Assembly (NCBI GenBank): GCA_964355175.1
Contig: CAYHBZ010000002.1
Coordinates: 332,537 to 396,536, forward strand
Direction: 5' to 3'
Source of the DNA: an uncultured Gammaproteobacteria bacterium
GTDB lineage: Bacteria > Patescibacteriota > Patescibacteriia > Magasanikbacterales > GWA2-37-8
Length of the DNA stretch: 64,000 nt
The notes below the pieces were generated by a model. That model was not told the DNA's origin, did no database searches, and saw nothing but the letters and a program-made list of their open reading frames with translations. The number at the start of each line of letters is the position of its first letter. The first letter of the stretch is position 1. Shown here one piece after another: positions 1 to 64,000 of the stretch. The position numbers and the translations under genes are program-made.

Positions 1-952
1 ATTCAAAAAATATGCCGACGCGCGTCGATGGAAATATCGTGAAGTGATTATTTCTGTTTTTGATGTCGATACTATCGTGCATCCGCAATACTTCGCTCAT
101 TTGAATTATATGTATTGTCTGCATCCGCGTCCGGAGCGAAGTTCGTTTCAGCCAATTACTTTGTACAATAACAATCTGTGGGAGTCGCCTTCAGTATTGC
201 GGGTGATGGCTTTTGGTACCAGTTTTTGGATGTTATTTTCTTTGGCGCGGTTGGACAGTTTGGTTACTTTTTCTTCGCACAGCATGAGCTTTCAGGCGGC
301 TCTGGAATCCGGTGGCCATGCCAAAGATATTGTGAGTGAAGATTCCAGAATTTTTTTCCAGTGCTGGCTGCACTATAGCGGTAACTATGAAGTGACCCCA
401 CTGTATATACCGGTTTCCATGGATACAGTGCGCGATGATAGTTGGTGGAAAAGTTTAAAAAATTTATATCTTCAACAACGCCGTTGGGCCTGGGGTAGTG
501 AAAATATCGCTTATCTACTTTGGCAATTCCGCAAGCATCCGGAGATTAGTCGTTTTAAAAAATTGTCTATTTTGTTTCATGAATGGGAGGGAAAATGGAG
601 TTGGGCGGTAGTGGCGATTTTGCTCACGATCCTTGGTCGTCTGCCGCTATGGGTTGCCGGAAACGAAGTTCGCAATAGCGCTTTATTTTTTAACACCCCT
701 CATGTTTTGGAAAATTTGATGGGTCTGGCCACTTTGGGATTGGTATTATCCGCCACCATGAGTCTTTTGATTTTGCCATCTCGTCCTGAAAATCATCCCC
801 GCTATAAATATATTTTTATGTTATTGCAATGGATGTTGGTGCCGGTTTCTTTAATTTTATTTTCTTCGGTTCCGTGTATTGATGCTGTGACCCATTTGAT
901 GTTTGGTAAATATCTGGGTTTTAATATTTCTACCAAAAAACGAGCTGTATAA
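1..952 (+). CDS. GT2-family processive glycosyltransferase, C-terminal part (5' end lies outside the window)
   Basis: The reading frame is open from position 2. It has a QxxRW motif (QQRRW) typical of cellulose-/chitin-synthase-like GT2 enzymes, followed by several hydrophobic helices. Confidence 0.55.
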   Translation, partial: FKKYADARRWKYREVIISVFDVDTIVHPQYFAHLNYMYCLHPRPERSSFQPITLYNNNLWESPSVLRVMAFGTSFWMLFSLARLDSLVTFSSHSMSFQAALESGGHAKDIVSEDSRIFFQCWLHYSGNYEVTPLYIPVSMDTVRDDSWWKSLKNLYLQQRRWAWGSENIAYLLWQFRKHPEISRFKKLSILFHEWEGKWSWAVVAILLTILGRLPLWVAGNEVRNSALFFNTPHVLENLMGLATLGLVLSATMSLLILPSRPENHPRYKYIFMLLQWMLVPVSLILFSSVPCIDAVTHLMFGKYLGFNISTKKRAV

Positions 953-967
953 TTAAGACAAAAATTT

Positions 968-2404
968 ATGTCCAAAGGAAAAATAATTTTATTAATATTG
1001 GTGTTTGTCTTGATCATCGGGACTGGTTTGGTTTACCAGTCTTGGCGTAGCGGTAATTTACAAAAGGCGATAGTGCAAGAAGTGGCGCAAAAAGTTTCTC
1101 CTGATAATTTGGGAGGCAGTTTGTTCACCGACGCCCTTGGGTTTAATGGCGCGCGTACTTATTTGTTATTATTTTTAAACAATACCGAGATGCGTCCGGG
1201 CGGTGGTTTTATCGGCGTGTATGCTTTGTTGCGTCTGGATAAAGGCACGCCGCATTTGGTGAAAGTAGAAGGCACGGAAGGTTTTGACAATAGTGCCAAA
1301 ACGGATTTTGAATCTACGCCACCGGCTCCGTTGTCAAAATATCTGGAAGTGAAGCGTTGGTATTTTAGAGACAGTAATTGGTCGGCGGATTTTGCCTCCT
1401 CATCGGAAAAATCAATTGAATTATTTTTGAAACAAGGCAACACGGCTAATGTGGATAAAATTGATGGTGTTATCGGATTTACACCGACGGTGATGGAAGA
1501 GTTGTTAAAAATTTCCGGACCGATAAAAATTGATAATCAGGAATTTAATTCGCAAAACTTTACTGAGAAATTGGAATATGAGGTAGAGTATGGCTATGCC
1601 CAAAAGGGTGTGGAGTTCAAAGATCGCAAAGCCATTATTGGCAAAATGGCCACTCAACTTTTGTCTCAGCTCAAATTCGAGTTGATAAAAGATTGGCCAA
1701 AATATTACAGCGCGGCGCAAAAAATGCTTGGTCAAAAACAGATTGTAATTTATTCTACGAATCCAGCCGAAGAAGAATTTTTGTCCGCCCGCGGCTATGG
1801 CGGTACGATGAAAAAAACAACCGGCGATTATCTGCTTTGGGCTGATGCCAATTTGGGCGCGCTCAAAACTGACGCGGCGATTGATAGGGAATTAAGTTAT
1901 CAAATTGTTTCTACCAGTAGCGGTAAATTTTTGGCTACTGCCAAGATGAAATTTACTCATACCGGTCATTTTGATTGGCGCACTTCCCGCTATCGTGATT
2001 ATGTCCGAATTTTTGTACCATCTGGCAGTCAGCTGGTGGGTGGTAGTGGACAAATGGAAATGGAAAAATCCAAACAAGTCGGCAAGGTAGATTCCGGTAT
2101 TGAAAATGGTCGCCAGTGGTTTGGGGCTTTTATCGCGGTGGAGCCGGGGAGAATTGGCGAGCTGTCTTTTAGTTATTATTTGCCCGATAATATCGTAAAT
2201 TCGATTAAAAATAATGAATATAATTTATTAGTGCAAAAGCAAATTGGCACCGCCGACACTAAATTGACTTTGGGTTTGAATTTTGATAAAAATTTAGTGG
2301 GCGCTTGGCCGGGAGAGGGTGTAGCCAAACACGGCGATACGCGCTATGATTTAGTGACAGATTTAGCAGAGGATAAAAATTTTAAAGTACAGTTGGCTAA
2401 TTGA
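968..2404 (+). CDS. membrane-anchored hypothetical protein (N-terminal TM helix; possibly DUF4012-like)
   Basis: 478-aa ORF with an N-terminal hydrophobic helix and an MRPGGGFIG segment. The family assignment is from memory only. Confidence 0.4.
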   Translation: MSKGKIILLILVFVLIIGTGLVYQSWRSGNLQKAIVQEVAQKVSPDNLGGSLFTDALGFNGARTYLLLFLNNTEMRPGGGFIGVYALLRLDKGTPHLVKVEGTEGFDNSAKTDFESTPPAPLSKYLEVKRWYFRDSNWSADFASSSEKSIELFLKQGNTANVDKIDGVIGFTPTVMEELLKISGPIKIDNQEFNSQNFTEKLEYEVEYGYAQKGVEFKDRKAIIGKMATQLLSQLKFELIKDWPKYYSAAQKMLGQKQIVIYSTNPAEEEFLSARGYGGTMKKTTGDYLLWADANLGALKTDAAIDRELSYQIVSTSSGKFLATAKMKFTHTGHFDWRTSRYRDYVRIFVPSGSQLVGGSGQMEMEKSKQVGKVDSGIENGRQWFGAFIAVEPGRIGELSFSYYLPDNIVNSIKNNEYNLLVQKQIGTADTKLTLGLNFDKNLVGAWPGEGVAKHGDTRYDLVTDLAEDKNFKVQLAN

Positions 2405-2405
2405 T

Positions 2406-3413
2406 ATGTTTATAAAAAAAATCGGAATTGATCTGGGAACAACTAATGTGCTGGTGTATGTGCCAAAAAAAGGGATCATTATCAATGAGCCTAGTGTGGT
2501 GGCAATCTCCAAAGCCGATGGTAAAGTATTGGCCGTAGGTCTGGAAGCCAAGGATATGATCGGTCGCACACCAGATACCATTATTGCCCAGCGTCCGCTC
2601 AAGGATGGCGTGATTGCCAATTATCACATTACGGAAGCAATGTTGCGTTATTTTATTAATAAAGCTTTGGGCGGGGCCAGATTATTTCGTCCGGAAGTAA
2701 TGGTGGCAGTGCCAGCCGGAATTACATCTACCGAACGTCGCGCCGTAATTGATGCTTCGATTGCTGCCGGTGCGCGCGCTGCTTATATTATCAAAGAACC
2801 AATAGTGGCCGCGATTGGCGCTGATATCCCAATTGGAGCGGCTTCCGGTCATATGATTATTGATATTGGTGGTGGTACGGCTGAGATTGCAGTGATTTCT
2901 TTGGGTGGTATTGTCTCTAGTGTCAGCGCGCGTGTGGGCGGTAATAAATTTGATCGCGCTATCATTGAATATATTCGTCATAAATATAATATGGCGGTGG
3001 GTGAGCGCAGCGCCGAAGAAATAAAAATTACGGTTGGCTCCGCTATGTTTATGGATAAACCGCTGACCATGGAAATAAAAGGCCGTGATATGATTGCCGG
3101 TTTGCCGCGCATACTTACCGTGTCTTCTGATGATGTGGTAGAGGCTCTGCAACACGAGCTGGAAGTGCTTATAAGTGCTATCAAACAAGTATTATACGAA
3201 ACACCGCCGGAATTATCCGCTGATGTGATGGACAAAGGTATCATTATGTCGGGCGGTTCGTCGATGTTGCGCAATTTAGATCAGCTGGTGGCGCAAGCTA
3301 CCGGTGTGCCGACTTACTTGGCCGAAGAGCCGCTGTTGTGTGTGGCCAAAGGTACCGGTATCGCGCTGGAAAATCTGGATAGTTATAAGCGCAGTATTCT
3401 GGCTACCAAGTAA
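2406..3413 (+). CDS. mreB: rod-shape determining actin-like protein MreB
   Basis: The N-terminal GIDLGTTN phosphate-1 motif and full-length collinearity with MreB/actin-fold ATPases. Confidence 0.9.
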   Translation: MFIKKIGIDLGTTNVLVYVPKKGIIINEPSVVAISKADGKVLAVGLEAKDMIGRTPDTIIAQRPLKDGVIANYHITEAMLRYFINKALGGARLFRPEVMVAVPAGITSTERRAVIDASIAAGARAAYIIKEPIVAAIGADIPIGAASGHMIIDIGGGTAEIAVISLGGIVSSVSARVGGNKFDRAIIEYIRHKYNMAVGERSAEEIKITVGSAMFMDKPLTMEIKGRDMIAGLPRILTVSSDDVVEALQHELEVLISAIKQVLYETPPELSADVMDKGIIMSGGSSMLRNLDQLVAQATGVPTYLAEEPLLCVAKGTGIALENLDSYKRSILATK

Positions 3414-3469
3414 GTTTCTTCGAAACTCTAGAAATCTTAAGACTCTTCGAGAAATATTAATTTTCTTAT

Positions 3470-4573
3470 ATGATTATTGGAATCGACGCTTCTCATGCCA
3501 ACAAAGCCAGCCGTACCGGCGTGGAGGAGTATTGTTTTCAGATGATAGAAGAATTTAAAAAAATTATCCCGTCCCAGGCGCGGGTAATTTTATTTTCACC
3601 CACGCCCTTGGTTTCTGAATTTTCAGCTTTGCCGGCGAATTGGGAGGTAAAAATTTTGTCATGGCCATTGAAAAAATTATGGAGCCAATTTTGTTTGGCC
3701 TATGAGCTGTGGCGACATCCGGTAGACATTTATTTTTCTCCCGGACAACTACTGCCATTTTTTGCGCCTAAAAATTCGGTAGTGATGATCCACGACAGTG
3801 CTTTTGAGGCTTGTCCGAAAGCCTATAGTTTTTGGGGAAGGCAGTATTTAAAGTGGATGAATAAGCTTATAGTGAAAAAATCCAAATTAATTTTGACCTC
3901 TACTCAATTTAACAAAAGTGAATTACTTAAGTATTACAGTTATTTTTTTGAAGAACAAAGAGATTTGTTTGATAAAATAAAAGTAGTTCCTTTGGCTTAT
4001 GATAACAAAAAATTTAATCTAGAAGCGGTGCCAGTGGAAAATTCGTTTGGTAAATATATTTTATCAGTGGGTCGTTTGGAAGAAAAAAAGAACACCAAAA
4101 CTATTATTGAAGCGTTTGAGTTATTAAAAACAAAAATTTCAGATTTAAAATTAATTTTGGTTGGACGACCTGGATCCGGATATTTATTAATAAGAGAAGC
4201 GATTGATAATAGTGATTATAAAAAAGATATTTTGGAAATAGGTTTTGTGGATGATATAGTCGACATTGTTAAGAACGCTCAAGTCTTTGTGTTTCCTTCA
4301 TTATACGAAGGTTTTGGTATCCCGGTGTTGGAGGCAATGGCGATGGGTGTGCCGGTAGTGGCGAGCGACATTGAGGCGTTGCACGAAGTCGGTGGTAAGG
4401 CGTTGGTATATGAAACTAACGTGCAGGATATGGCTGATAAAATATTGAGATTGATGAGCGAGACTGAGTTTAGACAACGACAAGTGAATTTAGGCCTGGA
4501 TTTGGTGGCAGAATTTAGTTGGGAGAAGACAGCTACGAATAGTTGGAATCATATATTAACAATCCTAGATTAA
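3470..4573 (+). CDS. GT4/GT1-family glycosyltransferase
   Basis: C-terminal EGFGIPVLEAMAMGVPVVASD motif typical of retaining GT4 enzymes. Confidence 0.8.
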   Translation: MIIGIDASHANKASRTGVEEYCFQMIEEFKKIIPSQARVILFSPTPLVSEFSALPANWEVKILSWPLKKLWSQFCLAYELWRHPVDIYFSPGQLLPFFAPKNSVVMIHDSAFEACPKAYSFWGRQYLKWMNKLIVKKSKLILTSTQFNKSELLKYYSYFFEEQRDLFDKIKVVPLAYDNKKFNLEAVPVENSFGKYILSVGRLEEKKNTKTIIEAFELLKTKISDLKLILVGRPGSGYLLIREAIDNSDYKKDILEIGFVDDIVDIVKNAQVFVFPSLYEGFGIPVLEAMAMGVPVVASDIEALHEVGGKALVYETNVQDMADKILRLMSETEFRQRQVNLGLDLVAEFSWEKTATNSWNHILTILD

Positions 4574-4666
4574 GTCTTTGTCGGTAGTTAAATATTTAAG
4601 AATGTTGTTAATTTTGCAGAATTGTGGTAGTATAGCAATACTAAATATAATAATAATTTTAATTAT

Positions 4667-7600
4667 ATGAGAGAGGGATTTACTCCGTCGGTGGAAAGAC
4701 CGATGAACTATAAAAAAGAACGAAAGCAAGAATTGAGTGTTGCAGAGTTGTTATTTGATGAGATTAATACCGAAATTCAACGCTCTAACAAAGGTAAGGA
4801 AAAAGATAAAAAAATAAAATTTATTGATCATCCACGTTATGGCGAATGGAAAGCTTTGCGTGACGCCAATGTGGCTGAATCTTTACGGGCTGACTCTACC
4901 AAAAGAGAATCCGATTTTAGAAATGCGCACGAACAGGAGATGCAAGATTCTCGAGCGGTTTTTAATGATAGAGCAGATGAAAAGAATAGGGAATTAACGC
5001 TCCTAAGAGCGCAGGCTCAAGAAGCGGCCGCTTCTGAAGCAAAAAGGGCGGAAGTTTTGGCCGTAGAAGAAGCTAAAAGAAAGGACTTGGAGAGTTTGTC
5101 GATTGATAGATTTTATAGAGACGGTAAAAAAATTGATAGCGCTCATGCCAGCCAAAAAGACGCTGGTAATTTGCTGTTGGGTAAAAAAGATGCTGGATTA
5201 TCAGTGGCTGGTCGTTTGGTAGAAGATGGTTTTGAAGGTGAAGAGGCAAAAAGACAGATCAATAGTATTATCAAAGACATGGGTCAATTAAAAAATGTTT
5301 ATTCTGTTCAGATTAAGTCTTTGCAAGAAATGGGTTTGGTGGATAGAATTATGGGCAGACGCGCGGCTTTAGAAAAACAAATGGCTGAAACTCAGGCTGA
5401 TATCCTTTTGAAATCGGAGGCCCTCTTGAAAGAATTTAAAGTTTCTGGAAAAGTATTTGCTCAGCAAGAGATGATTGTGGAAAGATTGTGGGATTTGTCT
5501 AAAAAATTAGAAAATAAAGTGTCTGTTGGAGAGGCTGTGGTAGCGTTGACTGTTTTGGCAGCCATCCTGGCTGGTGGTGCTAGTGAAGTTGCTAAGAAAG
5601 TATCGGCAGCTGATGATTTTCGCGCTCCAGCGGTGGCGTCTTATGATACTTTCGGTGATTCCAATCTCGACCAAGATTCATTTACATCTGATTTGGTAGA
5701 GGGAAAAGTTAGTGGTTATAAGGTAAGCTCAGAAACTGTTTCTTCATCGGCTGAGTCTGAGAGTAAAGTAACTAAGGAATTATTCTCCTTAACCCCAGAA
5801 GAATCTGATAAAGTAAAAAGTTTTAAGGATTGGCGTCGAGCTATTCTTAATCCGGAATTTATTGGTAAAGAGAAAAAAGATGGATCTGTGCCTACAACTG
5901 AAAGAGGTCGTAATGTAGCTCCAGGGACTCAGTTGGAAATTTCAGTAGATGGTAATGTATTAATTGCCGGCGAAGTTGAAAAATATGGTAGTATTTGGGG
6001 TGTATTAGAAGAAAATAAAAATGAAATTAAAAAAGTTGCCAAAGAAAAAGGGTGGGGCAACTTAGATTTGCGTATTATTGAATCAGTTGATTCTAAAGAC
6101 GGCGAAAGTAAAATAAAAGGCAAAGTAGCTCATGATAAAGAGAAGGGTGATAGCAACAAATCCCGTAAAGACATAGCCAAAGTTGGTGCAGCTGATACTG
6201 GATCAGAGGATGAAAATCCGGCGCTAAAAGAGGCCGCCCGCCATTCTGCCAATGATCGACTTGGGGAAATTGGTGTCAGACATCAAATCGGCCATGATTA
6301 TCCTTCGCTAGATGGTTATCAAGGTGCAATTGATGAATTGAAAAAAATCAAAAATATTGATGCTAGTTTGGAAAATCCAGTCAAAGCGGAAATAAAACGA
6401 TTAGAAACAGCTAAAGAAGATTTAAAAAATAGATTGGTAAAAGCCAAAGGCGAAGCAGAAAAATATATCGAAAGTAAAGGCGTTAAGCATACAGTGGGAC
6501 TCGACTATAAAACTATTAAAGATTATGATCAGGCTATTGACGAATTAAGCCAGATTGAAGGCGGTATTGTTTTGCCGCCCATAGTGGATATGCAACAAAC
6601 AGATGATTCCAAGAGAATGTCTCAGATTAAAGATGGTGTCCGAGCAGAGAGAGAGCGTTTGGAAACAGCCAAGCAAAATTTAAGACTAAAACAGATCCAA
6701 GCGGGCATAGACAATGAGAGTTCGGTACCGGAAGCTGGGAAACCAGAAAAATTGGATTTTAAACCGTCTTTAAAAGTTTCCGATTTGATGTCAGATGCAG
6801 AGTTGAGTTTGGCGGCTAGTGGTGAAATGTATGGACGTAATTTAGTGAAAGCTCATAATTTGACTAGTTCAGTATTTGAATATTTGGGTGGAGAAGATCA
6901 ACATTTATTTGATTCTTTGTCTGAAAAAGATTTAAGAAAATTTTTGGGAATGGTTGAGGAAGCCAAAAGTTTATACAATCTTGTTTTAACTGTCAAAGAA
7001 GATGGTAAAATAAAGCCAAACCCAACTACAATAGAACAAGCCAAAAAAGGTCAAGAAATCGCTGGGAAATTGGCGATTGAGTTAGATGATGCTATTCCAA
7101 AAAATAGTGTGGACAAGGCGGTTGTTTCTGCTGGTCAGCGTCTAGAAATTTTATACAAAGAAACTGAATCTAGGACAGGAAATGTAGCTTTGTATGGGCC
7201 AGATGGAGCTTTGGATACACTACAAAAAGTCATGAAGAGTATAAAAACAAAAGGTAAGATCGGGAGTTCGGATCGTAAAATTTTAAAAAAAATAGAGAGT
7301 ACGGCTCATACTGTCTTGCATAGTGATAATAATCTTGAGCCGGATAAAAAAGCCGCCAAAGAAGTTTTGGCCATTTCTGTTATTTTGAAAGGGTCAATCT
7401 CTAAGAGGGATCAAAATCGTGTTGAGAAGGAAGAGTCAGCTGGTCTTGGAGTGCGCTATGAATTACCTAAGCCAGCAGATCAGAGAACCGACAAAGATCT
7501 AAATAAATTGTTGTCCAATAAAGTAAAAGATCAAATCAATCAAGCCTATGAATTGGCCGAAAAGCTGTCGGATGATAGTCCGTCGAGTGATGTAGCCTAT

Positions 7601-7888
7601 GATTTGGTTTCAGCCGCCGCTTTGCTTGAGCAGCTATTGTTGCGTCCTATGGAATTGGGAGATATTCAGGATAAATTAAGCAGAGCCGAAGATCTTATTT
7701 CAAAGACCCAGGCCAAGGTAGGTAATAGTAAGATTTATCCAAGGGAATACACAGAGGCTTTGAGCCAACTAAATTCCGCTTTTATTGGCACTCGGGATTC
7801 TTTGATAAAGACTGAGGTTATCAAGCAGATCGATAAGCGGGTCGCTCCGGTAGAAAAAATCGGCAAGCGCGTGGCCGATCGTAAATAA
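4667..7888 (+). CDS. large K/E-rich coiled-coil protein with a single central TM helix, function unknown
   Basis: 1073 aa, strongly charged low-complexity/coiled-coil composition, with internal repeats (..YQGAIDELKKI.. and ..YDQAIDELSQI..). One hydrophobic segment, VVALTVLAAILAGG. A candidate TTGTTA-17-TAGTAT promoter lies upstream. Confidence 0.5.
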   Translation: MREGFTPSVERPMNYKKERKQELSVAELLFDEINTEIQRSNKGKEKDKKIKFIDHPRYGEWKALRDANVAESLRADSTKRESDFRNAHEQEMQDSRAVFNDRADEKNRELTLLRAQAQEAAASEAKRAEVLAVEEAKRKDLESLSIDRFYRDGKKIDSAHASQKDAGNLLLGKKDAGLSVAGRLVEDGFEGEEAKRQINSIIKDMGQLKNVYSVQIKSLQEMGLVDRIMGRRAALEKQMAETQADILLKSEALLKEFKVSGKVFAQQEMIVERLWDLSKKLENKVSVGEAVVALTVLAAILAGGASEVAKKVSAADDFRAPAVASYDTFGDSNLDQDSFTSDLVEGKVSGYKVSSETVSSSAESESKVTKELFSLTPEESDKVKSFKDWRRAILNPEFIGKEKKDGSVPTTERGRNVAPGTQLEISVDGNVLIAGEVEKYGSIWGVLEENKNEIKKVAKEKGWGNLDLRIIESVDSKDGESKIKGKVAHDKEKGDSNKSRKDIAKVGAADTGSEDENPALKEAARHSANDRLGEIGVRHQIGHDYPSLDGYQGAIDELKKIKNIDASLENPVKAEIKRLETAKEDLKNRLVKAKGEAEKYIESKGVKHTVGLDYKTIKDYDQAIDELSQIEGGIVLPPIVDMQQTDDSKRMSQIKDGVRAERERLETAKQNLRLKQIQAGIDNESSVPEAGKPEKLDFKPSLKVSDLMSDAELSLAASGEMYGRNLVKAHNLTSSVFEYLGGEDQHLFDSLSEKDLRKFLGMVEEAKSLYNLVLTVKEDGKIKPNPTTIEQAKKGQEIAGKLAIELDDAIPKNSVDKAVVSAGQRLEILYKETESRTGNVALYGPDGALDTLQKVMKSIKTKGKIGSSDRKILKKIESTAHTVLHSDNNLEPDKKAAKEVLAISVILKGSISKRDQNRVEKEESAGLGVRYELPKPADQRTDKDLNKLLSNKVKDQINQAYELAEKLSDDSPSSDVAYDLVSAAALLEQLLLRPMELGDIQDKLSRAEDLISKTQAKVGNSKIYPREYTEALSQLNSAFIGTRDSLIKTEVIKQIDKRVAPVEKIGKRVADRK

Positions 7889-7904
7889 ACATTAATTACT
7901 AAAA

Positions 7905-7932
7905 GTCCCTCTGAAATCGAGGGGCTTTTTTA
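7905..7932 (+). terminator. rho-independent terminator
   Basis: Hairpin CCCTC-TGAAATC-GAGGG followed by a T-run. Confidence 0.6.
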
Positions 7933-7974
7933 TTTGCCAAAAAGCCGAATATTTGCTAGAATACCAATGTATTT

Positions 7975-8877
7975 ATGCATTTTATAGGCAATAAACAAAT
8001 CGCTAATTTTTTGGAATCATCGTTTGAAAACGGTACTTTTGGTCACGCTTATTGTCTGATAGGCGCGTCTGCGGTGGGCAAGCGCACTCTGGCCAATGAA
8101 TTGGCCGCCAAAATTTTGGAAACTACGGTCGGCAGTCTGCCTACCAATCCGGATTATGTGTATGTGCAACGCCTAGAAGACGAAAAAACCGGTAAAAAGA
8201 AAAAAGAGATCGCGGCTGATCAGATCAGACAGGTTCGTGAAAAATTTTATAACAGTTCCTGGCTCAATGGGTATAAAGTAATAGTGCTCGACGAAGCCGA
8301 ATTGCTAAATGAAGAATCAGCCAATGCCTTTTTAAAAATTCTTGAAGAACCGCCGGCCAAAAGTATTATTTTTATCTTGACCGAGAATGATAATTTGCTC
8401 TTGCCTACTATTCGTTCGCGCTGTCAGTGTTTGGAATTATCAGCGGTATCAGATGTGGAAATTTCCGAGTTTTTAAAAAGTTTAAATTGTCACGACAGTC
8501 AGGCGCAAGAAATTATTAAATTAGCCTGGGGGCGTCCGGGCAAAGCCAAAGAGCTTTTGGCGGACAATGAAAAATATTTACAAAATTTTGAAGAGCAAAG
8601 ACGGTTTGAAAAAATTCTGAGATCACCAATCTATGAACGCTGGGCGCTGATGGAGGATGTGCTCAGTGAAAAAGGCGGTCTGATAAAAACCAAAGAAAAG
8701 CTTGAACCGATTTTGGAAAGCTGGATAATGTTTTGGAGAGATCTAATGATTGCCGATCTGGCCAATGGAAAAAAATATCAGCAAAATATCGATCAAACCA
8801 ATAAAACAAAAAATCTGTTCGGTGCCAATGTCAATTCCAAGCTGGCAATCGAACAGCTCTTAACTAATATTTATTAA
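7975..8877 (+). CDS. holB: DNA polymerase III delta' subunit
   Basis: AAA+ clamp-loader P-loop (GASAVGKRT) and SRC motif (SRCQCLEL). Confidence 0.8.
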   Translation: MHFIGNKQIANFLESSFENGTFGHAYCLIGASAVGKRTLANELAAKILETTVGSLPTNPDYVYVQRLEDEKTGKKKKEIAADQIRQVREKFYNSSWLNGYKVIVLDEAELLNEESANAFLKILEEPPAKSIIFILTENDNLLLPTIRSRCQCLELSAVSDVEISEFLKSLNCHDSQAQEIIKLAWGRPGKAKELLADNEKYLQNFEEQRRFEKILRSPIYERWALMEDVLSEKGGLIKTKEKLEPILESWIMFWRDLMIADLANGKKYQQNIDQTNKTKNLFGANVNSKLAIEQLLTNIY

Positions 8878-8879
8878 AC

Positions 8880-9962
8880 TTGTATATGCGTAAACTTTAT
8901 TTACTAGGCGCGATAGTGACAGCTCTGCTCACGGCTGGAGCCGGTTGTTTGCAGTTTGGTGCCAGCACTGCCGTTGGTCCGATGGGCATGTACCAGTCGT
9001 CAGACAAAGGCGAAGTCTGGAAGCAGATCGCCGCTTTTCCTAGCTTGCAAGGAGTAAAAAGTATTAGCGGGGTGAATGTTTATCGTGTTCATACTGATCC
9101 TTCTGATCCAAACGCGCTTTATATTGCTTCTCGCGGTCAGGGCGTTTATTATTCTTTAGACAACGGCGCCAGTTGGCAGGGAGTGCCGGCGATGAGCGGC
9201 AAATTTATTTATGGCTTGGCGGTGGATCCAAAAGATAAGTGCACGGTATTTGTTAGCGACGGCGCTCATATTTATAAAACTATCGATTGTCTGCGTACCT
9301 TTAATATTATCTATACCGAAGAGCGTCCGGATCAGCGTGTGGTGTCGGTATCGGTAGATTATGGTAACAGCAATTTGGTGTATGCGGCTGAACTGGGTGG
9401 TGATCTTTTGGCTAGTAATGATGCTGGGCGCAGTTGGCGCGTGACCAAACGTTTTGGTTTCCAACTTCAGTATTTGGAAAGTGATAAATTTAATCCGGGT
9501 CGTATTTGGGTGGCCGCTTATCAGAATGGTTTGTTCCGTTCCGACAATGGCACTGATTGGAATGATCTGTCTCCGGGATTAGAAAATTTTACCGATGGCA
9601 AGAAGTTTTATCGCCTAGTTCTCAATCCTGGTAAAAAGAACAGTGTATTCTGGGTTTCCAAATATGGAATTTTGGAATCTAACGATGCCGGTAATAATTG
9701 GACTGAATTGAAATTAATCACTCCTCCAGGCAGTGTGAATATTTATGGATTTGCAGTGAATGGAAAAAATCAAAACGAAATGTATTACACCGGCACAATC
9801 TTGGGAGACAAAAATGTGCATGTGCGTTCTACTTTTTACAAAACCACCGATGGCGGTAAGAATTGGGTGACTAAAAAATTACCGACCAATACTATCCCGA
9901 CATGGATTTTGATTAATCCGGACAAGGACAGTATTTTATCTATGGGTTTTGCGACTTTATAA
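8880..9962 (+). CDS. BNR/Asp-box repeat lipoprotein (Ycf48-like)
   Basis: Signal peptide with a lipobox (LTAGAGC). At least six S-x-D-x-G-x-x-W Asp-box repeats (SSDKGEVW, SLDNGASW, SNDAGRSW, SDNGTDW, SNDAGNNW, TTDGGKNW). Confidence 0.7.
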   Translation: MYMRKLYLLGAIVTALLTAGAGCLQFGASTAVGPMGMYQSSDKGEVWKQIAAFPSLQGVKSISGVNVYRVHTDPSDPNALYIASRGQGVYYSLDNGASWQGVPAMSGKFIYGLAVDPKDKCTVFVSDGAHIYKTIDCLRTFNIIYTEERPDQRVVSVSVDYGNSNLVYAAELGGDLLASNDAGRSWRVTKRFGFQLQYLESDKFNPGRIWVAAYQNGLFRSDNGTDWNDLSPGLENFTDGKKFYRLVLNPGKKNSVFWVSKYGILESNDAGNNWTELKLITPPGSVNIYGFAVNGKNQNEMYYTGTILGDKNVHVRSTFYKTTDGGKNWVTKKLPTNTIPTWILINPDKDSILSMGFATL

Positions 9963-10000
9963 TTAATTTCACTTATTTCGATTATATCTAATATATAATC

Positions 10001-10052
10001 TTCATTCATTCGGAAATGAATTTATAAATAAATTCATTTCTCTCACTCATTT
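10001..10052. repeat. overlapping palindromes; member of the short intergenic repeat family (TCATTCATTCGG..ATGA.. / CTCACTCATT motifs)
   Basis: GAAATGAATTTAT-A-ATAAATTCATTTC is a perfect 13-bp-arm palindrome. ATTCATTCGGAAATGAAT is a second hairpin. Both motifs recur at 40458, 61087, 61842 and 62941. Confidence 0.5.
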
Positions 10053-10057
10053 AGATT

Positions 10058-10606
10058 ATGAACATTAATGATTTTAAGGGGGAATTTGATAAGGTGGTAG
10101 ATTTCTTGAAAAAAGATATTGTGGGTTTGCGTACTGGGCGAGCTTCGGTGGCAATGGTAGAGGATATTTCGGTAGAAGCCTATGGCACCTATCAGCCTCT
10201 GAAATCCGTGGCCTCGATTATGATCGCCGATGCCAAGACCTTAAATATTGAACCTTGGGATAAGAGTGTGGTAGGAAATATCGAAAAAGGCATTCGTGAT
10301 TCCGGTATCGGTGTCAATCCGGTAAATGATGGCCGGGTGATTCGCGTGATCTTGCCGGATCTCACTACCGATCGCCGTCGTGAATTGACCAAAGTCTTGC
10401 ACGAAAAATTGGAAAACGCCCGCGTGTCTATGCGTAAAGTGCGTCAGGAAGCCCGAGAACTGATAGAAATGGAAGAAGAAAATAAAGCCGTGAGCGAAGA
10501 TGAAAAATTCAAACTGTTTGAAGATTTAGAAAAAATGGTAAAAGATTACTCCGAACAAATTAAAGAAGTGGGGGAGAAGAAAGAAAATGAAATTAATACT
10601 ATTTAG
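10058..10606 (+). CDS. frr: ribosome recycling factor
   Basis: Full-length match to the RRF pattern (..VDFLKKDIVGLRTGRAS.., ..VGNIEKGIRDSGIGVNP..). Confidence 0.9.
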   Translation: MNINDFKGEFDKVVDFLKKDIVGLRTGRASVAMVEDISVEAYGTYQPLKSVASIMIADAKTLNIEPWDKSVVGNIEKGIRDSGIGVNPVNDGRVIRVILPDLTTDRRRELTKVLHEKLENARVSMRKVRQEARELIEMEEENKAVSEDEKFKLFEDLEKMVKDYSEQIKEVGEKKENEINTI

Positions 10607-10609
10607 TAT

Positions 10610-11995
10610 ATGGATATTGAAAAAGATTTGGAAAAATTAGAAAAGGTAGTATCGCTCTGCAAGCGTCGCGGTTTTGTTTTTCCGGGCAGTGAAATTTATG
10701 GCGGTTTGGCCAATAGTTGGGATTACGCGCCGTTGGGCCATTTGCTCAAACAAAATATCAAAAAAGCTTGGTGGAAATTTTTTGTCCAAGAGCGTAATGA
10801 TATGGTGCCGATGGATACAGCGATCATTATGAATCCCAAAGTTTGGGAAGCCTCCGGTCATTTGCAGAATTTTAGTGATCAGTTGGTAGAATGTAAAAAA
10901 TGTCATCATCGTTTTCGTCCGGATCATTTGCTCGAAGCTATTAGTATGCGTCCGGAATACGATAAAGCCAAAGTACTTTCACTCTCCGATGTAAAATGTC
11001 CGGATTGTGATGGTGCACTTACTGAGCCAAAAAGTTTTAATTTGATGTTTAAAACTTTTTTGGGTACCAATGAAGACAGTGCTACTACCGCTTATTTGCG
11101 TCCGGAAACTGCCGCCGGTATGTTTGTAAATTTTAAAAATGTTCAGAATGTGACTCGTCGCCGTTTGCCATTTGGTATCGCCCAAATCGGTAAATGTTTT
11201 CGCAACGAAATTACTCCGGGTAATTTTATTTTCCGAACCCGTGAATTTGAAATTGGTGAATTTGAATATTTTATCAACCCTAAAGATTGGGAAAGTGTAT
11301 TTGAAATGTGGCTTGGTGAAATTAAACGCTGGTGGAAAGATATCATGCAGATCAATATGGATAATCTAGTGTGGCATGAAATCGAAGACGGCGAACGCGC
11401 TCACTATAGCAAACGCACGGTGGATATCGAATACAAATATCCGTTTGGTGTGAAAGAATTGCACGGTATCGCTTATCGCACCGATTTTGATTTGAGTCGT
11501 CACGAAAAGGTGAGTGGTCAGGATTTGCATTATACCGATCCGGAAACACAAGAGAAATTTTTACCACATGTGATTGAGCCAACTTTTGGTATTGATCGTA
11601 TGCTTTTGGTTTGTTTGCTTGAAGCTTATACCGAAGAGCAAGCGCCCACTAGCGAAGCCGGTGAAACCGAAGCTCGTGTCGTAATGAAATTCCCAAAGAA
11701 ATTAGCGCCAATTCAGGTGGCCGTATTGCCGCTCTCGAAGAAAGAAGAATTATCTTCGGTGGCTCGCGAAGTGGCCAATGAATTGCGTAAAAATTTCAGC
11801 GTGGATTATGATGAAACTCAGAGTATCGGTAAGCGCTATCGTCGCCAAGATGAAATTGGTACACCGTATTGTGTGACTTTTGATTTTGAATCACTCGAAG
11901 ATAAGAAAGTGACGGTGCGTGATCGTGATACTATGGCTCAAGAAAGAATCGAGATCGCCGAATTAACCAAATATTTGCAAGGCAAATTTGAGTAA
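10610..11995 (+). CDS. glyQS: glycine--tRNA ligase (dimeric GlyQS type)
   Basis: N-terminal ..RRGFVFPGSEIYGGLANSWDYAPLG.. and class II synthetase motifs. 461 aa. Confidence 0.9.
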   Translation: MDIEKDLEKLEKVVSLCKRRGFVFPGSEIYGGLANSWDYAPLGHLLKQNIKKAWWKFFVQERNDMVPMDTAIIMNPKVWEASGHLQNFSDQLVECKKCHHRFRPDHLLEAISMRPEYDKAKVLSLSDVKCPDCDGALTEPKSFNLMFKTFLGTNEDSATTAYLRPETAAGMFVNFKNVQNVTRRRLPFGIAQIGKCFRNEITPGNFIFRTREFEIGEFEYFINPKDWESVFEMWLGEIKRWWKDIMQINMDNLVWHEIEDGERAHYSKRTVDIEYKYPFGVKELHGIAYRTDFDLSRHEKVSGQDLHYTDPETQEKFLPHVIEPTFGIDRMLLVCLLEAYTEEQAPTSEAGETEARVVMKFPKKLAPIQVAVLPLSKKEELSSVAREVANELRKNFSVDYDETQSIGKRYRRQDEIGTPYCVTFDFESLEDKKVTVRDRDTMAQERIEIAELTKYLQGKFE

Positions 11996-12000
11996 TTATT

Positions 12001-13290
12001 ATGTATAAAGTTCAAAAATTAAAAAATAAAATTACTCTGATCACGGTACCGCTTTCGGGTACCAAGGCTACTACTGTGCTCGTGATGGTGCCGGTAGGTT
12101 CGCGCTATGAGCACGAAAAAATTTCCGGCATCTCACATTTTGTAGAGCATGTGATGTTCAAAGGCACACATAAACGTCCAACCGCGCAAGATATTTCCCG
12201 CGTATTGGATGCGGCGGGAGCGGACTATAATGCTTTTACTAATAAAGACTATACCGGTTATTATGTTAAAATCGATTCTGCTCAACAGCGCCTCGCTTTT
12301 GATTTGATGGGGGATATGTTATTTAATTCCAAGTTTGAAGCGGTAGAAATTGAAAAAGAAAAAGGCGCAATTGTGGAAGAGTTGCGCATGTATGAAGATA
12401 ATCCTACAATGAATTTAGATACAGTTTATGAAAAACTGTTATTTGGCGATTGTCCTTTGGGTTGGGATGTCGGTGGTACAGAAAAAAGCGTACGCGGTAT
12501 TACTCACAGTGACATGTGGAATTATTATCAATCGGCTTATAAACCAGACAATATGGTATTGGTGGTGGCCGGTAAAATTGATAAAAAATTAAAAAATAAT
12601 TTGAAGTTTTTTGTAAATGACGATTATAAAAAGAATAAAACTAAGCAATCCATAAAGAAAGACACCTTTAAGAAATTTGCTTGGCCAAAAAATTTACCTT
12701 CTTTAAATGGTAGAGTAACGGTAAAAGAAAAAAAATTAGACCAGTCGCATGTGATCGTGGGTTTTCCTGGTTTATCACTAAATCATCCGGATAGATATGT
12801 GGCCACCGTATTGCTCAATATTTTGGGAGGCGGTATGAGCTCTCGTTTATTTGTGGAAGTGCGTGAAAAACGCGGGTTGGCCTATATGGTGCGAGCGGCC
12901 AGCAGTAATTATCGCGATGTCGGTACTATGTATGTTCAGGCCGGTTTGGATCCGGCGCGTTTGGCGGAAGCGATTCAAGTAATCCGTGCCGAACTGCAAC
13001 GCATAGTAAATGAGCCAGTAACAGAGAAAGAATTGGCCGATGCCAAGAGTAGTATTTGTGGACGAATGACTTTGGGCATGGAAGAATGTAGCTCTCAGGC
13101 CGAATGGTTTGCCAAGCAGTTTTTATTTTCCGATAAAATTAACACTTACGAAGAGGTGCTTGAAAAAATAAAAAAAGTTACGATAAAAGATGTCCAACGC
13201 GTCGCCGATAAAATTTTTGATTGGAAAGAAGTGCGAGCGGCCGCGATTGGTACTGTAAAAAAAGAAGATTTAATTAAAATTTTAAAATAA
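12001..13290 (+). CDS. M16-family (insulinase-like) zinc peptidase
   Basis: Inverted zinc-binding motif HFVEH (HxxEH) and pitrilysin-like layout. Confidence 0.85.
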   Translation: MYKVQKLKNKITLITVPLSGTKATTVLVMVPVGSRYEHEKISGISHFVEHVMFKGTHKRPTAQDISRVLDAAGADYNAFTNKDYTGYYVKIDSAQQRLAFDLMGDMLFNSKFEAVEIEKEKGAIVEELRMYEDNPTMNLDTVYEKLLFGDCPLGWDVGGTEKSVRGITHSDMWNYYQSAYKPDNMVLVVAGKIDKKLKNNLKFFVNDDYKKNKTKQSIKKDTFKKFAWPKNLPSLNGRVTVKEKKLDQSHVIVGFPGLSLNHPDRYVATVLLNILGGGMSSRLFVEVREKRGLAYMVRAASSNYRDVGTMYVQAGLDPARLAEAIQVIRAELQRIVNEPVTEKELADAKSSICGRMTLGMEECSSQAEWFAKQFLFSDKINTYEEVLEKIKKVTIKDVQRVADKIFDWKEVRAAAIGTVKKEDLIKILK

Positions 13291-13295
13291 AATAT

Positions 13296-14072
13296 ATGGC
13301 TAAAACCAATATTTATCTTTTCGCCAACTGGAAGATGTATTTGGATTTGCCAGAAAGTGAAAAGCTCGCAAAAGACTTTGCTAAGCTAGCTAAAAAATTG
13401 CCAAAGCAAATTAAAATGGCGGTTTTTCCAAGCGCCTTGGCTTTTGCTACCGCGGTGAAAGTATTGAAAAAAACTACGGTTGGCGTAGGGGCGCAGAATG
13501 TTTATTTTGAAGACAAAGGTGGTTTTACCGGGGAAGTATCGGCGGTCATGTATGGAAATAATGGCGCTAAGTATGCCTTGGTGGGCCATTCGGAACGCCG
13601 TCATCTTTTTCACGAAACCAATCACGAGGTGAGAATGAAAATGGAAGCTTTGCTCAGTGCCGGCATAGTGCCTGTATTGTGTGTGGGCGAAACTGCTGGG
13701 GAAAGAGAAAATCAAAAAACTGAAGATACTATTGAGATTCAATTGCGTGCCGCTTTGCATGCTTTGAGTTGGAGCAAAAACGCCAAATTAATTATCGCTT
13801 ACGAGCCGGTGTGGGCAATAAGCAAAGGCTCCGGTGTAGATGAGGCTGGCAAACATTGTGATCCGCTAGAAGCTGAACGGGTGCATGAATTTATCAAAAA
13901 GACCGTTTCGCAATTATTAAAAGATGTTGAATCGATTGTTTTATTTGGAGGAAGTGTGCGTGCCAACACCACCAAAGAATATTTAGAACAACCAAGTATT
14001 GATGGTGTTTTGGTTGGTGCCGCTTCTACCCACCTTGACAGTTGGAGAGAAATCACGCACAATGCCAGCTAA
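13296..14072 (+). CDS. tpiA: triose-phosphate isomerase
   Basis: ANWKM near the N-terminus, VGHSERR and other TIM motifs. Confidence 0.9.
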   Translation: MAKTNIYLFANWKMYLDLPESEKLAKDFAKLAKKLPKQIKMAVFPSALAFATAVKVLKKTTVGVGAQNVYFEDKGGFTGEVSAVMYGNNGAKYALVGHSERRHLFHETNHEVRMKMEALLSAGIVPVLCVGETAGERENQKTEDTIEIQLRAALHALSWSKNAKLIIAYEPVWAISKGSGVDEAGKHCDPLEAERVHEFIKKTVSQLLKDVESIVLFGGSVRANTTKEYLEQPSIDGVLVGAASTHLDSWREITHNAS

Positions 14073-14977
14073 TTATGTTGATTAATATCCTATTTTTATT
14101 GGTCATAGTGGCGTGTCTGGCCGTAATTGGTTATATTATTTGGAGTAAAATTCCACAAATTTCCAATTTGGATACTGTCAATTTACCTCAAGAAAAAACC
14201 AATCGCAAGAAAAATGAAATTATTTTGCGTCGTTTGGATGTGAAATCTCATGAGACCAAGCAAAAATTGGGACAGAAACTAAAACCCCTTCAAACGGTGT
14301 GGGGACAGATTCAGCTCAAGTTTAGAATTTATGTCGGTAAAATAGAGCGTTTACTTCATCATGAGCAGATGGTCAAAACCAAAAAAGAGCATAGTCAGCT
14401 CAGTAATGAAGAGCTAATAATCAAATTAAAAAGTTTGATTCAGGAGGGTGCGCAGTATTTGGAAAGTGGCAGTTTTGATCAGGCCGAACAAGCCTTTATC
14501 GGCGCTATCAAAATTGATGCCAAATCAGCCGACGCTTATCGCGGTTTAGCCGAAACTTATTTGCGCCGTGGTGCCAAAGAAGAAGCAAAACAAACTTTTA
14601 TATTTTTGCTCCAGCTTGAACCGGAAAATGACGCGGTAATGGTGCGGTTGGCTCAGATGGCTGAGGAGGATAACGATGTATATGAGGCGATTGAGTACTA
14701 TCAATTGGCCGTAGTGGCCAACGATGCACTTTCGCCACGCTTTGCCCATTTGGCTGAGTTGCTACTAAAAGTAGATCAAAATGAGATTGCCAAAGAGGCA
14801 ATAATGCAGGCGGTAGAATTGGAACCACAAAACCCAAAATATCTTGACTTTCTACTTGAAACTGCTATACTATGTCAAGATAAGAAATTGGCTACTGAGG
14901 CTTTTTCTAAATTACGCATGTCAAATCCGGAAAATTCGAAGTTGCCCGAGTTCAAATATCGCATTGACAGTTTATAA
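14042..14977 (+). CDS. membrane-anchored TPR-repeat protein
   Basis: N-terminal TM helix, then tetratricopeptide-like repeats (AEQAFIGAIKIDAKSADAYRGLAETY...). Confidence 0.55.
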   Translation: MERNHAQCQLIMLINILFLLVIVACLAVIGYIIWSKIPQISNLDTVNLPQEKTNRKKNEIILRRLDVKSHETKQKLGQKLKPLQTVWGQIQLKFRIYVGKIERLLHHEQMVKTKKEHSQLSNEELIIKLKSLIQEGAQYLESGSFDQAEQAFIGAIKIDAKSADAYRGLAETYLRRGAKEEAKQTFIFLLQLEPENDAVMVRLAQMAEEDNDVYEAIEYYQLAVVANDALSPRFAHLAELLLKVDQNEIAKEAIMQAVELEPQNPKYLDFLLETAILCQDKKLATEAFSKLRMSNPENSKLPEFKYRIDSL

Positions 14978-14982
14978 AATAA

Positions 14983-15055
14983 GCCGTTGTAGCTCAGTTG
15001 GTAGAGCATTTCCATGGTAAGGAAAAGGTCTCGGGTTCAAATCCCGACAACGGCT
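14983..15055 (+). tRNA. tRNA-Thr(GGU)
   Basis: Cloverleaf folded by hand: acceptor GCCGUUG/CAACGGC, D-arm GCUCAGUUGGUAGAGC, anticodon loop AUGGUAA, T-arm UCGGGUUCAAAUCCCGA. Confidence 0.8.
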
Positions 15056-15094
15056 CAAGTGAGCCTCTACTTAGATTCTCACATACCAAATTAT

Positions 15095-15170
15095 GCCGGC
15101 TTAGCTCAGTTGGTAGAGCAACGGTTTTGTAAACCGTAGGTCTAGGGTTCGAATCCCTAAGCCGGCTCCA
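15095..15170 (+). tRNA. tRNA-Thr(UGU), CCA encoded
   Basis: Acceptor GCCGGCU/AGCCGGC, anticodon stem ACGGU/ACCGU with loop UUUGUAA, T-arm UAGGGUUCGAAUCCCUA, 3' UCCA. Confidence 0.8.
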
Positions 15171-15194
15171 AGTTTCGTCCTTTTTCAATTTATA

Positions 15195-15203
15195 TGGTAT
15201 AAT
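15195..15203 (+). promoter_or_regulatory. extended -10 promoter element (TGGTATAAT)
   Basis: TGnTATAAT sits 5 nt upstream of the 15208 ORF. No clear -35 element. Confidence 0.3.
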
Positions 15204-15207
15204 GTAG

Positions 15208-15837
15208 GTGATACACACCAGTTGCTTTATGCCACAAAAAACTATTACAACAGAACAAGAAAAGTTAGTAAAGAATTTGTATATTCATGGAAAGATGGGG
15301 AAAGAAATTTCTTCCATCTCCGGCTTGTCTTTGAAACAAATATATAGTTCTCTCCGCCGTCAGAAAGTTCCAAGAAAAAGTTTGGCTGAACAAAATAAAA
15401 TTTTGTTTGAGAAAAAATTACCATCATTTAGGTTTAAAGAAAATTTAAATTTAAAAGACAGAGAACTCTTGATAGCGGCGATTATGTTGTATTATGGAGA
15501 AGGAGCCAAAACAGGAGTTACGGTAGATTTTATAAATTCAGATGTGCTGGTGGTAAAATTATTCTTAAAATTTTTGAGAAAAATTTGTCGAGTAAATGAA
15601 GATAAAATAAGATGTTACCTCTATTGTTTTGAAGATCAAAATATAAATGAATTAATAAATTATTGGTCGTCTCAATTAAAAGTTGGAAGGACACAGTTTA
15701 CCAAGCCTTATGTCCGTCCAAATGTTAATCGAGGCAATAGATCAATGCCTCATGGAGTGATACATGTTCGTTACGGAGATAAAAAGTTATTAGAGAAAAT
15801 TTTATATCTTTGCAAAGAACTAGTTAGCTCTTTATAA
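15208..15837 (+). CDS. hypothetical protein with an N-terminal HTH and a possible LAGLIDADG-like motif
   Basis: The N-terminus (..LVKNLYIHGKMGKEISSISGLSLKQIYSSLRR..) looks like a homeodomain-type HTH. LLIAAIMLYYGEGAKTG weakly resembles a single LAGLIDADG motif. The gene sits between two tRNA genes, directly upstream of the intron-containing tRNA-Tyr. The true start may be at M8 (MPQK...). Confidence 0.4.
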   Translation: MIHTSCFMPQKTITTEQEKLVKNLYIHGKMGKEISSISGLSLKQIYSSLRRQKVPRKSLAEQNKILFEKKLPSFRFKENLNLKDRELLIAAIMLYYGEGAKTGVTVDFINSDVLVVKLFLKFLRKICRVNEDKIRCYLYCFEDQNINELINYWSSQLKVGRTQFTKPYVRPNVNRGNRSMPHGVIHVRYGDKKLLEKILYLCKELVSSL

Positions 15838-15843
15838 AAAATT

Positions 15844-16118
15844 GGGCAGATACCAAAGTGGCTAACTGGGGCAGACTGTGAACAATTGCAGCTCTTAGAG
15901 GTAACTCTAGGATGAACTCTCTGGGATAACGGTGAAAGCTAATGGGGGTGCTAATACCGTGGGAACTTCGCAACGTGCGGAGAGCGCCGTAGAGACTAGA
16001 TACCAGAGTATCCCGATTCAGTTGGGATAAAGATATAGTCCATGCCGTAAGGAAACTTATGGATAAGTGAAATCTGCTGGCTCCGCCTTCGTAGGTTCGA
16101 ATCCTACTCTGCCCACCA
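15844..16118 (+). tRNA. tRNA-Tyr(GUA) split by a group I intron in the anticodon loop (exons 15844-15879 and 16070-16118, CCA encoded)
   Basis: The joined exons read GGGCAGA-UA-CCAA..UGGG-G-CAGAC-U-GUA-AA-UCUGC-UGGCUCCGCCUUC-GUAGGUUCGAAUCCUAC-UCUGCCC-A-CCA. This is a type II tRNA with a long variable arm. The anticodon stem-loop GCAGACUGUAAAUCUGC is identical to bacterial tRNA-Tyr. Confidence 0.75.
15880..16069 (+). other. group I self-splicing intron (IC3-like, ~190 nt) within tRNA-Tyr
   Basis: The conserved S element AAGAUAUAGUCC matches the group I consensus exactly at 16029-16041. The R-like element GUAGAGACUAGAUA at 15989-16002 supplies the P7 pairing GACUA/UAGUC. The 5' exon ends in U, which can pair with the internal guide GCAG near the intron start. 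The intron ends in G just before the 3' exon. Confidence 0.7.
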
Positions 16119-16139
16119 AAGTAAATTTAATAAATATAT

Positions 16140-16292
16140 ATGTCACAAGACAGATTGGCGAAAATGGAATGCTCGGCTTGTAAGCGTGTGAATTCTTTCA
16201 CTACACGCAACAAAAAGATTAAGACTCGTTTGTTGCTGAACAAGCATTGCAAATCCTGCGTGAAACACACTGAACACAAAGAGACCAAATAA
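16140..16292 (+). CDS. rpmG: 50S ribosomal protein L33
   Basis: 50-codon ORF, too short for the supplied ORF track (60-aa cutoff). It encodes MSQDRLAKMECSACKRVNSFTTRNKKIKTRLLLNKHCKSCVKHTEHKETK, a CxxC..CxxC zinc-ribbon with the KHTxHKExK tail typical of L33. The antisense ORF 16143..16361 is therefore spurious. Confidence 0.8.
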   Translation: MSQDRLAKMECSACKRVNSFTTRNKKIKTRLLLNKHCKSCVKHTEHKETK

Positions 16293-16301
16293 ATTTGGTT
16301 T

Positions 16302-17078
16302 ATGAGTTTTTTTAACTCGCTTTACAACAGTTTGTACAACTTTAAATGGCTCCGTCAGCAAAAAGATAATACTAGCTGGGCTTGGGGCTATTTTTTTCTA
16401 TTAACTTTTTTGGTGGCTGGGTTGGTAGTTATACCCACTGCCTTTAAATATTTCTCTGAAGCGCCGGCTTGGAAGACAAAGATGATCCAAGAAGTACCTG
16501 AATTTCAAGCAACAATAAAAAATGGACAACTTAGTGTGACAGGATTGTCCCAACCTTATATTAAAAAATATAATCAGATGGTGATAGTGGTGGATACGGT
16601 TTCCACCGGCACTTTGTCCGTGAAACAGTTCGTGGGCTCAGATAAAGAAACCGGAATTTTGGCCACCAAAGATCGTATGGAATTTTATAATCCGCAGGAT
16701 CAAAGTGTGAATGTTCAAAATTTTAGTTCAATTGATGGTTTCACTACCGATCGTGCCGGTGTATTGAATAATGTTGATAAGATTCTTAGTCGCCGAATGT
16801 TAAGTTTGTTTACTTTGGTATTTGCTATTATAATATTGTTGTATTTGGTTCTTGGTAATTTGCTCAATGTGCTGTTTATTGGTCTGGTATTTTTTCACTG
16901 GAGCAAAAAACGTAATTTGGGATATACCTTTAAACAGATATTTACAGTTGGGTTATTCGCGGTTACTTTGCCATTAATTTTGGATCAACTTGTTGTCGGT
17001 ATTCCGTTTATTAGTCTGGCTTGGTCAATATTGTTTGGTTTCATTTTGTACTGGTCGCTGTTCAAGAGTGAAAAATAA
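16302..17078 (+). CDS. polytopic membrane protein, function unknown
   Basis: 258 aa with at least five hydrophobic helices and no motif I recognise. Confidence 0.5.
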   Translation: MSFFNSLYNSLYNFKWLRQQKDNTSWAWGYFFLLTFLVAGLVVIPTAFKYFSEAPAWKTKMIQEVPEFQATIKNGQLSVTGLSQPYIKKYNQMVIVVDTVSTGTLSVKQFVGSDKETGILATKDRMEFYNPQDQSVNVQNFSSIDGFTTDRAGVLNNVDKILSRRMLSLFTLVFAIIILLYLVLGNLLNVLFIGLVFFHWSKKRNLGYTFKQIFTVGLFAVTLPLILDQLVVGIPFISLAWSILFGFILYWSLFKSEK

Positions 17079-17083
17079 AATTT

Positions 17084-17155
17084 AGGTCCATAGTTTCAAT
17101 GGTAAAACATCGGTCTCCAAAACCGAGGTTCTCGGTTCGAATCCGAGTGGGCCTG
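17084..17155 (+). tRNA. tRNA-Trp(CCA)
   Basis: Acceptor AGGUCCA/UGGGCCU (one U-G pair), anticodon stem UCGGU/ACCGA with loop CUCCAAA, T-arm CUCGGUUCGAAUCCGAG. CCA is not encoded. Confidence 0.8.
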
Positions 17156-17264
17156 CAATGTAAAATACCAGCTTTATTAGGCTGATATTTTTTATTTTAC
17201 TTTTAGTATTTTTGATGTTAGAATTAAATTCTAAAGTTCCAGTCGTATCTAGATATTATAGGCT

Positions 17265-17693
17265 ATGTTTACAAAAAATACATACGATCTTCCAATTGAT
17301 CTAAATAAAGTCACCAAAATTTCCAAAGAGGGAATTGCTCATGTTGGTGACCTGATAAATTCTATTGATTATGACGCACCCGACGGAACGCCAGTTTTGG
17401 CTTCTCTTGATGGGGTGGTTATCTTCGTAAAAGATGATTCCAATATTGGCGGCGAAGATAAAAAATTTGAAAATGATGGTAACTATATCGAAATACTTCA
17501 TGAAAACAACGAGGTGTCCGAATATGAACATTTGCTTTTTCAATCAGCAAAAGTTAAAGTGGGGGATATAGTTAAAACAGGACAACCAATCGCAGAAGTT
17601 GGCAACACCGGTTGGAGTGAATGTCCACACTTACATTTTATGGTTTATCCTAAAGGTCAAGAATATAAAACTTTAGAAATCAAATGGCATTAA
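17265..17693 (+). CDS. M23-family (LytM/lysostaphin-like) metallopeptidase domain protein
   Basis: GNTGWSECPHLHF (HxH motif) plus an upstream ..DYDAPDGTPV.. segment typical of M23 peptidases. Confidence 0.7.
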   Translation: MFTKNTYDLPIDLNKVTKISKEGIAHVGDLINSIDYDAPDGTPVLASLDGVVIFVKDDSNIGGEDKKFENDGNYIEILHENNEVSEYEHLLFQSAKVKVGDIVKTGQPIAEVGNTGWSECPHLHFMVYPKGQEYKTLEIKWH

Positions 17694-17923
17694 AATATTT
17701 TATGATTGATATTTACAAAATACTAGAAGATCAAAAAATTCCATTTATTCGTTATGATCATCCAGCAGTTTTTACTGCCGGAGAAGCGGAAGAAAAATGC
17801 AATGATATTCCAGGAGGGCATATCAAAAATTTATTTTTACGTAATCGAAAAGGTGATAAGCATTATCTGGTAATTGTGGATTTGCAAAAGCAAATAGATT
17901 TAAAACAACCAAACAATCAATGA
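17684..17923 (+). CDS. YbaK/ProX-like aminoacyl-tRNA deacylase, N-terminal fragment (possibly a pseudogene)
   Basis: 79 aa (..IPFIRYDHPAVFTAGEAEEKC..HIKNLFLRNRKGDKHYLV..) resembles the N-terminal half of the ~160-aa YbaK/ProX editing domain. It ends early. Confidence 0.35.
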   Translation: MALKYFMIDIYKILEDQKIPFIRYDHPAVFTAGEAEEKCNDIPGGHIKNLFLRNRKGDKHYLVIVDLQKQIDLKQPNNQ

Positions 17924-18019
17924 GCTGGTATATGCACCGTCGTATGATGAATTCGGACAGACGGCTTTTGGTTGTTCATTAATTGTTAGATATCATGTTT
18001 AACTTTCGGAAAACTAAAT

Positions 18020-18049
18020 AGCCTCTCTGTCTGGGAGGCTATTTTATTT
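18020..18049 (+). terminator. rho-independent terminator
   Basis: AGCCTC-TCTGTCTG-GGAGGCT hairpin followed by ATTTTATTT. Confidence 0.5.
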
Positions 18050-18340
18050 AAAAGTTTTCCGATCTAATATGACATCGACAATTCCATCTCAAAATAACAG
18101 ACAAAATGATATCATAATTGACCCGCCGTTTATTATTGCGCAAATAATTTCTATCGTTGCCAACCAAATGGGGAACGGGTATAAAGAAGTCTTGGCTATT
18201 AACATTTTTCTCTTACTTTTAGCCAAGTTATTCTTTGTTTTGACAAATAAAATCAATAAGTAACGACCACTATTCCGCCTTTCTTTTTTTTGGTATAATA
18301 AGTATCATCTGTCCTTTGGACTTAAAATGACTATATAAAT

Positions 18341-19309
18341 ATGTACGATATTTTATCAATTGGCGGCACTGCTCTAGATGTATTTTTGGAGTTGCATGAA
18401 GCGACGGTAAATTGTCGTATCGATAATACCGCTTGTCAGCTTTGTTTAAATTTTGCCGACAAAATTCCAGTAGAAAAAGTGACCAATGTTCCTGGAGTTG
18501 GCACCGCGCCAAATAACGCCGTGGGTAGCGCTAGGCTCGGACTAAAGGCCGCTTTGTATACCGTGATTGGCAACGATTCGCCAGGAGAGGACAGTGTGGA
18601 TGTTTTTAAAAAAGAAAAAGTTGCCACAAAATATGTAATGGTGGATAAAAAGAATCGCACTGATTATTCTTCAATTTTAAGTTTTAAAGGGGAGCGCACG
18701 CTTTTAACTTTTCAAGTACCCAGAAAATATAGTCTGCCCGCTGGCGTAAAAACTAAATGGATGTTTTTGGGTGCCTTGCCAGACGGACATGAATTGTTAC
18801 ATTCTCAAGCGGTAAAAAAAGCCAAAAAAGATAAGGTTAAAATTGGATATAATCCAGGGGCACATGAATTGCGCGATGGGATTGATGGTATGAGAAATTT
18901 ATTGTCGGTGCTCGAAGTATTTATCGTGAACAAAGAAGAAGCCTGGCGTTTGGTGGGAAAAGAAGAAGATATAAAAATTTTATTGACCAAGCTGAGAAAG
19001 TACGGTCCAAAAATAGTGATAGTGACCGACGGTAAAAACGGCGCCACTTGTTTTGATGGTGATAATTTTTATCATCAATCTATTTTCAATGTGCCGGTGG
19101 TAGAAAAAACCGGAGCCGGCGATGCCTTTGCTACCGGTTTGGTGGCGGCGCTGATACAGGGGCGCGATATTAAAACAGCTCTGCGCTACGGTGCGGCCAA
19201 TTCGGCTAGCGTAGTGGGATATGTTGGTGCCCAACAAGGGCTTCTGACCAAATCGCAGATGAAGAAATTTCTGGACGCCCACAAAGAAATTTACGCGAAA
19301 ATAATTTAA
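18341..19309 (+). CDS. PfkB-family carbohydrate/nucleoside kinase (ribokinase-like)
   Basis: C-terminal TGAGDAFATGLVAAL anion-hole motif and ribokinase-fold layout. Confidence 0.8.
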   Translation: MYDILSIGGTALDVFLELHEATVNCRIDNTACQLCLNFADKIPVEKVTNVPGVGTAPNNAVGSARLGLKAALYTVIGNDSPGEDSVDVFKKEKVATKYVMVDKKNRTDYSSILSFKGERTLLTFQVPRKYSLPAGVKTKWMFLGALPDGHELLHSQAVKKAKKDKVKIGYNPGAHELRDGIDGMRNLLSVLEVFIVNKEEAWRLVGKEEDIKILLTKLRKYGPKIVIVTDGKNGATCFDGDNFYHQSIFNVPVVEKTGAGDAFATGLVAALIQGRDIKTALRYGAANSASVVGYVGAQQGLLTKSQMKKFLDAHKEIYAKII

Positions 19310-20625
19310 TCAATAAAGTCGCGGTTGAAAGCGGTTTCGTCAAACTGGATCTGTCCGTCAAAAAATTCTTGAATTTTTTTGGTCATACCCAAAGCGTTCT
19401 GCAGACAAGCGGTCGCGCCGGGCGAGGGAGTGACATTAAAAATAATTTTATCACCCAAAATTTCAGCGGCGCCTAGCAATAGGCGTCGTTCTTTTTTATT
19501 TACCAATTGCGGACGAATGCCACCCATACCTTTTTTAGTTTTTAGATCTGATTTTTTGATGGTTGGTATAATTTTTGCGATATTTTTTACAAAAGCGGCG
19601 CGACCAATTAGTGGCAAAGTAAAGATAAAATTTTGGACAATGAATTTTAGAATATCTGGATCAGAATGAATTTTGACAATGGTCATAAAAGCATCCCAAT
19701 CAAAACCGGCGGAGCGCAAAAAGTCCGGCAAGGTTTTTAGCGAACCGCGTTCTAAGATTGGCAAAGATAGGGCGGTAGGCCCAAAACGGGTTTCGGCCGT
19801 ATCAAAAATATTGGGATCGCCATGAATGGCAGCAAACGGCAACTTTTCTTTTTGCATGGTATAGACTTTGCTATTGAGCAGGTGATGATTGGAAGTATAA
19901 TAGTCGCCAATTACCGGCAATATCGCGTATTCTAATCCGTATCCCAAATTTTTGGCAAATAATAAACTGTGAGTGCCGAGCGCTACCACCACCACTTCGG
20001 CAGTAAAAGTGTTATGCTCGGTGGTGACGATATATTTATTTTCTGATTTTTCAATCGATTTTATTTTGGTATTAAAAAATATTTCAGTTTTATTTTTGTC
20101 GGTATTTTCCACAAAACTTTCGGATAACTTTTGATAATTTACGGTATAGCCGTTGGTGGAATATAGAGCCAAGACCGGTATCTTTGGGTCGCGTCCTTCC
20201 ATTATTTTTGGTTCAATTTTTCGGATTTCATCTGCCTCGATTCTTTTTAGATCAGGATATATTTCTTTGAATTTTATAAATCTTTTTTCCAAAGTTTTTA
20301 TTTCTTTGTCACCGATAGCCAGGATCATGCTACTAGAATGCAAAAAAATTCCATTGTCAGCTGGCAATCTGTCTAGATATTTGGCTACCATGCCAGCGCC
20401 CGTTTTTACTTTTGTGGCTTTTTCCAAATTGTAATTGGTTTCAATATCGCCAAAATGTAAGGTTTGGCTGTTGCGCAGACCGCTGGTATTGGCTTGGCCT
20501 AATTCGGAATTTTTTTCCAGCAGGGCGATACTTTGTAAATTGGTATAGCGACTCAAGGTGTATAATAAGGCACTGCCGGTAATACCGCCGCCGGCAATAA
20601 GAAGTTGAAAATTTTTATCGGCCAT
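19306..20625 (-). CDS. FAD-dependent oxidoreductase (LhgO / malate:quinone oxidoreductase-like)
   Basis: N-terminal Rossmann GxGxxG (LLIAGGGITGSALL). 439 aa. Confidence 0.65.
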   Translation of the reverse strand: MADKNFQLLIAGGGITGSALLYTLSRYTNLQSIALLEKNSELGQANTSGLRNSQTLHFGDIETNYNLEKATKVKTGAGMVAKYLDRLPADNGIFLHSSSMILAIGDKEIKTLEKRFIKFKEIYPDLKRIEADEIRKIEPKIMEGRDPKIPVLALYSTNGYTVNYQKLSESFVENTDKNKTEIFFNTKIKSIEKSENKYIVTTEHNTFTAEVVVVALGTHSLLFAKNLGYGLEYAILPVIGDYYTSNHHLLNSKVYTMQKEKLPFAAIHGDPNIFDTAETRFGPTALSLPILERGSLKTLPDFLRSAGFDWDAFMTIVKIHSDPDILKFIVQNFIFTLPLIGRAAFVKNIAKIIPTIKKSDLKTKKGMGGIRPQLVNKKERRLLLGAAEILGDKIIFNVTPSPGATACLQNALGMTKKIQEFFDGQIQFDETAFNRDFID

Positions 20626-21142
20626 AAGATTTGAGGTAGTGAAGTAGTAGACTGCCTTGAGTATTTAATTTTTTAACGGATTTTAATTTCCATTTGGCTA
20701 ATTTTCTGGTTTTAAATAAAGATAATCCATAGCCAAAAGACACCGGTTCGATGGTAAGAAATAATTCATCCAGTAAATTTTTTTCCAGACAGTAAGAATA
20801 AATTTGTTCGCCGCCTAAAATGCCGATTTTTTTATAACCGCATTTTTTAATTAATTGTGTCAGAGATTGTTTGGCCGGATTGAGATAGGTAAGTCCGGGC
20901 AGATCTTTTTTATTATTGGTGTTTCTGGTCAGTACAATGCAGTTGCGTTTGGACAGCGGCTTCTTGGCCATGTCATAGGTAGAGCGTCCGACTAATATTA
21001 CGTCGCAAGTATTTAGGATAGCGTGCAAAAAATCTTTGTCTTCCTTGCTGGTCCAGCTGGAAAAGTGTCGGGAATGTTTGGCAATACGCCCGTCGATAGT
21101 AGTGGCCGCAATAGCGATGTAGTTTGGTTTTTTCATAGCCAT
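20615..21142 (-). CDS. dihydrofolate-reductase-family protein (RibD C-terminal domain type)
   Basis: ..YIAIAATTIDGRIAKHS..WTSKEDKDF..ILVGRSTY..ILGGEQIYS.. pattern of COG0262/RibD_C reductases. Confidence 0.7.
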   Translation of the reverse strand: MAMKKPNYIAIAATTIDGRIAKHSRHFSSWTSKEDKDFLHAILNTCDVILVGRSTYDMAKKPLSKRNCIVLTRNTNNKKDLPGLTYLNPAKQSLTQLIKKCGYKKIGILGGEQIYSYCLEKNLLDELFLTIEPVSFGYGLSLFKTRKLAKWKLKSVKKLNTQGSLLLHYLKSYGR

Positions 21143-21228
21143 AGCATTTTATCACATAGAAATAAATTTTCCAATATTTACTAATCCACCCGGGGTTGCT
21201 ATAATATGCCTCAGTAAAGAAATATTGT

Positions 21229-22575
21229 ATGACACATTTAAATTGGTTTAAATCAAGACAGTGGGCAAACGGGGATGTAGTAAATGACAAAAGTTTGTCT
21301 GAGTCTCACCGGTCGGTTTCTGTCCCAAAGTCTTTTTCTTTTTGGAGAAAAATGTTGGCTTTTTCTGGTCCGGGATATTTGGTGGCCGTAGGATATATGG
21401 ATCCGGGTAATTGGGCCACGGATTTGATGGGTGGTGCAAAATATGGCTATGCACTTTTATTTGTGGTGCTCATGTCCAGTTTGTTCGCTATGTTGCTGCA
21501 ATATTTATCGGCCAAGCTTGGAATTGTTACCGGTCGGGATTTAGCGCAAATTTGTCACGATAACTTTGGTAAGAAAACTTCTTTTTTCTTTTGGTTGATG
21601 GCTGAGATTATGATCATTGCCTGTGATTTGGCGGAAGTTATTGGATCAGCCATTGCTTTGAATTTATTATTTAAAATTCCTCTGGCCTTTGGTGTGATTA
21701 TCACGGCCGCCGATGTGTTTGTATTATTGCTTTTACAGAATCGCGGATTTAGATATTTGGAAGCGCTGGTGATTACGCTTATTATTACTATCATGGTGGC
21801 CTTTAGTTTGGAATTATTTTTTTCTCAGCCGGCGATCGTCGCTTTGCTGAACGGTTTTATCCCAACCGGTAATTTGTTTACCGATAAGGAAATGCTTTAT
21901 ATTGCCGTAGGTATTTTGGGAGCGACAGTGATGCCGCATAATCTATATTTGCATTCGGCAGTGGTGCAGACCCGTGCTTATGAGGAAACCGAGGAAGGCA
22001 AAAAAGAAGCCTTAAAATTTTCGGCCATTGATTCTACTGTCGCTTTATTGTTTGCTTTTTATATCAATGCCGCGATTTTGATAGTATCGGCGGCAACATT
22101 TTATACCCGCGGACTAAATGGTGTGGCTGAAATTTCTCAGGCCTATCAGCTTTTATCACCTCTGCTTGGCGCCAGTGCCGCTTCGATTTTATTTGCTATC
22201 GCCCTTTTGGCCTCTGGTCAGAATTCCACCATTACCGGTACTCTAGCCGGACAGATTATCATGGAAGGTTTTATAAATTTTAGATTGTCTCCATGGTTGC
22301 GTCGTTTGGTGACCAGATTGATAGCGATTGTGCCGGCCGTGATAGCAATTTTAATTTATGGTGACGGCAGTCTGACAAAATTATTAGTTTTGAGCCAGGT
22401 AATTTTAAGTTTGCAATTGCCGTTTGCGGTTTTTCCGTTGGTATATTTTACCGGCAGTAAAAAACATCTGGGAAATTTTGCCAATCGTCCTTTTACGAAA
22501 TTCTTGGCTTGGACTATTGCTAGTATAATAGTAATTTTAAATATTTGTTTACTGTATTTACTTTTCGTTAATTAA
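21229..22575 (+). CDS. mntH: NRAMP-family divalent metal (Mn2+/Fe2+) transporter
   Basis: GPGYLVAVGYMDPGNWATDL consensus, ~11 TM helices. Confidence 0.9.
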   Translation: MTHLNWFKSRQWANGDVVNDKSLSESHRSVSVPKSFSFWRKMLAFSGPGYLVAVGYMDPGNWATDLMGGAKYGYALLFVVLMSSLFAMLLQYLSAKLGIVTGRDLAQICHDNFGKKTSFFFWLMAEIMIIACDLAEVIGSAIALNLLFKIPLAFGVIITAADVFVLLLLQNRGFRYLEALVITLIITIMVAFSLELFFSQPAIVALLNGFIPTGNLFTDKEMLYIAVGILGATVMPHNLYLHSAVVQTRAYEETEEGKKEALKFSAIDSTVALLFAFYINAAILIVSAATFYTRGLNGVAEISQAYQLLSPLLGASAASILFAIALLASGQNSTITGTLAGQIIMEGFINFRLSPWLRRLVTRLIAIVPAVIAILIYGDGSLTKLLVLSQVILSLQLPFAVFPLVYFTGSKKHLGNFANRPFTKFLAWTIASIIVILNICLLYLLFVN

Positions 22576-22588
22576 ATTTTTAGCAGTT

Positions 22589-23332
22589 ATGAAGATACAT
22601 TTTTTGGGAACCAATGGTTGGTATGATAGCGATACCGGTAATACTATTAGCGCTTTAATTGATACCAAGGAGGCTTATATAATTTTGGACGCCGGTTTTG
22701 GTATTGCCAAAGCATCGGATTTTATCAAAGAAGATAAACCGGTTTTTTTATTTCTCAGTCATTTTCATATTGATCATATTTGTGGTCTGCATACTTTAAC
22801 CAAGATGAAGCTTAAACAACCGCTCACAATTATTAGTCATAAAGGACTCAAAAAAATGATGAGCACAATTTTTGATCACCCCTACGCCGCGTCCCTTAAA
22901 GAGTTGGGTTACAAAGTAAATTTAATTGAAGTAAAAGCCGGTAAATATAATTTGCCGGTGAAGTTTGATTGTCTGCCGCTACAGCATATTGATACTGATT
23001 TCGGTTATCGTTTTTATTTAGAAAATAAAATTATTACTTATTGTACCGATACTCATCCTTGTGCCAACGATATAGAATTGGCCAAAGATGCGGATATTCT
23101 TATTCATGAATCTGGATATTGGAAAGAAGTGCCTGGAGATTTTTGGGGACACTCTGATCCCGAGGGGGCAGCGAAGGTGGCCAAAGAGGCTGGGGTGAAG
23201 AAAATGTATCTTACTCAATTTGGACCAAATTCATTTAATACGCGTGCCAAGCGTTTGGATGCTCAAAGAAGAGCGCGTAAGATTTTTAAAAATACTTTCG
23301 CGGCGTTTGATGGCATCACGATAAAAATTTAA
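22589..23332 (+). CDS. MBL-fold metallo-hydrolase
   Basis: HxHxDH motif (LSHFHIDHICGL). Confidence 0.8.
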   Translation: MKIHFLGTNGWYDSDTGNTISALIDTKEAYIILDAGFGIAKASDFIKEDKPVFLFLSHFHIDHICGLHTLTKMKLKQPLTIISHKGLKKMMSTIFDHPYAASLKELGYKVNLIEVKAGKYNLPVKFDCLPLQHIDTDFGYRFYLENKIITYCTDTHPCANDIELAKDADILIHESGYWKEVPGDFWGHSDPEGAAKVAKEAGVKKMYLTQFGPNSFNTRAKRLDAQRRARKIFKNTFAAFDGITIKI

Positions 23333-23340
23333 TAAAAAAA

Positions 23341-23367
23341 TTCTCCATTATCTGGAGAATTTTTTTT
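23341..23367 (+). terminator. rho-independent terminator
   Basis: TTCTCCA-TTATC-TGGAGAA then T8. Confidence 0.8.
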
Positions 23368-23454
23368 CTACCACTGTCGACAAAATTTTGACTGCAAAGG
23401 TAGGCCGCACATCCTACCTCCTTTGGTTGGTGTGCGGGTAAATGACATGGTATC

Positions 23455-24204
23455 TCAGGTGCCGTACTGGGCGTGCTGGCGAAGTTGCTCCAGTTCCGCG
23501 GAGGTAGTCTCGATTTCTTCTGGATTCGCTTTCGCGTTTTCCAGAAGAGTCAGGACTTTGTCCACGGCCGTGCTGGCTTCGTCGCTTGACCAGTGCTTGC
23601 GTTTGCGTAGACGTGAAACCTCTCTCTGAGCTTGTCGCAGATAGGCCGACCTGATCCAGCTACGCCATCTTTCAATGTTTTGCCGGACGTAGGCGGGATC
23701 AGAGTAGTCGATGAGACTTGCCAGGATGTCGCCCGGCGAAGTATTGATCCAAGCTTTGTCTGGATACCTCTCCAGAGCCTGCTCGAGAATGTCCACGCGG
23801 CAGTTCAAGTACGCCGTCAGCATCTGTTCTTCCGAGAAAGGAGAGATGTCGACGTGCTTGAGCTTGAACAGCCTACAAATTCTTTTGACCTCCTTGATTT
23901 CGGTCAAGAAGTTTTCTCTCGCTGCCAGTGCTTCTGGCAACGATCTGGAGCTGCTCGACATCAGATCTGCACACCACACCGTGAGGTAGTGGCGAGCGAG
24001 TTGACGGCGTTCGTCTTCGTTCACGTGGCCCTTGAGATCCTGCAACTTCTGCAGTGCATCTTTCGGGTCGTTCCAGTTGCGCTCACCCAGCTCGGCGATG
24101 ATTTCTTGGTGTGCTTGTTTACGTTTCTTGGCGCGGTGCTTCTTGGCCATCACTGCGATGATGAAGACGCACGCGATAAATGCAACAATAACGGTGAGTT
24201 CCAT
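23455..24204 (-). CDS. orphan membrane-anchored protein encoded in high-GC islet 1
   Basis: 249 aa with an N-terminal TM helix, then a charged helical domain. GC is ~58% against ~38% in the flanks, with GC-rich third codon positions. No motif I recognise. Confidence 0.5.
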   Translation of the reverse strand: MELTVIVAFIACVFIIAVMAKKHRAKKRKQAHQEIIAELGERNWNDPKDALQKLQDLKGHVNEDERRQLARHYLTVWCADLMSSSSRSLPEALAARENFLTEIKEVKRICRLFKLKHVDISPFSEEQMLTAYLNCRVDILEQALERYPDKAWINTSPGDILASLIDYSDPAYVRQNIERWRSWIRSAYLRQAQREVSRLRKRKHWSSDEASTAVDKVLTLLENAKANPEEIETTSAELEQLRQHAQYGT

Positions 24205-24336
24205 TTGCCCCCCCTAGTAGAACTTTGTAGGCAGTAGACACCATGTCTAAAAGCCAAAATAAGTTGGTAGCTAAATACTGTATATTCGCTTACCAACCGA
24301 TTTTGGACTATTGTAAAAAGAACACGAATTTGGCGA

Positions 24337-24365
24337 ATTATAGCACAAAAGTTAGTTTTTGTCAA
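24337..24365 (-). promoter_or_regulatory. consensus sigma70 promoter (TTGACA-17-TATAAT) for the islet 1 gene
   Basis: The reverse complement reads cTTGACAaaaactaacttttgtgcTATAATtcg, about 130 nt upstream of the start at 24204. Confidence 0.5.
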
Positions 24366-24482
24366 GTATTTTAGCTGTTATTAGCCAAAAAATATCTCTT
24401 TAGATAGCCTTGTTTTTTCATAGACCGTATGGTAATATAAAAGCTCAAAAGACTCCTGTTTTTGTTTTTAATCTAGCTTTTT

Positions 24483-27314
24483 ATGTCTTTTTTTACCAAA
24501 ATTTTCGGCGATCCCAACGCCAAAGTCTTAAAAGAAATTTATCCAATAGTGGATAAAATAAATTCTTTTGAACCGTCATTACAAACTTTGTCATTGGAAC
24601 AATTAAAAAATAAAACCACCGAATTTAAAGAGCGTTTGGCCAAAGGCGAAACTCTTGATGATATTTTACCGGAAGCTTTCGCGGTAGTGCGTGAGGTTTC
24701 TCGCCATGTTACCGGCATGCGTCATTTTGATGTACAGATGATTGGTGGTATTGTGTTGCATCGTGGACAAATTTCCGAAATGCGTACGGGTGAAGGTAAG
24801 ACTTTGGTAGCTACTTTGCCAGTATATCTCAATGCGCTCGCTGGAAAAGGTGTGCATTTGGTGACAGTCAATGATTATTTGGCCAAGCGTGATGCTGTTT
24901 GGATGAGTCAGATTTATGACGCGCTGGGCATGAGTGTTGGTATTATTCAGCAACAGCTCGTGTCATATAAATATAATCCTAATAAATTAAAAATCACCGA
25001 CGCTGATGGCAAAGACGCAATGAGCGAAGGTGGTAGTATCGACGCCGAGCGCGACGCCACCGGTGCGTTTAAGGTAGAATATGAATACCTGGAAAATTGT
25101 ACCCGCAAAGAAGCGTATGCTTGTGATATTACTTACGGCACCAACAATGAATTTGGTTTTGATTATCTGCGCGACAACATGGTGGGTAATTTATTCGAAA
25201 TGTCTCAGCGACCTTTTTATTTTGCGATCGTCGATGAAGTCGATTCCATTTTGATCGATGAAGCGCGCACACCGCTGATTATTTCAGCTCCAGCCGAAGA
25301 AGCGACCGATACTTATTATAAATTTTCCGACATCGTAAATACTTTGGAAGAAAAAGCAGATTACAACGTGGATGAAAAAATGCGCGCCAGCACTCTCACG
25401 GAAGCGGGTATCAAAAAGATCGAACAAAAACTCGGCGTAGAAAATATTTATGCCGATGGTAGTATGAGTATGGTGCATCACACCGAGCAGGCCTTGCGTG
25501 CTAAATCTCTTTTCAAACGTGATCGCGATTATGTGGTAGAAAATGGCGAAGTGATTATCGTGGACGAGTTCACCGGTCGCAAGATGGCGGGTCGTCGCTA
25601 TAATGAAGGTCTACACCAGGCGATAGAGGCCAAAGAGCGTGTGGCGATTCAGCGTGAAAGCCAAACCATGGCCACAATTACTTTTCAAAATTATTTCCGT
25701 CTTTACACCAAGCTCTCTGGTATGACCGGTACGGCTGTTACCGAAGCGGAAGAATTTGGCAAAATTTATAATTTGGAAGTAACGGTAATTCCTACCAACC
25801 GCGCTAATTTGCGCTCCGATCATCCGGATAGAATTTACAAAACCGAAGCCGCTAAATATCAGGCTATCGCCAAAACCGTAAAAGAATTACAATCCAAAGG
25901 CCAGCCGGTTTTGATTGGTACTATTTCGGTAGAAAAAAATGAAGCCCTTAGTCTGTATTTGGAAAGAGAAGGTATTAAACATGAAATTTTAAACGCTAAA
26001 AATCACGAACGAGAAGGTGAAATCATCGCTCAGGCCGGTCATGCGGGCGCGGTGACTATCGCTACCAACATGGCGGGTCGTGGTGTGGATATTATTTTGG
26101 GTGGTAATCCACCGGTAGTGGAGGAGGCTCAAAAAGTACGTGCCAACGGCGGTCTATTTGTAATCGGTACCGAGCGCCACGAAAGTCGCCGTATCGACAA
26201 TCAGCTTCGTGGTCGCGCCGGTCGTCAGGGTGATCCGGGTGAAACTCAATTTTATCTTTCTACCGAAGATGATCTCATGCGTATTTTTGCCGGCGACAGA
26301 ATTCGCTCCGTGATGCAGACTCTGCGCGTGCCGGATGATATGCCAATCGAGCAAGGTTCTATTACACGCATCATCGAATCCGCTCAGAAAAAAGTAGAAG
26401 GTTTCCATTTTGATTCTCGTAAACATTTGCTGGAATACGACGATGTGCTGAACCGTCATCGTGAAGTGATTTATGGTCGCCGCCGTCAGATTTTGGAAAT
26501 TTTTGAACAACAAAAGAATAATATTATTGCTGGCACAGACGTCGCCAACACTGCCGCCGCCGACACCAACAACGCTGTTATCACGAGCGCCAGCGAGGGA
26601 TCTGTGAAGTCGCCAGCAAAAACTCTCCAAGACCTAATTTTAGAAATGACCGAAAATGAGATCGAACAGCTTGTATCTTTTCATACCAATGCCGAAGATA
26701 AAAATGTCTGGGAGATGCAAGAATTGGTAGATAGTGTCGGTACGATTTATCCTTTGAGCGAAGAAGAAAGAAATAAAATTTTGAATCTGGGTGAACATGG
26801 CACTGAAAAATTGGAAGCGGTAGAAGCGCGCACTCATGTTATTGAAACCCTTACCAATTGGGCCAAAGAAAAATATCAGAAAATGCTGGTAGAAAAAATT
26901 AACAATCCACCAATCCAGGCTGAAGTAGAAAAACAAATTCTTTTGCGCGCTACTGATGGTCTCTGGATTGATCACCTTGTAGCCGTCGATTATCTGCGCG
27001 CCGGTATTGGTCTGCGCGGCTATGGTCAGCGCGATCCGTTGGTAGAATACAAACGCGAAACCTATCACATGTTCAATAGTTTGCTCTCCGCGATTTCGCA
27101 TGATGTAGTATATAATATTTTCAAAATAAATATCGGTATTCAGATGGGTGAAGATAATCTGGCCAGAAAAAATCTGGTCTACAGCGGCCCAGAGACTGAA
27201 TCCAAAATCGTCGATACTACTCACGTAAAAAACGAAGAAGGTGAAAAAGTGGGACGCAACGATTTGTGTCCGTGTGGAAGTGGGAAGAAGTATAAGCGGT
27301 GCCACGGCGCGTAA
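24483..27314 (+). CDS. secA: preprotein translocase ATPase SecA
   Basis: DEAD-like motor, preprotein cross-linking domain, C-terminal zinc finger CPCGSGKKYKRCHG. 943 aa. Confidence 0.95.
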   Translation: MSFFTKIFGDPNAKVLKEIYPIVDKINSFEPSLQTLSLEQLKNKTTEFKERLAKGETLDDILPEAFAVVREVSRHVTGMRHFDVQMIGGIVLHRGQISEMRTGEGKTLVATLPVYLNALAGKGVHLVTVNDYLAKRDAVWMSQIYDALGMSVGIIQQQLVSYKYNPNKLKITDADGKDAMSEGGSIDAERDATGAFKVEYEYLENCTRKEAYACDITYGTNNEFGFDYLRDNMVGNLFEMSQRPFYFAIVDEVDSILIDEARTPLIISAPAEEATDTYYKFSDIVNTLEEKADYNVDEKMRASTLTEAGIKKIEQKLGVENIYADGSMSMVHHTEQALRAKSLFKRDRDYVVENGEVIIVDEFTGRKMAGRRYNEGLHQAIEAKERVAIQRESQTMATITFQNYFRLYTKLSGMTGTAVTEAEEFGKIYNLEVTVIPTNRANLRSDHPDRIYKTEAAKYQAIAKTVKELQSKGQPVLIGTISVEKNEALSLYLEREGIKHEILNAKNHEREGEIIAQAGHAGAVTIATNMAGRGVDIILGGNPPVVEEAQKVRANGGLFVIGTERHESRRIDNQLRGRAGRQGDPGETQFYLSTEDDLMRIFAGDRIRSVMQTLRVPDDMPIEQGSITRIIESAQKKVEGFHFDSRKHLLEYDDVLNRHREVIYGRRRQILEIFEQQKNNIIAGTDVANTAAADTNNAVITSASEGSVKSPAKTLQDLILEMTENEIEQLVSFHTNAEDKNVWEMQELVDSVGTIYPLSEEERNKILNLGEHGTEKLEAVEARTHVIETLTNWAKEKYQKMLVEKINNPPIQAEVEKQILLRATDGLWIDHLVAVDYLRAGIGLRGYGQRDPLVEYKRETYHMFNSLLSAISHDVVYNIFKINIGIQMGEDNLARKNLVYSGPETESKIVDTTHVKNEEGEKVGRNDLCPCGSGKKYKRCHGA

Positions 27315-27327
27315 ATAAAAAATAAAA

Positions 27328-27356
27328 GACCTTTGCAAAAGCAGAGGTTTTTTTTA
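27328..27356 (+). terminator. rho-independent terminator
   Basis: GACCTTTGC-AAAA-GCAGAGGTT followed by T8. Confidence 0.7.
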
Positions 27357-27469
27357 TACAAAAAATTGACTTTTTTATAAATTAGTTTAATATATTCTCA
27401 AGTTTCCATCTGGCTATGGTATGCATGTCGCATACTTGGCATGAGAAGGAAAAGCCTGGGGGGATTATC

Positions 27470-27934
27470 ATGGACTTCGCTCTTACCCGCGGTTTTCGCA
27501 TTGCCGCGGAGATCATCATCATCCTGTCGGTGATCAGCATGGCGCTCGAGTGCATCGTGCTGTCTCTGGGTCTGTCCACGATGGCGGATCTGTCACACTA
27601 CATGGTCTCGACCGCCTTTTCGGCGTTCGTCGGCGGTGTCATGTGGTGGTATTTCGGTCTCCGCCACAACGCCTCCGTGATCAAGGCGTTGAAGTACTGG
27701 CGCGACGAGTTTCCACCGGTGGATTCTGTCGGGCTGTTTCTCGGGGTGACCTTCGTGATCATCTTCGTTCTGGTGTCGCTGTCGCAGCTCGTGCGCTGGG
27801 TCCTGCAGACTCACGCTGGTCTGGAGAGCTGGTGGATCCAGAACATGGTGATTGCCTTGGCTGCTTCTGCCATGTTCCTTCTAGCCATCGTGGCCGATGC
27901 TGTGCGTAGAAGGATGATTGACGGTCGCGATTGA
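27470..27934 (+). CDS. orphan 4-TM membrane protein encoded in high-GC islet 2 (alternative start 27416)
   Basis: ~60% GC. Four hydrophobic helices. TTGACT-16-TAATAT promoter at 27366-27393. The ATG at 27470 follows GGGGGGATTATC. Confidence 0.45.
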   Translation: MDFALTRGFRIAAEIIIILSVISMALECIVLSLGLSTMADLSHYMVSTAFSAFVGGVMWWYFGLRHNASVIKALKYWRDEFPPVDSVGLFLGVTFVIIFVLVSLSQLVRWVLQTHAGLESWWIQNMVIALAASAMFLLAIVADAVRRRMIDGRD

Positions 27935-28142
27935 GGTGGCGCGTCTTCGAACAAGAAGGAGGGACATGTCCATTCGTGCTCCGCCCCCAATAGGGGCGGC
28001 AGTGAGGAGGAAGAAACCATCGACCACCAAACTGCTTTTCATCTAAATGTACATTTGGATATAGAGCAGAGTGGTCGATGGTTTTTTTGTTTAGTTATGT
28101 TATAATATTTATTGAAGAAATATATTTATTACAGAATTAATT

Positions 28143-28349
28143 ATGATCACGCCCGGAACCTACCGCCACTACAAAGGAAAAGATTATGAAGTAATCGGTA
28201 TTGGCAAAAATGAAGCCACATTGGAAGAGGTCGTAATTTATAAAGCTCTATATGATGGTGGTAGTATTTGGGTGCGCACCTTGAAAGTTTTTGAAGAAAA
28301 AGTGGAAGTAAATGGGGAAGTAGTGCCTAGATTCAAATTTATAAAGTAA
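28143..28349 (+). CDS. DUF1653-family small protein
   Basis: ..PGTYRHYKGKDYEVIG..LEEVVIYKALYDGGSIWVR.. matches the DUF1653 signature as I remember it. Confidence 0.6.
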   Translation: MITPGTYRHYKGKDYEVIGIGKNEATLEEVVIYKALYDGGSIWVRTLKVFEEKVEVNGEVVPRFKFIK

Positions 28350-28353
28350 AAAT

Positions 28354-28377
28354 CGGTCCAAAAGACCGGTTTTTTGT
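28354..28377 (+). terminator. rho-independent terminator
   Basis: CGGTC-CAAAA-GACCG plus T6. Confidence 0.7.
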
Positions 28378-28487
28378 TTATGGCTAGCCATAAACACTCT
28401 GGATTTATCCACTTGCCAAAAATGCTAAAACAAGGTAAAATCGCTCTACTTAAATTGATTAATAAAATCATTAATTTTATCTAATTT

Positions 28488-30551
28488 ATGGCCAAATATG
28501 TGAAGCCGACGGTCACTTTGACTAGAGTGCAGATTAAATGGAGGGTTGCTTGGATCGGAATTTTATTGGTAGTTTGTGGCCTGATAGTGTCTCCCCAATA
28601 CGCCAATCGTGGTGTTGATTGGGTCAATAGACAGACCAATCTTGGTGTACCTCGTTTACCTGAACAAGGCTTTAATTTAGGCTTGGATTTACAAGGCGGC
28701 GCTCATTTGGTGTACCAAACTGATACTACTCAGGTACCAGATGCCGACAAAGCTGATTCAGTAGAAGGTGTGCGTGATGTTATCGAACGTCGCGTGCGCG
28801 GAGGCCTGGGCGTATCCGAACCATTGGTGCAAACTACCAAAGTGGGAAATGATTATCGTATCATCGTAGAGCTTCCTGGTGTGACGGATGTAAATACCGC
28901 CATCAAAATGATTGGTGAAACTCCAGTACTCGAATTCAAAGAACAGAATGATCAACCTCCACGTGAATTGACCGCAGAAGAACAAAAACAATTGGATCAA
29001 TTCAACGCTAAAGCGACTGCCAAAGCCAACGCCGCTCTCAAAGAAGTAAAAAGTGGCGCGGATTTCGCTACCGTAGTAGCTAAATATACCGAAGACACCG
29101 CCAGCAAAAATAATGGTGGCGATCTTGGTTTTATTGATAACAAAATTTATCCAGAAATTTATAACTGGGCCAAAATTCACAAAGATGGGGAATACAGTAC
29201 CACTTTGGTAAAAAGTTTCGATGGTCTAAATATCCTCAAAAGAATTTCCGAGCGTCAGGGTGAAAAAGAAGTTTCTGCCGCCCATATCTTGATCTGTTAC
29301 AAAGGCGCCACTGCTTGCGATAATCCTCAGTATCTCACCAAAGGAGACGCTTTGAATAAAATTAAAGAAATTAAAGCGCAAGCCAACACTACAAATTTTT
29401 CTGATCTAGCCAAACAGTATTCCACTGAAGGGGCTGCCAAAACCACCGGTGGTGATCTTGGTACTTTTGGAAAAGGTGCAATGGTACCGGAATTTGAAAA
29501 AGCGGTTTTTGACGCTCCAATTGGTAGTATTTCCGAGCCGGTAGAAACTCAATTTGGTTATCATTTGATTTATAAAAAATCCGAACAGTTTGTGAAAGAA
29601 TATGATGTGGCCAGAATATTTGTGAAAACTCAGGAGAAAGCCGATATTGTGCCACCGACTGAAGAATGGAAAAGTAGTGGCTTGTCTGGTACTCAGCTCA
29701 AACGCGCTGAAGTGACTCAAGATTCTCGTACCGGACAAATCCAGGTAAGTTTGAATTTTGATGAGGCTGGTACAAAATTATTCTCTGAAATTACCGGTCG
29801 CAATGTAGGCAAGCCGGTGGCTATCTTCCTAGATGGTCAGCCAATTAGTATCCCAGTAGTAAATGAACCAATCTTGACCGGCAGTGCCGTAATTTCCGGT
29901 GGGTTTACTTTGCTAGAAGCCAAACAACTTTCTCAACGTCTAAATTCCGGTGCTTTACCAGTGCCGGTAGAATTAATCAGCCAGCAAAAAGTAGATGCTA
30001 CTTTGGGTAGCGATTCTTTGGCCAAAAGTTTCTATGCCGGTTTGATCGGGTTGCTCGGTGTGATGATCTTCATGGTTATCTATTATCGTTTACCAGGTGT
30101 GCTTTCCGTATTCTCCTTGGTGATTTATGCTTTGCTGAGTTTGGCCACCTTCAAATTAATTGGTGTAACTTTGACTCTGTCTGGTATCGCCGGTTTTATT
30201 TTGTCTATTGGTATGGCCGTGGATACGAATGTGCTCGTCTTTGAGCGTCTCAAAGAAGAATTACGCGCCGGCAAAAATCTCCACACCGCTTCGGAAGAAT
30301 CTTTCCGACGCTCTTGGCCATCTATTCGTGATGGTCATATCGCCACTCTGGTAAGCTGTGTATTCTTGGTCTGGTTTGGTACCGGCTTCGTACAGGGCTT
30401 TGCCGTGACTTTGGCTATCGGTGTGTTATTCAGTTTATTCACTGCTATCGTCGCTACTCGTGCCATGTCACGGTTGGTATTCAAATGGTTTGACGAAAAA
30501 GGCAATGTGCTTTTCTTGGGTTACACCAAGGGCAATGAAAATAATAAATAA
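28488..30551 (+). CDS. secD: protein translocase subunit SecD with two parvulin-type PPIase domains inserted in the periplasmic P1 region
   Basis: SecD N-terminus (LGLDLQGGAHLVYQ) and C-terminal membrane domain (..MAVDTNVLVFERLKEE..) flank two PpiC/parvulin signatures (..NNGGDLGFI.. and ..TTGGDLGTFGKGAMVPEFEKAVF..EPVETQFGYHLIYK). Confidence 0.85.
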   Translation: MAKYVKPTVTLTRVQIKWRVAWIGILLVVCGLIVSPQYANRGVDWVNRQTNLGVPRLPEQGFNLGLDLQGGAHLVYQTDTTQVPDADKADSVEGVRDVIERRVRGGLGVSEPLVQTTKVGNDYRIIVELPGVTDVNTAIKMIGETPVLEFKEQNDQPPRELTAEEQKQLDQFNAKATAKANAALKEVKSGADFATVVAKYTEDTASKNNGGDLGFIDNKIYPEIYNWAKIHKDGEYSTTLVKSFDGLNILKRISERQGEKEVSAAHILICYKGATACDNPQYLTKGDALNKIKEIKAQANTTNFSDLAKQYSTEGAAKTTGGDLGTFGKGAMVPEFEKAVFDAPIGSISEPVETQFGYHLIYKKSEQFVKEYDVARIFVKTQEKADIVPPTEEWKSSGLSGTQLKRAEVTQDSRTGQIQVSLNFDEAGTKLFSEITGRNVGKPVAIFLDGQPISIPVVNEPILTGSAVISGGFTLLEAKQLSQRLNSGALPVPVELISQQKVDATLGSDSLAKSFYAGLIGLLGVMIFMVIYYRLPGVLSVFSLVIYALLSLATFKLIGVTLTLSGIAGFILSIGMAVDTNVLVFERLKEELRAGKNLHTASEESFRRSWPSIRDGHIATLVSCVFLVWFGTGFVQGFAVTLAIGVLFSLFTAIVATRAMSRLVFKWFDEKGNVLFLGYTKGNENNK

Positions 30552-30555
30552 TCCT

Positions 30556-31464
30556 ATGATACCTTTTATTAAATACGCCAAATATTTATTGGCCGTAAGC
30601 GCGGTAGTAACGGTAATTAGTTTGGTCGCCCTTTTCACATGGGGATTAAAACCAAGTATTGATTTCACCGGCGGTTCATTGCTTGAAATAAGTTTCAGCA
30701 GTACTGTCCCAGACACTGCCGTTGTGGAAGCAACTCTGAAATCTGTTGGCCAAGAAAATGTCTTGATCCAAAAAACAGACGACAATAAATTAATTATTCG
30801 CACCGCTTTCTTGGATGAAGATGAACATCAAGCTGTGCTCAAAGGTTTACGCTCCAAATTTGAAACCAAAGACAATAAAGTAAACGAAGATCAGTTTGAA
30901 ACTATCGGTGCCGCTGTGAGTAGTCAACTCCGCAAGCGTGCTGTCACTGCGGTAATTTTGGTAGTGTTTAGCATCGTGGCCTTTGTGGCCTATGCTTTCC
31001 GCTCGGTGTCCTATCCGGTAGCCAGTTGGAAATATGGTGTTACCGCTATCATCGCCGCTATGCATGATGTATTGCTCGTAGTAGGTGTGTTTGCATTCCT
31101 CGGTCATTATCATAATGTAGAGGTAGATATTGGTTTTGTGGTGGCACTCCTCACAGTGATGGGCTACTCGGTGCAGGATACTATCGTAGTATACGATCGT
31201 ATTCGTGAAAATCTTTTGCACCGCCGCAGTGGCAACTTTAGTGAAATGATAGATATTGGTTTGAATGAAACTTTGATGCGTTCTATCAACACCACTTTGA
31301 TTACGATGATTCCTTTGACTGCTTTGTATATCCTCGGTGGTTCTAGTATCCATAATTTTGCTTTGGCTTTGTTGTTGGGTATTGCTTCCTGTGCTTATTC
31401 TTCTATCTTCGTAGCCAGCCCGTTGCTTGCTTATGTAGATAAATGGCAGAATAAAAAGAAATAA
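30556..31464 (+). CDS. secF: protein translocase subunit SecF
   Basis: Starts MIPFIKYAKYLLAV... with the SecF DFTGGS motif. The ORF-track start at 30421 overlaps secD and is probably upstream read-through in the same frame. Confidence 0.85.
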   Translation: MIPFIKYAKYLLAVSAVVTVISLVALFTWGLKPSIDFTGGSLLEISFSSTVPDTAVVEATLKSVGQENVLIQKTDDNKLIIRTAFLDEDEHQAVLKGLRSKFETKDNKVNEDQFETIGAAVSSQLRKRAVTAVILVVFSIVAFVAYAFRSVSYPVASWKYGVTAIIAAMHDVLLVVGVFAFLGHYHNVEVDIGFVVALLTVMGYSVQDTIVVYDRIRENLLHRRSGNFSEMIDIGLNETLMRSINTTLITMIPLTALYILGGSSIHNFALALLLGIASCAYSSIFVASPLLAYVDKWQNKKK

Positions 31465-31496
31465 GTACTTTCACGACAAAATAATAATCAACAGCT

Positions 31497-31533
31497 AAAA
31501 CCCGCCCTCACAGAGTGCGGGTTTTTTATTTTT
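31497..31533 (+). terminator. rho-independent terminator
   Basis: AAACCCGC-CCTCACAGAGT-GCGGGTTTTTT. Confidence 0.75.
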
Positions 31534-31558
31534 GTGATATAATAATAGCATAATTATT

Positions 31559-31630
31559 TTGTCATTCTGAGTAAAACGAAGAATCCCTTAAAGTTTGGTA
31601 AAAGGGATCCTTCGCTACGCTCAGGATGAC
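31559..31630. repeat. inverted pair of short intergenic repeat units (GTCATTCTGAGTAAAACGAAGAATCCC ... GGGATCCTTCGCTACGCTCAGGATGAC)
   Basis: The two units are imperfect reverse complements separated by 16 nt and predict a long hairpin. The same unit recurs at 40473, 62941 and 63003. Confidence 0.6.
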
Positions 31631-31820
31631 AGTGTTTAAAAAAACTATGTCTGGTCATGGTAGTGGGGCAAGCAGTCGTCATCTCGTGGCTTTTTTGGCC
31701 ACGGCGGTGGCTGGCCTTGCCTTTATATCCGGCTATGCTTCCGGCCTGCACGGCTGGTGGTGGACCGCCTTTGGATTGGCGGTAGTATATGGCGGAGTAT
31801 ATAAAATTATAGACGCCTAG
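31626..31820 (+). CDS. small hydrophobic protein (64 aa), tentative
   Basis: Two predicted TM helices. Sits immediately upstream of the TraD-N-domain paralog. Could be spurious. Confidence 0.3.
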   Translation: MTVFKKTMSGHGSGASSRHLVAFLATAVAGLAFISGYASGLHGWWWTAFGLAVVYGGVYKIIDA

Positions 31821-31824
31821 AGCT

Positions 31825-33249
31825 ATGAATGATTTTTCTTTTTTCTCCGTTTTTGGTTTTACCATTAATTGGGATTTTTGGAATTGGATAGTGGTTCAGC
31901 CACCCAGCGATACTGTCTGGTATATTTTTGTTATTATTGGTTGGGCCGCGTTAGCACTCGTATTTTTCTATATGGGTGCTCATTTTTGGGTGAATTATCG
32001 CAGAGAAAAATATACGGCCAAATGGCAATGGATGGTATTGGCTGTGGATGTGCCACCGCTATATATTCAAACCCCAAAAGCGGTAGAGCAAATTTTTGCC
32101 CATCTCAGCGGCGCAAAAGTGGGTATCAGTATCAGGCAAAAATACTGGGAAGGAAAGAAACAAAAATATTTTAGTTTTGAAATAGTTTCGGTGGAAGGCT
32201 ATATCCAATTTCTCATTCGCACCGAAGCGGAATTTCGTGATTTGGTAGAAGCGGCCGTGTATGCGCAATATCCGGAAGCGGAAATTACCGAGATCGAGGA
32301 CTATGTGGATATGGTGCCAAATTCTTTTCCAAATTCCACCCATCATATGTTGGCGGTGGAATTCAAATTGGCCGATGCCGACGCTTATCCTATTCGTACC
32401 TATCCCAGCTTTGAATATAAAATTAGCAAAGACGATGTTTTCAGTGATCCGATGGCCGCGATTTTGGAAAACTTTTCTCGTATTGGTCATGGCGAAAATT
32501 TATGGTTTCAAATTATTCTCGAGCCTACGGGCAGTGCTTGGAAAACCAAAGGGATTGCTTTGCTAAAAAGTATTATTGCCGGTGATCACGGTCATCACGG
32601 TAATCCAGTCTTGAGTTTTATTGGCGATTTACCGATGAAGGTGGCCAAAGAATTATTTACCATAATGAATAACACTGAATTTAGCGGCCATGAAGAGGAG
32701 CACGCGCCAGTGGCCGGGAAAATTAGCGATCTGACGCCCGGCGTCAAATCTACTCTCGAAGCGATAGAAGATAAAATTGCCAAGATTGGTTTCAAAACAA
32801 AAATGCGCGCGGTGTATATGGCTCGCAACGAAGTGTTCAATCCCAGCCGCTGTATTGATGGCTTTGTTGGTGCGATGAACCAGTTTCATATTCAGAGTCG
32901 CAACGCGATAGTGCCAAGTTCGATAAGTCATGGACATTTTGTTTTTTTCAAACGCTGGCAACAAGAAATGTTGGATAATAAATTTATAAAAAATTATGTC
33001 AAAAGAAAAATCAAATCTGGCGCCAGTCCATACATATTAAACATTGAAGAGTTAGCCACGGTGTGGCATTTCCCATTACCATTTGTGAAGACCCCGCTTG
33101 TACAAAAATCCGGAGCAAAGCGTGGCGAACCGCCTATCAATCTTCCTGTGGATATGATCGAAAGCCCGCTAAAAGTGAAGACCAAAGGCCAAGCGCTGCC
33201 TCCGCCACCATTGCCCGAGCCCGAAGTGGAAGAATTGCCTTATGGATAA
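31825..33249 (+). CDS. membrane-anchored protein homologous to the N-terminal ~450-aa domain of the TraD/VirD4-like ATPase at 42993..45554 (no ATPase domain)
   Basis: Shared blocks include EIVSVEGYIQFLIRTEAEFRDLVEAAVYAQYPEAEITEIEDY vs SFEIVVKDAKISFYVAIPDKWKDFVEQQIHAQYPHAEISVETDY, and LATVWHFPLPFVKTP vs MASLWHMPVPNTETP. Single N-terminal TM helix and a Pro-rich C-terminus. Confidence 0.6.
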   Translation: MNDFSFFSVFGFTINWDFWNWIVVQPPSDTVWYIFVIIGWAALALVFFYMGAHFWVNYRREKYTAKWQWMVLAVDVPPLYIQTPKAVEQIFAHLSGAKVGISIRQKYWEGKKQKYFSFEIVSVEGYIQFLIRTEAEFRDLVEAAVYAQYPEAEITEIEDYVDMVPNSFPNSTHHMLAVEFKLADADAYPIRTYPSFEYKISKDDVFSDPMAAILENFSRIGHGENLWFQIILEPTGSAWKTKGIALLKSIIAGDHGHHGNPVLSFIGDLPMKVAKELFTIMNNTEFSGHEEEHAPVAGKISDLTPGVKSTLEAIEDKIAKIGFKTKMRAVYMARNEVFNPSRCIDGFVGAMNQFHIQSRNAIVPSSISHGHFVFFKRWQQEMLDNKFIKNYVKRKIKSGASPYILNIEELATVWHFPLPFVKTPLVQKSGAKRGEPPINLPVDMIESPLKVKTKGQALPPPPLPEPEVEELPYG

Positions 33250-33255
33250 AATTAA

Positions 33256-33281
33256 AGCCCTCAGTGATGAGGGCTTTTTGT
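33256..33281 (+). terminator. rho-independent terminator
   Basis: AGCCCTCA-GTGA-TGAGGGCT then TTTTTG. Confidence 0.8.
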
Positions 33282-33311
33282 TTAATCTAAAGCAAAATAA
33301 AGGCAAATAGA

Positions 33312-33340
33312 TTGACAAAACCACTATTTTATGCTATACT
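33312..33340 (+). promoter_or_regulatory. near-consensus sigma70 promoter (TTGACA-17-TATACT) for the islet 3 gene
   Basis: aTTGACAaaaccactattttatgcTATACTatt. A perfect 16-bp-arm palindrome follows at 33392-33438. Confidence 0.5.
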
Positions 33341-33501
33341 ATTCAGTTAGTTCTTTTATAACTATAATGACCAAGTCGTACCAAAAGAGGTAATGGGTAT
33401 CATATATTTCTAAAAAATAGGAATATATGATACCCATTTGCCTCCGGAACTTTTTCCTGAGGCGTTCGTTGGCTGGGTGCCAACATCCTTCAGGAGACAA
33501 G

Positions 33502-33909
33502 ATGAATCCCTCGGTTACTTATTGTGTGATTCTCGTCCGTGATGTGGTGGATGAAGAAGGGCGGAAGGAAGAGTACGAATCGCCGTTTGTTGTGACCAAG
33601 GAGTCACAGTGGTCGTTCGGGTTCTTGCCCGAAACGGACCAGGAGATCCGCTTCGGCGAATTCGGTGACAACGAGAAGGAGACCATCGCCAATGTAACCA
33701 TGACCAGGATCTATCCCGACAGTGGGCGGATGGTTATCTTTTGCAAGGTCAAGTACATGTGGGACATGCAGAGGTTGCGCACGCAGGGTTGGACGCTCGA
33801 AGGCTCTGTCCGTCTCGGTGCACCGGAGGTGGAAGTCCTGTACCAATGGCACCTCAATTGGGCGGATAATGGCTATAAGGACAAGGATCTCCAAGAAGCG
33901 GAGTTCTAG
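33502..33909 (+). CDS. orphan soluble protein encoded in high-GC islet 3 (alternative start 33427)
   Basis: ~57% GC. Starts MNPSVTYCVIL.. with the Shine-Dalgarno CAGGAGAC just upstream. No motif I recognise. Confidence 0.45.
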   Translation: MNPSVTYCVILVRDVVDEEGRKEEYESPFVVTKESQWSFGFLPETDQEIRFGEFGDNEKETIANVTMTRIYPDSGRMVIFCKVKYMWDMQRLRTQGWTLEGSVRLGAPEVEVLYQWHLNWADNGYKDKDLQEAEF

Positions 33910-34085
33910 TCCTCTGTCGTCAGCCCAACAGCCCCACTCGCTACAAGCGGGCAGTGGGGCAGACGCGGTAGATATCACTCGCCGCGCAATTTGAAAATAA
34001 CATATTTGTTTTCAGATTGTGCGAGTGATATAAACGCTTAAAAAATAAAACACACCAATTAAATTTGGTGTGTTTTTTGTTTTGT

Positions 34086-34616
34086 TTATTTTGTTGTCTG
34101 TAAACTTGTTTCCGGAACCAATTTTTTTATCATTTCATATCCGCCAATCAGTACACCGCTGTAGAATAAGTTGCTTATAATTTCATTGCGCCAGAAGGGG
34201 AGAGCCATATAATAGCTTTGCAACAATCCGGAAAAGTCATGAGTGTACATGGTGCCAAATAGCCAGACTGCGCCATTGGTAAGTAAGAAGAAAATTAGAC
34301 TACCGGAAAGTACACCGATGATAACATTGGAAACGCCAATTTTATTTTTTAGATATTGGCCGATTAGCACCATCAAAACAAATCCAACATATACTGAAGC
34401 CATAATTGATGGGCGATAGAAACCAATAAAGATATCGCTGATAAACATTGCCGCCAAAGGTAAAAGCAAAGATTCTTTTTTGCCCAGATATAAACCGGCA
34501 AATAGAGCGACCGCGCCCATAGCGGTAAAATTACCAGGGTGAGGCATGAAGCGGGTGGCAATGGCCAGGATTATTAGCAGGTAGATAGGTAATTTTTTCA
34601 TAAGTTCAGTAATCAT
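34086..34616 (-). CDS. 6-TM membrane protein resembling ECF-transporter S components (substrate-capture subunit), tentative
   Basis: 176 aa, six hydrophobic helices, size and topology typical of vitamin-specific ECF S components. Last gene of a minus-strand cluster with the DUF4430 protein and the giant surface protein. Confidence 0.4.
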   Translation of the reverse strand: MITELMKKLPIYLLIILAIATRFMPHPGNFTAMGAVALFAGLYLGKKESLLLPLAAMFISDIFIGFYRPSIMASVYVGFVLMVLIGQYLKNKIGVSNVIIGVLSGSLIFFLLTNGAVWLFGTMYTHDFSGLLQSYYMALPFWRNEIISNLFYSGVLIGGYEMIKKLVPETSLQTTK

Positions 34617-34628
34617 TTAGTGGCTAAA

Positions 34629-37600
34629 TTATAGCACATTCTTTATCAATCTCAAACCTAAGTACAGTCCAAGCGCGGCGGCACTGCCTCCGGTCACAGC
34701 GAGCACTTTTTTGGCGGTGCGGCGGGTAGGAGTGTCGAGCGGCAAGTCGTCGATTGGGCTGGTTTTGTCTTCTATTTTTTCTGCGGAGCTTAATTGCTGC
34801 TGTTGTTTAAGAGAAGTGATATTGTCAGATGAGTTGTTGGAATCATTGTTGGTGGTAGGGGAAACAGCTACCACTTTGACAGTAGGTTGTGCTACCAAAA
34901 TCACTGGTTTGGTTTCAGGTAATTCTGTTGCTAGCACGACAGTGGTCGTAGCGGGGGTAGTGGTTGCTATGGTCGTGGTAGCTACTGTAGTGGTGGCAAT
35001 GGTAGTGGTTGCTATAGTAGTGGTAGGAGTACTCGTAGGAATTACAATAATTTCAGAAGATCCACCCGAGCCAGTAGTGACAGATTTTGGATCCAAAGTT
35101 ATTGGCCAAGATTTTCCAAGCATAGCTGGTACGGCAGATTTCGTGCCAAACCAATCAATGCCACCATCCCAGGATTGAGTGAAATGATCATTATTTAAAG
35201 TTGTCAAAATATACCAAGGGTTTTTTCCGACAGAATTAAACCATTCATTTTGGCCTTCTCCCAAAGCATTAATACCCATCACAGCCCAGCTGGTCGTCAG
35301 GCTGTCTGACTCAGCACAGCCATTAGTGTAATCATAGCAACCCCAGCCACCATCGGTGTGCTGTTGGTTTTTTAGATATTGTTTTGCTTTTGTATAAATA
35401 TCGGCATTCACAGTCGCGCCATTATTTTCGGCATACTTCAAAGCATTCACAGCCGCACCCGTAAGATCTGGTGATTCAAATGGACCGGGATAAGCGAAAC
35501 CACCGTCGGCTTCTTGATTGGCTTTGATTGCACTGAGCGTGGTCTGCACTACTGGTGAATTTTGGTCTTCGCCGATAGCAATGGCCGCGATCAAACCAAA
35601 TATGTCATCGTTAATTCCAGTTTGTCCAAAGATGTTATTTTGTACGCATGCGTCTAGCTTTGTTTTTAGGGCAATAATTTTGCTGTCATTTTTGGCGACA
35701 CTACTGGCGAGCAAACCTAAAATGTGACGAGGGTAAGCGGCGCAACTATTTAATTCTGTGTCTAAAAGACTACTATCGTAGTTGTATAGATAATTATAAA
35801 GAGACGAACTGGAATTTTTTACATCCGCGGCGTAAATATTTTTGGCGGCAAAAGTCAGGGCCAACCAATCCGAAGTGCCGGCGTCGATAATTTTACCATC
35901 AGCGCTTTGGTTGGTTTTGATAAAGTTAATTAATTTTGTGACAGCGCTGTCTATAGCGGTGGTGGAAATTAGTTGGTTGCTAGGAGAGCTGGATCCACCG
36001 CCGGAAGTGGAAGTAGTGCTGGTAGTATTTTGGTTGCTAGGCAAGTCGGTCACTACCAGTGTAATAGGCGCGCTCCATTTTAAGTAATTTTCATCGGTAA
36101 TTTTGGCAGAGTATGTGCCGGTGCTACTAAAATTATAGTAAGCCACACCTTGGTCATTGCTCAGTGTGGTGGAAACTGTAATGTCTGTGTCCCACCAGCC
36201 GGTAGGAGTAGGATTGGGAATAGTGATGGCCACTAAATCATTTGGATCCAAAACCCATTCGTTGCTTAGGTCGCTGTAATTATATTTCCAAGTATAAAAT
36301 GGCGTGGAAGTATTGATATAGACATTATTACTTGGGGTCGTAATTTTCCAAGAGTCTCCAAAATAAATATAAATATTTTCACCACCGTTTAAGGTCATAC
36401 TGCCCATACCAACTTGAGGGTAGACATTATTAACAACATAATTCCAATTACCACAAGTGGATGTGGCGATGCTTTCAATGTATAAACAGTTCAGATAATA
36501 GCCATAGTCGGAGAGTTGTAGATCGGATATAGAAAAGGTGGTAGTATTTTGAGCCGCATTTATTAAAGCTGTAAGAACGGTGGTCGAGGTAGTGGAAGTA
36601 GTTAATCCTTGGTTGTATGTAATCAAGGTATTGGTGGATAAAGTTACAGGACCAGAAAAAACAAAACCATTTTGATAACGGATATTTAGGTTAACAGTTA
36701 AATCTGTGGAGCTGGCAGTGCTAGCAACAGAACCTGTGTCCTCTGGTGTAGGCGCAACATACGGATCAAAAGTAAAGTTATTTATAATAAATTCATTGGT
36801 AGTATTGTTGGTTGGAATCAATCCTCTGTATTGCCAAAAATTTATATCTACCAAGGCATTGCTTGGGTCAAAATTATTGGTACTACCATCGGTGCTGGTT
36901 GTGTATGTCCAGCTACTGATGGTATTTCCATTTTGAGTGGTACTAAAATTAATTTTATCTGGTTGCCAATCGATAATATCTTCAAAAATACCATCGGAGA
37001 AAGTGGCCACTGAAATTTGTTTGTTGCCATCTTTACTGCCAGGCTGTACGACATAGAATAGATTATCACTGCCAGTTTCATCGGCCCAGTAAGAATGTTC
37101 GATGTCCAGTTCGTGACTATCATCCTGGTATAAAAAAGGCGCGGCTACCAGATTATGATCGAGTAAATCAGGGCGAGTGTTTATTTCAAAAGTATATTTT
37201 CCGTAACCTAAAGAAGCAGGTAGATAAACTTCGGAAGAGTACCATTTCTGATCATCTGCGTGTTGGGAAACTCTTAAGTGTAGGGCGGATCCGTCCAGGA
37301 AGACATCTTTATCCGTATTGCCCCAATTATTTTTAATTCCTGTATCTGTAATGCCGGGTAGTCCAGTTCCGCCTCGCACTTTCCAGGTGCGACCGGCAAA
37401 ATCTATTGTGTCCAAGATTGTGGGTCCAAAAGCTTCAAGAATTAAGGGAGTGAAGTTTTCGGTGGTAGTGGTGGTGCTGTTTGTTTCGGTTGATTGAGTA
37501 GTCTCGGCCTCTATAACGGTAGTAGTGGAAGTGGAGGATGTTTCTTCAGTGGTGGTAGTGTTTTCTTCTGCCCGACTGTTACCGGCCACAAATACTATTC

Positions 37601-37655
37601 CCAAAATAATTATCGCCCCCCAGATCAGTTGTTTTTTAAAATTGAGGTACTTCAT
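34629..37655 (-). CDS. giant cell-surface protein: signal peptide, GH16/concanavalin-like domain, Thr-rich linkers, prenyltransferase/terpene-cyclase-like alpha/alpha-toroid repeats, C-terminal TM anchor
   Basis: HELDIEH matches the GH16 catalytic ExDxE motif. ..QEADGGFAYPGPF..TDGGWGCYDY.. resemble squalene-cyclase/prenyltransferase repeats. Long T/S-rich low-complexity runs. C-terminal VLAVTGGSAAALGLYLGLRLI anchor. Confidence 0.65.
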   Translation of the reverse strand: MKYLNFKKQLIWGAIIILGIVFVAGNSRAEENTTTTEETSSTSTTTVIEAETTQSTETNSTTTTTENFTPLILEAFGPTILDTIDFAGRTWKVRGGTGLPGITDTGIKNNWGNTDKDVFLDGSALHLRVSQHADDQKWYSSEVYLPASLGYGKYTFEINTRPDLLDHNLVAAPFLYQDDSHELDIEHSYWADETGSDNLFYVVQPGSKDGNKQISVATFSDGIFEDIIDWQPDKINFSTTQNGNTISSWTYTTSTDGSTNNFDPSNALVDINFWQYRGLIPTNNTTNEFIINNFTFDPYVAPTPEDTGSVASTASSTDLTVNLNIRYQNGFVFSGPVTLSTNTLITYNQGLTTSTTSTTVLTALINAAQNTTTFSISDLQLSDYGYYLNCLYIESIATSTCGNWNYVVNNVYPQVGMGSMTLNGGENIYIYFGDSWKITTPSNNVYINTSTPFYTWKYNYSDLSNEWVLDPNDLVAITIPNPTPTGWWDTDITVSTTLSNDQGVAYYNFSSTGTYSAKITDENYLKWSAPITLVVTDLPSNQNTTSTTSTSGGGSSSPSNQLISTTAIDSAVTKLINFIKTNQSADGKIIDAGTSDWLALTFAAKNIYAADVKNSSSSLYNYLYNYDSSLLDTELNSCAAYPRHILGLLASSVAKNDSKIIALKTKLDACVQNNIFGQTGINDDIFGLIAAIAIGEDQNSPVVQTTLSAIKANQEADGGFAYPGPFESPDLTGAAVNALKYAENNGATVNADIYTKAKQYLKNQQHTDGGWGCYDYTNGCAESDSLTTSWAVMGINALGEGQNEWFNSVGKNPWYILTTLNNDHFTQSWDGGIDWFGTKSAVPAMLGKSWPITLDPKSVTTGSGGSSEIIVIPTSTPTTTIATTTIATTTVATTTIATTTPATTTVVLATELPETKPVILVAQPTVKVVAVSPTTNNDSNNSSDNITSLKQQQQLSSAEKIEDKTSPIDDLPLDTPTRRTAKKVLAVTGGSAAALGLYLGLRLIKNVL

Positions 37656-38265
37656 ATTTCCAAGTTAGTGAATCGTTATTTTTTAAAATATAATTTGAGA
37701 TGCCCGTTTGCGCCGGTTTGCTATTGAGGTAGTAGATCCAGTATTTGCCGGCATTCTTATCGGTTTTGACTCCATCGATTTCATCTACGAAATATCCTAG
37801 GCTAGAAAATGGTTTGAAAATGGCAGTGATTTTTTTCTCGTCTACCAGCTGTGCCATCGCGTCATAGGCCGTAGATTTTTCGGCCATCAGCAATGAATAG
37901 TTTTGGCCGTTAATTATTATCGTAACACTCAGAGTATTTTTTTCTGGAATTGGAGTGGTGGTTGGGGTGGCTTCGGAAGGTGTGTCAGTCGCCACGTTAG
38001 AATTTTTTTGTTCAGGCTGTCTGGTTTCTTTTTTCTGTTCCGGTACGGTCAGAGTGGTGTTGGTGGCGACATCAGACCAAGGCAGACTTTGCGCCACAGG
38101 AGCGGGCGAGACTGGTTTGGGTGTCGCGGCTTTATTTGGCAGTAGCAGATAGGCGCCGCTAGCTAGGGCCATGAATATTAGGACCATCCAGAGCCGCGTT
38201 AGGTGTTTGTTATGCATATTGTTATTTAAAAAAGAAAAAACCCTTTCCCGGGAGAAAAGATTCAA
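37636..38265 (-). CDS. secreted/anchored DUF4430-domain protein (transcobalamin beta-domain-like)
   Basis: C-terminal ..SAYDAMAQLVDEKK..GYFVDEIDG..KYWIYYLNS..WKYEV.. matches the DUF4430 pattern. N-terminal TM helix and a Pro/Thr-rich linker. Overlaps the start of the giant surface-protein gene by 20 nt. Confidence 0.55.
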   Translation of the reverse strand: MNLFSRERVFSFLNNNMHNKHLTRLWMVLIFMALASGAYLLLPNKAATPKPVSPAPVAQSLPWSDVATNTTLTVPEQKKETRQPEQKNSNVATDTPSEATPTTTPIPEKNTLSVTIIINGQNYSLLMAEKSTAYDAMAQLVDEKKITAIFKPFSSLGYFVDEIDGVKTDKNAGKYWIYYLNSKPAQTGISNYILKNNDSLTWKYEVPQF

Positions 38266-38447
38266 AAATAGAACATTCCTGCTCGGGAAGAACTATTATT
38301 TGAAGACCGGACTTGTTCTCGACTTAGTCGAGACTTTACCGTTGCGGCACAGTGGAGGAATTGACCTCACTTCCACAAATAATAGGTTAAATTGTATGTA
38401 TAAACTATCAGGGTTCTAAGGCACTGTCAAAGCGGGTGTGGATAAGT

Positions 38448-38711
38448 TTAGGCGCGACGACCTCTAAAATAACTGCCCCATTCACGGCGTTTTTGAGCTT
38501 CGGGGTCTTCATCTTTGTCATCGTCTAGTTCTGGTGCGGGTGCACTATATCGGGCCATTACTTCAGATACCGGCGGCATTTTTACCTCTTTGTGAGGTGC
38601 GGTAGGCGACTTGATTTCGGATTTAGATGCATCTGGTTTTAGGGCTAAGTTGCCGTCAAAAGGCAGATCAATTTGTTTTTCATTTCTAGGTGTTGGTTTT
38701 CGCATCGTCAT
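38448..38711 (-). CDS. small basic hypothetical protein
   Basis: 87-aa ORF between the GT2 gene and the DUF4430 gene, co-oriented with both. Confidence 0.3.
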   Translation of the reverse strand: MTMRKPTPRNEKQIDLPFDGNLALKPDASKSEIKSPTAPHKEVKMPPVSEVMARYSAPAPELDDDKDEDPEAQKRREWGSYFRGRRA

Positions 38712-39415
38712 ATTTTTTTAAATTTTAATTTAAAAATAATAACAAAAAATTCTTTAATTTCTTTTTTACCGAGTTTGGATTTGCCGCGCTCCCTATCTTT
38801 AAAGGTAACAGGAATTTCTTCAATTGTAAAGCCGGATTTTTCGGTGCGGTAAAGAAGCTCTTCTTGGAAAGCGTAGCCGTTGCTTTTGATGGTATCCACA
38901 TTAATTTTTTCTAGCACTGCGCGTCGAAAACAGCGGAAGCCGGCAGTGATGTCGTGGGTTTTAAGTCCAAGTATGAAGCGGGCAAAAAACATAGCGCCGT
39001 TGCTCATGAGATGTCGTTTAAAATTCCAGCCAATAATTTTCCCACCTTTAATTTTTCGAGAGCCAATAGCCAAGTCGGCGCCATTTTCACAAGCGGCGAT
39101 AAGGCGCGGCAAATCTTTTGGATCATGCGAAAAATCCGCGTCCATTTCCAGGATTAGCCCGGCATTTAGAGATAGGGCTTTTTTAAAGCCGGCGATATAG
39201 GCACTACCAATACCGAGTTTGCCGTTGCGGCGGACTAAATATAAATCTGGGTACATGGTTTGGGCTTGGGCGACAGCATCGGCGGTTTTATCCGGGGAAT
39301 TATCATCTACCACAATAATTTTTAGATCAGGAATTTTTAATAAAAAAATATCGTTTATCAATTGGACGATATTTTCTTTTTCGTTGTAGGTGGGGATGAC
39401 TATGGCTTTAATCAT
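38708..39415 (-). CDS. GT2 polyprenol-phosphate mannosyl/glucosyltransferase (DPM1-like)
   Basis: IVIPTYNEKENI .. IVVDDNSPDKT .. typical of dolichol-phosphate mannosyltransferase-like GT2 enzymes. Confidence 0.8.
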   Translation of the reverse strand: MIKAIVIPTYNEKENIVQLINDIFLLKIPDLKIIVVDDNSPDKTADAVAQAQTMYPDLYLVRRNGKLGIGSAYIAGFKKALSLNAGLILEMDADFSHDPKDLPRLIAACENGADLAIGSRKIKGGKIIGWNFKRHLMSNGAMFFARFILGLKTHDITAGFRCFRRAVLEKINVDTIKSNGYAFQEELLYRTEKSGFTIEEIPVTFKDRERGKSKLGKKEIKEFFVIIFKLKFKKI

Positions 39416-40296
39416 ATTTTTTTCAGGCGTTGTGCGCAGGCTACGGTATTGGCCAACAACAAGGCAACTGTAATCGGGCCGACGCCGCCAGGAGTAGGGG
39501 TAAGGTAAGTGGCTTTTTGGAGTACTTCCTCACGATTGACATCGCCGTACATTTTTCCATTTTCAAAAACAATCCCGGTGTCAATTACGATTGCTCCTTT
39601 TTTTACCATTGCACCAGTCAGTAAATCTTTTTTACCAACACCGGTGACGATGATATCCGCGCCAAAGCATTTGCCTTTTAGATCTTTGGTGCGGCTATTG
39701 CAGGTAGTCACGGTAGCGCCCTCATTGGCCAAAATTATGGCCAGTGGTTTGCCCACGAGCGCACCCATGCCAACAATAGTAATATTTTTGGAAGCAATTT
39801 CTATTTTTAATTCTTTTAAAATTGTAATAACGGCGTAAGGGGTGGGTGGAAAAATATGATTGGTGCGCATCACCAGTTTGCCGATATTGCTGTCGGTAAG
39901 GCAATCGACATCAATCGCTGGATTGACCGCGTTGAGCACGTCTGGGGTATACAATTTTTCTGGAAGAGGTAATTGGATTATCAGGCCGGATAATTTTTCT
40001 TTGGTCTGAATTTTTTTTACTTCCTCTACCAATTTTTTGGCGCTAATACTCGCGGGGAATCTTTTGAGAATGAATTCAATGCCAGCGGCTTGGGCGGCCT
40101 GCTGTTTTTTCATTACATAAGTTTCAGAAGGGCGGTGATTGCCAACCAAAACCACGCCTAGTTTAGGCGTTATTCCTTTTTTATTGAGTTTTTTTACTTC
40201 TAGCGCCAGCTGTTCGCGAATATTATTCGCGATAGCGGTGCCGTCAATTAGTTTTCCCATGGGGTTTATATTAGCACCTTTGCCATTTTTTTTCAA
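39412..40296 (-). CDS. folD: bifunctional methylenetetrahydrofolate dehydrogenase/cyclohydrolase
   Basis: Full-length FolD pattern (..KLIDGTAIA..PKLGVVLVGN..SETYV.., C-terminal PGGVGPITVALL). The true start is probably M13 (~40260). Confidence 0.9.
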   Translation of the reverse strand: MKKNGKGANINPMGKLIDGTAIANNIREQLALEVKKLNKKGITPKLGVVLVGNHRPSETYVMKKQQAAQAAGIEFILKRFPASISAKKLVEEVKKIQTKEKLSGLIIQLPLPEKLYTPDVLNAVNPAIDVDCLTDSNIGKLVMRTNHIFPPTPYAVITILKELKIEIASKNITIVGMGALVGKPLAIILANEGATVTTCNSRTKDLKGKCFGADIIVTGVGKKDLLTGAMVKKGAIVIDTGIVFENGKMYGDVNREEVLQKATYLTPTPGGVGPITVALLLANTVACAQRLKKI

Positions 40297-40386
40297 TTAT
40301 TTGCCTAAAACACCGCTCGTCCCTTTTTATTCCTAAACAAAAAACACTTCAGATTAATTATTTAAAATGAAGTGTTTTTTAATTTG

Positions 40387-40457
40387 TTCCGAGACTTGGA
40401 TTCGAACCAAGATAAATAGCTTCAGAGACTATTGTCCTACCATTAGACGATCTCGGA
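40387..40457 (-). tRNA. tRNA-Gln(CUG)
   Basis: Reverse complement folds with acceptor UCCGAGA/UCUCGGA, anticodon stem AUAGU/GCUAU with loop CUCUGAA, T-arm UUGGUUCGAAUCCAAG. Confidence 0.7.
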
Positions 40458-40500
40458 GTGAATGAGTGAAAGGGATTCTTCGTTTCACTCAGAATGACAG
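40458..40500. repeat. short intergenic repeat units abutting tRNA-Gln (GTGAATGAGTGAAAG + GGATTCTTCGTTTCACTCAGAATGACAG)
   Basis: Same motifs as at 31559, 62941 and 63003. Confidence 0.55.
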
Positions 40501-40536
40501 AATGTAGCCTAATTTAACTATATTTTAGGGCTTTTG

Positions 40537-41370
40537 TCAAGATTCTATTGCCGGTCCAGTTTTGAATTTTTGGATTGTTTTGCTTTCTACTACTTTGATT
40601 TGGTTCCATTTCCAGCCGCGGGCCAAAAATGCTTGGGCGCTGGCAATCGGATGTTTGGTATCATGGAAAATATAGTATACGGCCGGACTGGTTCTATCCT
40701 TCATTAATACTTTTGAATCGGTAAATAAGACGCGAGCGGGTCCGTCGGCCTTGTGATTTTTGAAATTAAAATCGTGAAGGGTGTTCATTATCAAATTATA
40801 GCCGTAGCGGTGGTAGGCTCCGGTCACGGGATCGCCACTATCATGTACTAAGAATTCATTGGTATTATCATCAAAACCAACCAGCACCATCACATGAAAA
40901 TAAGAGCCGCCAACTCGCCAATGGTGGTAGGGGTTTTTGATATCTTTGGCATAGTGAAAAGAAATTACCGGTTTTCCTCGACGTAATTGGTCTTTTATTT
41001 CTTCAATCGTTGGATTGTTTTTTATAGTGGCGCTTACCGACAGGTAATCATTGAGCAGTTTGGCGGTGCGCACGGTATCACTATCGGCGTTACTGCCAAA
41101 AATTTTATCTTCAATCTTAAAAATCGGCGTCATGTATTTGACGGCCACAGCTTTGGTCATAGATTCATTGCCGAAATAGTAACTTTCCGCCATCACCATG
41201 CTAGCTTCTTCACAAGCATTGTTCCAAGGTTTGACCCAGCTACCAAGCGGTATCTCTGAGGTATAAGGTACTTTGAGTTTTACGATTTCTTTTTCTTGGG
41301 CGTAGGCGGAGAAGGTCGGGAAAAGGAATGATGTAGAAATTAGGAAAGAGAGAAGAATTTGTTTTTTCAT
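40537..41370 (-). CDS. secreted C39-like papain-fold peptidase domain protein
   Basis: Signal peptide, a Cys near ..WNNACEEAS.. and His in ..SYFHVMVLVGFDDN.., consistent with a peptidase_C39_2-like catalytic dyad. Confidence 0.45.
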   Translation of the reverse strand: MKKQILLSFLISTSFLFPTFSAYAQEKEIVKLKVPYTSEIPLGSWVKPWNNACEEASMVMAESYYFGNESMTKAVAVKYMTPIFKIEDKIFGSNADSDTVRTAKLLNDYLSVSATIKNNPTIEEIKDQLRRGKPVISFHYAKDIKNPYHHWRVGGSYFHVMVLVGFDDNTNEFLVHDSGDPVTGAYHRYGYNLIMNTLHDFNFKNHKADGPARVLFTDSKVLMKDRTSPAVYYIFHDTKHPIASAQAFLARGWKWNQIKVVESKTIQKFKTGPAIES

Positions 41371-41373
41371 ATT

Positions 41374-42981
41374 TTATATTACTTCGCCGCCAAATTGGTT
41401 AGCCAAATTATTTAGTTCACTGTCGTTATTTGTATCTACTGCCGGTGCGGCAGTGAATTCAGAAATTACTCTTATTCTTTCGCCCAGTGATTTTTCCAGT
41501 TCATCTTCAATCAATTTTTTGCTTTTCATTTCATCTATTTTGTCTTTGTGTATCTGGTATTGAAAAGCGATATGTAAGCCGTCTCCTTCTACCGAATTTA
41601 GCGTGCACATTTTTAAAATAAAAGTTAAAGACGGTATGACTTTGGAAATGGCCGTTACAATTTCAGGCCATTTGGCTTTCACATCCTCCACGGTTGATTT
41701 TGGTGGATTTTTGTGGGTAAAGCTGCCAATAACTGTCTTTATGCTCTCTGTTATATTATACGGTTTTGCTTCAGGTTTAGTTTCAATTTTGGCTTCAAGA
41801 GCGCTAGGTTGAGCTGTAGGAGATGTGGTGTGCGCTGGAGTAGTAGTGTGAGTTGCGGCGGTAGCGACCGGAGTGGTGGATGTGTAAGTAGGCAGAGCTG
41901 AACCAAATTCCACTGCGAATAATTCCAGTGGTAATTGTGGTACTGGCGCTTGTTTGATCTCGCGTTTTCTCAGCAACGCGGATTCGATCATCGTGATAAT
42001 TTTTTGTGCCGGAATTTTTTCTGACAGTTCTTTTATTTGTTTGAGAGTTTCTTTGTCGGTGTTCAAGATATTTTTGATATCATAGCCGGTCTGCGCTATC
42101 AGAGTGCCGCGTAATATATCTATCAGGCTCAGGGTGAATTGTTCCAGATTGGCGCCGCTATTGGTGGCGGAATTAATTTGTTCGATTGCTTTGGCTGTAT
42201 CTGAATTTATGATACTGGACAAAAATTCCAATACCGCTCCAAAATCGGCGGATGGCAAAATCGCTTCGACATCTTTTTCATTTATTTCTTTCAAGTTGGT
42301 CGAAAAAATTTGACCAAGCAAACTTTCGGCATCACGCAGGCCGCCTTCGCTTTTGATAATAATTTTGTTAAGCACCTCTTTACTGACTTTTATTTTTTCT
42401 TCTTTACAAATCATCTCCAGTTTTTTTAGCATTTCCTCGGCTGTAATTTTTTTGAATCCAAAACGCTGACAGCGGGAGATGATCGTGGCTGGCAATTTTT
42501 GCAATTCGGTGGTAGCCAAAATAAATACTACATGAGCGGGTGGCTCTTCGATAGTTTTCAGCAGGGCATTGAAAGCACTACCGGACAACATGTGGACTTC
42601 GTCGATGATAAAAATTTTGTAAGTGGATCTGGTTGGTTTGAATTGCGCGTTGTCGATAATATTTTCACGGACATTGTCGACGCCGGTGTGAGAGGCGGCA
42701 TCAATCTCAATTACATCAATATTATTTCCAGCCGTAATTTCGGTACACGAAGAACATTCATTACATGGTTCAAATGAATCTTTTTTTCTATCGGGGCAGT
42801 TGAGAGCTTTACTCACGAGGCGAGCGGTAGTGGTTTTGCCTACGCCGCGCGGGCCGGTAAATAGATAAGCGTGCGCGATTTTGCCACTACTTATCTCGTT
42901 GGTAAGAGTTTTTACAATATATTCCTGATCGTGCATGTCAGCAAAAGTTTGCGGACGGTATTTTCTATAGATAGTTGTCAT
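41374..42981 (-). CDS. dnaX: DNA polymerase III subunits gamma/tau
   Basis: AAA+ P-loop GPRGVGKTT, zinc module CPDRKKDSFEPCNECSSC, SRC motif. Confidence 0.9.
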   Translation of the reverse strand: MTTIYRKYRPQTFADMHDQEYIVKTLTNEISSGKIAHAYLFTGPRGVGKTTTARLVSKALNCPDRKKDSFEPCNECSSCTEITAGNNIDVIEIDAASHTGVDNVRENIIDNAQFKPTRSTYKIFIIDEVHMLSGSAFNALLKTIEEPPAHVVFILATTELQKLPATIISRCQRFGFKKITAEEMLKKLEMICKEEKIKVSKEVLNKIIIKSEGGLRDAESLLGQIFSTNLKEINEKDVEAILPSADFGAVLEFLSSIINSDTAKAIEQINSATNSGANLEQFTLSLIDILRGTLIAQTGYDIKNILNTDKETLKQIKELSEKIPAQKIITMIESALLRKREIKQAPVPQLPLELFAVEFGSALPTYTSTTPVATAATHTTTPAHTTSPTAQPSALEAKIETKPEAKPYNITESIKTVIGSFTHKNPPKSTVEDVKAKWPEIVTAISKVIPSLTFILKMCTLNSVEGDGLHIAFQYQIHKDKIDEMKSKKLIEDELEKSLGERIRVISEFTAAPAVDTNNDSELNNLANQFGGEVI

Positions 42982-42992
42982 AGGGCTATATT

Positions 42993-45554
42993 CTACAGGG
43001 AAACTTCACTCATATCAATACCAGTAGTTGGCTTGGAAACACCCAGCTGGGCGCGTTCGGCAATTTCGGCTTCCACGATTTCACGCGCGCGTCCATATTT
43101 GAGACGAGAGAGCTCTTTTATCGCTTCGGCCAGTTCTTTATTGCCTGGTTTTGGCGGATAGGTCATCATGTTGAATGGTTTGGCGGCGGTGTTGTCGATC
43201 AATAATTTTGTATAGGCAGTATATTGCTCCACATTTACCAAATCATAGGCGGAGAAAACCGGAGCAAATTCTTTTTGTAAAATATCGGCGTCTTCCACAC
43301 CGATGCGGAAAGAAACAATGGTACCGGCGTTACCAAGTACGGCGTCGCGCACGGCGGATTTGCCTTTGTTATCTTCCAATTGTTTCATGTATTGATGGGC
43401 GATGATTAGTTCAAGACGATATTTACGCGCCTCGGAAAGAATGGTGGCGATAGAATCAGTAATAAAGTTTTGGAACTCATCAATATATAGATAGAAGTCA
43501 TGGCGCTGATCCTCGGGCATATTGGCGCGCTCTAGAGCAGCCATCTGTAATTTGGACACGATAATCATACCCAAAAGATTGGAGTTGATTTCGCCGGTCA
43601 AACCTTTGGCCAGATTTACAATCAAAATTTTCTTTTGATCCATCACTTCACGGAAATTAAAACCGGAATGAGATTGGCCAATAATATTACGCACCATCGC
43701 GTTTTCAGTAAAACGGCCTACTTTGGAAATCAAATAACCCAACATTTCTGATTTGTGAAAATCTGAAGTCTTGGCCATTTCTTTTTCCCAGAAAGCCAGT
43801 ACCACCGGATCGTTTAATTTCTTTTTCCATTTGGCTACATAAGTATCGTCGGTAAACATGCGTGGTACTTCGGCGATAGTGCCTGGAGTCTCCATATCAG
43901 CCATCAAAGTCAACATCACATTGCGCATTTGGTGTTCAAACATCGGGCCGATCATCGATGGGTCCGTCACCATTTTATAGAAGATTGCGATCATTTCCTG
44001 AGTAGCAAAATCTTTTTGTCCCTCGGTTTTTACTTCAAGCATATTCAGCCCTATTGGACGATCGGTATCGGATGGATTGAAATAAATAACATCATCCGCG
44101 CGTTCTTTTGGTACGTGTTGTAACACATATTCGGCAAAGTCACCGTGCGGATCGATAATACAAACACCTTCGCCGTTTTGCACATCCTGGATAGCAAGAT
44201 TTTGGATGAACACGGATTTACCGGAACCAGATTTACCAATGGTATAAAGATGGCGACGACGATCATCACGTTTCATTTTTACTATAATTTCCTGACCGCG
44301 ATAAACCGAACGGCCCAAAATAATACCATCGGTAGGCATGTTGGTTGGTGGGGGAGCTTTGCGTGCGCCGAGCCAGTTGATATGTGGAGTTTCGGTATTT
44401 GGTACTGGCATATGCCAGAGCGAGGCCATCTCTTCGGTATTTACTACCATATAACGATTCGCATCCGGGGAGCGGTAGATGGATTCGCGAATAATTTTAT
44501 TCTGATTTTTTGGTACGGCCGCGCCAAAGGAATTGCCGTAGCGATAGATATTATATTGCGAAAAAGAATTCACGATATTTTCCAAATTCATTTTGGCCTT
44601 TTGTTGGCTGTCGGAGGAGCTCACCAAGCGTACCGTTAATTCCAGCCCGCCGTGAGAAATTTTTTCTTCCATGGTTTTCACCATTTCTTCTTCCATTTGG
44701 GTGAGATGATATTCTTTGGCACCACCATGAGCCGCGTCTTTATTTTTTGGAAAAAGTATTTTACCCCATTTGCTCAGAGAGCGCACAAAGGCACTGCGAC
44801 GAGCGACATATTCAAATTTTTGTCCCTCGCGAATGTCGCGGATCATGTGCACGCCCTGTTTGCGCCATTTGGAGGTGGCCGGACGAACGATATATTGTAA
44901 CAACGCGCCTTCGTTTTCAGATATTTTGCTTAGTGGATTGAGGATCGACAAAAGAGGATCGGCATCCATTTTTTTGAAAGTTTTTAGCGGGAATGCCGAG
45001 CGGCTTTTGAGAAATAAAGAAGCGGCCATGATATGACTCTGTGGTTTGAAAAGATTATAATCGGTTTCCACGGAAATTTCAGCGTGCGGATATTGAGCGT
45101 GAATTTGTTGCTCCACAAAATCTTTCCATTTGTCTGGGATAGCGACATAAAAAGAAATTTTGGCGTCTTTGACTACGATTTCAAAAGACAGGTGATCATT
45201 GCGTCCAAAAAACCATTTGGAAAATCCTTTGTCGGCTTTGAGGCCGGCGATAGCCGAAAACATGGTATCGGCAATGGCAATATATTCGCGGGTCTGAGTA
45301 ATATTTTGTTCGTTGCCGGATTGATTTTGGGTACTGTCACTCTTTTTTTCTTTTGGCACTTTGATCAATATGATGGTGCGATGAAAGGCTTTGCCTTCGT
45401 GATTGGTGGCCTGAAAAATCGCTCGCGCTAAAAATATCAAACCAATAAGCACGGCCCAACCGGCTACAAACAAAAAGCCGGCCAAGAATACAGGCTGTTG
45501 AATTCCATCCGCGAACCAGTTGGATAGGTATGTAAATAGGGAGCCGGAGTCCAT
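42993..45554 (-). CDS. TraD/TraG/VirD4-family type IV secretion coupling-protein-like ATPase with a large N-terminal membrane-anchored domain
   Basis: Walker A (YTIGKSGSGKS), Walker B (LYIDEFQNF), and a C-terminal TraG-D_C-like region (..IIAHQYMKQLED..GNAGTIVSFRIG..). The N-terminal ~450 aa is paralogous to ORF 31825..33249. Confidence 0.7.
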   Translation of the reverse strand: MDSGSLFTYLSNWFADGIQQPVFLAGFLFVAGWAVLIGLIFLARAIFQATNHEGKAFHRTIILIKVPKEKKSDSTQNQSGNEQNITQTREYIAIADTMFSAIAGLKADKGFSKWFFGRNDHLSFEIVVKDAKISFYVAIPDKWKDFVEQQIHAQYPHAEISVETDYNLFKPQSHIMAASLFLKSRSAFPLKTFKKMDADPLLSILNPLSKISENEGALLQYIVRPATSKWRKQGVHMIRDIREGQKFEYVARRSAFVRSLSKWGKILFPKNKDAAHGGAKEYHLTQMEEEMVKTMEEKISHGGLELTVRLVSSSDSQQKAKMNLENIVNSFSQYNIYRYGNSFGAAVPKNQNKIIRESIYRSPDANRYMVVNTEEMASLWHMPVPNTETPHINWLGARKAPPPTNMPTDGIILGRSVYRGQEIIVKMKRDDRRRHLYTIGKSGSGKSVFIQNLAIQDVQNGEGVCIIDPHGDFAEYVLQHVPKERADDVIYFNPSDTDRPIGLNMLEVKTEGQKDFATQEMIAIFYKMVTDPSMIGPMFEHQMRNVMLTLMADMETPGTIAEVPRMFTDDTYVAKWKKKLNDPVVLAFWEKEMAKTSDFHKSEMLGYLISKVGRFTENAMVRNIIGQSHSGFNFREVMDQKKILIVNLAKGLTGEINSNLLGMIIVSKLQMAALERANMPEDQRHDFYLYIDEFQNFITDSIATILSEARKYRLELIIAHQYMKQLEDNKGKSAVRDAVLGNAGTIVSFRIGVEDADILQKEFAPVFSAYDLVNVEQYTAYTKLLIDNTAAKPFNMMTYPPKPGNKELAEAIKELSRLKYGRAREIVEAEIAERAQLGVSKPTTGIDMSEVSL

Positions 45555-45562
45555 CTTCTTAA

Positions 45563-46129
45563 TTATAATAATTTATCGGATTGTTTTTCTTTTTCCATTT
45601 TGTGTAATTGTACCATGCTGTCGGTTTTTATTTTTGCTTCTTGTTCCAAGAAAAATTTATTGAGACCAGGCAGGACTTTGAGCCAATCGATTATCAAAAG
45701 TAAAATCTTTTTTACTTTTATATGCGTGTCTTGCAAAAGCTCTTTAATTTTTATGGCGGTTTCTTCGCCCTTGATCTTGAATTCTTGCTTGGCAATGGGG
45801 GATAGCTTTATGTATTGATCGGCCAATCCGCTTTCTAATATTTTTTCAATTTTTATTACAGTCGGATCCTGGACTTGGGGTAGGGGTTTGTGGTGTTTTT
45901 TTACGGCCAAAGGAGCGGGACGACGCTGGGCGCCTTCTTGAGTTCTTTTTTTGTCTTCTACCGGAGTATTTTCGGTTTTTTCGTTTTCGTGATTTTGCTC
46001 CTGTTCGGACTGTTCTTGTACATGCAAATCACGCGAGCGAGCAAACTCCTCGCTTAGGTTGTCTAAATTTTTATCATTCATAGTTGGGAATATTATACCA
46101 TTATTTTTATTAAAACAAAAGCAAAGCAT
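45563..46129 (-). CDS. charged hypothetical protein, co-directional and immediately upstream of the TraD-like gene
   Basis: 188-aa ORF (more likely starting at MNDKNL, ~46081). An 8-nt gap to the downstream gene suggests co-transcription. Confidence 0.4.
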   Translation of the reverse strand: MLCFCFNKNNGIIFPTMNDKNLDNLSEEFARSRDLHVQEQSEQEQNHENEKTENTPVEDKKRTQEGAQRRPAPLAVKKHHKPLPQVQDPTVIKIEKILESGLADQYIKLSPIAKQEFKIKGEETAIKIKELLQDTHIKVKKILLLIIDWLKVLPGLNKFFLEQEAKIKTDSMVQLHKMEKEKQSDKLL

Positions 46130-46178
46130 CTCGGGTTGTGGATTGTTCGTGGCTCCGTTTTATGGTATAATTATTTTA

Positions 46179-46344
46179 AGAAATAAATCTAATAATTTTT
46201 ACCTGATAAAAGTTCGCATAATTGGCTATAAATTTTCGTTATGGCCCTAAGGGTAGGGCCATTGCCCTATCGGGCATCACTCAAATTTATTTACGCCAAT
46301 TAGGGGCTCACTTTTATGCGGTAAAAATTATTAAATTTATTTCT
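46179..46344. repeat. ~145-nt structured repeat (MITE-like / candidate structured RNA), copy 1
   Basis: Core TTTACCTGATAAAAGTTCGCATAATTGGCTATAAATTTTCGTTA..GCCCTA..GGGC..CACTCAAATTTATTTACGCCAATTAGGGGCTCACTTTTATG.GGTAAAA. About 93% identical to copy 2 at 54090-54255. The terminal 24-bp inverted repeat is GAAATAAATCTAATAATTTTTACC / GGTAAAAATTATTAAATTTATTTC. Confidence 0.6.
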
Positions 46345-46369
46345 TAAAATAATTGTCAACTTTAAAATA

Positions 46370-56328: not shown

Positions 56329-59190
56329 ATGTTATCTATCTCTTGGTTTAAAGACCTAACAATCAAAGCTGAGGACCTGGTAGGTAGTAAAAATGCTTTA
56401 CTAGGCGAGCTTTCAGCAAAATTATCAGACAAAGGAATTCAAATTCCTTCTGGTTTTGTTTTAAATTCCGAAATGGTTCAGGAGTTTTGGAAAAATAATG
56501 ATTTGAATAAAAAAATTAAAGAAAATCTAAAAAATTTAGATACCCAGGATTTGGCCGCTGTCGCCAAAGTTTCAGCCAAGGTGCAAAAAATGGTAATGCT
56601 GAATTCTTGGCCCAAAGAAATAGAACAAGAAATCAAAAAAGCGATAAAAAAATTGGGCAAGAATTCCGTTTCCATCACTTCGGCAATGGTAGATAAAAAT
56701 TTAGTTGATATTAATCTTCACAAACAAGAGGTTGTATTTTCAAATATTCGTGGAGAAAAAGATATATTATTATATTTTAAAAAGTGTTTTTCCGCCCTGT
56801 ATTCCGTGGCCGCTGTGGTAGAGCGTGAAAGCAAAGGTATTGATCATCTCAGCGTTGGTGTGGCCTTGGCGGTGCAGGAAATGCCGGCCACTATTGCTGT
56901 AGTAGGCAAGGTGCGTACGGATGATAGGGAGTCCGGTTTCAAAGGAGTGATTTCTATTAGTGCGGCCGACAGCATATCTCGTTTATCAGCCGCAGACCAA
57001 TTTTGTGTTTTTAAGGCCGGTATCAAAGCTGGTTTTAAATCTATCATCAGCCGTCAGCTTGGGGCTAAAGCTAAAAATATTTCTCAACAATTTTATATCA
57101 GCGATGATCAGGTGATAAAGCTCAGCAAAATCGCTATCGAGATTGAAGATTTTGTTCGTAGCACCGTGGCTATTAGTTGGACGATTGATAATAAAGAAAA
57201 TATTTATATTACCGAGGTGGTGGTAAACTCTGCAAAACTATCAGCCTCAGCCGGGATAATTGAAAATTACAGTTTGCAAAAACACGGTGAGGTATTGGTA
57301 CAAGGTGTGAGTGTTGGTCAAAAAATCGCTCAAGGCAAAGTGCGTATCGTAAATTCGGCCAAAGAAATGAGTGAATTTAAAGCTGGTGAAGTGTTGGTAA
57401 CCAAAATGACCGATGTCGATTGGGATGGTGTGATGCGTCTGGCTAGTGCGGTGATTACCGAGGGTGGTGGCAAAAATTCTCACGCCGCTATTCGCGCTCG
57501 TGAAATTGGTATTCCGTGTATTGTGGGGGCCGATAAAGCGTTAAAAATTTTAAAAAATAATCAGGAAGTGACCGTATCGTCCAATGTAGGTGAAGCTGGG
57601 TCGGTATACAGAGGCCGTCTGCCTTTTAGCGTGGAGCGCTCGGAGATAAAATCTATTCCGTCTACCCGCACCAAGATGCTTATCAATATGGCCAATCCGG
57701 ATAGCGCTTTCTCACTGAGCAATATTCCTACCGACGGCGTGGGTCTGGCGCGTGAAGAATTTATTTTTACCAATTTTGTCAAAATTCATCCGCTGGCTTT
57801 AGTAAATTACAAAGATATTAAAGATAAAAAAGTAAAAGCTAAAATTGATGAGTTGACTGTCGGTTATAAAGATAAAAAACAATACGGTATTGATAAGCTG
57901 GCCGAAGGTCTGGCGTTTTTGGCTACGGCTTTTTATCCGCACAGTGTGCAGGTGAGACTGTCGGATTTCAAAAGTAATGAATACGCATCGCTCATCGGTG
58001 GCACTCAATTTGAACCAAAAGAAGATGTGCCTTCCATGGGCTGGCGTGGGGCTAGTCGTTATTATGATCCAAAATATAAATCTGCTTTTGAATTGGAATG
58101 TGCCGCTATCAAAAAAGCGCGTGAAATTTGGGGACTAAAAAATATTATCATTACCGTACCATTTTGTCGCACGGTAGATGAAGGTAAAAAGGTGCTAGAA
58201 ACCATGAAAGAATTTGGCCTGGAGCAAGGTAAGCAGGATCTGAAAGTATATGTAATGTGCGAATTGCCGGCCAATGTAATTTTGGCCAAAGAATTTGCGC
58301 AGATTTTTGATGGTTTTAGTATTGGCAGTAACGATCTCACTCAATTTACTCTAGGCGTGGACAGAGATTCATCGCTGATGAGTAGTGTTTATGATGAAAA
58401 TAATTTGGCCGTAAAAAAATTAATTCGCCAATTGATTGAAACAGCGCATGAGTACAAACGACCGGTTAGTATTTGTGGAGAAGCCGTCAATGACAGCGCT
58501 GAGTTCGTAGAATTTTTGGTGCAAGAGGGAATAGACGGTATTTCTTTTAATAGTGATTCGGTAATGAAGATGCGTAATCGCGTTGCCAGTACCGAAAAAA
58601 AGGTAGGTAACTGGCGTGGACATACCCAGCAATTTGCTTTGGCCGCCAAGTCATTTTTGATAATTGGTGTGGTGGGCATGAGCTCAATTCTCGGCGGATA
58701 TGGCTGTCAGACAATAAATAATCAGACCGTGACCGATAATTTAAAAGTGCAAATGCAACAGCAAGTGCTGGAAATGAAAGCTCAATTGCGCCAAGAAATC
58801 ACTTCCGAAATAATTAAAAAAACACCGCCGCAAGTTTATAGTACCGACACTTTTGTAAAAATGAAACTTACTTATCCTGGCGGTTGGAGCACCAACGCTT
58901 GGGAAGATGGTGTGGAATTTGCCTCTGCGGACGAATCTCAATATTTCATGGTGTTTGTCCAAAAGATGGGTCATCCCGTACCGGCAGAAAAAATTTCCAC
59001 CACTACTTGGAATAATTATCCAGCCAAGCGTCTACAGGACGGTAGTCAAAAAGATGGTACGCCGTATGAGGTGCTCGAAGTATATGTCAAAGGCTACAAA
59101 CAAACCGAAAATATTGTTGAGCTACGCGGCGACCCCAAAACCTTTGAAGATAATTTGAAAAAAGTGGAACAATTTGAGATAAAGAAATAA
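56329..59190 (+). CDS. PEP-synthase / pyruvate-phosphate-dikinase-like enzyme with a C-terminal TM helix and ~230-aa extension
   Basis: Phospho-His mobile domain GGKNSHAAIRAREIGIPCIVGA. PEP-utilizers C-domain FSIGSNDLTQFTLGVDRD. After residue ~770 comes a hydrophobic helix (FLIIGVVGMSSILGG) and an extra domain with no motif I recognise. Confidence 0.75.
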   Translation: MLSISWFKDLTIKAEDLVGSKNALLGELSAKLSDKGIQIPSGFVLNSEMVQEFWKNNDLNKKIKENLKNLDTQDLAAVAKVSAKVQKMVMLNSWPKEIEQEIKKAIKKLGKNSVSITSAMVDKNLVDINLHKQEVVFSNIRGEKDILLYFKKCFSALYSVAAVVERESKGIDHLSVGVALAVQEMPATIAVVGKVRTDDRESGFKGVISISAADSISRLSAADQFCVFKAGIKAGFKSIISRQLGAKAKNISQQFYISDDQVIKLSKIAIEIEDFVRSTVAISWTIDNKENIYITEVVVNSAKLSASAGIIENYSLQKHGEVLVQGVSVGQKIAQGKVRIVNSAKEMSEFKAGEVLVTKMTDVDWDGVMRLASAVITEGGGKNSHAAIRAREIGIPCIVGADKALKILKNNQEVTVSSNVGEAGSVYRGRLPFSVERSEIKSIPSTRTKMLINMANPDSAFSLSNIPTDGVGLAREEFIFTNFVKIHPLALVNYKDIKDKKVKAKIDELTVGYKDKKQYGIDKLAEGLAFLATAFYPHSVQVRLSDFKSNEYASLIGGTQFEPKEDVPSMGWRGASRYYDPKYKSAFELECAAIKKAREIWGLKNIIITVPFCRTVDEGKKVLETMKEFGLEQGKQDLKVYVMCELPANVILAKEFAQIFDGFSIGSNDLTQFTLGVDRDSSLMSSVYDENNLAVKKLIRQLIETAHEYKRPVSICGEAVNDSAEFVEFLVQEGIDGISFNSDSVMKMRNRVASTEKKVGNWRGHTQQFALAAKSFLIIGVVGMSSILGGYGCQTINNQTVTDNLKVQMQQQVLEMKAQLRQEITSEIIKKTPPQVYSTDTFVKMKLTYPGGWSTNAWEDGVEFASADESQYFMVFVQKMGHPVPAEKISTTTWNNYPAKRLQDGSQKDGTPYEVLEVYVKGYKQTENIVELRGDPKTFEDNLKKVEQFEIKK

Positions 59191-59196
59191 AACAAA

Positions 59197-59224
59197 AATC
59201 CTCCAATAATTTGGGGGATTTTTT
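59197..59224 (+). terminator. rho-independent terminator
   Basis: AATCCTCCAA-TAAT-TTGGGGGATT plus T-run. Confidence 0.8.
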
Positions 59225-59318
59225 AATAGTGTAGTTCTGGCCGGCCCCCAACTACTTCAGCATTTGGACCTTGCGGTCCGTGTGCCTTTTCGTCGGGGGC
59301 CGGGTGGCAGGAACTTCT

Positions 59319-59588
59319 TCAGGCAGCGACGCTACGCATCTTGTCCGCGTGCAGGGTCTGGCTGCTAGAACGCAGCGAGCCGCTGATGTGCCGCAGGCCA
59401 GGCTTTTCGCCCAGACTCACGCAGAGCTCAGGACCCGACAGTACGCCCTTGAGCGCCAGGGTGAGTTGGTGCCCGCGTTCCATGTAGACCACGGTGAGGT
59501 GCTCGCCCCAGTCGGTGATGATCGTATGGCCACACTTGAGTTGGGGCCAGTTGTTCCGCGTGAGATCGCGGGCATTGAAGGTCGTCAT
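59319..59588 (-). CDS. orphan protein encoded in high-GC islet 4
   Basis: ~60% GC. Probable start at MTTFNARDL. The longer track ORF starts inside the promoter. TTGACA-17-TATAAG promoter at 59649-59677 on the minus strand. Confidence 0.4.
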   Translation of the reverse strand: MTTFNARDLTRNNWPQLKCGHTIITDWGEHLTVVYMERGHQLTLALKGVLSGPELCVSLGEKPGLRHISGSLRSSSQTLHADKMRSVAA

Positions 59589-59731
59589 TGTCGTGCCTTT
59601 GCTTGAGGTTGTTCTTGCCACACCATCCGGCTTTGGATGGATGTCATACTTATATACTAAAATAGCCATTTTGTCAATCTAGAAACAAAAAAATCTGTTC
59701 TTTTTAAACAGATTTATAAGTCGCTGATAAG

Positions 59732-59786
59732 CGGGTCGGACGGGACTCGAACCCGCAACTTTCCCGACTTAGTCGGGATGCTCTAA
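59732..59786 (-). other. 3' tRNA-like fragment: tRNA-Asp T-arm/acceptor plus a non-canonical anticodon arm (UCCCG-ACUAAGU-CGGGA)
   Basis: 31 nt are identical to the 3' end of the tRNA-Asp gene at 60613-60686. The anticodon arm is replaced. The fragment has no 5' acceptor or D-arm 5' half. Confidence 0.6.
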
Positions 59787-60560
59787 TCATTTTTTAGTTA
59801 GGTCTAATTTTTCGAAATAATTGGCTAGTCCTTTGCAATAATTTTCTACATCGTAAAATGGTAGTGGAAATTCGTAATCAAATAGTAGTTTTACCAAAGT
59901 ATCTGGAATAAATTTACCTTTTTTCTTTTTTGGTTCTCGTTTTAATTCCGGGTCGATTTCTTTTAATAGTGGGAAAATTTTTTTCGCGTAGTCTTCATAC
60001 CATAAGTTATCGAGTAAATCAGTATCTAAAGATTTTTTAGCACAATTAGCTATTTCTTTTATCAATCTGAGCCTGCTTGACTCAGCAAGCGCTGTCGAAT
60101 GGTTGTTGCATAAAATAGGAATAGGCAAACGACCAACTTTTTGCATACCGGATCCGGCGGGTTTAGTAGTTAAATAACCGTTCCAATGTTCGCTAACTTT
60201 ATTTCTAAAAAAATTAATTTCATAATAACTCGGTATATGTTTTTCTTTTTTTAAAACATCCCCAAGCTGATTAATTAGGCTGACTAATTGATAATAATCT
60301 AATGACACTTTAATTCCTTTGTCTTGCGATTCAATCATTTCTTGGGTAGTCATTTTAGTAGCACCAGATTTAGCATTCTTTGGCGAAGTTGTTATTGTTC
60401 GGGAATATGATATGTAAGCCACTCTTAAAATTCTTATGTGGTGTAGAACTTTACTTCCTAAAGGCATTAATTTACCGTAAGCTGGATTTCCTAAGGTAGA
60501 CTGATTTAAATCAGTAATCAACTTATCAAACGGTGATACTTTAAATGTTGGTGATTCCAT
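59787..60560 (-). CDS. hypothetical protein (257 aa) inside the repeat-flanked tRNA-Asp segment
   Basis: Its stop codon abuts the 3' tRNA fragment. No motif I recognise. ~30% GC. Confidence 0.45.
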   Translation of the reverse strand: MESPTFKVSPFDKLITDLNQSTLGNPAYGKLMPLGSKVLHHIRILRVAYISYSRTITTSPKNAKSGATKMTTQEMIESQDKGIKVSLDYYQLVSLINQLGDVLKKEKHIPSYYEINFFRNKVSEHWNGYLTTKPAGSGMQKVGRLPIPILCNNHSTALAESSRLRLIKEIANCAKKSLDTDLLDNLWYEDYAKKIFPLLKEIDPELKREPKKKKGKFIPDTLVKLLFDYEFPLPFYDVENYCKGLANYFEKLDLTKK

Positions 60561-60612
60561 ATTAAATTTAAATTAAAAAACTACCTTTCGGTAGTTTTTA
60601 TAAACCTCTCAG

Positions 60613-60686
60613 CGGGTCGGACGGGACTCGAACCCGCAACTTCTGCCGTGACAGGGCAGTGCTCTAACCAGTTGAACTACCGACCC
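60613..60686 (-). tRNA. tRNA-Asp(GUC)
   Basis: Reverse complement: GGGUCGG-UA-GUUCAACUGGUUAGAGC-A-CUGCC-CUGUCAC-GGCAG-AAGUU-GCGGGUUCGAGUCCCGU-CCGACCC-G. The T-arm and discriminator G match canonical bacterial tRNA-Asp. Confidence 0.85.
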
Positions 60687-60696
60687 GCTAAGGTGT

Positions 60697-60960
60697 CTAT
60701 ATTTTATTATAATTTTTAAAATACCAGACTATATACTTTCTATTTTTTGATTTTTTTAGTTTATTTTCCAATTTGGCTGATTCAGATCCGTTTTCACATT
60801 CAATCGTGCCTACGAGTTCCCAAGGTGAGCCTGTTCGAGTATAAATTTCCTCACCGTTGTTATGTTCTTTAAAGCGTCGTGCTATATCAATAGTTTTACC
60901 AATATAGTATTTATTGGTTTTTTTGCTAAAAAGCAAATAGACGCAATGTTTACCCTCCAT
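60697..60960 (-). CDS. GIY-YIG nuclease family protein (YhbQ/UPF0213-like)
   Basis: MEGKHCVYLLFSKKTNKYYIGKTIDIARRFKEHNNG carries the GIY..YIG..R..EH motif set. ~88 aa starting at the M that abuts the 5' tRNA-like fragment. The longer track ORF reads into that fragment. Confidence 0.7.
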   Translation of the reverse strand: MEGKHCVYLLFSKKTNKYYIGKTIDIARRFKEHNNGEEIYTRTGSPWELVGTIECENGSESAKLENKLKKSKNRKYIVWYFKNYNKI

Positions 60961-60973
60961 ATTATTATAGTAA

Positions 60974-61031
60974 CGAACCCGCAACTTTCCCGACTAAGTC
61001 GGGATGCTCTAACCAGTTGAACTACCGACCC
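60974..61031 (-). other. 5' tRNA-like fragment: tRNA-Asp acceptor/D-arm plus a non-canonical anticodon arm (UCCCG-ACUUAGU-CGGGA), truncated in the T-loop
   Basis: 26 nt are identical to the 5' part of tRNA-Asp. It shares ~43 nt with the fragment at 59732, which makes a direct repeat around the 1.2-kb segment. Confidence 0.6.
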
Positions 61032-61086
61032 AAATTTTACTTTTTACATTATAAACCAAAAAACGATTTTAGTCAATATTTTAAAG

Positions 61087-61112
61087 ATTCCTCACTTCGT
61101 TCGGAATGACAG
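61087..61112. repeat. short intergenic repeat unit (TCCTCACTTCGTTCGGAATGACAG)
   Basis: Variant of the CCCTCAYTTCRTTCGGNATGACAG motif also seen at 61842, 62970 and 10001. Confidence 0.5.
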
Positions 61113-61272
61113 CGTACAAAAAATAAAAAAGGTCCTAGAAGTGTTCGGTATAAGCAATGAGTAAAGGAGGGGGTACTCACGCTCTACCAAACACTCTCAG
61201 GACCTTTTTGAATGTTTGTATATATATTATAACAATCTCATTTTGGACTGTCAAACGTTTTCTGTGGACAAC

Positions 61273-61620
61273 TTATTTGGCCACGGTCTCTACCAACTTA
61301 TCAAATACCTTTGGGTATTTAAGAGCCAATTGAGAGAGAACTTTGCGGTCCAATTCAATGTTGGCTTTTTTCAATAAATCGATAAATTTGCTGTAAGAAA
61401 GATTGTGTTTGCGAACAGCGGCATTGAGACGAATAGTCCAGAGTTGGCGCATGGTGCGCTTCTTCTTGCGGCGGTCGTTGAAAGCGTGCTGACCAGCTTT
61501 CATCTTGGCAACTTTTGCTACCTTGATCTTGGACTTACGTCCCCATCGGTAACCTTTGGTGTGTTTCAATATACCGGCGCGGCGTTTGCGGTGCAATAGA
61601 CCGCCTTTAATTCTTGTCAT
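61273..61620 (-). CDS. rplT: 50S ribosomal protein L20
   Basis: MTRIKGG..RKRR...KGYRWGRK.. is the canonical L20 N-terminus. Confidence 0.9.
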   Translation of the reverse strand: MTRIKGGLLHRKRRAGILKHTKGYRWGRKSKIKVAKVAKMKAGQHAFNDRRKKKRTMRQLWTIRLNAAVRKHNLSYSKFIDLLKKANIELDRKVLSQLALKYPKVFDKLVETVAK

Positions 61621-61631
61621 AGTTTTTAAAA

Positions 61632-61829
61632 TTAGTTGTTAGGCAAAGTAACTTGGATCACGCGGTTCAGAGTGCTGCTCATTACCATATCGGATTTTTT
61701 GTTACGGCCTACTTTACCGTTTTCACGGGAGTTAAAATGGTTTTGACCAGCGGTGCGTTTGATAATCTTACCGTTCTTGGTAACACGAAAACGTTTCGCG
61801 GTGGCCTTATGGGTCTTCATCTTTGGCAT
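61632..61829 (-). CDS. rpmI: 50S ribosomal protein L35
   Basis: [22 protein letters not shown].. L35 signature. Confidence 0.9.
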
Positions 61830-61841
61830 ATAAATGTTTTA

Positions 61842-61869
61842 GATCCCTCACATTCGTTCGGGATGACAG
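61842..61869. repeat. short intergenic repeat unit between infC and rpmI (GATCCCTCACATTCGTTCGGGATGACAG)
   Basis: Same motif family. It could double as an attenuator in the infC-rpmI-rplT operon. Confidence 0.5.
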
Positions 61870-61883
61870 ATTATAAAGGTTAA

Positions 61884-62465
61884 TTAATTTTTTACAATAA
61901 TAGCGGTAATTTTGTTGCCTTGTCTTTCGGCGGCTTGTTCGAATCTAGTGGCCACCTCGGCGTTGACTTCGGCAATGAAATTTTTCATTTGATCAAAGGC
62001 TAGACCACCTTGTTGATTTTCGCGTCCGCGGAGCACGACTTCGATTTTTACTTTGTCTCCTTCATTGAGGAATTTCAGAGTTTGAGTTTTGCGGATGTCG
62101 ATATCGTGTTTGCCGATGCGTAGTGACATGCGTACTACTTTGGTATCCACCACATGTTGGTGGGCCTTGCGAATACGCTGTTCCTTTTCTTGACTATATC
62201 GGAATTGTCCAAAGTCCATGATTTTCGCGATGGGCGGTTCGGCTTTTGGATTTATTACTACCAGATCCAATTCTTGTTCACGCGCTTTGCGAATCGCATC
62301 GGCGGTGTTCATCACACCTAGTGATGAGCCGCTTGAATCCAAGGTAAATACTTGGGGAAAAGAGATGCTCTCATTAAAGAGATAATCTTTTTTTGGATCT
62401 TCTTTTTTTCTTTTATGCGAGATACGCATTTGGTTTTTATTTATTTTTTTAGTTTGTTTTGCCAA
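61884..62465 (-). CDS. infC: translation initiation factor IF-3
   Basis: ..ELDLVVINPKAEPPIAKIMDFGQFRY.. and the C-terminal domain pattern. The true start may be a non-ATG codon inside the track ORF, as is usual for infC. Confidence 0.85.
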   Translation of the reverse strand: MAKQTKKINKNQMRISHKRKKEDPKKDYLFNESISFPQVFTLDSSGSSLGVMNTADAIRKAREQELDLVVINPKAEPPIAKIMDFGQFRYSQEKEQRIRKAHQHVVDTKVVRMSLRIGKHDIDIRKTQTLKFLNEGDKVKIEVVLRGRENQQGGLAFDQMKNFIAEVNAEVATRFEQAAERQGNKITAIIVKN

Positions 62466-62519
62466 GTCGAAGTTTTGGCATTGCTTAGTCCGTCGGCGTT
62501 AAAGCTTCGGCGAACAAAG

Positions 62520-62915
62520 TGGAGGTGGCGAGAGTTGAACTCGCGTCCAAATAATTTTGAATATACCATCTACATGCTTAGGCTGCTTATTTTTTTAAGT
62601 TGATGGATAATAAACAGACGAAATTCCAGCAACCGAGCAAGATTTACTTTCGGCTATAGTCATCTTACAGTAACTAAAGCCTACTTTCCGTGAGTGACAC
62701 CGCTTTGCGTTACGGAACCTTACGCAGGCGATGGGAAGCGGTTATTAAGCCGCAACCGGAGCAAAGCTGAAGCTAGGGCTAAAAGCGCTAGCAAGAGCAG
62801 TCTTTACTTTTGATAACAAGTTTGCACTTATTATGTGTTTCGAGGATTTACGAGGTTCAAAACGCCCTCGGCATGCGAGTGTACTCAGAAACTTTTGTCA
62901 AAGCCCAGCACCCCC
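62520..62915 (-). ncRNA. ssrA: tmRNA (ssrA), ~396 nt
   Basis: Reverse complement starts GGGGGUGCUGGGCUUUG and ends ..GGACGCGAGUUCAACUCUCGCCACCUCCA (tRNA-like T-arm plus a 7-bp acceptor pairing with the 5' end). Internal tag reading frame GCA AAC UUG ... GUU GCG GCU UAA UAA, ending ..APVAA then a double stop. Adjacent to smpB. Confidence 0.7.
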
Positions 62916-62940
62916 GACATTGAAAATTTTTAATTTTCAA

Positions 62941-63028
62941 GTGTCATCCTGAACGCAGTGAAGGATCCCTCATTTCATTCGGTATGACAATGAGTGATAA
63001 AGATTCTTCGCTTTGCTCAGAATGACAT
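62941..63028. repeat. cluster of three short intergenic repeat units between ssrA and smpB
   Basis: GTGTCATCCTGAACGCAGTGAAGGATCCC + TCATTTCATTCGGTATGACAATGAGTGATAAAG + ATTCTTCGCTTTGCTCAGAATGACAT. Mutually complementary arms. Confidence 0.55.
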
Positions 63029-63035
63029 CTGAAAA

Positions 63036-63476
63036 TTAATCTTTTAAAGATCTTTTCATTTCTCTTTCGGTGTCGCGTTTCTTGATAGTTTCTCTTTTAT
63101 CGTATTGTTTTTTACCGCGACCGACAGCGATTTCCACTTTGATAAATCGATTTTTAGTATACACTGAAAGTGGCACGATTGTCAAGCCCTTTTCGGCCAA
63201 TTTTCCTTGTAAATAGCGGATTTCTCGCTTGCGTAGGAGCAGACGACGGCTAGCGGTGGGTTCGTAGTCGGGGAGATTGCCGGCTTGAGGGTATTTGCTA
63301 ATATTGGCATTAGTGAGATACGCATCGCCATTATGGAAGGTGACATAAGTGCCTTTTAGTGACATATGTCCGGCCTTTATGGATTTAGTTTCTTGGCCAG
63401 TCAACACCAAACCAGCCTGGAATTTTTCCAGGATTTCATAATCAAATAAAGCTTTTTTGTTACTGGCTAAGGACAT
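63036..63476 (-). CDS. smpB: SsrA-binding protein
   Basis: ..ALFDYEILEKFQAGLVLTGQE.. SmpB signature. 146 aa. Confidence 0.9.
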   Translation of the reverse strand: MSLASNKKALFDYEILEKFQAGLVLTGQETKSIKAGHMSLKGTYVTFHNGDAYLTNANISKYPQAGNLPDYEPTASRRLLLRKREIRYLQGKLAEKGLTIVPLSVYTKNRFIKVEIAVGRGKKQYDKRETIKKRDTEREMKRSLKD

Positions 63477-63509
63477 ATTGCGTTTATTTTAGCATAAATA
63501 ATAGTAAAA

Positions 63510-63717
63510 ATCAACCTTTTACCCCGCCACCGCCCCGCCTGGTTTGGGGGATTTTTTGCCATTGCGAAGCTCTTGGAAACAAATTAATAAATTTTTTAGT
63601 AAAATGCCGCTGTTTGAGCGAAGCGAGTTCGGCATTTTATGTTAAGAAAAATTTGTTAATTTGTCCAAAGCGAAGCACAGGCAAAAAATCCCCCAAACCA
63701 GGCGGGGCGGGGTTGAT
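63510..63717. repeat. long GC-rich inverted repeat (~35-bp perfect arms) with nested palindromes in the ~120-nt spacer
   Basis: Arm CCCCGCCTGGTTTGGGGGATTTTTTGCC at 63533-63560 has its exact reverse complement at 63680-63707. The spacer holds AAAATGCCG..CGGCATTTT and GGAAACAAATTAA..TTAATTTGTCC palindromes. Confidence 0.6.
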
Positions 63718-63763
63718 AAAAAAAGTTGTTTTTTTTGGGTTTTTATGTTATTATCAAAATAAT

Positions 63764-64000
63764 TATGCCACTAAAATCGTTGTCGTTTAAAACACTTTCC
63801 ATTCATCCCAAATTTGCCGGTGTTATTGACCTGCTGTTTGGTGTGATATTTTTGTTATTTTTGAGAAATGTTTTTGCCGCCTGGTTTTTGGGGGCGTTAG
63901 TGTTGGCTCGTTTGTTGACTTGGGTGGTGATAGTGCGTCTTTCTTATTATCCACAATCATTAAAAAGATTTTGGCATTTGTTGGCTTTGTTAGTTTTTCA
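63764..64000 (+). CDS. hydrophobic protein, N-terminal part (3' end lies outside the window)
   Basis: The ORF starting MPLKSLSFKTLSIHPKFAGVIDLLFGVIFLLF.. stays open to the window edge. Confidence 0.3.

What the first reader, a model, noticed from the sequence alone, without database searches (positions are those of the whole stretch)
59226..59690. High-GC islet 4 adjacent to the tRNA-Asp mobile-looking locus
This ~60% GC block encodes an ~89-aa orphan protein on the minus strand. A TTGACA-17-TATAAG promoter at 59649-59677 sits in the AT-rich flank. The 3' end has a long GC hairpin CCGGCCCCC..GGGGGCCGG at 59241-59303 enclosing GGACC-ttgc-GGTCC. It lies directly beside a tRNA-fragment direct repeat at 59732-59786, so this islet sits next to a candidate integration hotspot.
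Basis: partly seen in the sequence, partly recalled or inferred. Interest (0 to 1): 0.6.

Follow-up and report, generated by a model that had tools for sequence, protein, structure and literature searches.

The report
Conserved GC-rich small gene, clamp-folded mRNA
The GC-rich block is neither foreign DNA nor an assembly error: it is a small gene kept at the same spot in a dozen related Magasanikbacteria, its messenger RNA folds into a conserved clamp, and its protein-coding middle changes unusually fast.

Summary
The interpretation (orphan, mobile-looking islet, possible misassembly) mostly fails.

The 89-aa minus-strand ORF is truly coding (GC3 0.80; dN/dS 0.35-0.6 among relatives). It belongs to a roughly 12-member family found only in Candidatus Magasanikbacteria. 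In every contig long enough to show both flanks, the gene lies between tRNA-Asp and the convergent PEP-utilising enzyme gene. Members keep GC3 at 0.64-0.94 in genomes of about 40% GC.

The "GC hairpin" is a 63-nt 3'UTR RNA motif with strong covariation and no Rfam match. A 5'-terminal hairpin and a helix pairing the 5'UTR with the sequence just after the stop codon are also conserved.

The ORF between the two clamp strands is hypervariable and does not track the flanks. The window and its closest relative share 92% identity in the neighbouring enzyme but 22% in this protein, with near-identical RNA "handles".

Best reading: a strongly transcribed, clamp-folded (stable or translation-gated) mRNA carrying a fast-evolving or swapped small beta-protein. 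Its GC-richness is maintained, not inherited from a donor. Protein function is unknown. The tRNA-linked insertion beside it is a separate, genome-specific event.

The parts
59649..59677 (-). Sigma-70-type promoter: TTGACA (59672-59677), 17-nt spacer, TATAAG (59649-59654)
   Evidence: Read. Kept as TTGA(C/A)AAAA...TATA(A/C)(G/A) in 11 relatives. A 23-nt core, AGATTGACAAAAnnnCTATTTTA, is shared with islet 3 at 33309-33331, where 0.02 matches are expected by chance.
59623..59640 (-). 5'-terminal hairpin of the transcript (CCATCC aaagcc GGATGG)
   Evidence: Present in the MFE of the full transcript. A hairpin of different sequence occupies the same position in every relative.
59600..59621 (-). 5' strand of the clamp helix (GTGGCAAGAACAAC...), followed by the SD-like AGGCA at 59594-59598
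   Evidence: Inverted repeat I1 with 59304-59325. Paired in the MFE and in 10 of 11 relatives' full-length MFE folds. Cognate 5'/3' partners are more stable than swapped ones, p about 1e-4.
59319..59588 (-). ORF of 89 aa: a small beta-rich protein with a disordered tail ending in Ala-Ala. This is the hypervariable part of the unit.
   Evidence: GC3 0.80. Family found. dN/dS 0.35-0.6 among same-type relatives. AF2 pLDDT is 73 for this member and 83 for a relative. No Pfam, PHROG, PADLOC or PDB match.
59304..59325 (-). 3' strand of the clamp helix (..GCCTGAAGAAGTTCCTGCCAC), spanning the stop codon TGA at 59319-59321
   Evidence: The pair at helix position 6 is A-U, U-A, C-G or U.G in different lineages.
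59241..59303 (-). 63-nt 3'UTR RNA motif: a 12-bp outer stem, internal loop GAAAA/GAAGUA, stem GGCA/UGCU, and stem GGACC/GGUCC with a GCAA loop
   Evidence: Six homologues fold independently into the same shape. In 11 sequences, 98.7% of cells are paired, 9 pairs change on both sides, and 0 of 500 shuffles reach this. The covariance model scores 68-92 bits on the ORF strand and 25-39 bits on the antisense strand, once per locus, and also finds L012, which was not in the seed. No Rfam family matches.
59194..59223 (.). Bidirectional intrinsic terminator shared with the convergent 953-aa PEP-utilising enzyme gene (56329..59190 +)
   Evidence: Inverted repeat I3 with A/T runs on both sides. The same arrangement is seen in relatives.
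59691..59715 (-). Terminator hairpin of the upstream tRNA(-fragment) transcript. It marks the upstream edge of the unit.
   Evidence: Inverted repeat I12 followed by a T-run on the minus strand. The same hairpin follows the intact tRNA-Asp in L027.

Best explanation
Islet 4 is a self-contained, single-gene transcription unit that is ancestral at this site in a clade of Candidatus Magasanikbacteria.

A strong sigma-70-type promoter drives a roughly 400-nt GC-rich mRNA. Its ends are organised by three conserved helices meeting at a junction:
- a 5'-terminal hairpin;
- a clamp helix that pairs the 5'UTR (in several lineages including the Shine-Dalgarno region) with the sequence around and just after the stop codon;
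- a long 3' hairpin with conserved internal loops.
A terminator shared with the convergent neighbour follows.

The segment enclosed by the clamp codes for a 90-110 aa cytoplasmic beta-protein with a disordered tail that usually ends in Ala-Ala.

Shown here: the gene is real, syntenic and lineage-restricted. The RNA helices covary. The ORF evolves or is replaced far faster than its flanks, yet stays GC3-rich in every lineage.

Inferred:
- The hairpins and clamp make the mRNA long-lived and/or keep it translationally closed until it is opened, as in fold-back-inhibited toxin mRNAs.
- The Ala-Ala tail makes the protein short-lived.
- The GC-richness is maintained by selection on the RNA, possibly helped by biased gene conversion during allele exchange. 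It is not a leftover of foreign origin.
- The hypervariable protein serves some conflict- or specificity-type role. What it does biochemically is unknown.
For: Coding:
- GC by codon position is 0.60/0.48/0.80.
- dN/dS is 0.35-0.6 among same-type relatives, with conserved W, VxY(I/V)D and E residues.

Family and synteny:
- The profile search of 5.8 billion proteins gives 5 members. Among the 15 hits of the exhaustive search of 1.84 billion representatives, 9 are small proteins of this kind.
- Of the loci read, those long enough show rplT-(GIY-YIG)-tRNA-Asp-[gene] facing the PEP-utilising enzyme gene. Shorter contigs show only one flank.

Maintained composition:
- Host contigs are 0.37-0.48 GC. 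The ORFs are 0.53-0.69 GC with GC3 of 0.64-0.94.
- In the window GC3 is bimodal: 49 ORFs at 0.24-0.52 and four islet ORFs at 0.66-0.80.

RNA:
- The whole-transcript fold has z = -4.4 and shows the 5' hairpin, clamp and 3' hairpin.
- The same clamp appears in 10 of 11 independent folds.
- 3' motif covariation: 98.7% paired, 9 double-sided pairs, 0 of 500 shuffles. G.U pairs and covariance-model scores favour the ORF strand.
- Cognate 5'/3' duplexes average -22.9 kcal/mol against -18.5 for swapped partners, p about 1e-4.

Hypervariable middle:
- Identities of this protein do not correlate with those of the flanking enzyme (Mantel r = 0.015, p = 0.43).
- Window versus L043: the enzyme has dN 0.04 and dS 0.62, while the ORF has dN 0.95. 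The 3' motif is 62/63 identical.
- L010 carries the same 3' handle behind an ORF with no similarity to the family.

No outside reservoir: nothing in phages, plasmids or IMG/VR.

Tail: 8 of 11 members end in AA, and the tail has pLDDT below 50. The tmRNA tag here ends in PVAA.
Against: - There are no expression, RNA-end or structure-probing data. The transcript ends are inferred from the promoter and terminator sequences.
- The clamp is predicted. Much of it is conserved in sequence, so its covariation rests on a few positions plus the partner-swap test.
- The 11 sequences are related by descent, so shuffle counts overstate significance.
- Within the ORF, folding is only slightly better than for synonymous shuffles (mean z = -1.2). 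Composition rather than a specific fold dominates, and the cause of the GC-richness is not settled.
- The conserved NCC-UGA ending could be an RNA constraint (pairing with the SD) rather than a protein degron. The last codon is always NCC, even when the residue is Ala, Thr or Ser.
- The window's own protein is the most divergent member, at 22-32% identity to the others.
- Protein function is unknown. Foldseek finds no fold match in PDB or BFVD.
Confidence: 0.55

Rival explanations
1. The GC-richness is a by-product of recombination. The ORF is a hot spot of allele exchange between the conserved handles, and GC-biased gene conversion in the exchanged tract drives GC up at all codon positions. 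No selection on the RNA is needed.
For: - The ORF is incongruent with its flanks.
- The break points of similarity sit at the clamp strands.
- A non-homologous ORF lies behind the same 3' handle in L010.
- GC1 and GC2 are raised as well as GC3.
- Folding of the ORF is only weakly better than for synonymous shuffles.
Against: - The GC-rich domain coincides with the transcribed region, from the 5' hairpin to the 3' motif, rather than with the exchanged tract alone.
- GC3 of 0.8-0.94 against a background of 0.38 is a far larger effect than I know to have been reported for bacterial biased conversion (my own knowledge, not checked here).
- Other islets also keep high GC3 in orthologues. Islet 1 does so in L051 and L052.
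Confidence: 0.25
2. This is a hok-like type I toxin module. A stable, fold-back-inhibited mRNA would encode a toxic protein that is only made after processing or unfolding, and an antisense RNA would keep it in check.
For: - A strong promoter, 5'-3' pairing that takes in the SD region in several lineages, and a structured 3' end. These resemble the hok tac/fbi arrangement described in PMC9841398 (found; only the abstract was seen).
- It is a single small gene with no partner.
Against: - The product is 89-110 aa and is predicted to be a soluble beta-protein with no hydrophobic helix. Type I toxins are small hydrophobic peptides (PMC3919570 abstract).
- No promoter-like site lies on the opposite strand within the unit.
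- There is no match to antitoxin RNA families at gathering score.
Confidence: 0.1
3. This is recent horizontal transfer: a foreign cassette inserted beside tRNA-Asp.
For: - A sharp compositional jump.
- A tRNA fragment and a genome-specific insertion next door.
- An ORF that is not congruent with its flanks.
Against: - The unit, promoter and UTR elements are the same in 11 or more lineages, and the position is the same wherever both flanks can be read.
- The direct repeat brackets the 257-aa ORF, not the islet.
- There is no integrase and there are no flanking repeats beyond A-rich chance matches.
- No homologue was seen outside this clade or in phage, plasmid or viral collections.
Confidence: 0.07
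4. This is a non-coding structured RNA, and the ORF is a chance product of GC-rich sequence.
For: - The whole-transcript z-score is -4.4 and the end structures are conserved.
- Long ORFs also appear on the antisense strand.
Against: - Three-base periodicity with GC3 of 0.80 in one frame only.
- dN/dS below 1, conserved residues, and indels in multiples of three.
- A confident AF2 fold from 11 sequences, pLDDT 83.
- Antisense ORFs are not conserved in length.
Confidence: 0.03
5. This is an assembly chimera or a collapsed repeat.
For: Only the abrupt change in GC.
Against: - The sequence is identical in two other assemblies.
- It occurs once in the window.
- Homologous units sit at the same locus in many independent MAGs.
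Confidence: 0.01

Closest known systems
Fold-back-inhibited mRNAs of type I toxin-antitoxin systems (hok/Sok, AapA1/IsoA1, dinQ, zorO)
   Same: A stable, highly structured mRNA from its own promoter. Long-range pairing between the 5' end and the 3' end closes the message and can hide the ribosome-binding region. It is a single short ORF.
   Different: The product is two to three times longer and is predicted to be soluble and beta-rich, not a membrane peptide. No antisense RNA gene was found. There is no sequence or Rfam relation. Toxicity is unknown.
mRNA-stabilising terminal hairpins (5' stem-loops such as that of ompA; 3' stem-loops that block exonucleases). From my own knowledge, not tested here.
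   Same: A hairpin at the very 5' end of the transcript, and a long GC hairpin upstream of the terminator.
   Different: Here the two hairpins flank a third, clamp helix, and the 3' hairpin has conserved internal loops (GAAAA/GAAGUA, GGCA/UGCU). This suggests a specific ligand or tertiary contact rather than a plain roadblock.
tRNA-linked genomic islands / integrative elements
   Same: Deviant composition, and a position next to a tRNA gene with a duplicated tRNA 3' half nearby.
   Different: There is no integrase. The repeats do not bracket the islet. The unit is present at the same site in all close relatives read, with native-looking promoter and terminator.
Hypervariable loci with conserved flanks (for example pherotype or immunity-type allele sets kept by diversifying or balancing selection). 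From my own knowledge.
   Same: Near-identical flanks, a middle that is unalignable between close relatives, and allele types that do not follow the species tree.
   Different: The flanks here are RNA structural elements of the same transcript. The product has no signal peptide, partner gene or known domain.
Natural proteins with ssrA-like C-termini (ClpXP C-motif 1). From my own knowledge.
   Same: A disordered C-terminal tail ending in Ala-Ala, like this organism's tmRNA tag (..FAPVAA).
   Different: Degradation is untested. The conserved NCC-UGA may instead be an RNA pairing constraint.

Membership tests
tRNA-linked genomic island / integrative element | Integrase or recombinase gene inside the element | tested here: not met
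   The only ORF in the islet has no Pfam or PHROG hit. The neighbouring 257-aa ORF also has none, and the nearby 95-aa ORF is a GIY-YIG domain.
tRNA-linked genomic island / integrative element | Direct repeats (att sites) bracketing the element | tested here: not met
   The tRNA-Asp 3' half is repeated at 60612-60642 and 59732-59762, and this repeat brackets 59787-60611, not the islet. The only repeat flanking the islet is a 12-nt A-rich match at 83% identity (D5).
tRNA-linked genomic island / integrative element | Patchy presence: the site is empty in close relatives | tested here: not met
   The unit is present in all close relatives read, and at the same site wherever both flanks are visible. 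It is absent only from more distant ones (L004, L005, L006, L008, L009, L011).
Integron gene cassette (attC) | attC with RYYYAAC / GTTRRRY cores, in an array or near an integrase | tested here: not met
   The outer-stem ends are CCCCAAC / GTCGGGG in the window and differ freely in relatives (CCCGAA/TTCGGG, CTGAT/ATCAG). It is a single unit with its own promoter and no integrase.
hok-like type I toxin-antitoxin | Small hydrophobic toxin peptide (under about 60 aa) | tested here: not met
   89-110 aa, with a beta-rich soluble model at pLDDT 73-83.
hok-like type I toxin-antitoxin | Long-range 5'-3' pairing that closes the mRNA | tested here: met
   Seen in the MFE fold of the window and in those of 9 of its 10 relatives, and supported by a cognate-versus-swapped duplex test with p about 1e-4. 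This is prediction only, with no probing.
hok-like type I toxin-antitoxin | Antisense RNA antitoxin gene | tested here: inconclusive
   No promoter-like site on the plus strand within 59200-59700, and no antitoxin RNA family at gathering score. Absence of a consensus promoter is weak evidence.
Any Rfam 15 RNA family (for the 63-nt 3' motif) | Score at or above the family's gathering threshold | tested here: not met
   Nothing in the islet at gathering score. The best sub-threshold hits over the motif are 13-24 bits and are inconsistent between relatives.
Intrinsic terminator (for the GC hairpin) | GC stem followed directly by a U-run | tested here: not met
   On the ORF strand the hairpin ends at 59241 and is followed by CCAGAACTACAC. 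The true terminator, with U-runs on both strands, is at 59194-59223.
ssrA-like C-terminal degron substrates | Exposed C-terminus ending in Ala-Ala | tested here: met
   8 of 11 members end in AA. The tail has pLDDT below 50.
ssrA-like C-terminal degron substrates | Degradation by ClpXP or a related protease that depends on the tail | not testable with these tools
   This needs in vivo or in vitro turnover assays. Whether the protease is present in this genome was not checked.

The most novel reading that the evidence does not exclude
Magasanikbacteria (and perhaps other CPR bacteria) may carry a class of 'insulated cassettes'. These would be single-gene units whose conserved RNA handles (5' hairpin, clamp, 3' motif) stay fixed at a chromosomal site, while the enclosed GC3-rich ORF is swapped or diversified at a rate far above the genome's. 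The GC-richness would be actively maintained across speciation. Islet 4 would be the clearest example. Islet 1 (which has a syntenic, fast-evolving, GC3-rich orthologue and a predicted clamp) and the other GC3-rich genes downstream of the same enzyme gene in other lineages would be further members. Such units could be a previously unrecognised kind of conflict or specificity locus with an RNA-level control layer.
Probability: 0.25. Interest if true: 0.75.

Novelty: new variant of a known kind. Interest (0 to 1): 0.55.

Why it matters
1. It is a clean counter-example to the routine reading that a compositional island beside a tRNA means recent horizontal transfer. Here a single gene has kept GC3 of 0.64-0.94 inside roughly 40% GC genomes across many lineages. 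That calls for selection or a biased process acting at the scale of one transcript.

2. It yields an undescribed, well-covarying RNA motif and a 5'-3' clamped mRNA architecture in an uncultured phylum where almost nothing is known about RNA-level regulation.

3. Near-identical RNA handles combined with a hypervariable ORF make a tractable system for asking how small accessory proteins diversify in reduced genomes.

4. In practical terms, gene callers start this ORF, and at least one orthologue, inside the promoter.

Tried and rejected
- Rfam at gathering and permissive thresholds, on the window and on six relatives, found no family for any part of the islet.
- DNA similarity among the four islets is only chance 9-12-mers, apart from the shared promoter core. 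Protein similarity among the four islets is nil.
- An exact-pattern scan for the motif found four chance hits inside unrelated genes in JGI metagenomes and none in IMG/VR.
- The family alignment is too divergent to seed a viral-contig scan.
- tblastn against phage and plasmid collections found nothing.
- The attC, intrinsic-terminator and hammerhead readings of the hairpin were dropped. The CUGAUGA seen in two relatives is simply part of the covarying outer stem.
- The plus-strand 111-aa ORF (59271..59606) was rejected. Its GC pattern is the mirror of the minus-strand gene, and antisense ORFs are not conserved.
- Six long repetitive proteins among the exhaustive-search hits were treated as spurious. 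Only one of them (P0012, a tandem-repeat protein) was inspected.
- Literature searches for GC3 or GC-content anomalies in CPR or Magasanikbacteria returned nothing relevant.

Full report
**1. The observation**

The window averages 41% GC. Between about 59238 and 59640 the GC content rises to 0.58-0.66 in 100-nt windows.

The minus strand carries an ORF at 59319..59588 (89 aa). Its GC by codon position is 0.60/0.48/0.80. The neighbouring 953-aa gene has 0.50/0.34/0.38. The longer 116-aa version used by gene callers starts at an ATG inside the promoter spacer.

- TTGACA (59672-59677), a 17-nt spacer, and TATAAG (59649-59654);
- the hairpin with arms at 59241-59252 and 59292-59303, enclosing GGACC-ttgc-GGTCC;
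- the tRNA-like fragment at 59732-59786.

The simple promoter scan missed the promoter only because it demands T at the last -10 position.

The block is not an assembly artefact. The stretch 58900-60700 is identical in two further assemblies, and the protein is also on record on a 953,736-bp contig.

**2. Who owns the window, and is the ORF an orphan?**

The neighbouring enzyme gene places the window in Candidatus Magasanikbacteria, a CPR lineage.

A word-indexed search with the ORF found only itself. However, the closest relative in the species collection (L003, enzyme 82% identical) has a block of about 60% GC next to its tRNA-Asp, carrying a recognisably related 94-aa ORF. L007 and L027 have the same.

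A profile of these sequences retrieved five proteins. The exhaustive HMM search of 1.84 billion representatives gave 15 hits at E of 0.001 or better. Nine of them are small proteins of 93-123 aa. The other six are long repetitive proteins that I regard as spurious.

Of the loci I could read, those long enough have the order smpB - tmRNA - infC - rpmI - rplT - (GIY-YIG) - tRNA-Asp - [this gene], facing the PEP-utilising enzyme gene. Shorter contigs show only one flank.

No member or motif was found in phage, plasmid or IMG/VR collections. No Pfam, PHROG, PADLOC or PDB family matches.

The gene is therefore lineage-specific but not an orphan, and it is ancestral at this site.

**3. The composition is maintained, not left over**

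Host contigs are 0.37-0.48 GC, while the ORFs are 0.53-0.69 GC with GC3 of 0.64-0.94.

In the window GC3 is bimodal. Of 53 ORFs, 49 have GC3 of 0.24-0.52. The four islet ORFs have 0.66-0.75, or 0.80 for the trimmed 89-aa form of this one.

The four islet proteins are unrelated to one another. Islets 1, 3 and 4 carry three of the four TTGACAAAA-type promoter matches in the window; the fourth lies upstream of tRNA-Gln.

Islet 1 also has syntenic orthologues upstream of secA that are fast-evolving and GC3-rich. One is 58% identical where SecA is 92% identical, with GC3 of 0.66. The other is 36% identical over about 100 residues, with GC3 of 0.62.

Simple amelioration of foreign DNA cannot explain this pattern.

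**4. The hairpin is a conserved RNA motif**

Six homologues fold independently into the same shape:
- a 12-13-bp outer stem;
- an internal loop GAAAA/GAAGUA;
- a short stem GGCA/UGCU;
- a 5-6-bp stem with a GCAA or longer loop.

On an 11-sequence alignment, 98.7% of cells are paired and nine pairs change on both sides. No shuffle out of 500 reaches these values, and sliding the partners destroys the signal.

G.U pairs lie on the ORF strand. One G.U is conserved in 9 of 11 sequences.

A covariance model scores 68-92 bits on the ORF strand against 25-39 bits on the antisense strand. It hits exactly once per locus, always downstream of this gene. It also finds L012, which was not in the seed.

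The motif has no U-run, so it is not the terminator. The terminator is the bidirectional hairpin at 59194-59223.

Rfam has no matching family. One lineage (L047) keeps the long stem but has a different interior.

**5. The whole message is clamped**

Folding 59236-59643 on the minus strand gives -175 kcal/mol, with z = -4.4 against dinucleotide shuffles. The fold shows:
- a 5'-terminal hairpin at 59623-59640;
- a helix between the 5'UTR box GUGGCAAGAAC.. (59600-59621) and ..GUUCCUGCCAC (59304-59325), which spans the stop codon;
- the 3' motif abutting that helix.

The same clamp appears in 10 of 11 full-length folds of relatives.

Position 6 of the helix is A-U, U-A, C-G or U.G in different lineages, and position 5 is C-G or U-A.

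Cognate 5'/3' partners form more stable duplexes than swapped partners, -22.9 against -18.5 kcal/mol, with a permutation p of about 1e-4.

In several lineages the Shine-Dalgarno region pairs with the last codons. The window has AGGCA with UGCCU, and L007 has CAGGAC with GUCCUG. The last codon plus stop is NCC-UGA in 10 of 11 sequences, whatever the residue.

The 5' hairpin differs in sequence in every lineage but is always present.

Inside the ORF, folding is only slightly better than for synonymous shuffles (mean z = -1.2).

**6. The protein**

Among same-type relatives dN/dS is 0.35-0.6, so the protein is under purifying selection but evolves fast.

AlphaFold gives a six-strand beta core. 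The pLDDT is 73 for the window's member, and 83 with pTM 0.71 for a relative. The last 15 or so residues are disordered.

Eight of 11 members end in Ala-Ala, like the local tmRNA tag (..FAPVAA).

Foldseek finds nothing convincing in PDB or BFVD. Function therefore remains unknown.

**7. The middle does not follow the flanks**

Pairwise identities of this protein are uncorrelated with those of the adjacent enzyme (Mantel r = 0.015, p = 0.43).

The window's nearest relative at the enzyme gene is L043 (92% identical; dN 0.04, dS 0.62). Its version of this protein is only 22% identical to the window's (dN 0.95). Meanwhile the 5' box is identical and the 3' motif is 62/63 identical. Similarity breaks down at the clamp strands.

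L010 has the same 3' box and motif (75 bits) behind a GC3-rich ORF with no similarity to the family.

Two explanations fit:
- Alleles are exchanged by recombination using the conserved handles.
- The ORF is under extreme diversifying selection.

**8. The tRNA neighbourhood**

In L003, L027, L044 and L047 the gene follows tRNA-Asp directly.

In the window, a low-GC 257-aa ORF (59787-60560; GC3 0.24) lies between the intact tRNA-Asp and the fragment.

The fragment keeps the ancestral downstream terminator. The same hairpin follows the intact tRNA in L027.

The tRNA site did therefore receive an insertion in this genome, but that event is separate from the islet.

**9. Mechanism and comparison**

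Shown: a real, syntenic, lineage-restricted gene; three covarying RNA helices; a hypervariable, persistently GC-rich ORF.

Inferred: the terminal hairpins and clamp protect the message and/or hold it translationally closed. This is the logic of fold-back-inhibited type I toxin mRNAs (PMC9841398 and PMC5066626, abstracts seen).

The unit fails membership of that family. Its product is neither small nor hydrophobic, and no antisense gene is visible.

It also fails the tests for a tRNA-linked island, an integron cassette, an intrinsic terminator, and any Rfam family.

The cause of the GC-richness is unresolved. It could be selection for a stable, RNase-resistant message, or biased gene conversion during allele exchange.

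**10. Verdict**

The feature is more interesting than a transferred orphan. It combines a new RNA motif, a clamped mRNA, and a fast-changing gene whose deviant composition is kept across lineages. Its function is still unknown, and all RNA claims are computational. Interest is 0.55, and I class it as a new variant of a known kind.

Noticed in passing
window 59732-59786; L038 5790-5850; L043 70-185: The tRNA-Asp fragment has its anticodon arm replaced by the hairpin TCCCGACTAAGTCGGGA. The same hairpin replaces the arm in a fragment placed 45 nt after the intact tRNA-Asp in L038. It also sits inside the T-arm region of a scrambled tRNA-Asp-like sequence in L043 that ARAGORN does not call. It looks like a small palindromic insert, or an att-site remnant that recurs in this tRNA.
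   Followed up: partly
window 59787-60560 (minus): A 257-aa ORF with very low GC (0.32; GC3 0.24) and no Pfam or PHROG hit lies between the intact tRNA-Asp and the fragment. It is absent at this position in L003, L027, L038, L044 and L047. It is probably the cargo, or a remnant, of a tRNA-targeted insertion.
   Followed up: partly
window 23455-24204 (-), 27416-27934 (+), 33427-33909 (+): Three more single-gene units have GC3 of 0.66-0.75 and no known domains. Islets 1 and 3 share the TTGACAAAA-type promoter with islet 4. Islet 1 has syntenic, fast-evolving, GC3-rich orthologues in L051 and L052. Its predicted fold also pairs the 5'UTR (GACATGGTGTC) with the sequence just after the stop codon (GATACCATGTC), ahead of a GC hairpin. 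Islet 2 is absent from the same position in L051 and L052.
   Followed up: partly
L004 10985-12959; L008 9039-9965; L011 10836-11825; L052 7207-7740: Relatives that lack the islet-4 family (L004, L008, L011) carry other, unrelated GC3-rich genes (GC3 0.80-0.85; 178-300 aa) downstream of the same PEP-utilising enzyme gene. L052, a secA locus, carries a 177-aa gene with GC3 of 0.69 upstream of secA. GC3-rich genes are a recurrent class in this lineage.
   Followed up: no
window 59669 (ATG); L049 427: Automatic gene calls start this ORF (116 aa), and its L049 orthologue (110 aa), at an ATG that lies inside the promoter spacer (TTGACAAAATGG...). The real start is probably the downstream ATG at 59588.
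   Followed up: yes
L047 5334-5420: In this lineage the 3' hairpin keeps a long GC outer stem but has a quite different interior, with no GAAAAGGCA / AAUGCUGAAGUA. The conserved internal loops are therefore not universal in the family.
   Followed up: no
window 60697-60984 (minus): A small stand-alone GIY-YIG domain ORF (95 aa, Pfam E = 3.6e-15) lies between rplT and tRNA-Asp. It is conserved at that place in several relatives (L038, L047).
   Followed up: no
window 15850-16062 (+) and 38268-38401 (-): Rfam gathering-score hits to a group I intron (50.6 bits, sitting between ORFs near the tRNA-Thr genes) and to an AdoCbl riboswitch (51.9 bits).
   Followed up: no
window 62519-62915 (tmRNA) versus the C-termini of the family: The tmRNA tag ends in ..FAPVAA. 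Family members end in SVAA, LPVAA, PVALAA, IAA, QAA and RAA. The gene is about 3 kb from ssrA and smpB in every lineage where that stretch is visible. This may be coincidence of synteny or a functional link to tag-dependent proteolysis.
   Followed up: partly

What the first reader, a model, noticed from the sequence alone, without database searches (positions are those of the whole stretch)
59732..61031. tRNA-Asp flanked by 5' and 3' tRNA-like fragments forming a ~43-bp direct repeat around a GIY-YIG nuclease gene and an orphan ORF
On the minus strand the order is: 5' tRNA-like fragment (61031-60974: Asp acceptor/D-arm plus arm UCCCG-ACUUAGU-CGGGA, cut in the T-loop), GIY-YIG nuclease (60960-60697, YhbQ-like motifs), intact tRNA-Asp(GUC) (60686-60613), a 257-aa protein of unknown function (60560-59787), and a 3' tRNA-like fragment (59786-59732: same alternative arm plus Asp T-arm/acceptor). 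The two fragments overlap by ~43 nt, CGAACCCGCAACTTTCCCGACT(TA/AA)GTCGGGATGCTCTAA. This looks like a target-site duplication or att pair, as if a 1.2-kb element had integrated into a tRNA gene. Joined, the fragments would make a tRNA whose body is tRNA-Asp but whose anticodon loop is ACUUAGU / ACUAAGU (anticodon UUA or UAA, with C33). That is non-canonical and possibly suppressor-like. Both genes abut the fragments with no spacer.
Basis: seen in the sequence. Interest (0 to 1): 0.75.

Follow-up and report, generated by a model that had tools for sequence, protein, structure and literature searches.

The report
Nuclease gene nested in tRNA copies
A tiny DNA-cutting enzyme gene sits inside a tRNA-Asp gene locus, bracketed by broken copies of that tRNA whose anticodon arm is replaced by one hairpin; the same design recurs in distant bacterial phyla, so it looks like an undescribed selfish or regulatory module rather than a one-off insertion or a suppressor tRNA.

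Summary
On the minus strand lie a promoter, a 5' tRNA fragment (61031-60974), an 87-aa GIY-YIG gene, an intact tRNA-Asp(GUC), an orphan 257-aa ORF and a 3' tRNA fragment (59786-59732). The fragments share tRNA nt 20-58 and differ only at the centre of a 17-nt palindrome.

No recombinase is nearby, and neither fragment regenerates a tRNA. The "anticodon" centre is A, T or G in relatives, and the arm folds as a 7-bp stem with a 3-nt loop. It is not a suppressor tRNA.

Comparative data change the picture. In 13 Magasanikbacteria lineages the same module sits downstream of rplT (promoter, hairpin-bearing tRNA-Asp fragment, small GIY-YIG, intact tRNA-Asp). Gene order, break points and copy number vary between them. 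Homologous nucleases in Portnoybacteria and Bacteroidota are flanked by truncated copies of their own neighbouring tRNA (Met, Lys, Pro), usually with a TCCCG(A)...(T)CGGGA stem in place of the anticodon stem. These copies are often in tandem arrays.

The best reading is a tRNA-resident UPF0213/Slx1-like nuclease cassette that promotes recombination among tRNA copies, analogous to phage SegB. The hairpin would be its cis element. The mechanism is inferred, not shown.

The parts
61048..61076 (-). Sigma-70-type promoter TTGACT-17-TATAAT. It drives the 5' tRNA-like fragment and probably the nuclease gene and tRNA-Asp as well.
   Evidence: 11 of 12 consensus positions. The same TTGACTAAA...TATAAT sequence lies upstream of the fragment in L005, L009, L012 and L022.
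60974..61031 (-). 5' tRNA-like fragment (5'*). It consists of tRNA-Asp nt 1-26, the 17-nt palindromic arm, and nt 44-58, and it breaks off in the T loop after GGTTCG.
   Evidence: The flanks are 100% identical to the resident tRNA-Asp.
60988..61004 (.). Palindrome TCCCGACT-T-AGTCGGGA (read on the tRNA strand) in place of the anticodon arm.
   Evidence: (I3). It folds as a 7-bp stem with a 3-nt loop, -10.9 kcal/mol.
60697..60960 (-). 87-aa stand-alone GIY-YIG nuclease gene of the UPF0213/YhbQ/Slx1-like type.
   Evidence: Pfam PF01541, E=2.9e-15. The catalytic residues Y8, Y19-I-G21, R29, E32/H33, E65 and N73 are invariant in 13 homologues. The closest solved structures are 1zg2 and 1ywl (UPF0213), then SLX1 and UvrC.
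60612..60686 (-). Intact tRNA-Asp(GUC).
   Evidence: ARAGORN; Rfam tRNA, 66.8 bits.
60575..60595 (-). Intrinsic-terminator-like hairpin ACTACC-GAAA-GGTAGT followed by a T run, after tRNA-Asp.
   Evidence: Read directly from the sequence. The scanner missed it because the stem has fewer than 3 G-C pairs.
59787..60560 (-). Orphan 257-aa ORF, a lineage-specific passenger. Its stop codon TGA abuts the 3' fragment.
   Evidence: Only itself among 5.8 billion proteins. No Pfam, NCBIfam, PHROG or PADLOC family. Absent from all related loci. The chance of 257 open codons at this composition is about 7e-10. The AlphaFold model is uninformative, pLDDT 36.
59732..59786 (-). 3' tRNA-like fragment (3'*). 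It consists of tRNA-Asp nt 20-26, the palindromic arm, and nt 44-73.
   Evidence: The same start at nt 20 (TTAGAGCA) is seen in L007, L011, L012 and L014.
59762..59778 (.). Second copy of the palindrome, with central A on the tRNA strand.
59686..59714 (-). Terminator-like hairpin AAATCTGTT...AACAGATTT followed by a T run, after the 3' fragment.
   Evidence: Read directly from the sequence.

Best explanation
The locus is one instance of a recurrent, cross-phylum module. A minimal GIY-YIG nuclease gene (UPF0213/Slx1-like, catalytic domain only) is lodged inside the transcription unit of a tRNA gene. It is bracketed by truncated direct copies of that same tRNA. In those copies the anticodon stem has been replaced by a module-specific stem-loop, TCCCG(A)-loop-(T)CGGGA.

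Shown:
- the architecture
- its conservation downstream of rplT across Magasanikbacteria
- its recurrence next to other tRNAs in Portnoybacteria and Bacteroidota
- intact catalytic residues in the nuclease
- variation in order, break points and copy number between related genomes

Inferred: the nuclease makes breaks in or next to tRNA-gene DNA. Repair by recombination between the tRNA copies duplicates, reshuffles and spreads the segment that carries the nuclease gene. This would be homing with co-conversion, or segmental amplification as demonstrated for the phage GIY-YIG enzyme SegB.

More speculative: the conserved stem-loop is the cis element that the nuclease recognises, as an extruded DNA hairpin or as RNA, either for cleavage or for autoregulation.

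In this window the nuclease gene has slipped between the old tRNA promoter and a complete tRNA-Asp. The 257-aa ORF is a lineage-specific passenger that entered the variable segment before the 3' fragment.
For: 1. Synteny. Thirteen Magasanikbacteria lineages carry the promoter, the hairpin-bearing 5' fragment and intact tRNA-Asp, with a small GIY-YIG gene that is decayed to a remnant in L015. In the loci that reach the neighbouring genes the module lies downstream of infC-rpmI-rplT, with L20 identity 52-97%.

2. Conservation of the arm. Its 16 non-central positions are identical in the six lineages that were retrieved through the protein alone. Meanwhile the nuclease drops to about 55-70% identity and the intergenic DNA is unalignable. 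The tRNA-derived flanks track the local tRNA-Asp variant: GGATCGG in L018, and a 1-nt D-loop deletion in L016.

3. Generality. A profile search finds 287 homologues and 4,635 representative clusters at E<=1e-10. Of 12 lineages reached through the protein alone, all have a tRNA gene within a few hundred bases, and 11 have truncated copies of that tRNA with a hairpin in place of the anticodon arm:
   - Asp (six lineages)
   - Met (L026-28)
   - Lys (L024)
   - Pro (L023, L029, L032)

4. The stem varies by compensatory changes (TCCCGC/GCGGGA, TTCCGC/GCGGAA), and loops are 3-8 nt long. This argues for a hairpin rather than a rigid duplex operator.

5. Dynamics:
   - L026 has three units and L028 one, with an identical nuclease protein.
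   - L024 has an 11-copy 102-bp array plus three nuclease units of 375 bp.
   - L023 has four units of 322 bp.
   - L011 has two units and L033 three.
   - L015 retains only a remnant of the nuclease gene.

6. Break points cluster in the T arm or T loop (nt 51-63) and after G18G19 (nt 20). SegB cleaves tRNA genes at a motif, RAWTSGAAC, that I read as the reverse complement of the T-loop sequence, and drives recombination-dependent amplification of a tRNA plus segB segment (PMC13096335; PMC2330249).

7. The closest solved relatives after the UPF0213 proteins are SLX1 structure-specific nucleases.
Against: - There are no biochemical data, so cleavage and its target are unknown.
- The protein has no DNA-binding domain, unlike the Seg and I-TevI enzymes.
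- No clean nuclease-free 'empty' allele was recovered.
- The module is stably syntenic over deep divergence and its catalytic residues are under purifying selection. That fits a domesticated or host-beneficial function as well as it fits a selfish one.
- An intact tRNA-Asp next to the nuclease would itself be a target if the enzyme cuts tRNA genes.
- If the enzyme instead cuts the hairpin in its own locus, classical homing logic does not apply.
- No relatives were found on sequenced phages or plasmids, so horizontal mobility is inferred only from the cross-phylum distribution.
- Loci L012-L022 were ascertained through the palindrome itself.
Confidence: 0.55

Rival explanations
1. Classical site-specific integration. 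A 1.2-kb circular element carrying an internal tRNA-like att segment integrated into a hybrid tRNA gene. The 39-43-bp repeat is the attL/attR pair.
For: - The direct repeat brackets the segment.
- The promoter sits on one side and a terminator on the other.
- An uninterrupted hybrid gene exists in contig L010.
- Anticodon and T arms are the usual crossover sites of tRNA-targeting integrases (my own knowledge).
- The geometry equals Campbell integration through an internal gene fragment.
Against: - No integrase or recombinase lies in the segment or within about 10 kb.
- Classical integration leaves one complete and one partial tRNA (PMC9897764). Here both hybrid copies are truncated.
- Break points differ among relatives, and the enclosed content differs: only tRNA-Asp in L012, tRNA-Asp plus nuclease in L009.
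- The arrangement is ancient and syntenic, not a recent insertion.
- L010 is a single short MEGAHIT contig that ends inside the repeat, and it would lack tRNA-Asp at this locus.
Confidence: 0.08
2. An RNA-protein system. The hairpin-bearing pseudo-tRNAs are functional RNAs, such as decoys, a type III antitoxin-like inhibitor or an autoregulatory handle. They bind the small nuclease through the conserved stem, and the arrays supply the RNA partner.
For: - Tandem arrays of hairpin-bearing units lie upstream of the nuclease gene, separated from it by a tRNA and a terminator. Examples are three units in L033 and an 11-copy array in L024 in which each unit carries the tRNA's upstream region. This recalls ToxI/ToxN architecture.
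- The stem sequence is conserved across phyla while the nuclease falls to about 40% identity.
- The hairpin always lies close to an end of the nuclease ORF: 11-38 nt upstream of the start, or 0-26 nt after the stop. In L011 and L023 the hairpin loop supplies the stop codon.
- The transcribed strand mostly reads CTAAG.
- The loops of the Lys and Met copies keep the local anticodon, TTT and CAT.
Against: - GIY-YIG enzymes are DNases, and no RNA-inhibited member is known (my own knowledge).
- Most copies, including both in the window, are truncated and cannot form a tRNA shape.
- The body of the pseudo-tRNA always copies the adjacent tRNA. That is what DNA recombination predicts, and it is not required for an RNA partner.
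- There are no expression data.
- The window has single fragments, not an array.
Confidence: 0.14
3. Passive decay. tRNA-Asp was tandemly duplicated and the extra copies decayed. A REP- or MITE-like palindrome that spreads in these genomes happened to overwrite the anticodon arm. The nuclease gene is merely a neighbour.
For: - The same palindrome occurs free-standing in Magasanikbacteria: after smpB in L007, as a terminator stem in L014, and in frame inside the PPS gene in L014.
- Other small GC-rich hairpins are inserted in decaying tRNA copies in L007, L015, L017 and L029.
- L017 has a hairpin-bearing tRNA-Val fragment with no nuclease gene.
Against: - The stem co-occurs with this nuclease clade across phyla and across tRNA identities, in 11 of 12 protein-ascertained lineages.
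- The replacement is exact: arm for arm, 16-20 nt in place of 17.
- The palindrome is rare elsewhere. The 64-kb window has two exact copies, both in the fragments.
- No other tRNA in the window has fragments.
Confidence: 0.13
4. A functional split or recoding tRNA. The two pieces are joined, at the DNA or RNA level, into a tRNA with an Asp body and a UUA or UAA anticodon that acts as a suppressor or as a Leu decoder.
For: ARAGORN calls the uninterrupted forms in L010 and L012 tRNA-Leu(taa). The L010 form passes the Rfam tRNA threshold at 45.2 bits. The reconstituted sequence folds as a cloverleaf.
Against: - The arm is a 7-bp stem with a 3-nt loop, and position 33 is C.
- The central base is A, T or G in relatives.
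- The score is about 22 bits below that of the true tRNA-Asp, and the L012 copy fails the threshold.
- The pieces overlap by 39 nt, which does not fit trans-splicing. Bacteria lack the archaeal splicing system (my own knowledge).
- Most genomes have only a 5' piece.
Confidence: 0.02

Closest known systems
Phage T4/T6 SegB, a free-standing GIY-YIG homing endonuclease in the tRNA gene cluster (PMC2330249; PMC13096335)
   Same: - The catalytic fold is GIY-YIG.
- The gene sits among tRNA genes.
- SegB cuts inside tRNA genes; its RAWTSGAAC motif looks to me like the T-loop sequence on the opposite strand. Its breaks drive recombination-dependent tandem amplification of a segment holding a tRNA and a (truncated) copy of its own gene. 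Here, break points lie in the T arm, and there are tandem units and truncated nuclease copies (L026).
   Different: - SegB is a phage protein with a C-terminal extension, whose loss abolished toxicity in the T6 study. The protein here is an 87-aa catalytic domain of the UPF0213/Slx1 branch.
- The protein here is chromosomal in CPR bacteria and Bacteroidota.
- No hairpin-substituted pseudo-tRNAs are described for SegB.
- Activity here is untested.
UPF0213 / YhbQ-type stand-alone GIY-YIG proteins (PDB 1zg2, 1ywl) and SLX1
   Same: These are the best sequence matches among solved structures (E=1.4e-8 and 2.2e-7 for the UPF0213 proteins; about 3e-3 for SLX1). They share the size, the motif set, and the HN-G-E..YT...PW signature.
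   Different: No biological role or genomic association with tRNA genes is established for UPF0213 proteins, to my knowledge. SLX1 needs the partner SLX4, and no such partner is seen here.
Integrative elements that target tRNA genes and leave partial tRNA copies (attL/attR) (PMC9897764)
   Same: Direct repeats of tRNA sequence bracket inserted DNA, and a tRNA gene is the landing site.
   Different: - There is no integrase.
- Two truncated copies plus one complete copy are present, instead of one complete and one partial.
- The anticodon arm is replaced by a foreign hairpin.
- Break points vary.
- The insert is only 0.15-1.2 kb.
Free-standing homing endonuclease genes in fungal mitochondria that sit next to partial duplications of the host gene (for example atp6 and cob C-terminal duplications; PMC6279837)
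   Same: The endonuclease ORFs lie between a functional gene copy and a truncated duplicate of the same gene.
   Different: Those hosts are protein-coding genes in organelles, there is no signature hairpin, and the endonuclease families and lengths differ.
Type III toxin-antitoxin loci (ToxIN)
   Same: In some relatives (L033, L024) a tandem array of short structured repeats is followed by a terminator and a small nuclease gene.
   Different: The toxin families are endoRNases, not GIY-YIG. Here the repeats are copies of the neighbouring tRNA. The window itself has no array.

Membership tests
GIY-YIG nuclease superfamily (PF01541) | GIY and YIG motifs, with the conserved Arg, Glu and Asn of the active site. 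| tested here: met
   Pfam E=2.9e-15 over residues 4-76. Y8, Y19-I-G21, R29, E65 and N73 are invariant in 13 homologues.
UPF0213/YhbQ-type stand-alone GIY-YIG | A protein of about 85-105 aa consisting of the catalytic domain only, with its best similarity to UPF0213 proteins. | tested here: met
   87 aa. The best solved matches are 1zg2 (E=1.4e-8) and 1ywl (E=2.2e-7). Homologues are 76-126 aa.
Free-standing homing endonuclease (Seg/Mob/I-TevI type) | A separate DNA-binding domain (NUMOD or HTH) linked to the GIY-YIG domain. | tested here: not met
   Only the catalytic domain is present. The NCBIfam group I intron endonuclease model matches residues 4-36 only, at 26 bits against a cut-off of 56.
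Free-standing homing endonuclease (Seg/Mob/I-TevI type) | Presence/absence polymorphism, with cleavage of the endonuclease-free allele. | tested here: inconclusive
   Order, copy number and decay vary (L015 remnant; L026 versus L028; L009 versus L010). No clean empty allele was retrieved, and cleavage cannot be tested with these tools.
Integrative element with a tRNA att site | It encodes, or lies next to, a tyrosine or serine recombinase. | tested here: not met
   No recombinase domain among the called genes within about 10 kb. The 257-aa ORF has no family match.
Integrative element with a tRNA att site | Integration regenerates one complete tRNA and leaves one partial copy, with a fixed core. 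| tested here: not met
   Both hybrid copies are truncated (nt 1-58 and nt 20-74). Break points differ among relatives. Compare PMC9897764.
Functional elongator or suppressor tRNA | An intact gene with a 7-nt anticodon loop, U33 and a conserved anticodon. | tested here: not met
   The gene is split in the window. The arm is a 7-bp stem with a 3-nt loop and has C33. The centre is A, T or G. Full-length forms score 45 bits against 67 bits, or fail the threshold.
Split tRNA genes (Nanoarchaeum type) | Non-overlapping halves with complementary leader sequences, joined by the archaeal splicing machinery. | tested here: not met
   The pieces overlap by 39 nt. The organism is a bacterium, Magasanikbacteria. 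No complementary leaders are visible in the sequence.
REP/RAYT or MITE-like palindromic repeats | Many dispersed copies, with an associated HUH transposase. | tested here: inconclusive
   A few free-standing copies occur in relatives. The 64-kb window has only two exact copies, and no transposase was seen. The whole genome was not available.
Type III toxin-antitoxin | A tandem RNA repeat array, a terminator, and a toxin endoRNase that processes the repeats. | tested here: not met
   The window has no array. The protein is a GIY-YIG DNase-type fold. Arrays exist only in some relatives.

The most novel reading that the evidence does not exclude
A previously unrecognised class of tRNA-gene-resident element (or RNA-protein system) exists in CPR bacteria and Bacteroidota. 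In it a minimal UPF0213/Slx1-type GIY-YIG nuclease works with a signature stem-loop, TCCCG(A)...(T)CGGGA, that it installs or maintains in place of the anticodon stem of decoy copies of the host tRNA. The hairpin would be the enzyme's specific substrate or partner. This would give the first biological role to at least one clade of the large, function-unknown UPF0213/YhbQ family.
Probability: 0.3. Interest if true: 0.85.

Novelty: new variant of a known kind. Interest (0 to 1): 0.66.

Why it matters
- Stand-alone UPF0213/YhbQ-type GIY-YIG proteins are very widespread. This clade alone has 4,635 representative clusters at E<=1e-10. To my knowledge the family has no assigned function.
- The comparative pattern gives a concrete, testable hypothesis: a nuclease tied to tRNA genes and to one specific stem-loop.
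- It shows that tRNA loci in reduced CPR genomes and in Bacteroidota can be remodelled by a very small gene. The outcome is truncated tRNA copies, tandem arrays and pseudo-tRNAs that tRNA finders call 'tRNA-Leu(taa)'. This matters for annotation and for claims of suppressor tRNAs or recoding.
- It extends the SegB paradigm (a nuclease that cuts tRNA genes and amplifies them) from phages to bacterial chromosomes.
- If the hairpin is the recognition element, the pair could serve as a compact structure- or sequence-specific nuclease tool.

Tried and rejected
- **Rfam, fragments and arrays.** Searches at gathering and E-value thresholds matched no family other than tRNA.
- **257-aa ORF.** Pfam, NCBIfam, PHROG, PADLOC and a 5.8-billion-protein search gave nothing. 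The AlphaFold single-sequence model has pLDDT 36, so no fold search was run. A remnant of a nuclease 3' end fused to the ORF was sought by BLAST and was not significant.
- **Phage or plasmid carriage.** An exact-pattern scan of viral contigs, a protein-pattern scan of viral contigs, and tblastn against phage and plasmid collections found no close relatives.
- **Palindrome derived from the local T stem or acceptor stem, or a hairpin-opening footprint.** Rejected. The same stem occurs with tRNAs that have unrelated acceptor and T stems, and it is not an inverted copy of its flanks.
- **Duplication starting at the mature tRNA 5' end (an RNA-mediated origin).** Rejected. The array units in L024 and L033 include the upstream leader and promoter DNA.
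- **Homology between the GC-rich islands of the window and L022.** None was detected.
- **Literature.** Searches for a prior description of GIY-YIG genes with hairpin-bearing or truncated tRNA copies found none. The library is limited to open-access papers.
- **First representative-library job.** It was repeated with alignment A2.
Full report
**What is in the window**

Read on the minus strand, the region contains the following parts in order.

| Part | Coordinates | Notes |
|---|---|---|
| Promoter TTGACT-17-TATAAT | 61076-61048 | 11 of 12 consensus positions |
| 5' tRNA-like fragment (5'*) | 61031-60974 | see below |
| Spacer | 13 nt | TTACTATAATAAT |
| 87-aa ORF | 60960-60697 | Pfam GIY-YIG, E=2.9e-15 |
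| tRNA-Asp(GUC) | 60686-60612 | ARAGORN; Rfam 66.8 bits; followed by a terminator-like hairpin |
| 257-aa ORF | 60560-59787 | |
| 3' tRNA-like fragment (3'*) | 59786-59732 | followed by its own terminator-like hairpin |

BLAST against the tRNA-Asp and a reconstructed hybrid defines the fragments. The 5' fragment is tRNA nt 1-58 and the 3' fragment is nt 20-74. Outside nt 27-43 both are 100% identical to the resident tRNA-Asp.

At nt 27-43 the anticodon arm CTGCC-CTGTCAC-GGCAG is replaced by the 17-nt palindrome TCCCGACT-N-AGTCGGGA. N is T in the 5' fragment and A in the 3' fragment. The shared segment is 39 nt with one mismatch. The palindrome is expected 0.01 times by chance in the window.

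Three further assemblies show the identical arrangement. None of the other four tRNA genes in the window has partial copies, and there is no second GIY-YIG gene.

**Why it is not a suppressor tRNA and not a classical att pair**

The reconstituted hybrid folds as a cloverleaf, but its 'anticodon arm' is a 7-bp stem with a 3-nt loop, and position 33 is C. The central base is A, T or G in relatives. Uninterrupted copies in relatives score 45 bits against 67 bits for the true tRNA, or fail the Rfam threshold.

No recombinase lies within about 10 kb. [quoted passage not shown] Here both hybrid pieces are truncated.

**Relatives**

The 257-aa protein has no homologue among 5.8 billion proteins. The nuclease does have homologues. 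Their contigs, together with exact-pattern scans of genome and metagenome collections, gave 13 distinct lineages. Those with taxonomy are Candidatus Magasanikbacteria.

In the loci that include the neighbouring genes the module lies downstream of infC-rpmI-rplT, with L20 identity 52-97%. All lineages carry the same promoter-proximal 5' fragment with the same palindrome, followed by a small GIY-YIG gene and an intact tRNA-Asp. The arrangement is old, but it is not fixed.

- **Order.** The nuclease precedes tRNA-Asp in the window, L007/13, L014, L016, L018, L019 and L022. It follows tRNA-Asp in L004-6, L009, L011, L012 and L033.
- **Break points.** The 5' fragment ends anywhere between nt 51 and nt 63.
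- **3' fragment.** It is present in the window, L009, L011 (twice) and L012. It is degenerate in L007 and L014, and absent in L005 and L022.
- **Minimal content.** In L012 only tRNA-Asp lies between the two fragments.
- **Decay.** L015 retains only a C-terminal remnant of the nuclease gene.
- **Uninterrupted form.** L010 carries the uninterrupted hybrid and no tRNA-Asp, while the near-identical L009 has the 5' fragment plus tRNA-Asp. L010 is one short contig that ends in the repeat, so I treat it as suggestive only.

The 257-aa ORF and the GC-rich island next to it are unique to the window genome. The chance of 257 open codons at this composition is about 7e-10, so the ORF is probably a real lineage-specific passenger gene. 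Its function could not be inferred.

**The pattern generalises beyond this lineage and beyond tRNA-Asp**

A profile of 13 nuclease sequences has invariant catalytic residues. It finds 287 homologues with the word-index search, and 4,635 representative clusters at E<=1e-10 in the exhaustive library. They come from CPR groups and from Bacteroidota and other phyla. I examined the contexts below.

| Locus | Lineage | Arrangement |
|---|---|---|
| L026-28 | Portnoybacteria | Promoter, then units of [tRNA-Met nt 1 to about 50 with the arm TCCCGATCATAATCGGGA, then nuclease], then intact tRNA-Met. L026 has three units and L028 one, with an identical protein. |
| L024 | Algoriphagus | An 11-copy, 102-bp array of tRNA-Lys 5' fragments with the arm TCCCGATTTTATCGGGA. 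Then tRNA-Lys, then three 375-bp units of [nuclease plus tRNA-Lys-like copy with the arm TCCCGATTTTAATCGGGA]. |
| L023 | Cyclobacteriaceae | tRNA-Pro followed by four 322-bp units of [nuclease plus tRNA-Pro 3' fragment with a hairpin]. |
| L029 | a 3.8-Mb metagenome contig | tRNA-Pro 3' fragments with the arm TCCCGCTGAGAGCGGGA or TTCCGCTTAGGAGCGGAA. |
| L032 | Balneola | tRNA-Pro(GGG) 3' fragment with the arm TCCCGACAAGCTTGTCGGGA. |
| L033 | Patescibacteria | Three 5' fragments, then tRNA-Asp, then the nuclease gene. |
| L025 | Flavobacteriaceae | The nuclease gene lies next to tRNA-His and no fragment is present. |
| L017 | contig whose gene set looks Bacteroidota-like to me | A tRNA-Val 5' fragment carries exactly the Magasanikbacteria arm plus the AAGTT that follows it. 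It is followed by an intact tRNA-Val, and no nuclease gene is present. |

Of 12 lineages reached through the protein alone, 12 have a tRNA gene within a few hundred bases. Eleven of these have truncated copies of that same tRNA with a hairpin replacing the anticodon arm.

Four features of these copies stand out.

- The outer stem TCCCG(A)/(T)CGGGA is conserved in most lineages.
- Where the stem changes, it changes by compensatory substitutions.
- Loops vary from 3 to 8 nt. In the Lys and Met copies they retain the local anticodon (TTT and CAT).
- The tRNA-derived flanks follow the local tRNA, for example GGATCGG in L018 and a D-loop deletion in L016.

The nuclease ORF is packed tightly against these copies. 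Its stop codon is often supplied by U8-A9-G10, by the D loop or by the hairpin loop of the downstream copy.

**What the protein is**

The closest solved structures are the function-unknown UPF0213 proteins 1zg2 and 1ywl (E about 1e-8 to 1e-7), followed by SLX1 structure-specific nucleases and UvrC. The protein has no DNA-binding domain. Matches to homing-endonuclease models cover only the N-terminal GIY-YIG motifs. No close relative is found on sequenced phages or plasmids, or in viral contigs.

**Mechanism, with the level of support marked**

*Shown:* a conserved, catalytically intact small nuclease gene is embedded among direct repeats of a tRNA gene. These repeats differ in copy number, order and break points between close relatives. 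A specific stem-loop replaces the anticodon stem in the non-functional copies.

*Inferred:* the nuclease promotes breaks and recombination among the tRNA copies. This explains the tandem units, the truncated nuclease copies (L026), the flanks that stay identical to the local tRNA, and the spread to new tRNA genes through conserved D-arm and T-arm microhomology. L017 fits this, because its left junction lies in AGAGCA.

A close experimental precedent is SegB of phages T4 and T6 (PMC13096335; PMC2330249).
- It cuts inside tRNA genes at the motif RAWTSGAAC, which I read as the reverse complement of the tRNA T-loop sequence.
- Its breaks drive recombination-dependent amplification of a segment carrying a tRNA and a truncated segB.
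- Here the 5' fragments end in the T arm or T loop. In the window the end is after GGTTCG.
- Most 3' fragments begin right after G18G19, at TTAGAGCA, in the window, L007, L011, L012 and L014. The analogous position is used in L023 and L032.

*Speculative:* the stem-loop is the nuclease's cis element. The argument is that a specific 5-6-bp stem is kept across phyla while the protein falls to about 40% identity. Loop length is free, which fits recognition of a hairpin (extruded DNA or RNA) and not a duplex operator. The nuclease is the only conserved protein in the module. Whether recognition leads to cleavage, to protection of the decoy copies or to autoregulation cannot be decided here.

**Weak points**

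- There is no biochemistry.
- No clean nuclease-free allele was found.
- Part of the Magasanikbacteria sample was ascertained through the palindrome.
- The long-term synteny with purifying selection also fits a domesticated function.
- If the enzyme cuts tRNA genes, the adjacent intact tRNA-Asp is a self-target. If it cuts its own hairpin, classical homing logic does not apply.

**Rivals**

| Rival | Confidence |
|---|---|
| RNA-protein system (decoy or type III antitoxin-like) | 0.14 |
| Passive decay plus invasion by a REP-like palindrome | 0.13 |
| Site-specific integration | 0.08 |
| Functional split or suppressor tRNA | 0.02 |

**Comparison with known systems and novelty**

The module works most like SegB-type tRNA-associated GIY-YIG endonucleases, and like free-standing endonuclease genes that sit beside partial duplicates of their host gene (PMC6279837). 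It is not a member of the Seg or I-TevI families, because it lacks their DNA-binding domain. By sequence it belongs to the UPF0213/YhbQ branch.

I found no description of hairpin-substituted truncated tRNA copies associated with this branch. That search covers open-access papers only. I rate the finding a new variant of a known kind, with a real chance (about 0.3) that it is a distinct, undescribed element or RNA-protein system.

**Verdict**

Interest is 0.66.

Noticed in passing
window 61115-61220 (minus), promoter 61226-61254: A hairpin small RNA of about 85 nt has its own perfect sigma-70-type promoter (TTGACA-17-TATAAT with TG) and a T run. It is conserved downstream of rplT in the Magasanikbacteria loci that include that region. 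RNAalifold on 8 lineages gives 33 pairs, 19 of them with compensatory changes. The 11-nt apical loop CCCCCUCCUUU is invariant and resembles an anti-Shine-Dalgarno sequence. There is no Rfam match.
   Followed up: partly
window 59200-59670: A GC-rich island (60-65% GC in a genome of about 35% GC) has its own AT-type promoter and a 90-116-aa ORF with no family match. L022 has an unrelated GC-rich island (a 111-aa ORF with GC3 of 0.94) at the same position downstream of tRNA-Asp. The segment between the tRNA module and the PEP-synthase gene therefore looks like an insertion hot spot for foreign DNA.
   Followed up: partly
L014 2353-2371: The palindrome ATCCCGACTAAGTCGGGAT lies in frame inside the PEP-utilising enzyme gene, where it encodes ..SSRLSRD... 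This recalls in-frame palindromic element insertions.
   Followed up: no
L007 3272-3288; L014 6451-6467: Free-standing copies of the same palindrome occur outside tRNA contexts. One lies just after smpB and upstream of tmRNA. The other is followed by a T run and acts as the terminator stem of a short promoter-driven transcript.
   Followed up: no
window 38317-38333: The variant TCTCGACTAAGTCGAGA, the same palindrome with a compensatory C-G to T-A change, forms a hairpin inside the AdoCbl riboswitch match at 38268-38401.
   Followed up: no
L007 5761-5850; L015 around 7040-7080; L017 140-240; L029 2317-2334: Other short GC-rich palindromic hairpins (for example CCCGCCTAGGCGGG, CCATATCATGCGATATGG and TTCCGCTGCGAAGCGGAA) are inserted into decaying tRNA copies or replace their D loops and T arms. 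Some process in these genomes seems to seed hairpins into non-functional tRNA DNA.
   Followed up: no
L024 842-2519: Algoriphagus carries an 11-copy tandem array of 102-bp units at 96% identity. Each unit holds the upstream region of tRNA-Lys and a hairpin-bearing tRNA-Lys 5' fragment. The array is interrupted by real tRNA-Lys, tRNA-Pro and tRNA-Arg genes.
   Followed up: partly
window 15850-16062 (+): There is a group I catalytic intron match (Rfam RF00028, 50.6 bits, just above the gathering score) between the tRNA-Thr pair and tRNA-Trp.
   Followed up: no
proteins P0122, P0123, P0124, P0128: Some predicted family members are 166-214 aa long with two GIY-YIG stretches, and many others have 20-70-aa N-terminal extensions. 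I have not checked these, but they may be gene calls that read through tandem units or tRNA-like fragments.
   Followed up: no
L009 2222-2295: The tRNA-Asp of this relative has a 6-nt anticodon loop (CTGCC-TGTCAC-GGCAG), and ARAGORN reports it as 'tRNA-???' with anticodon gtca. This is either a sequencing or assembly error, or a damaged tRNA-Asp next to the nuclease gene.
   Followed up: no
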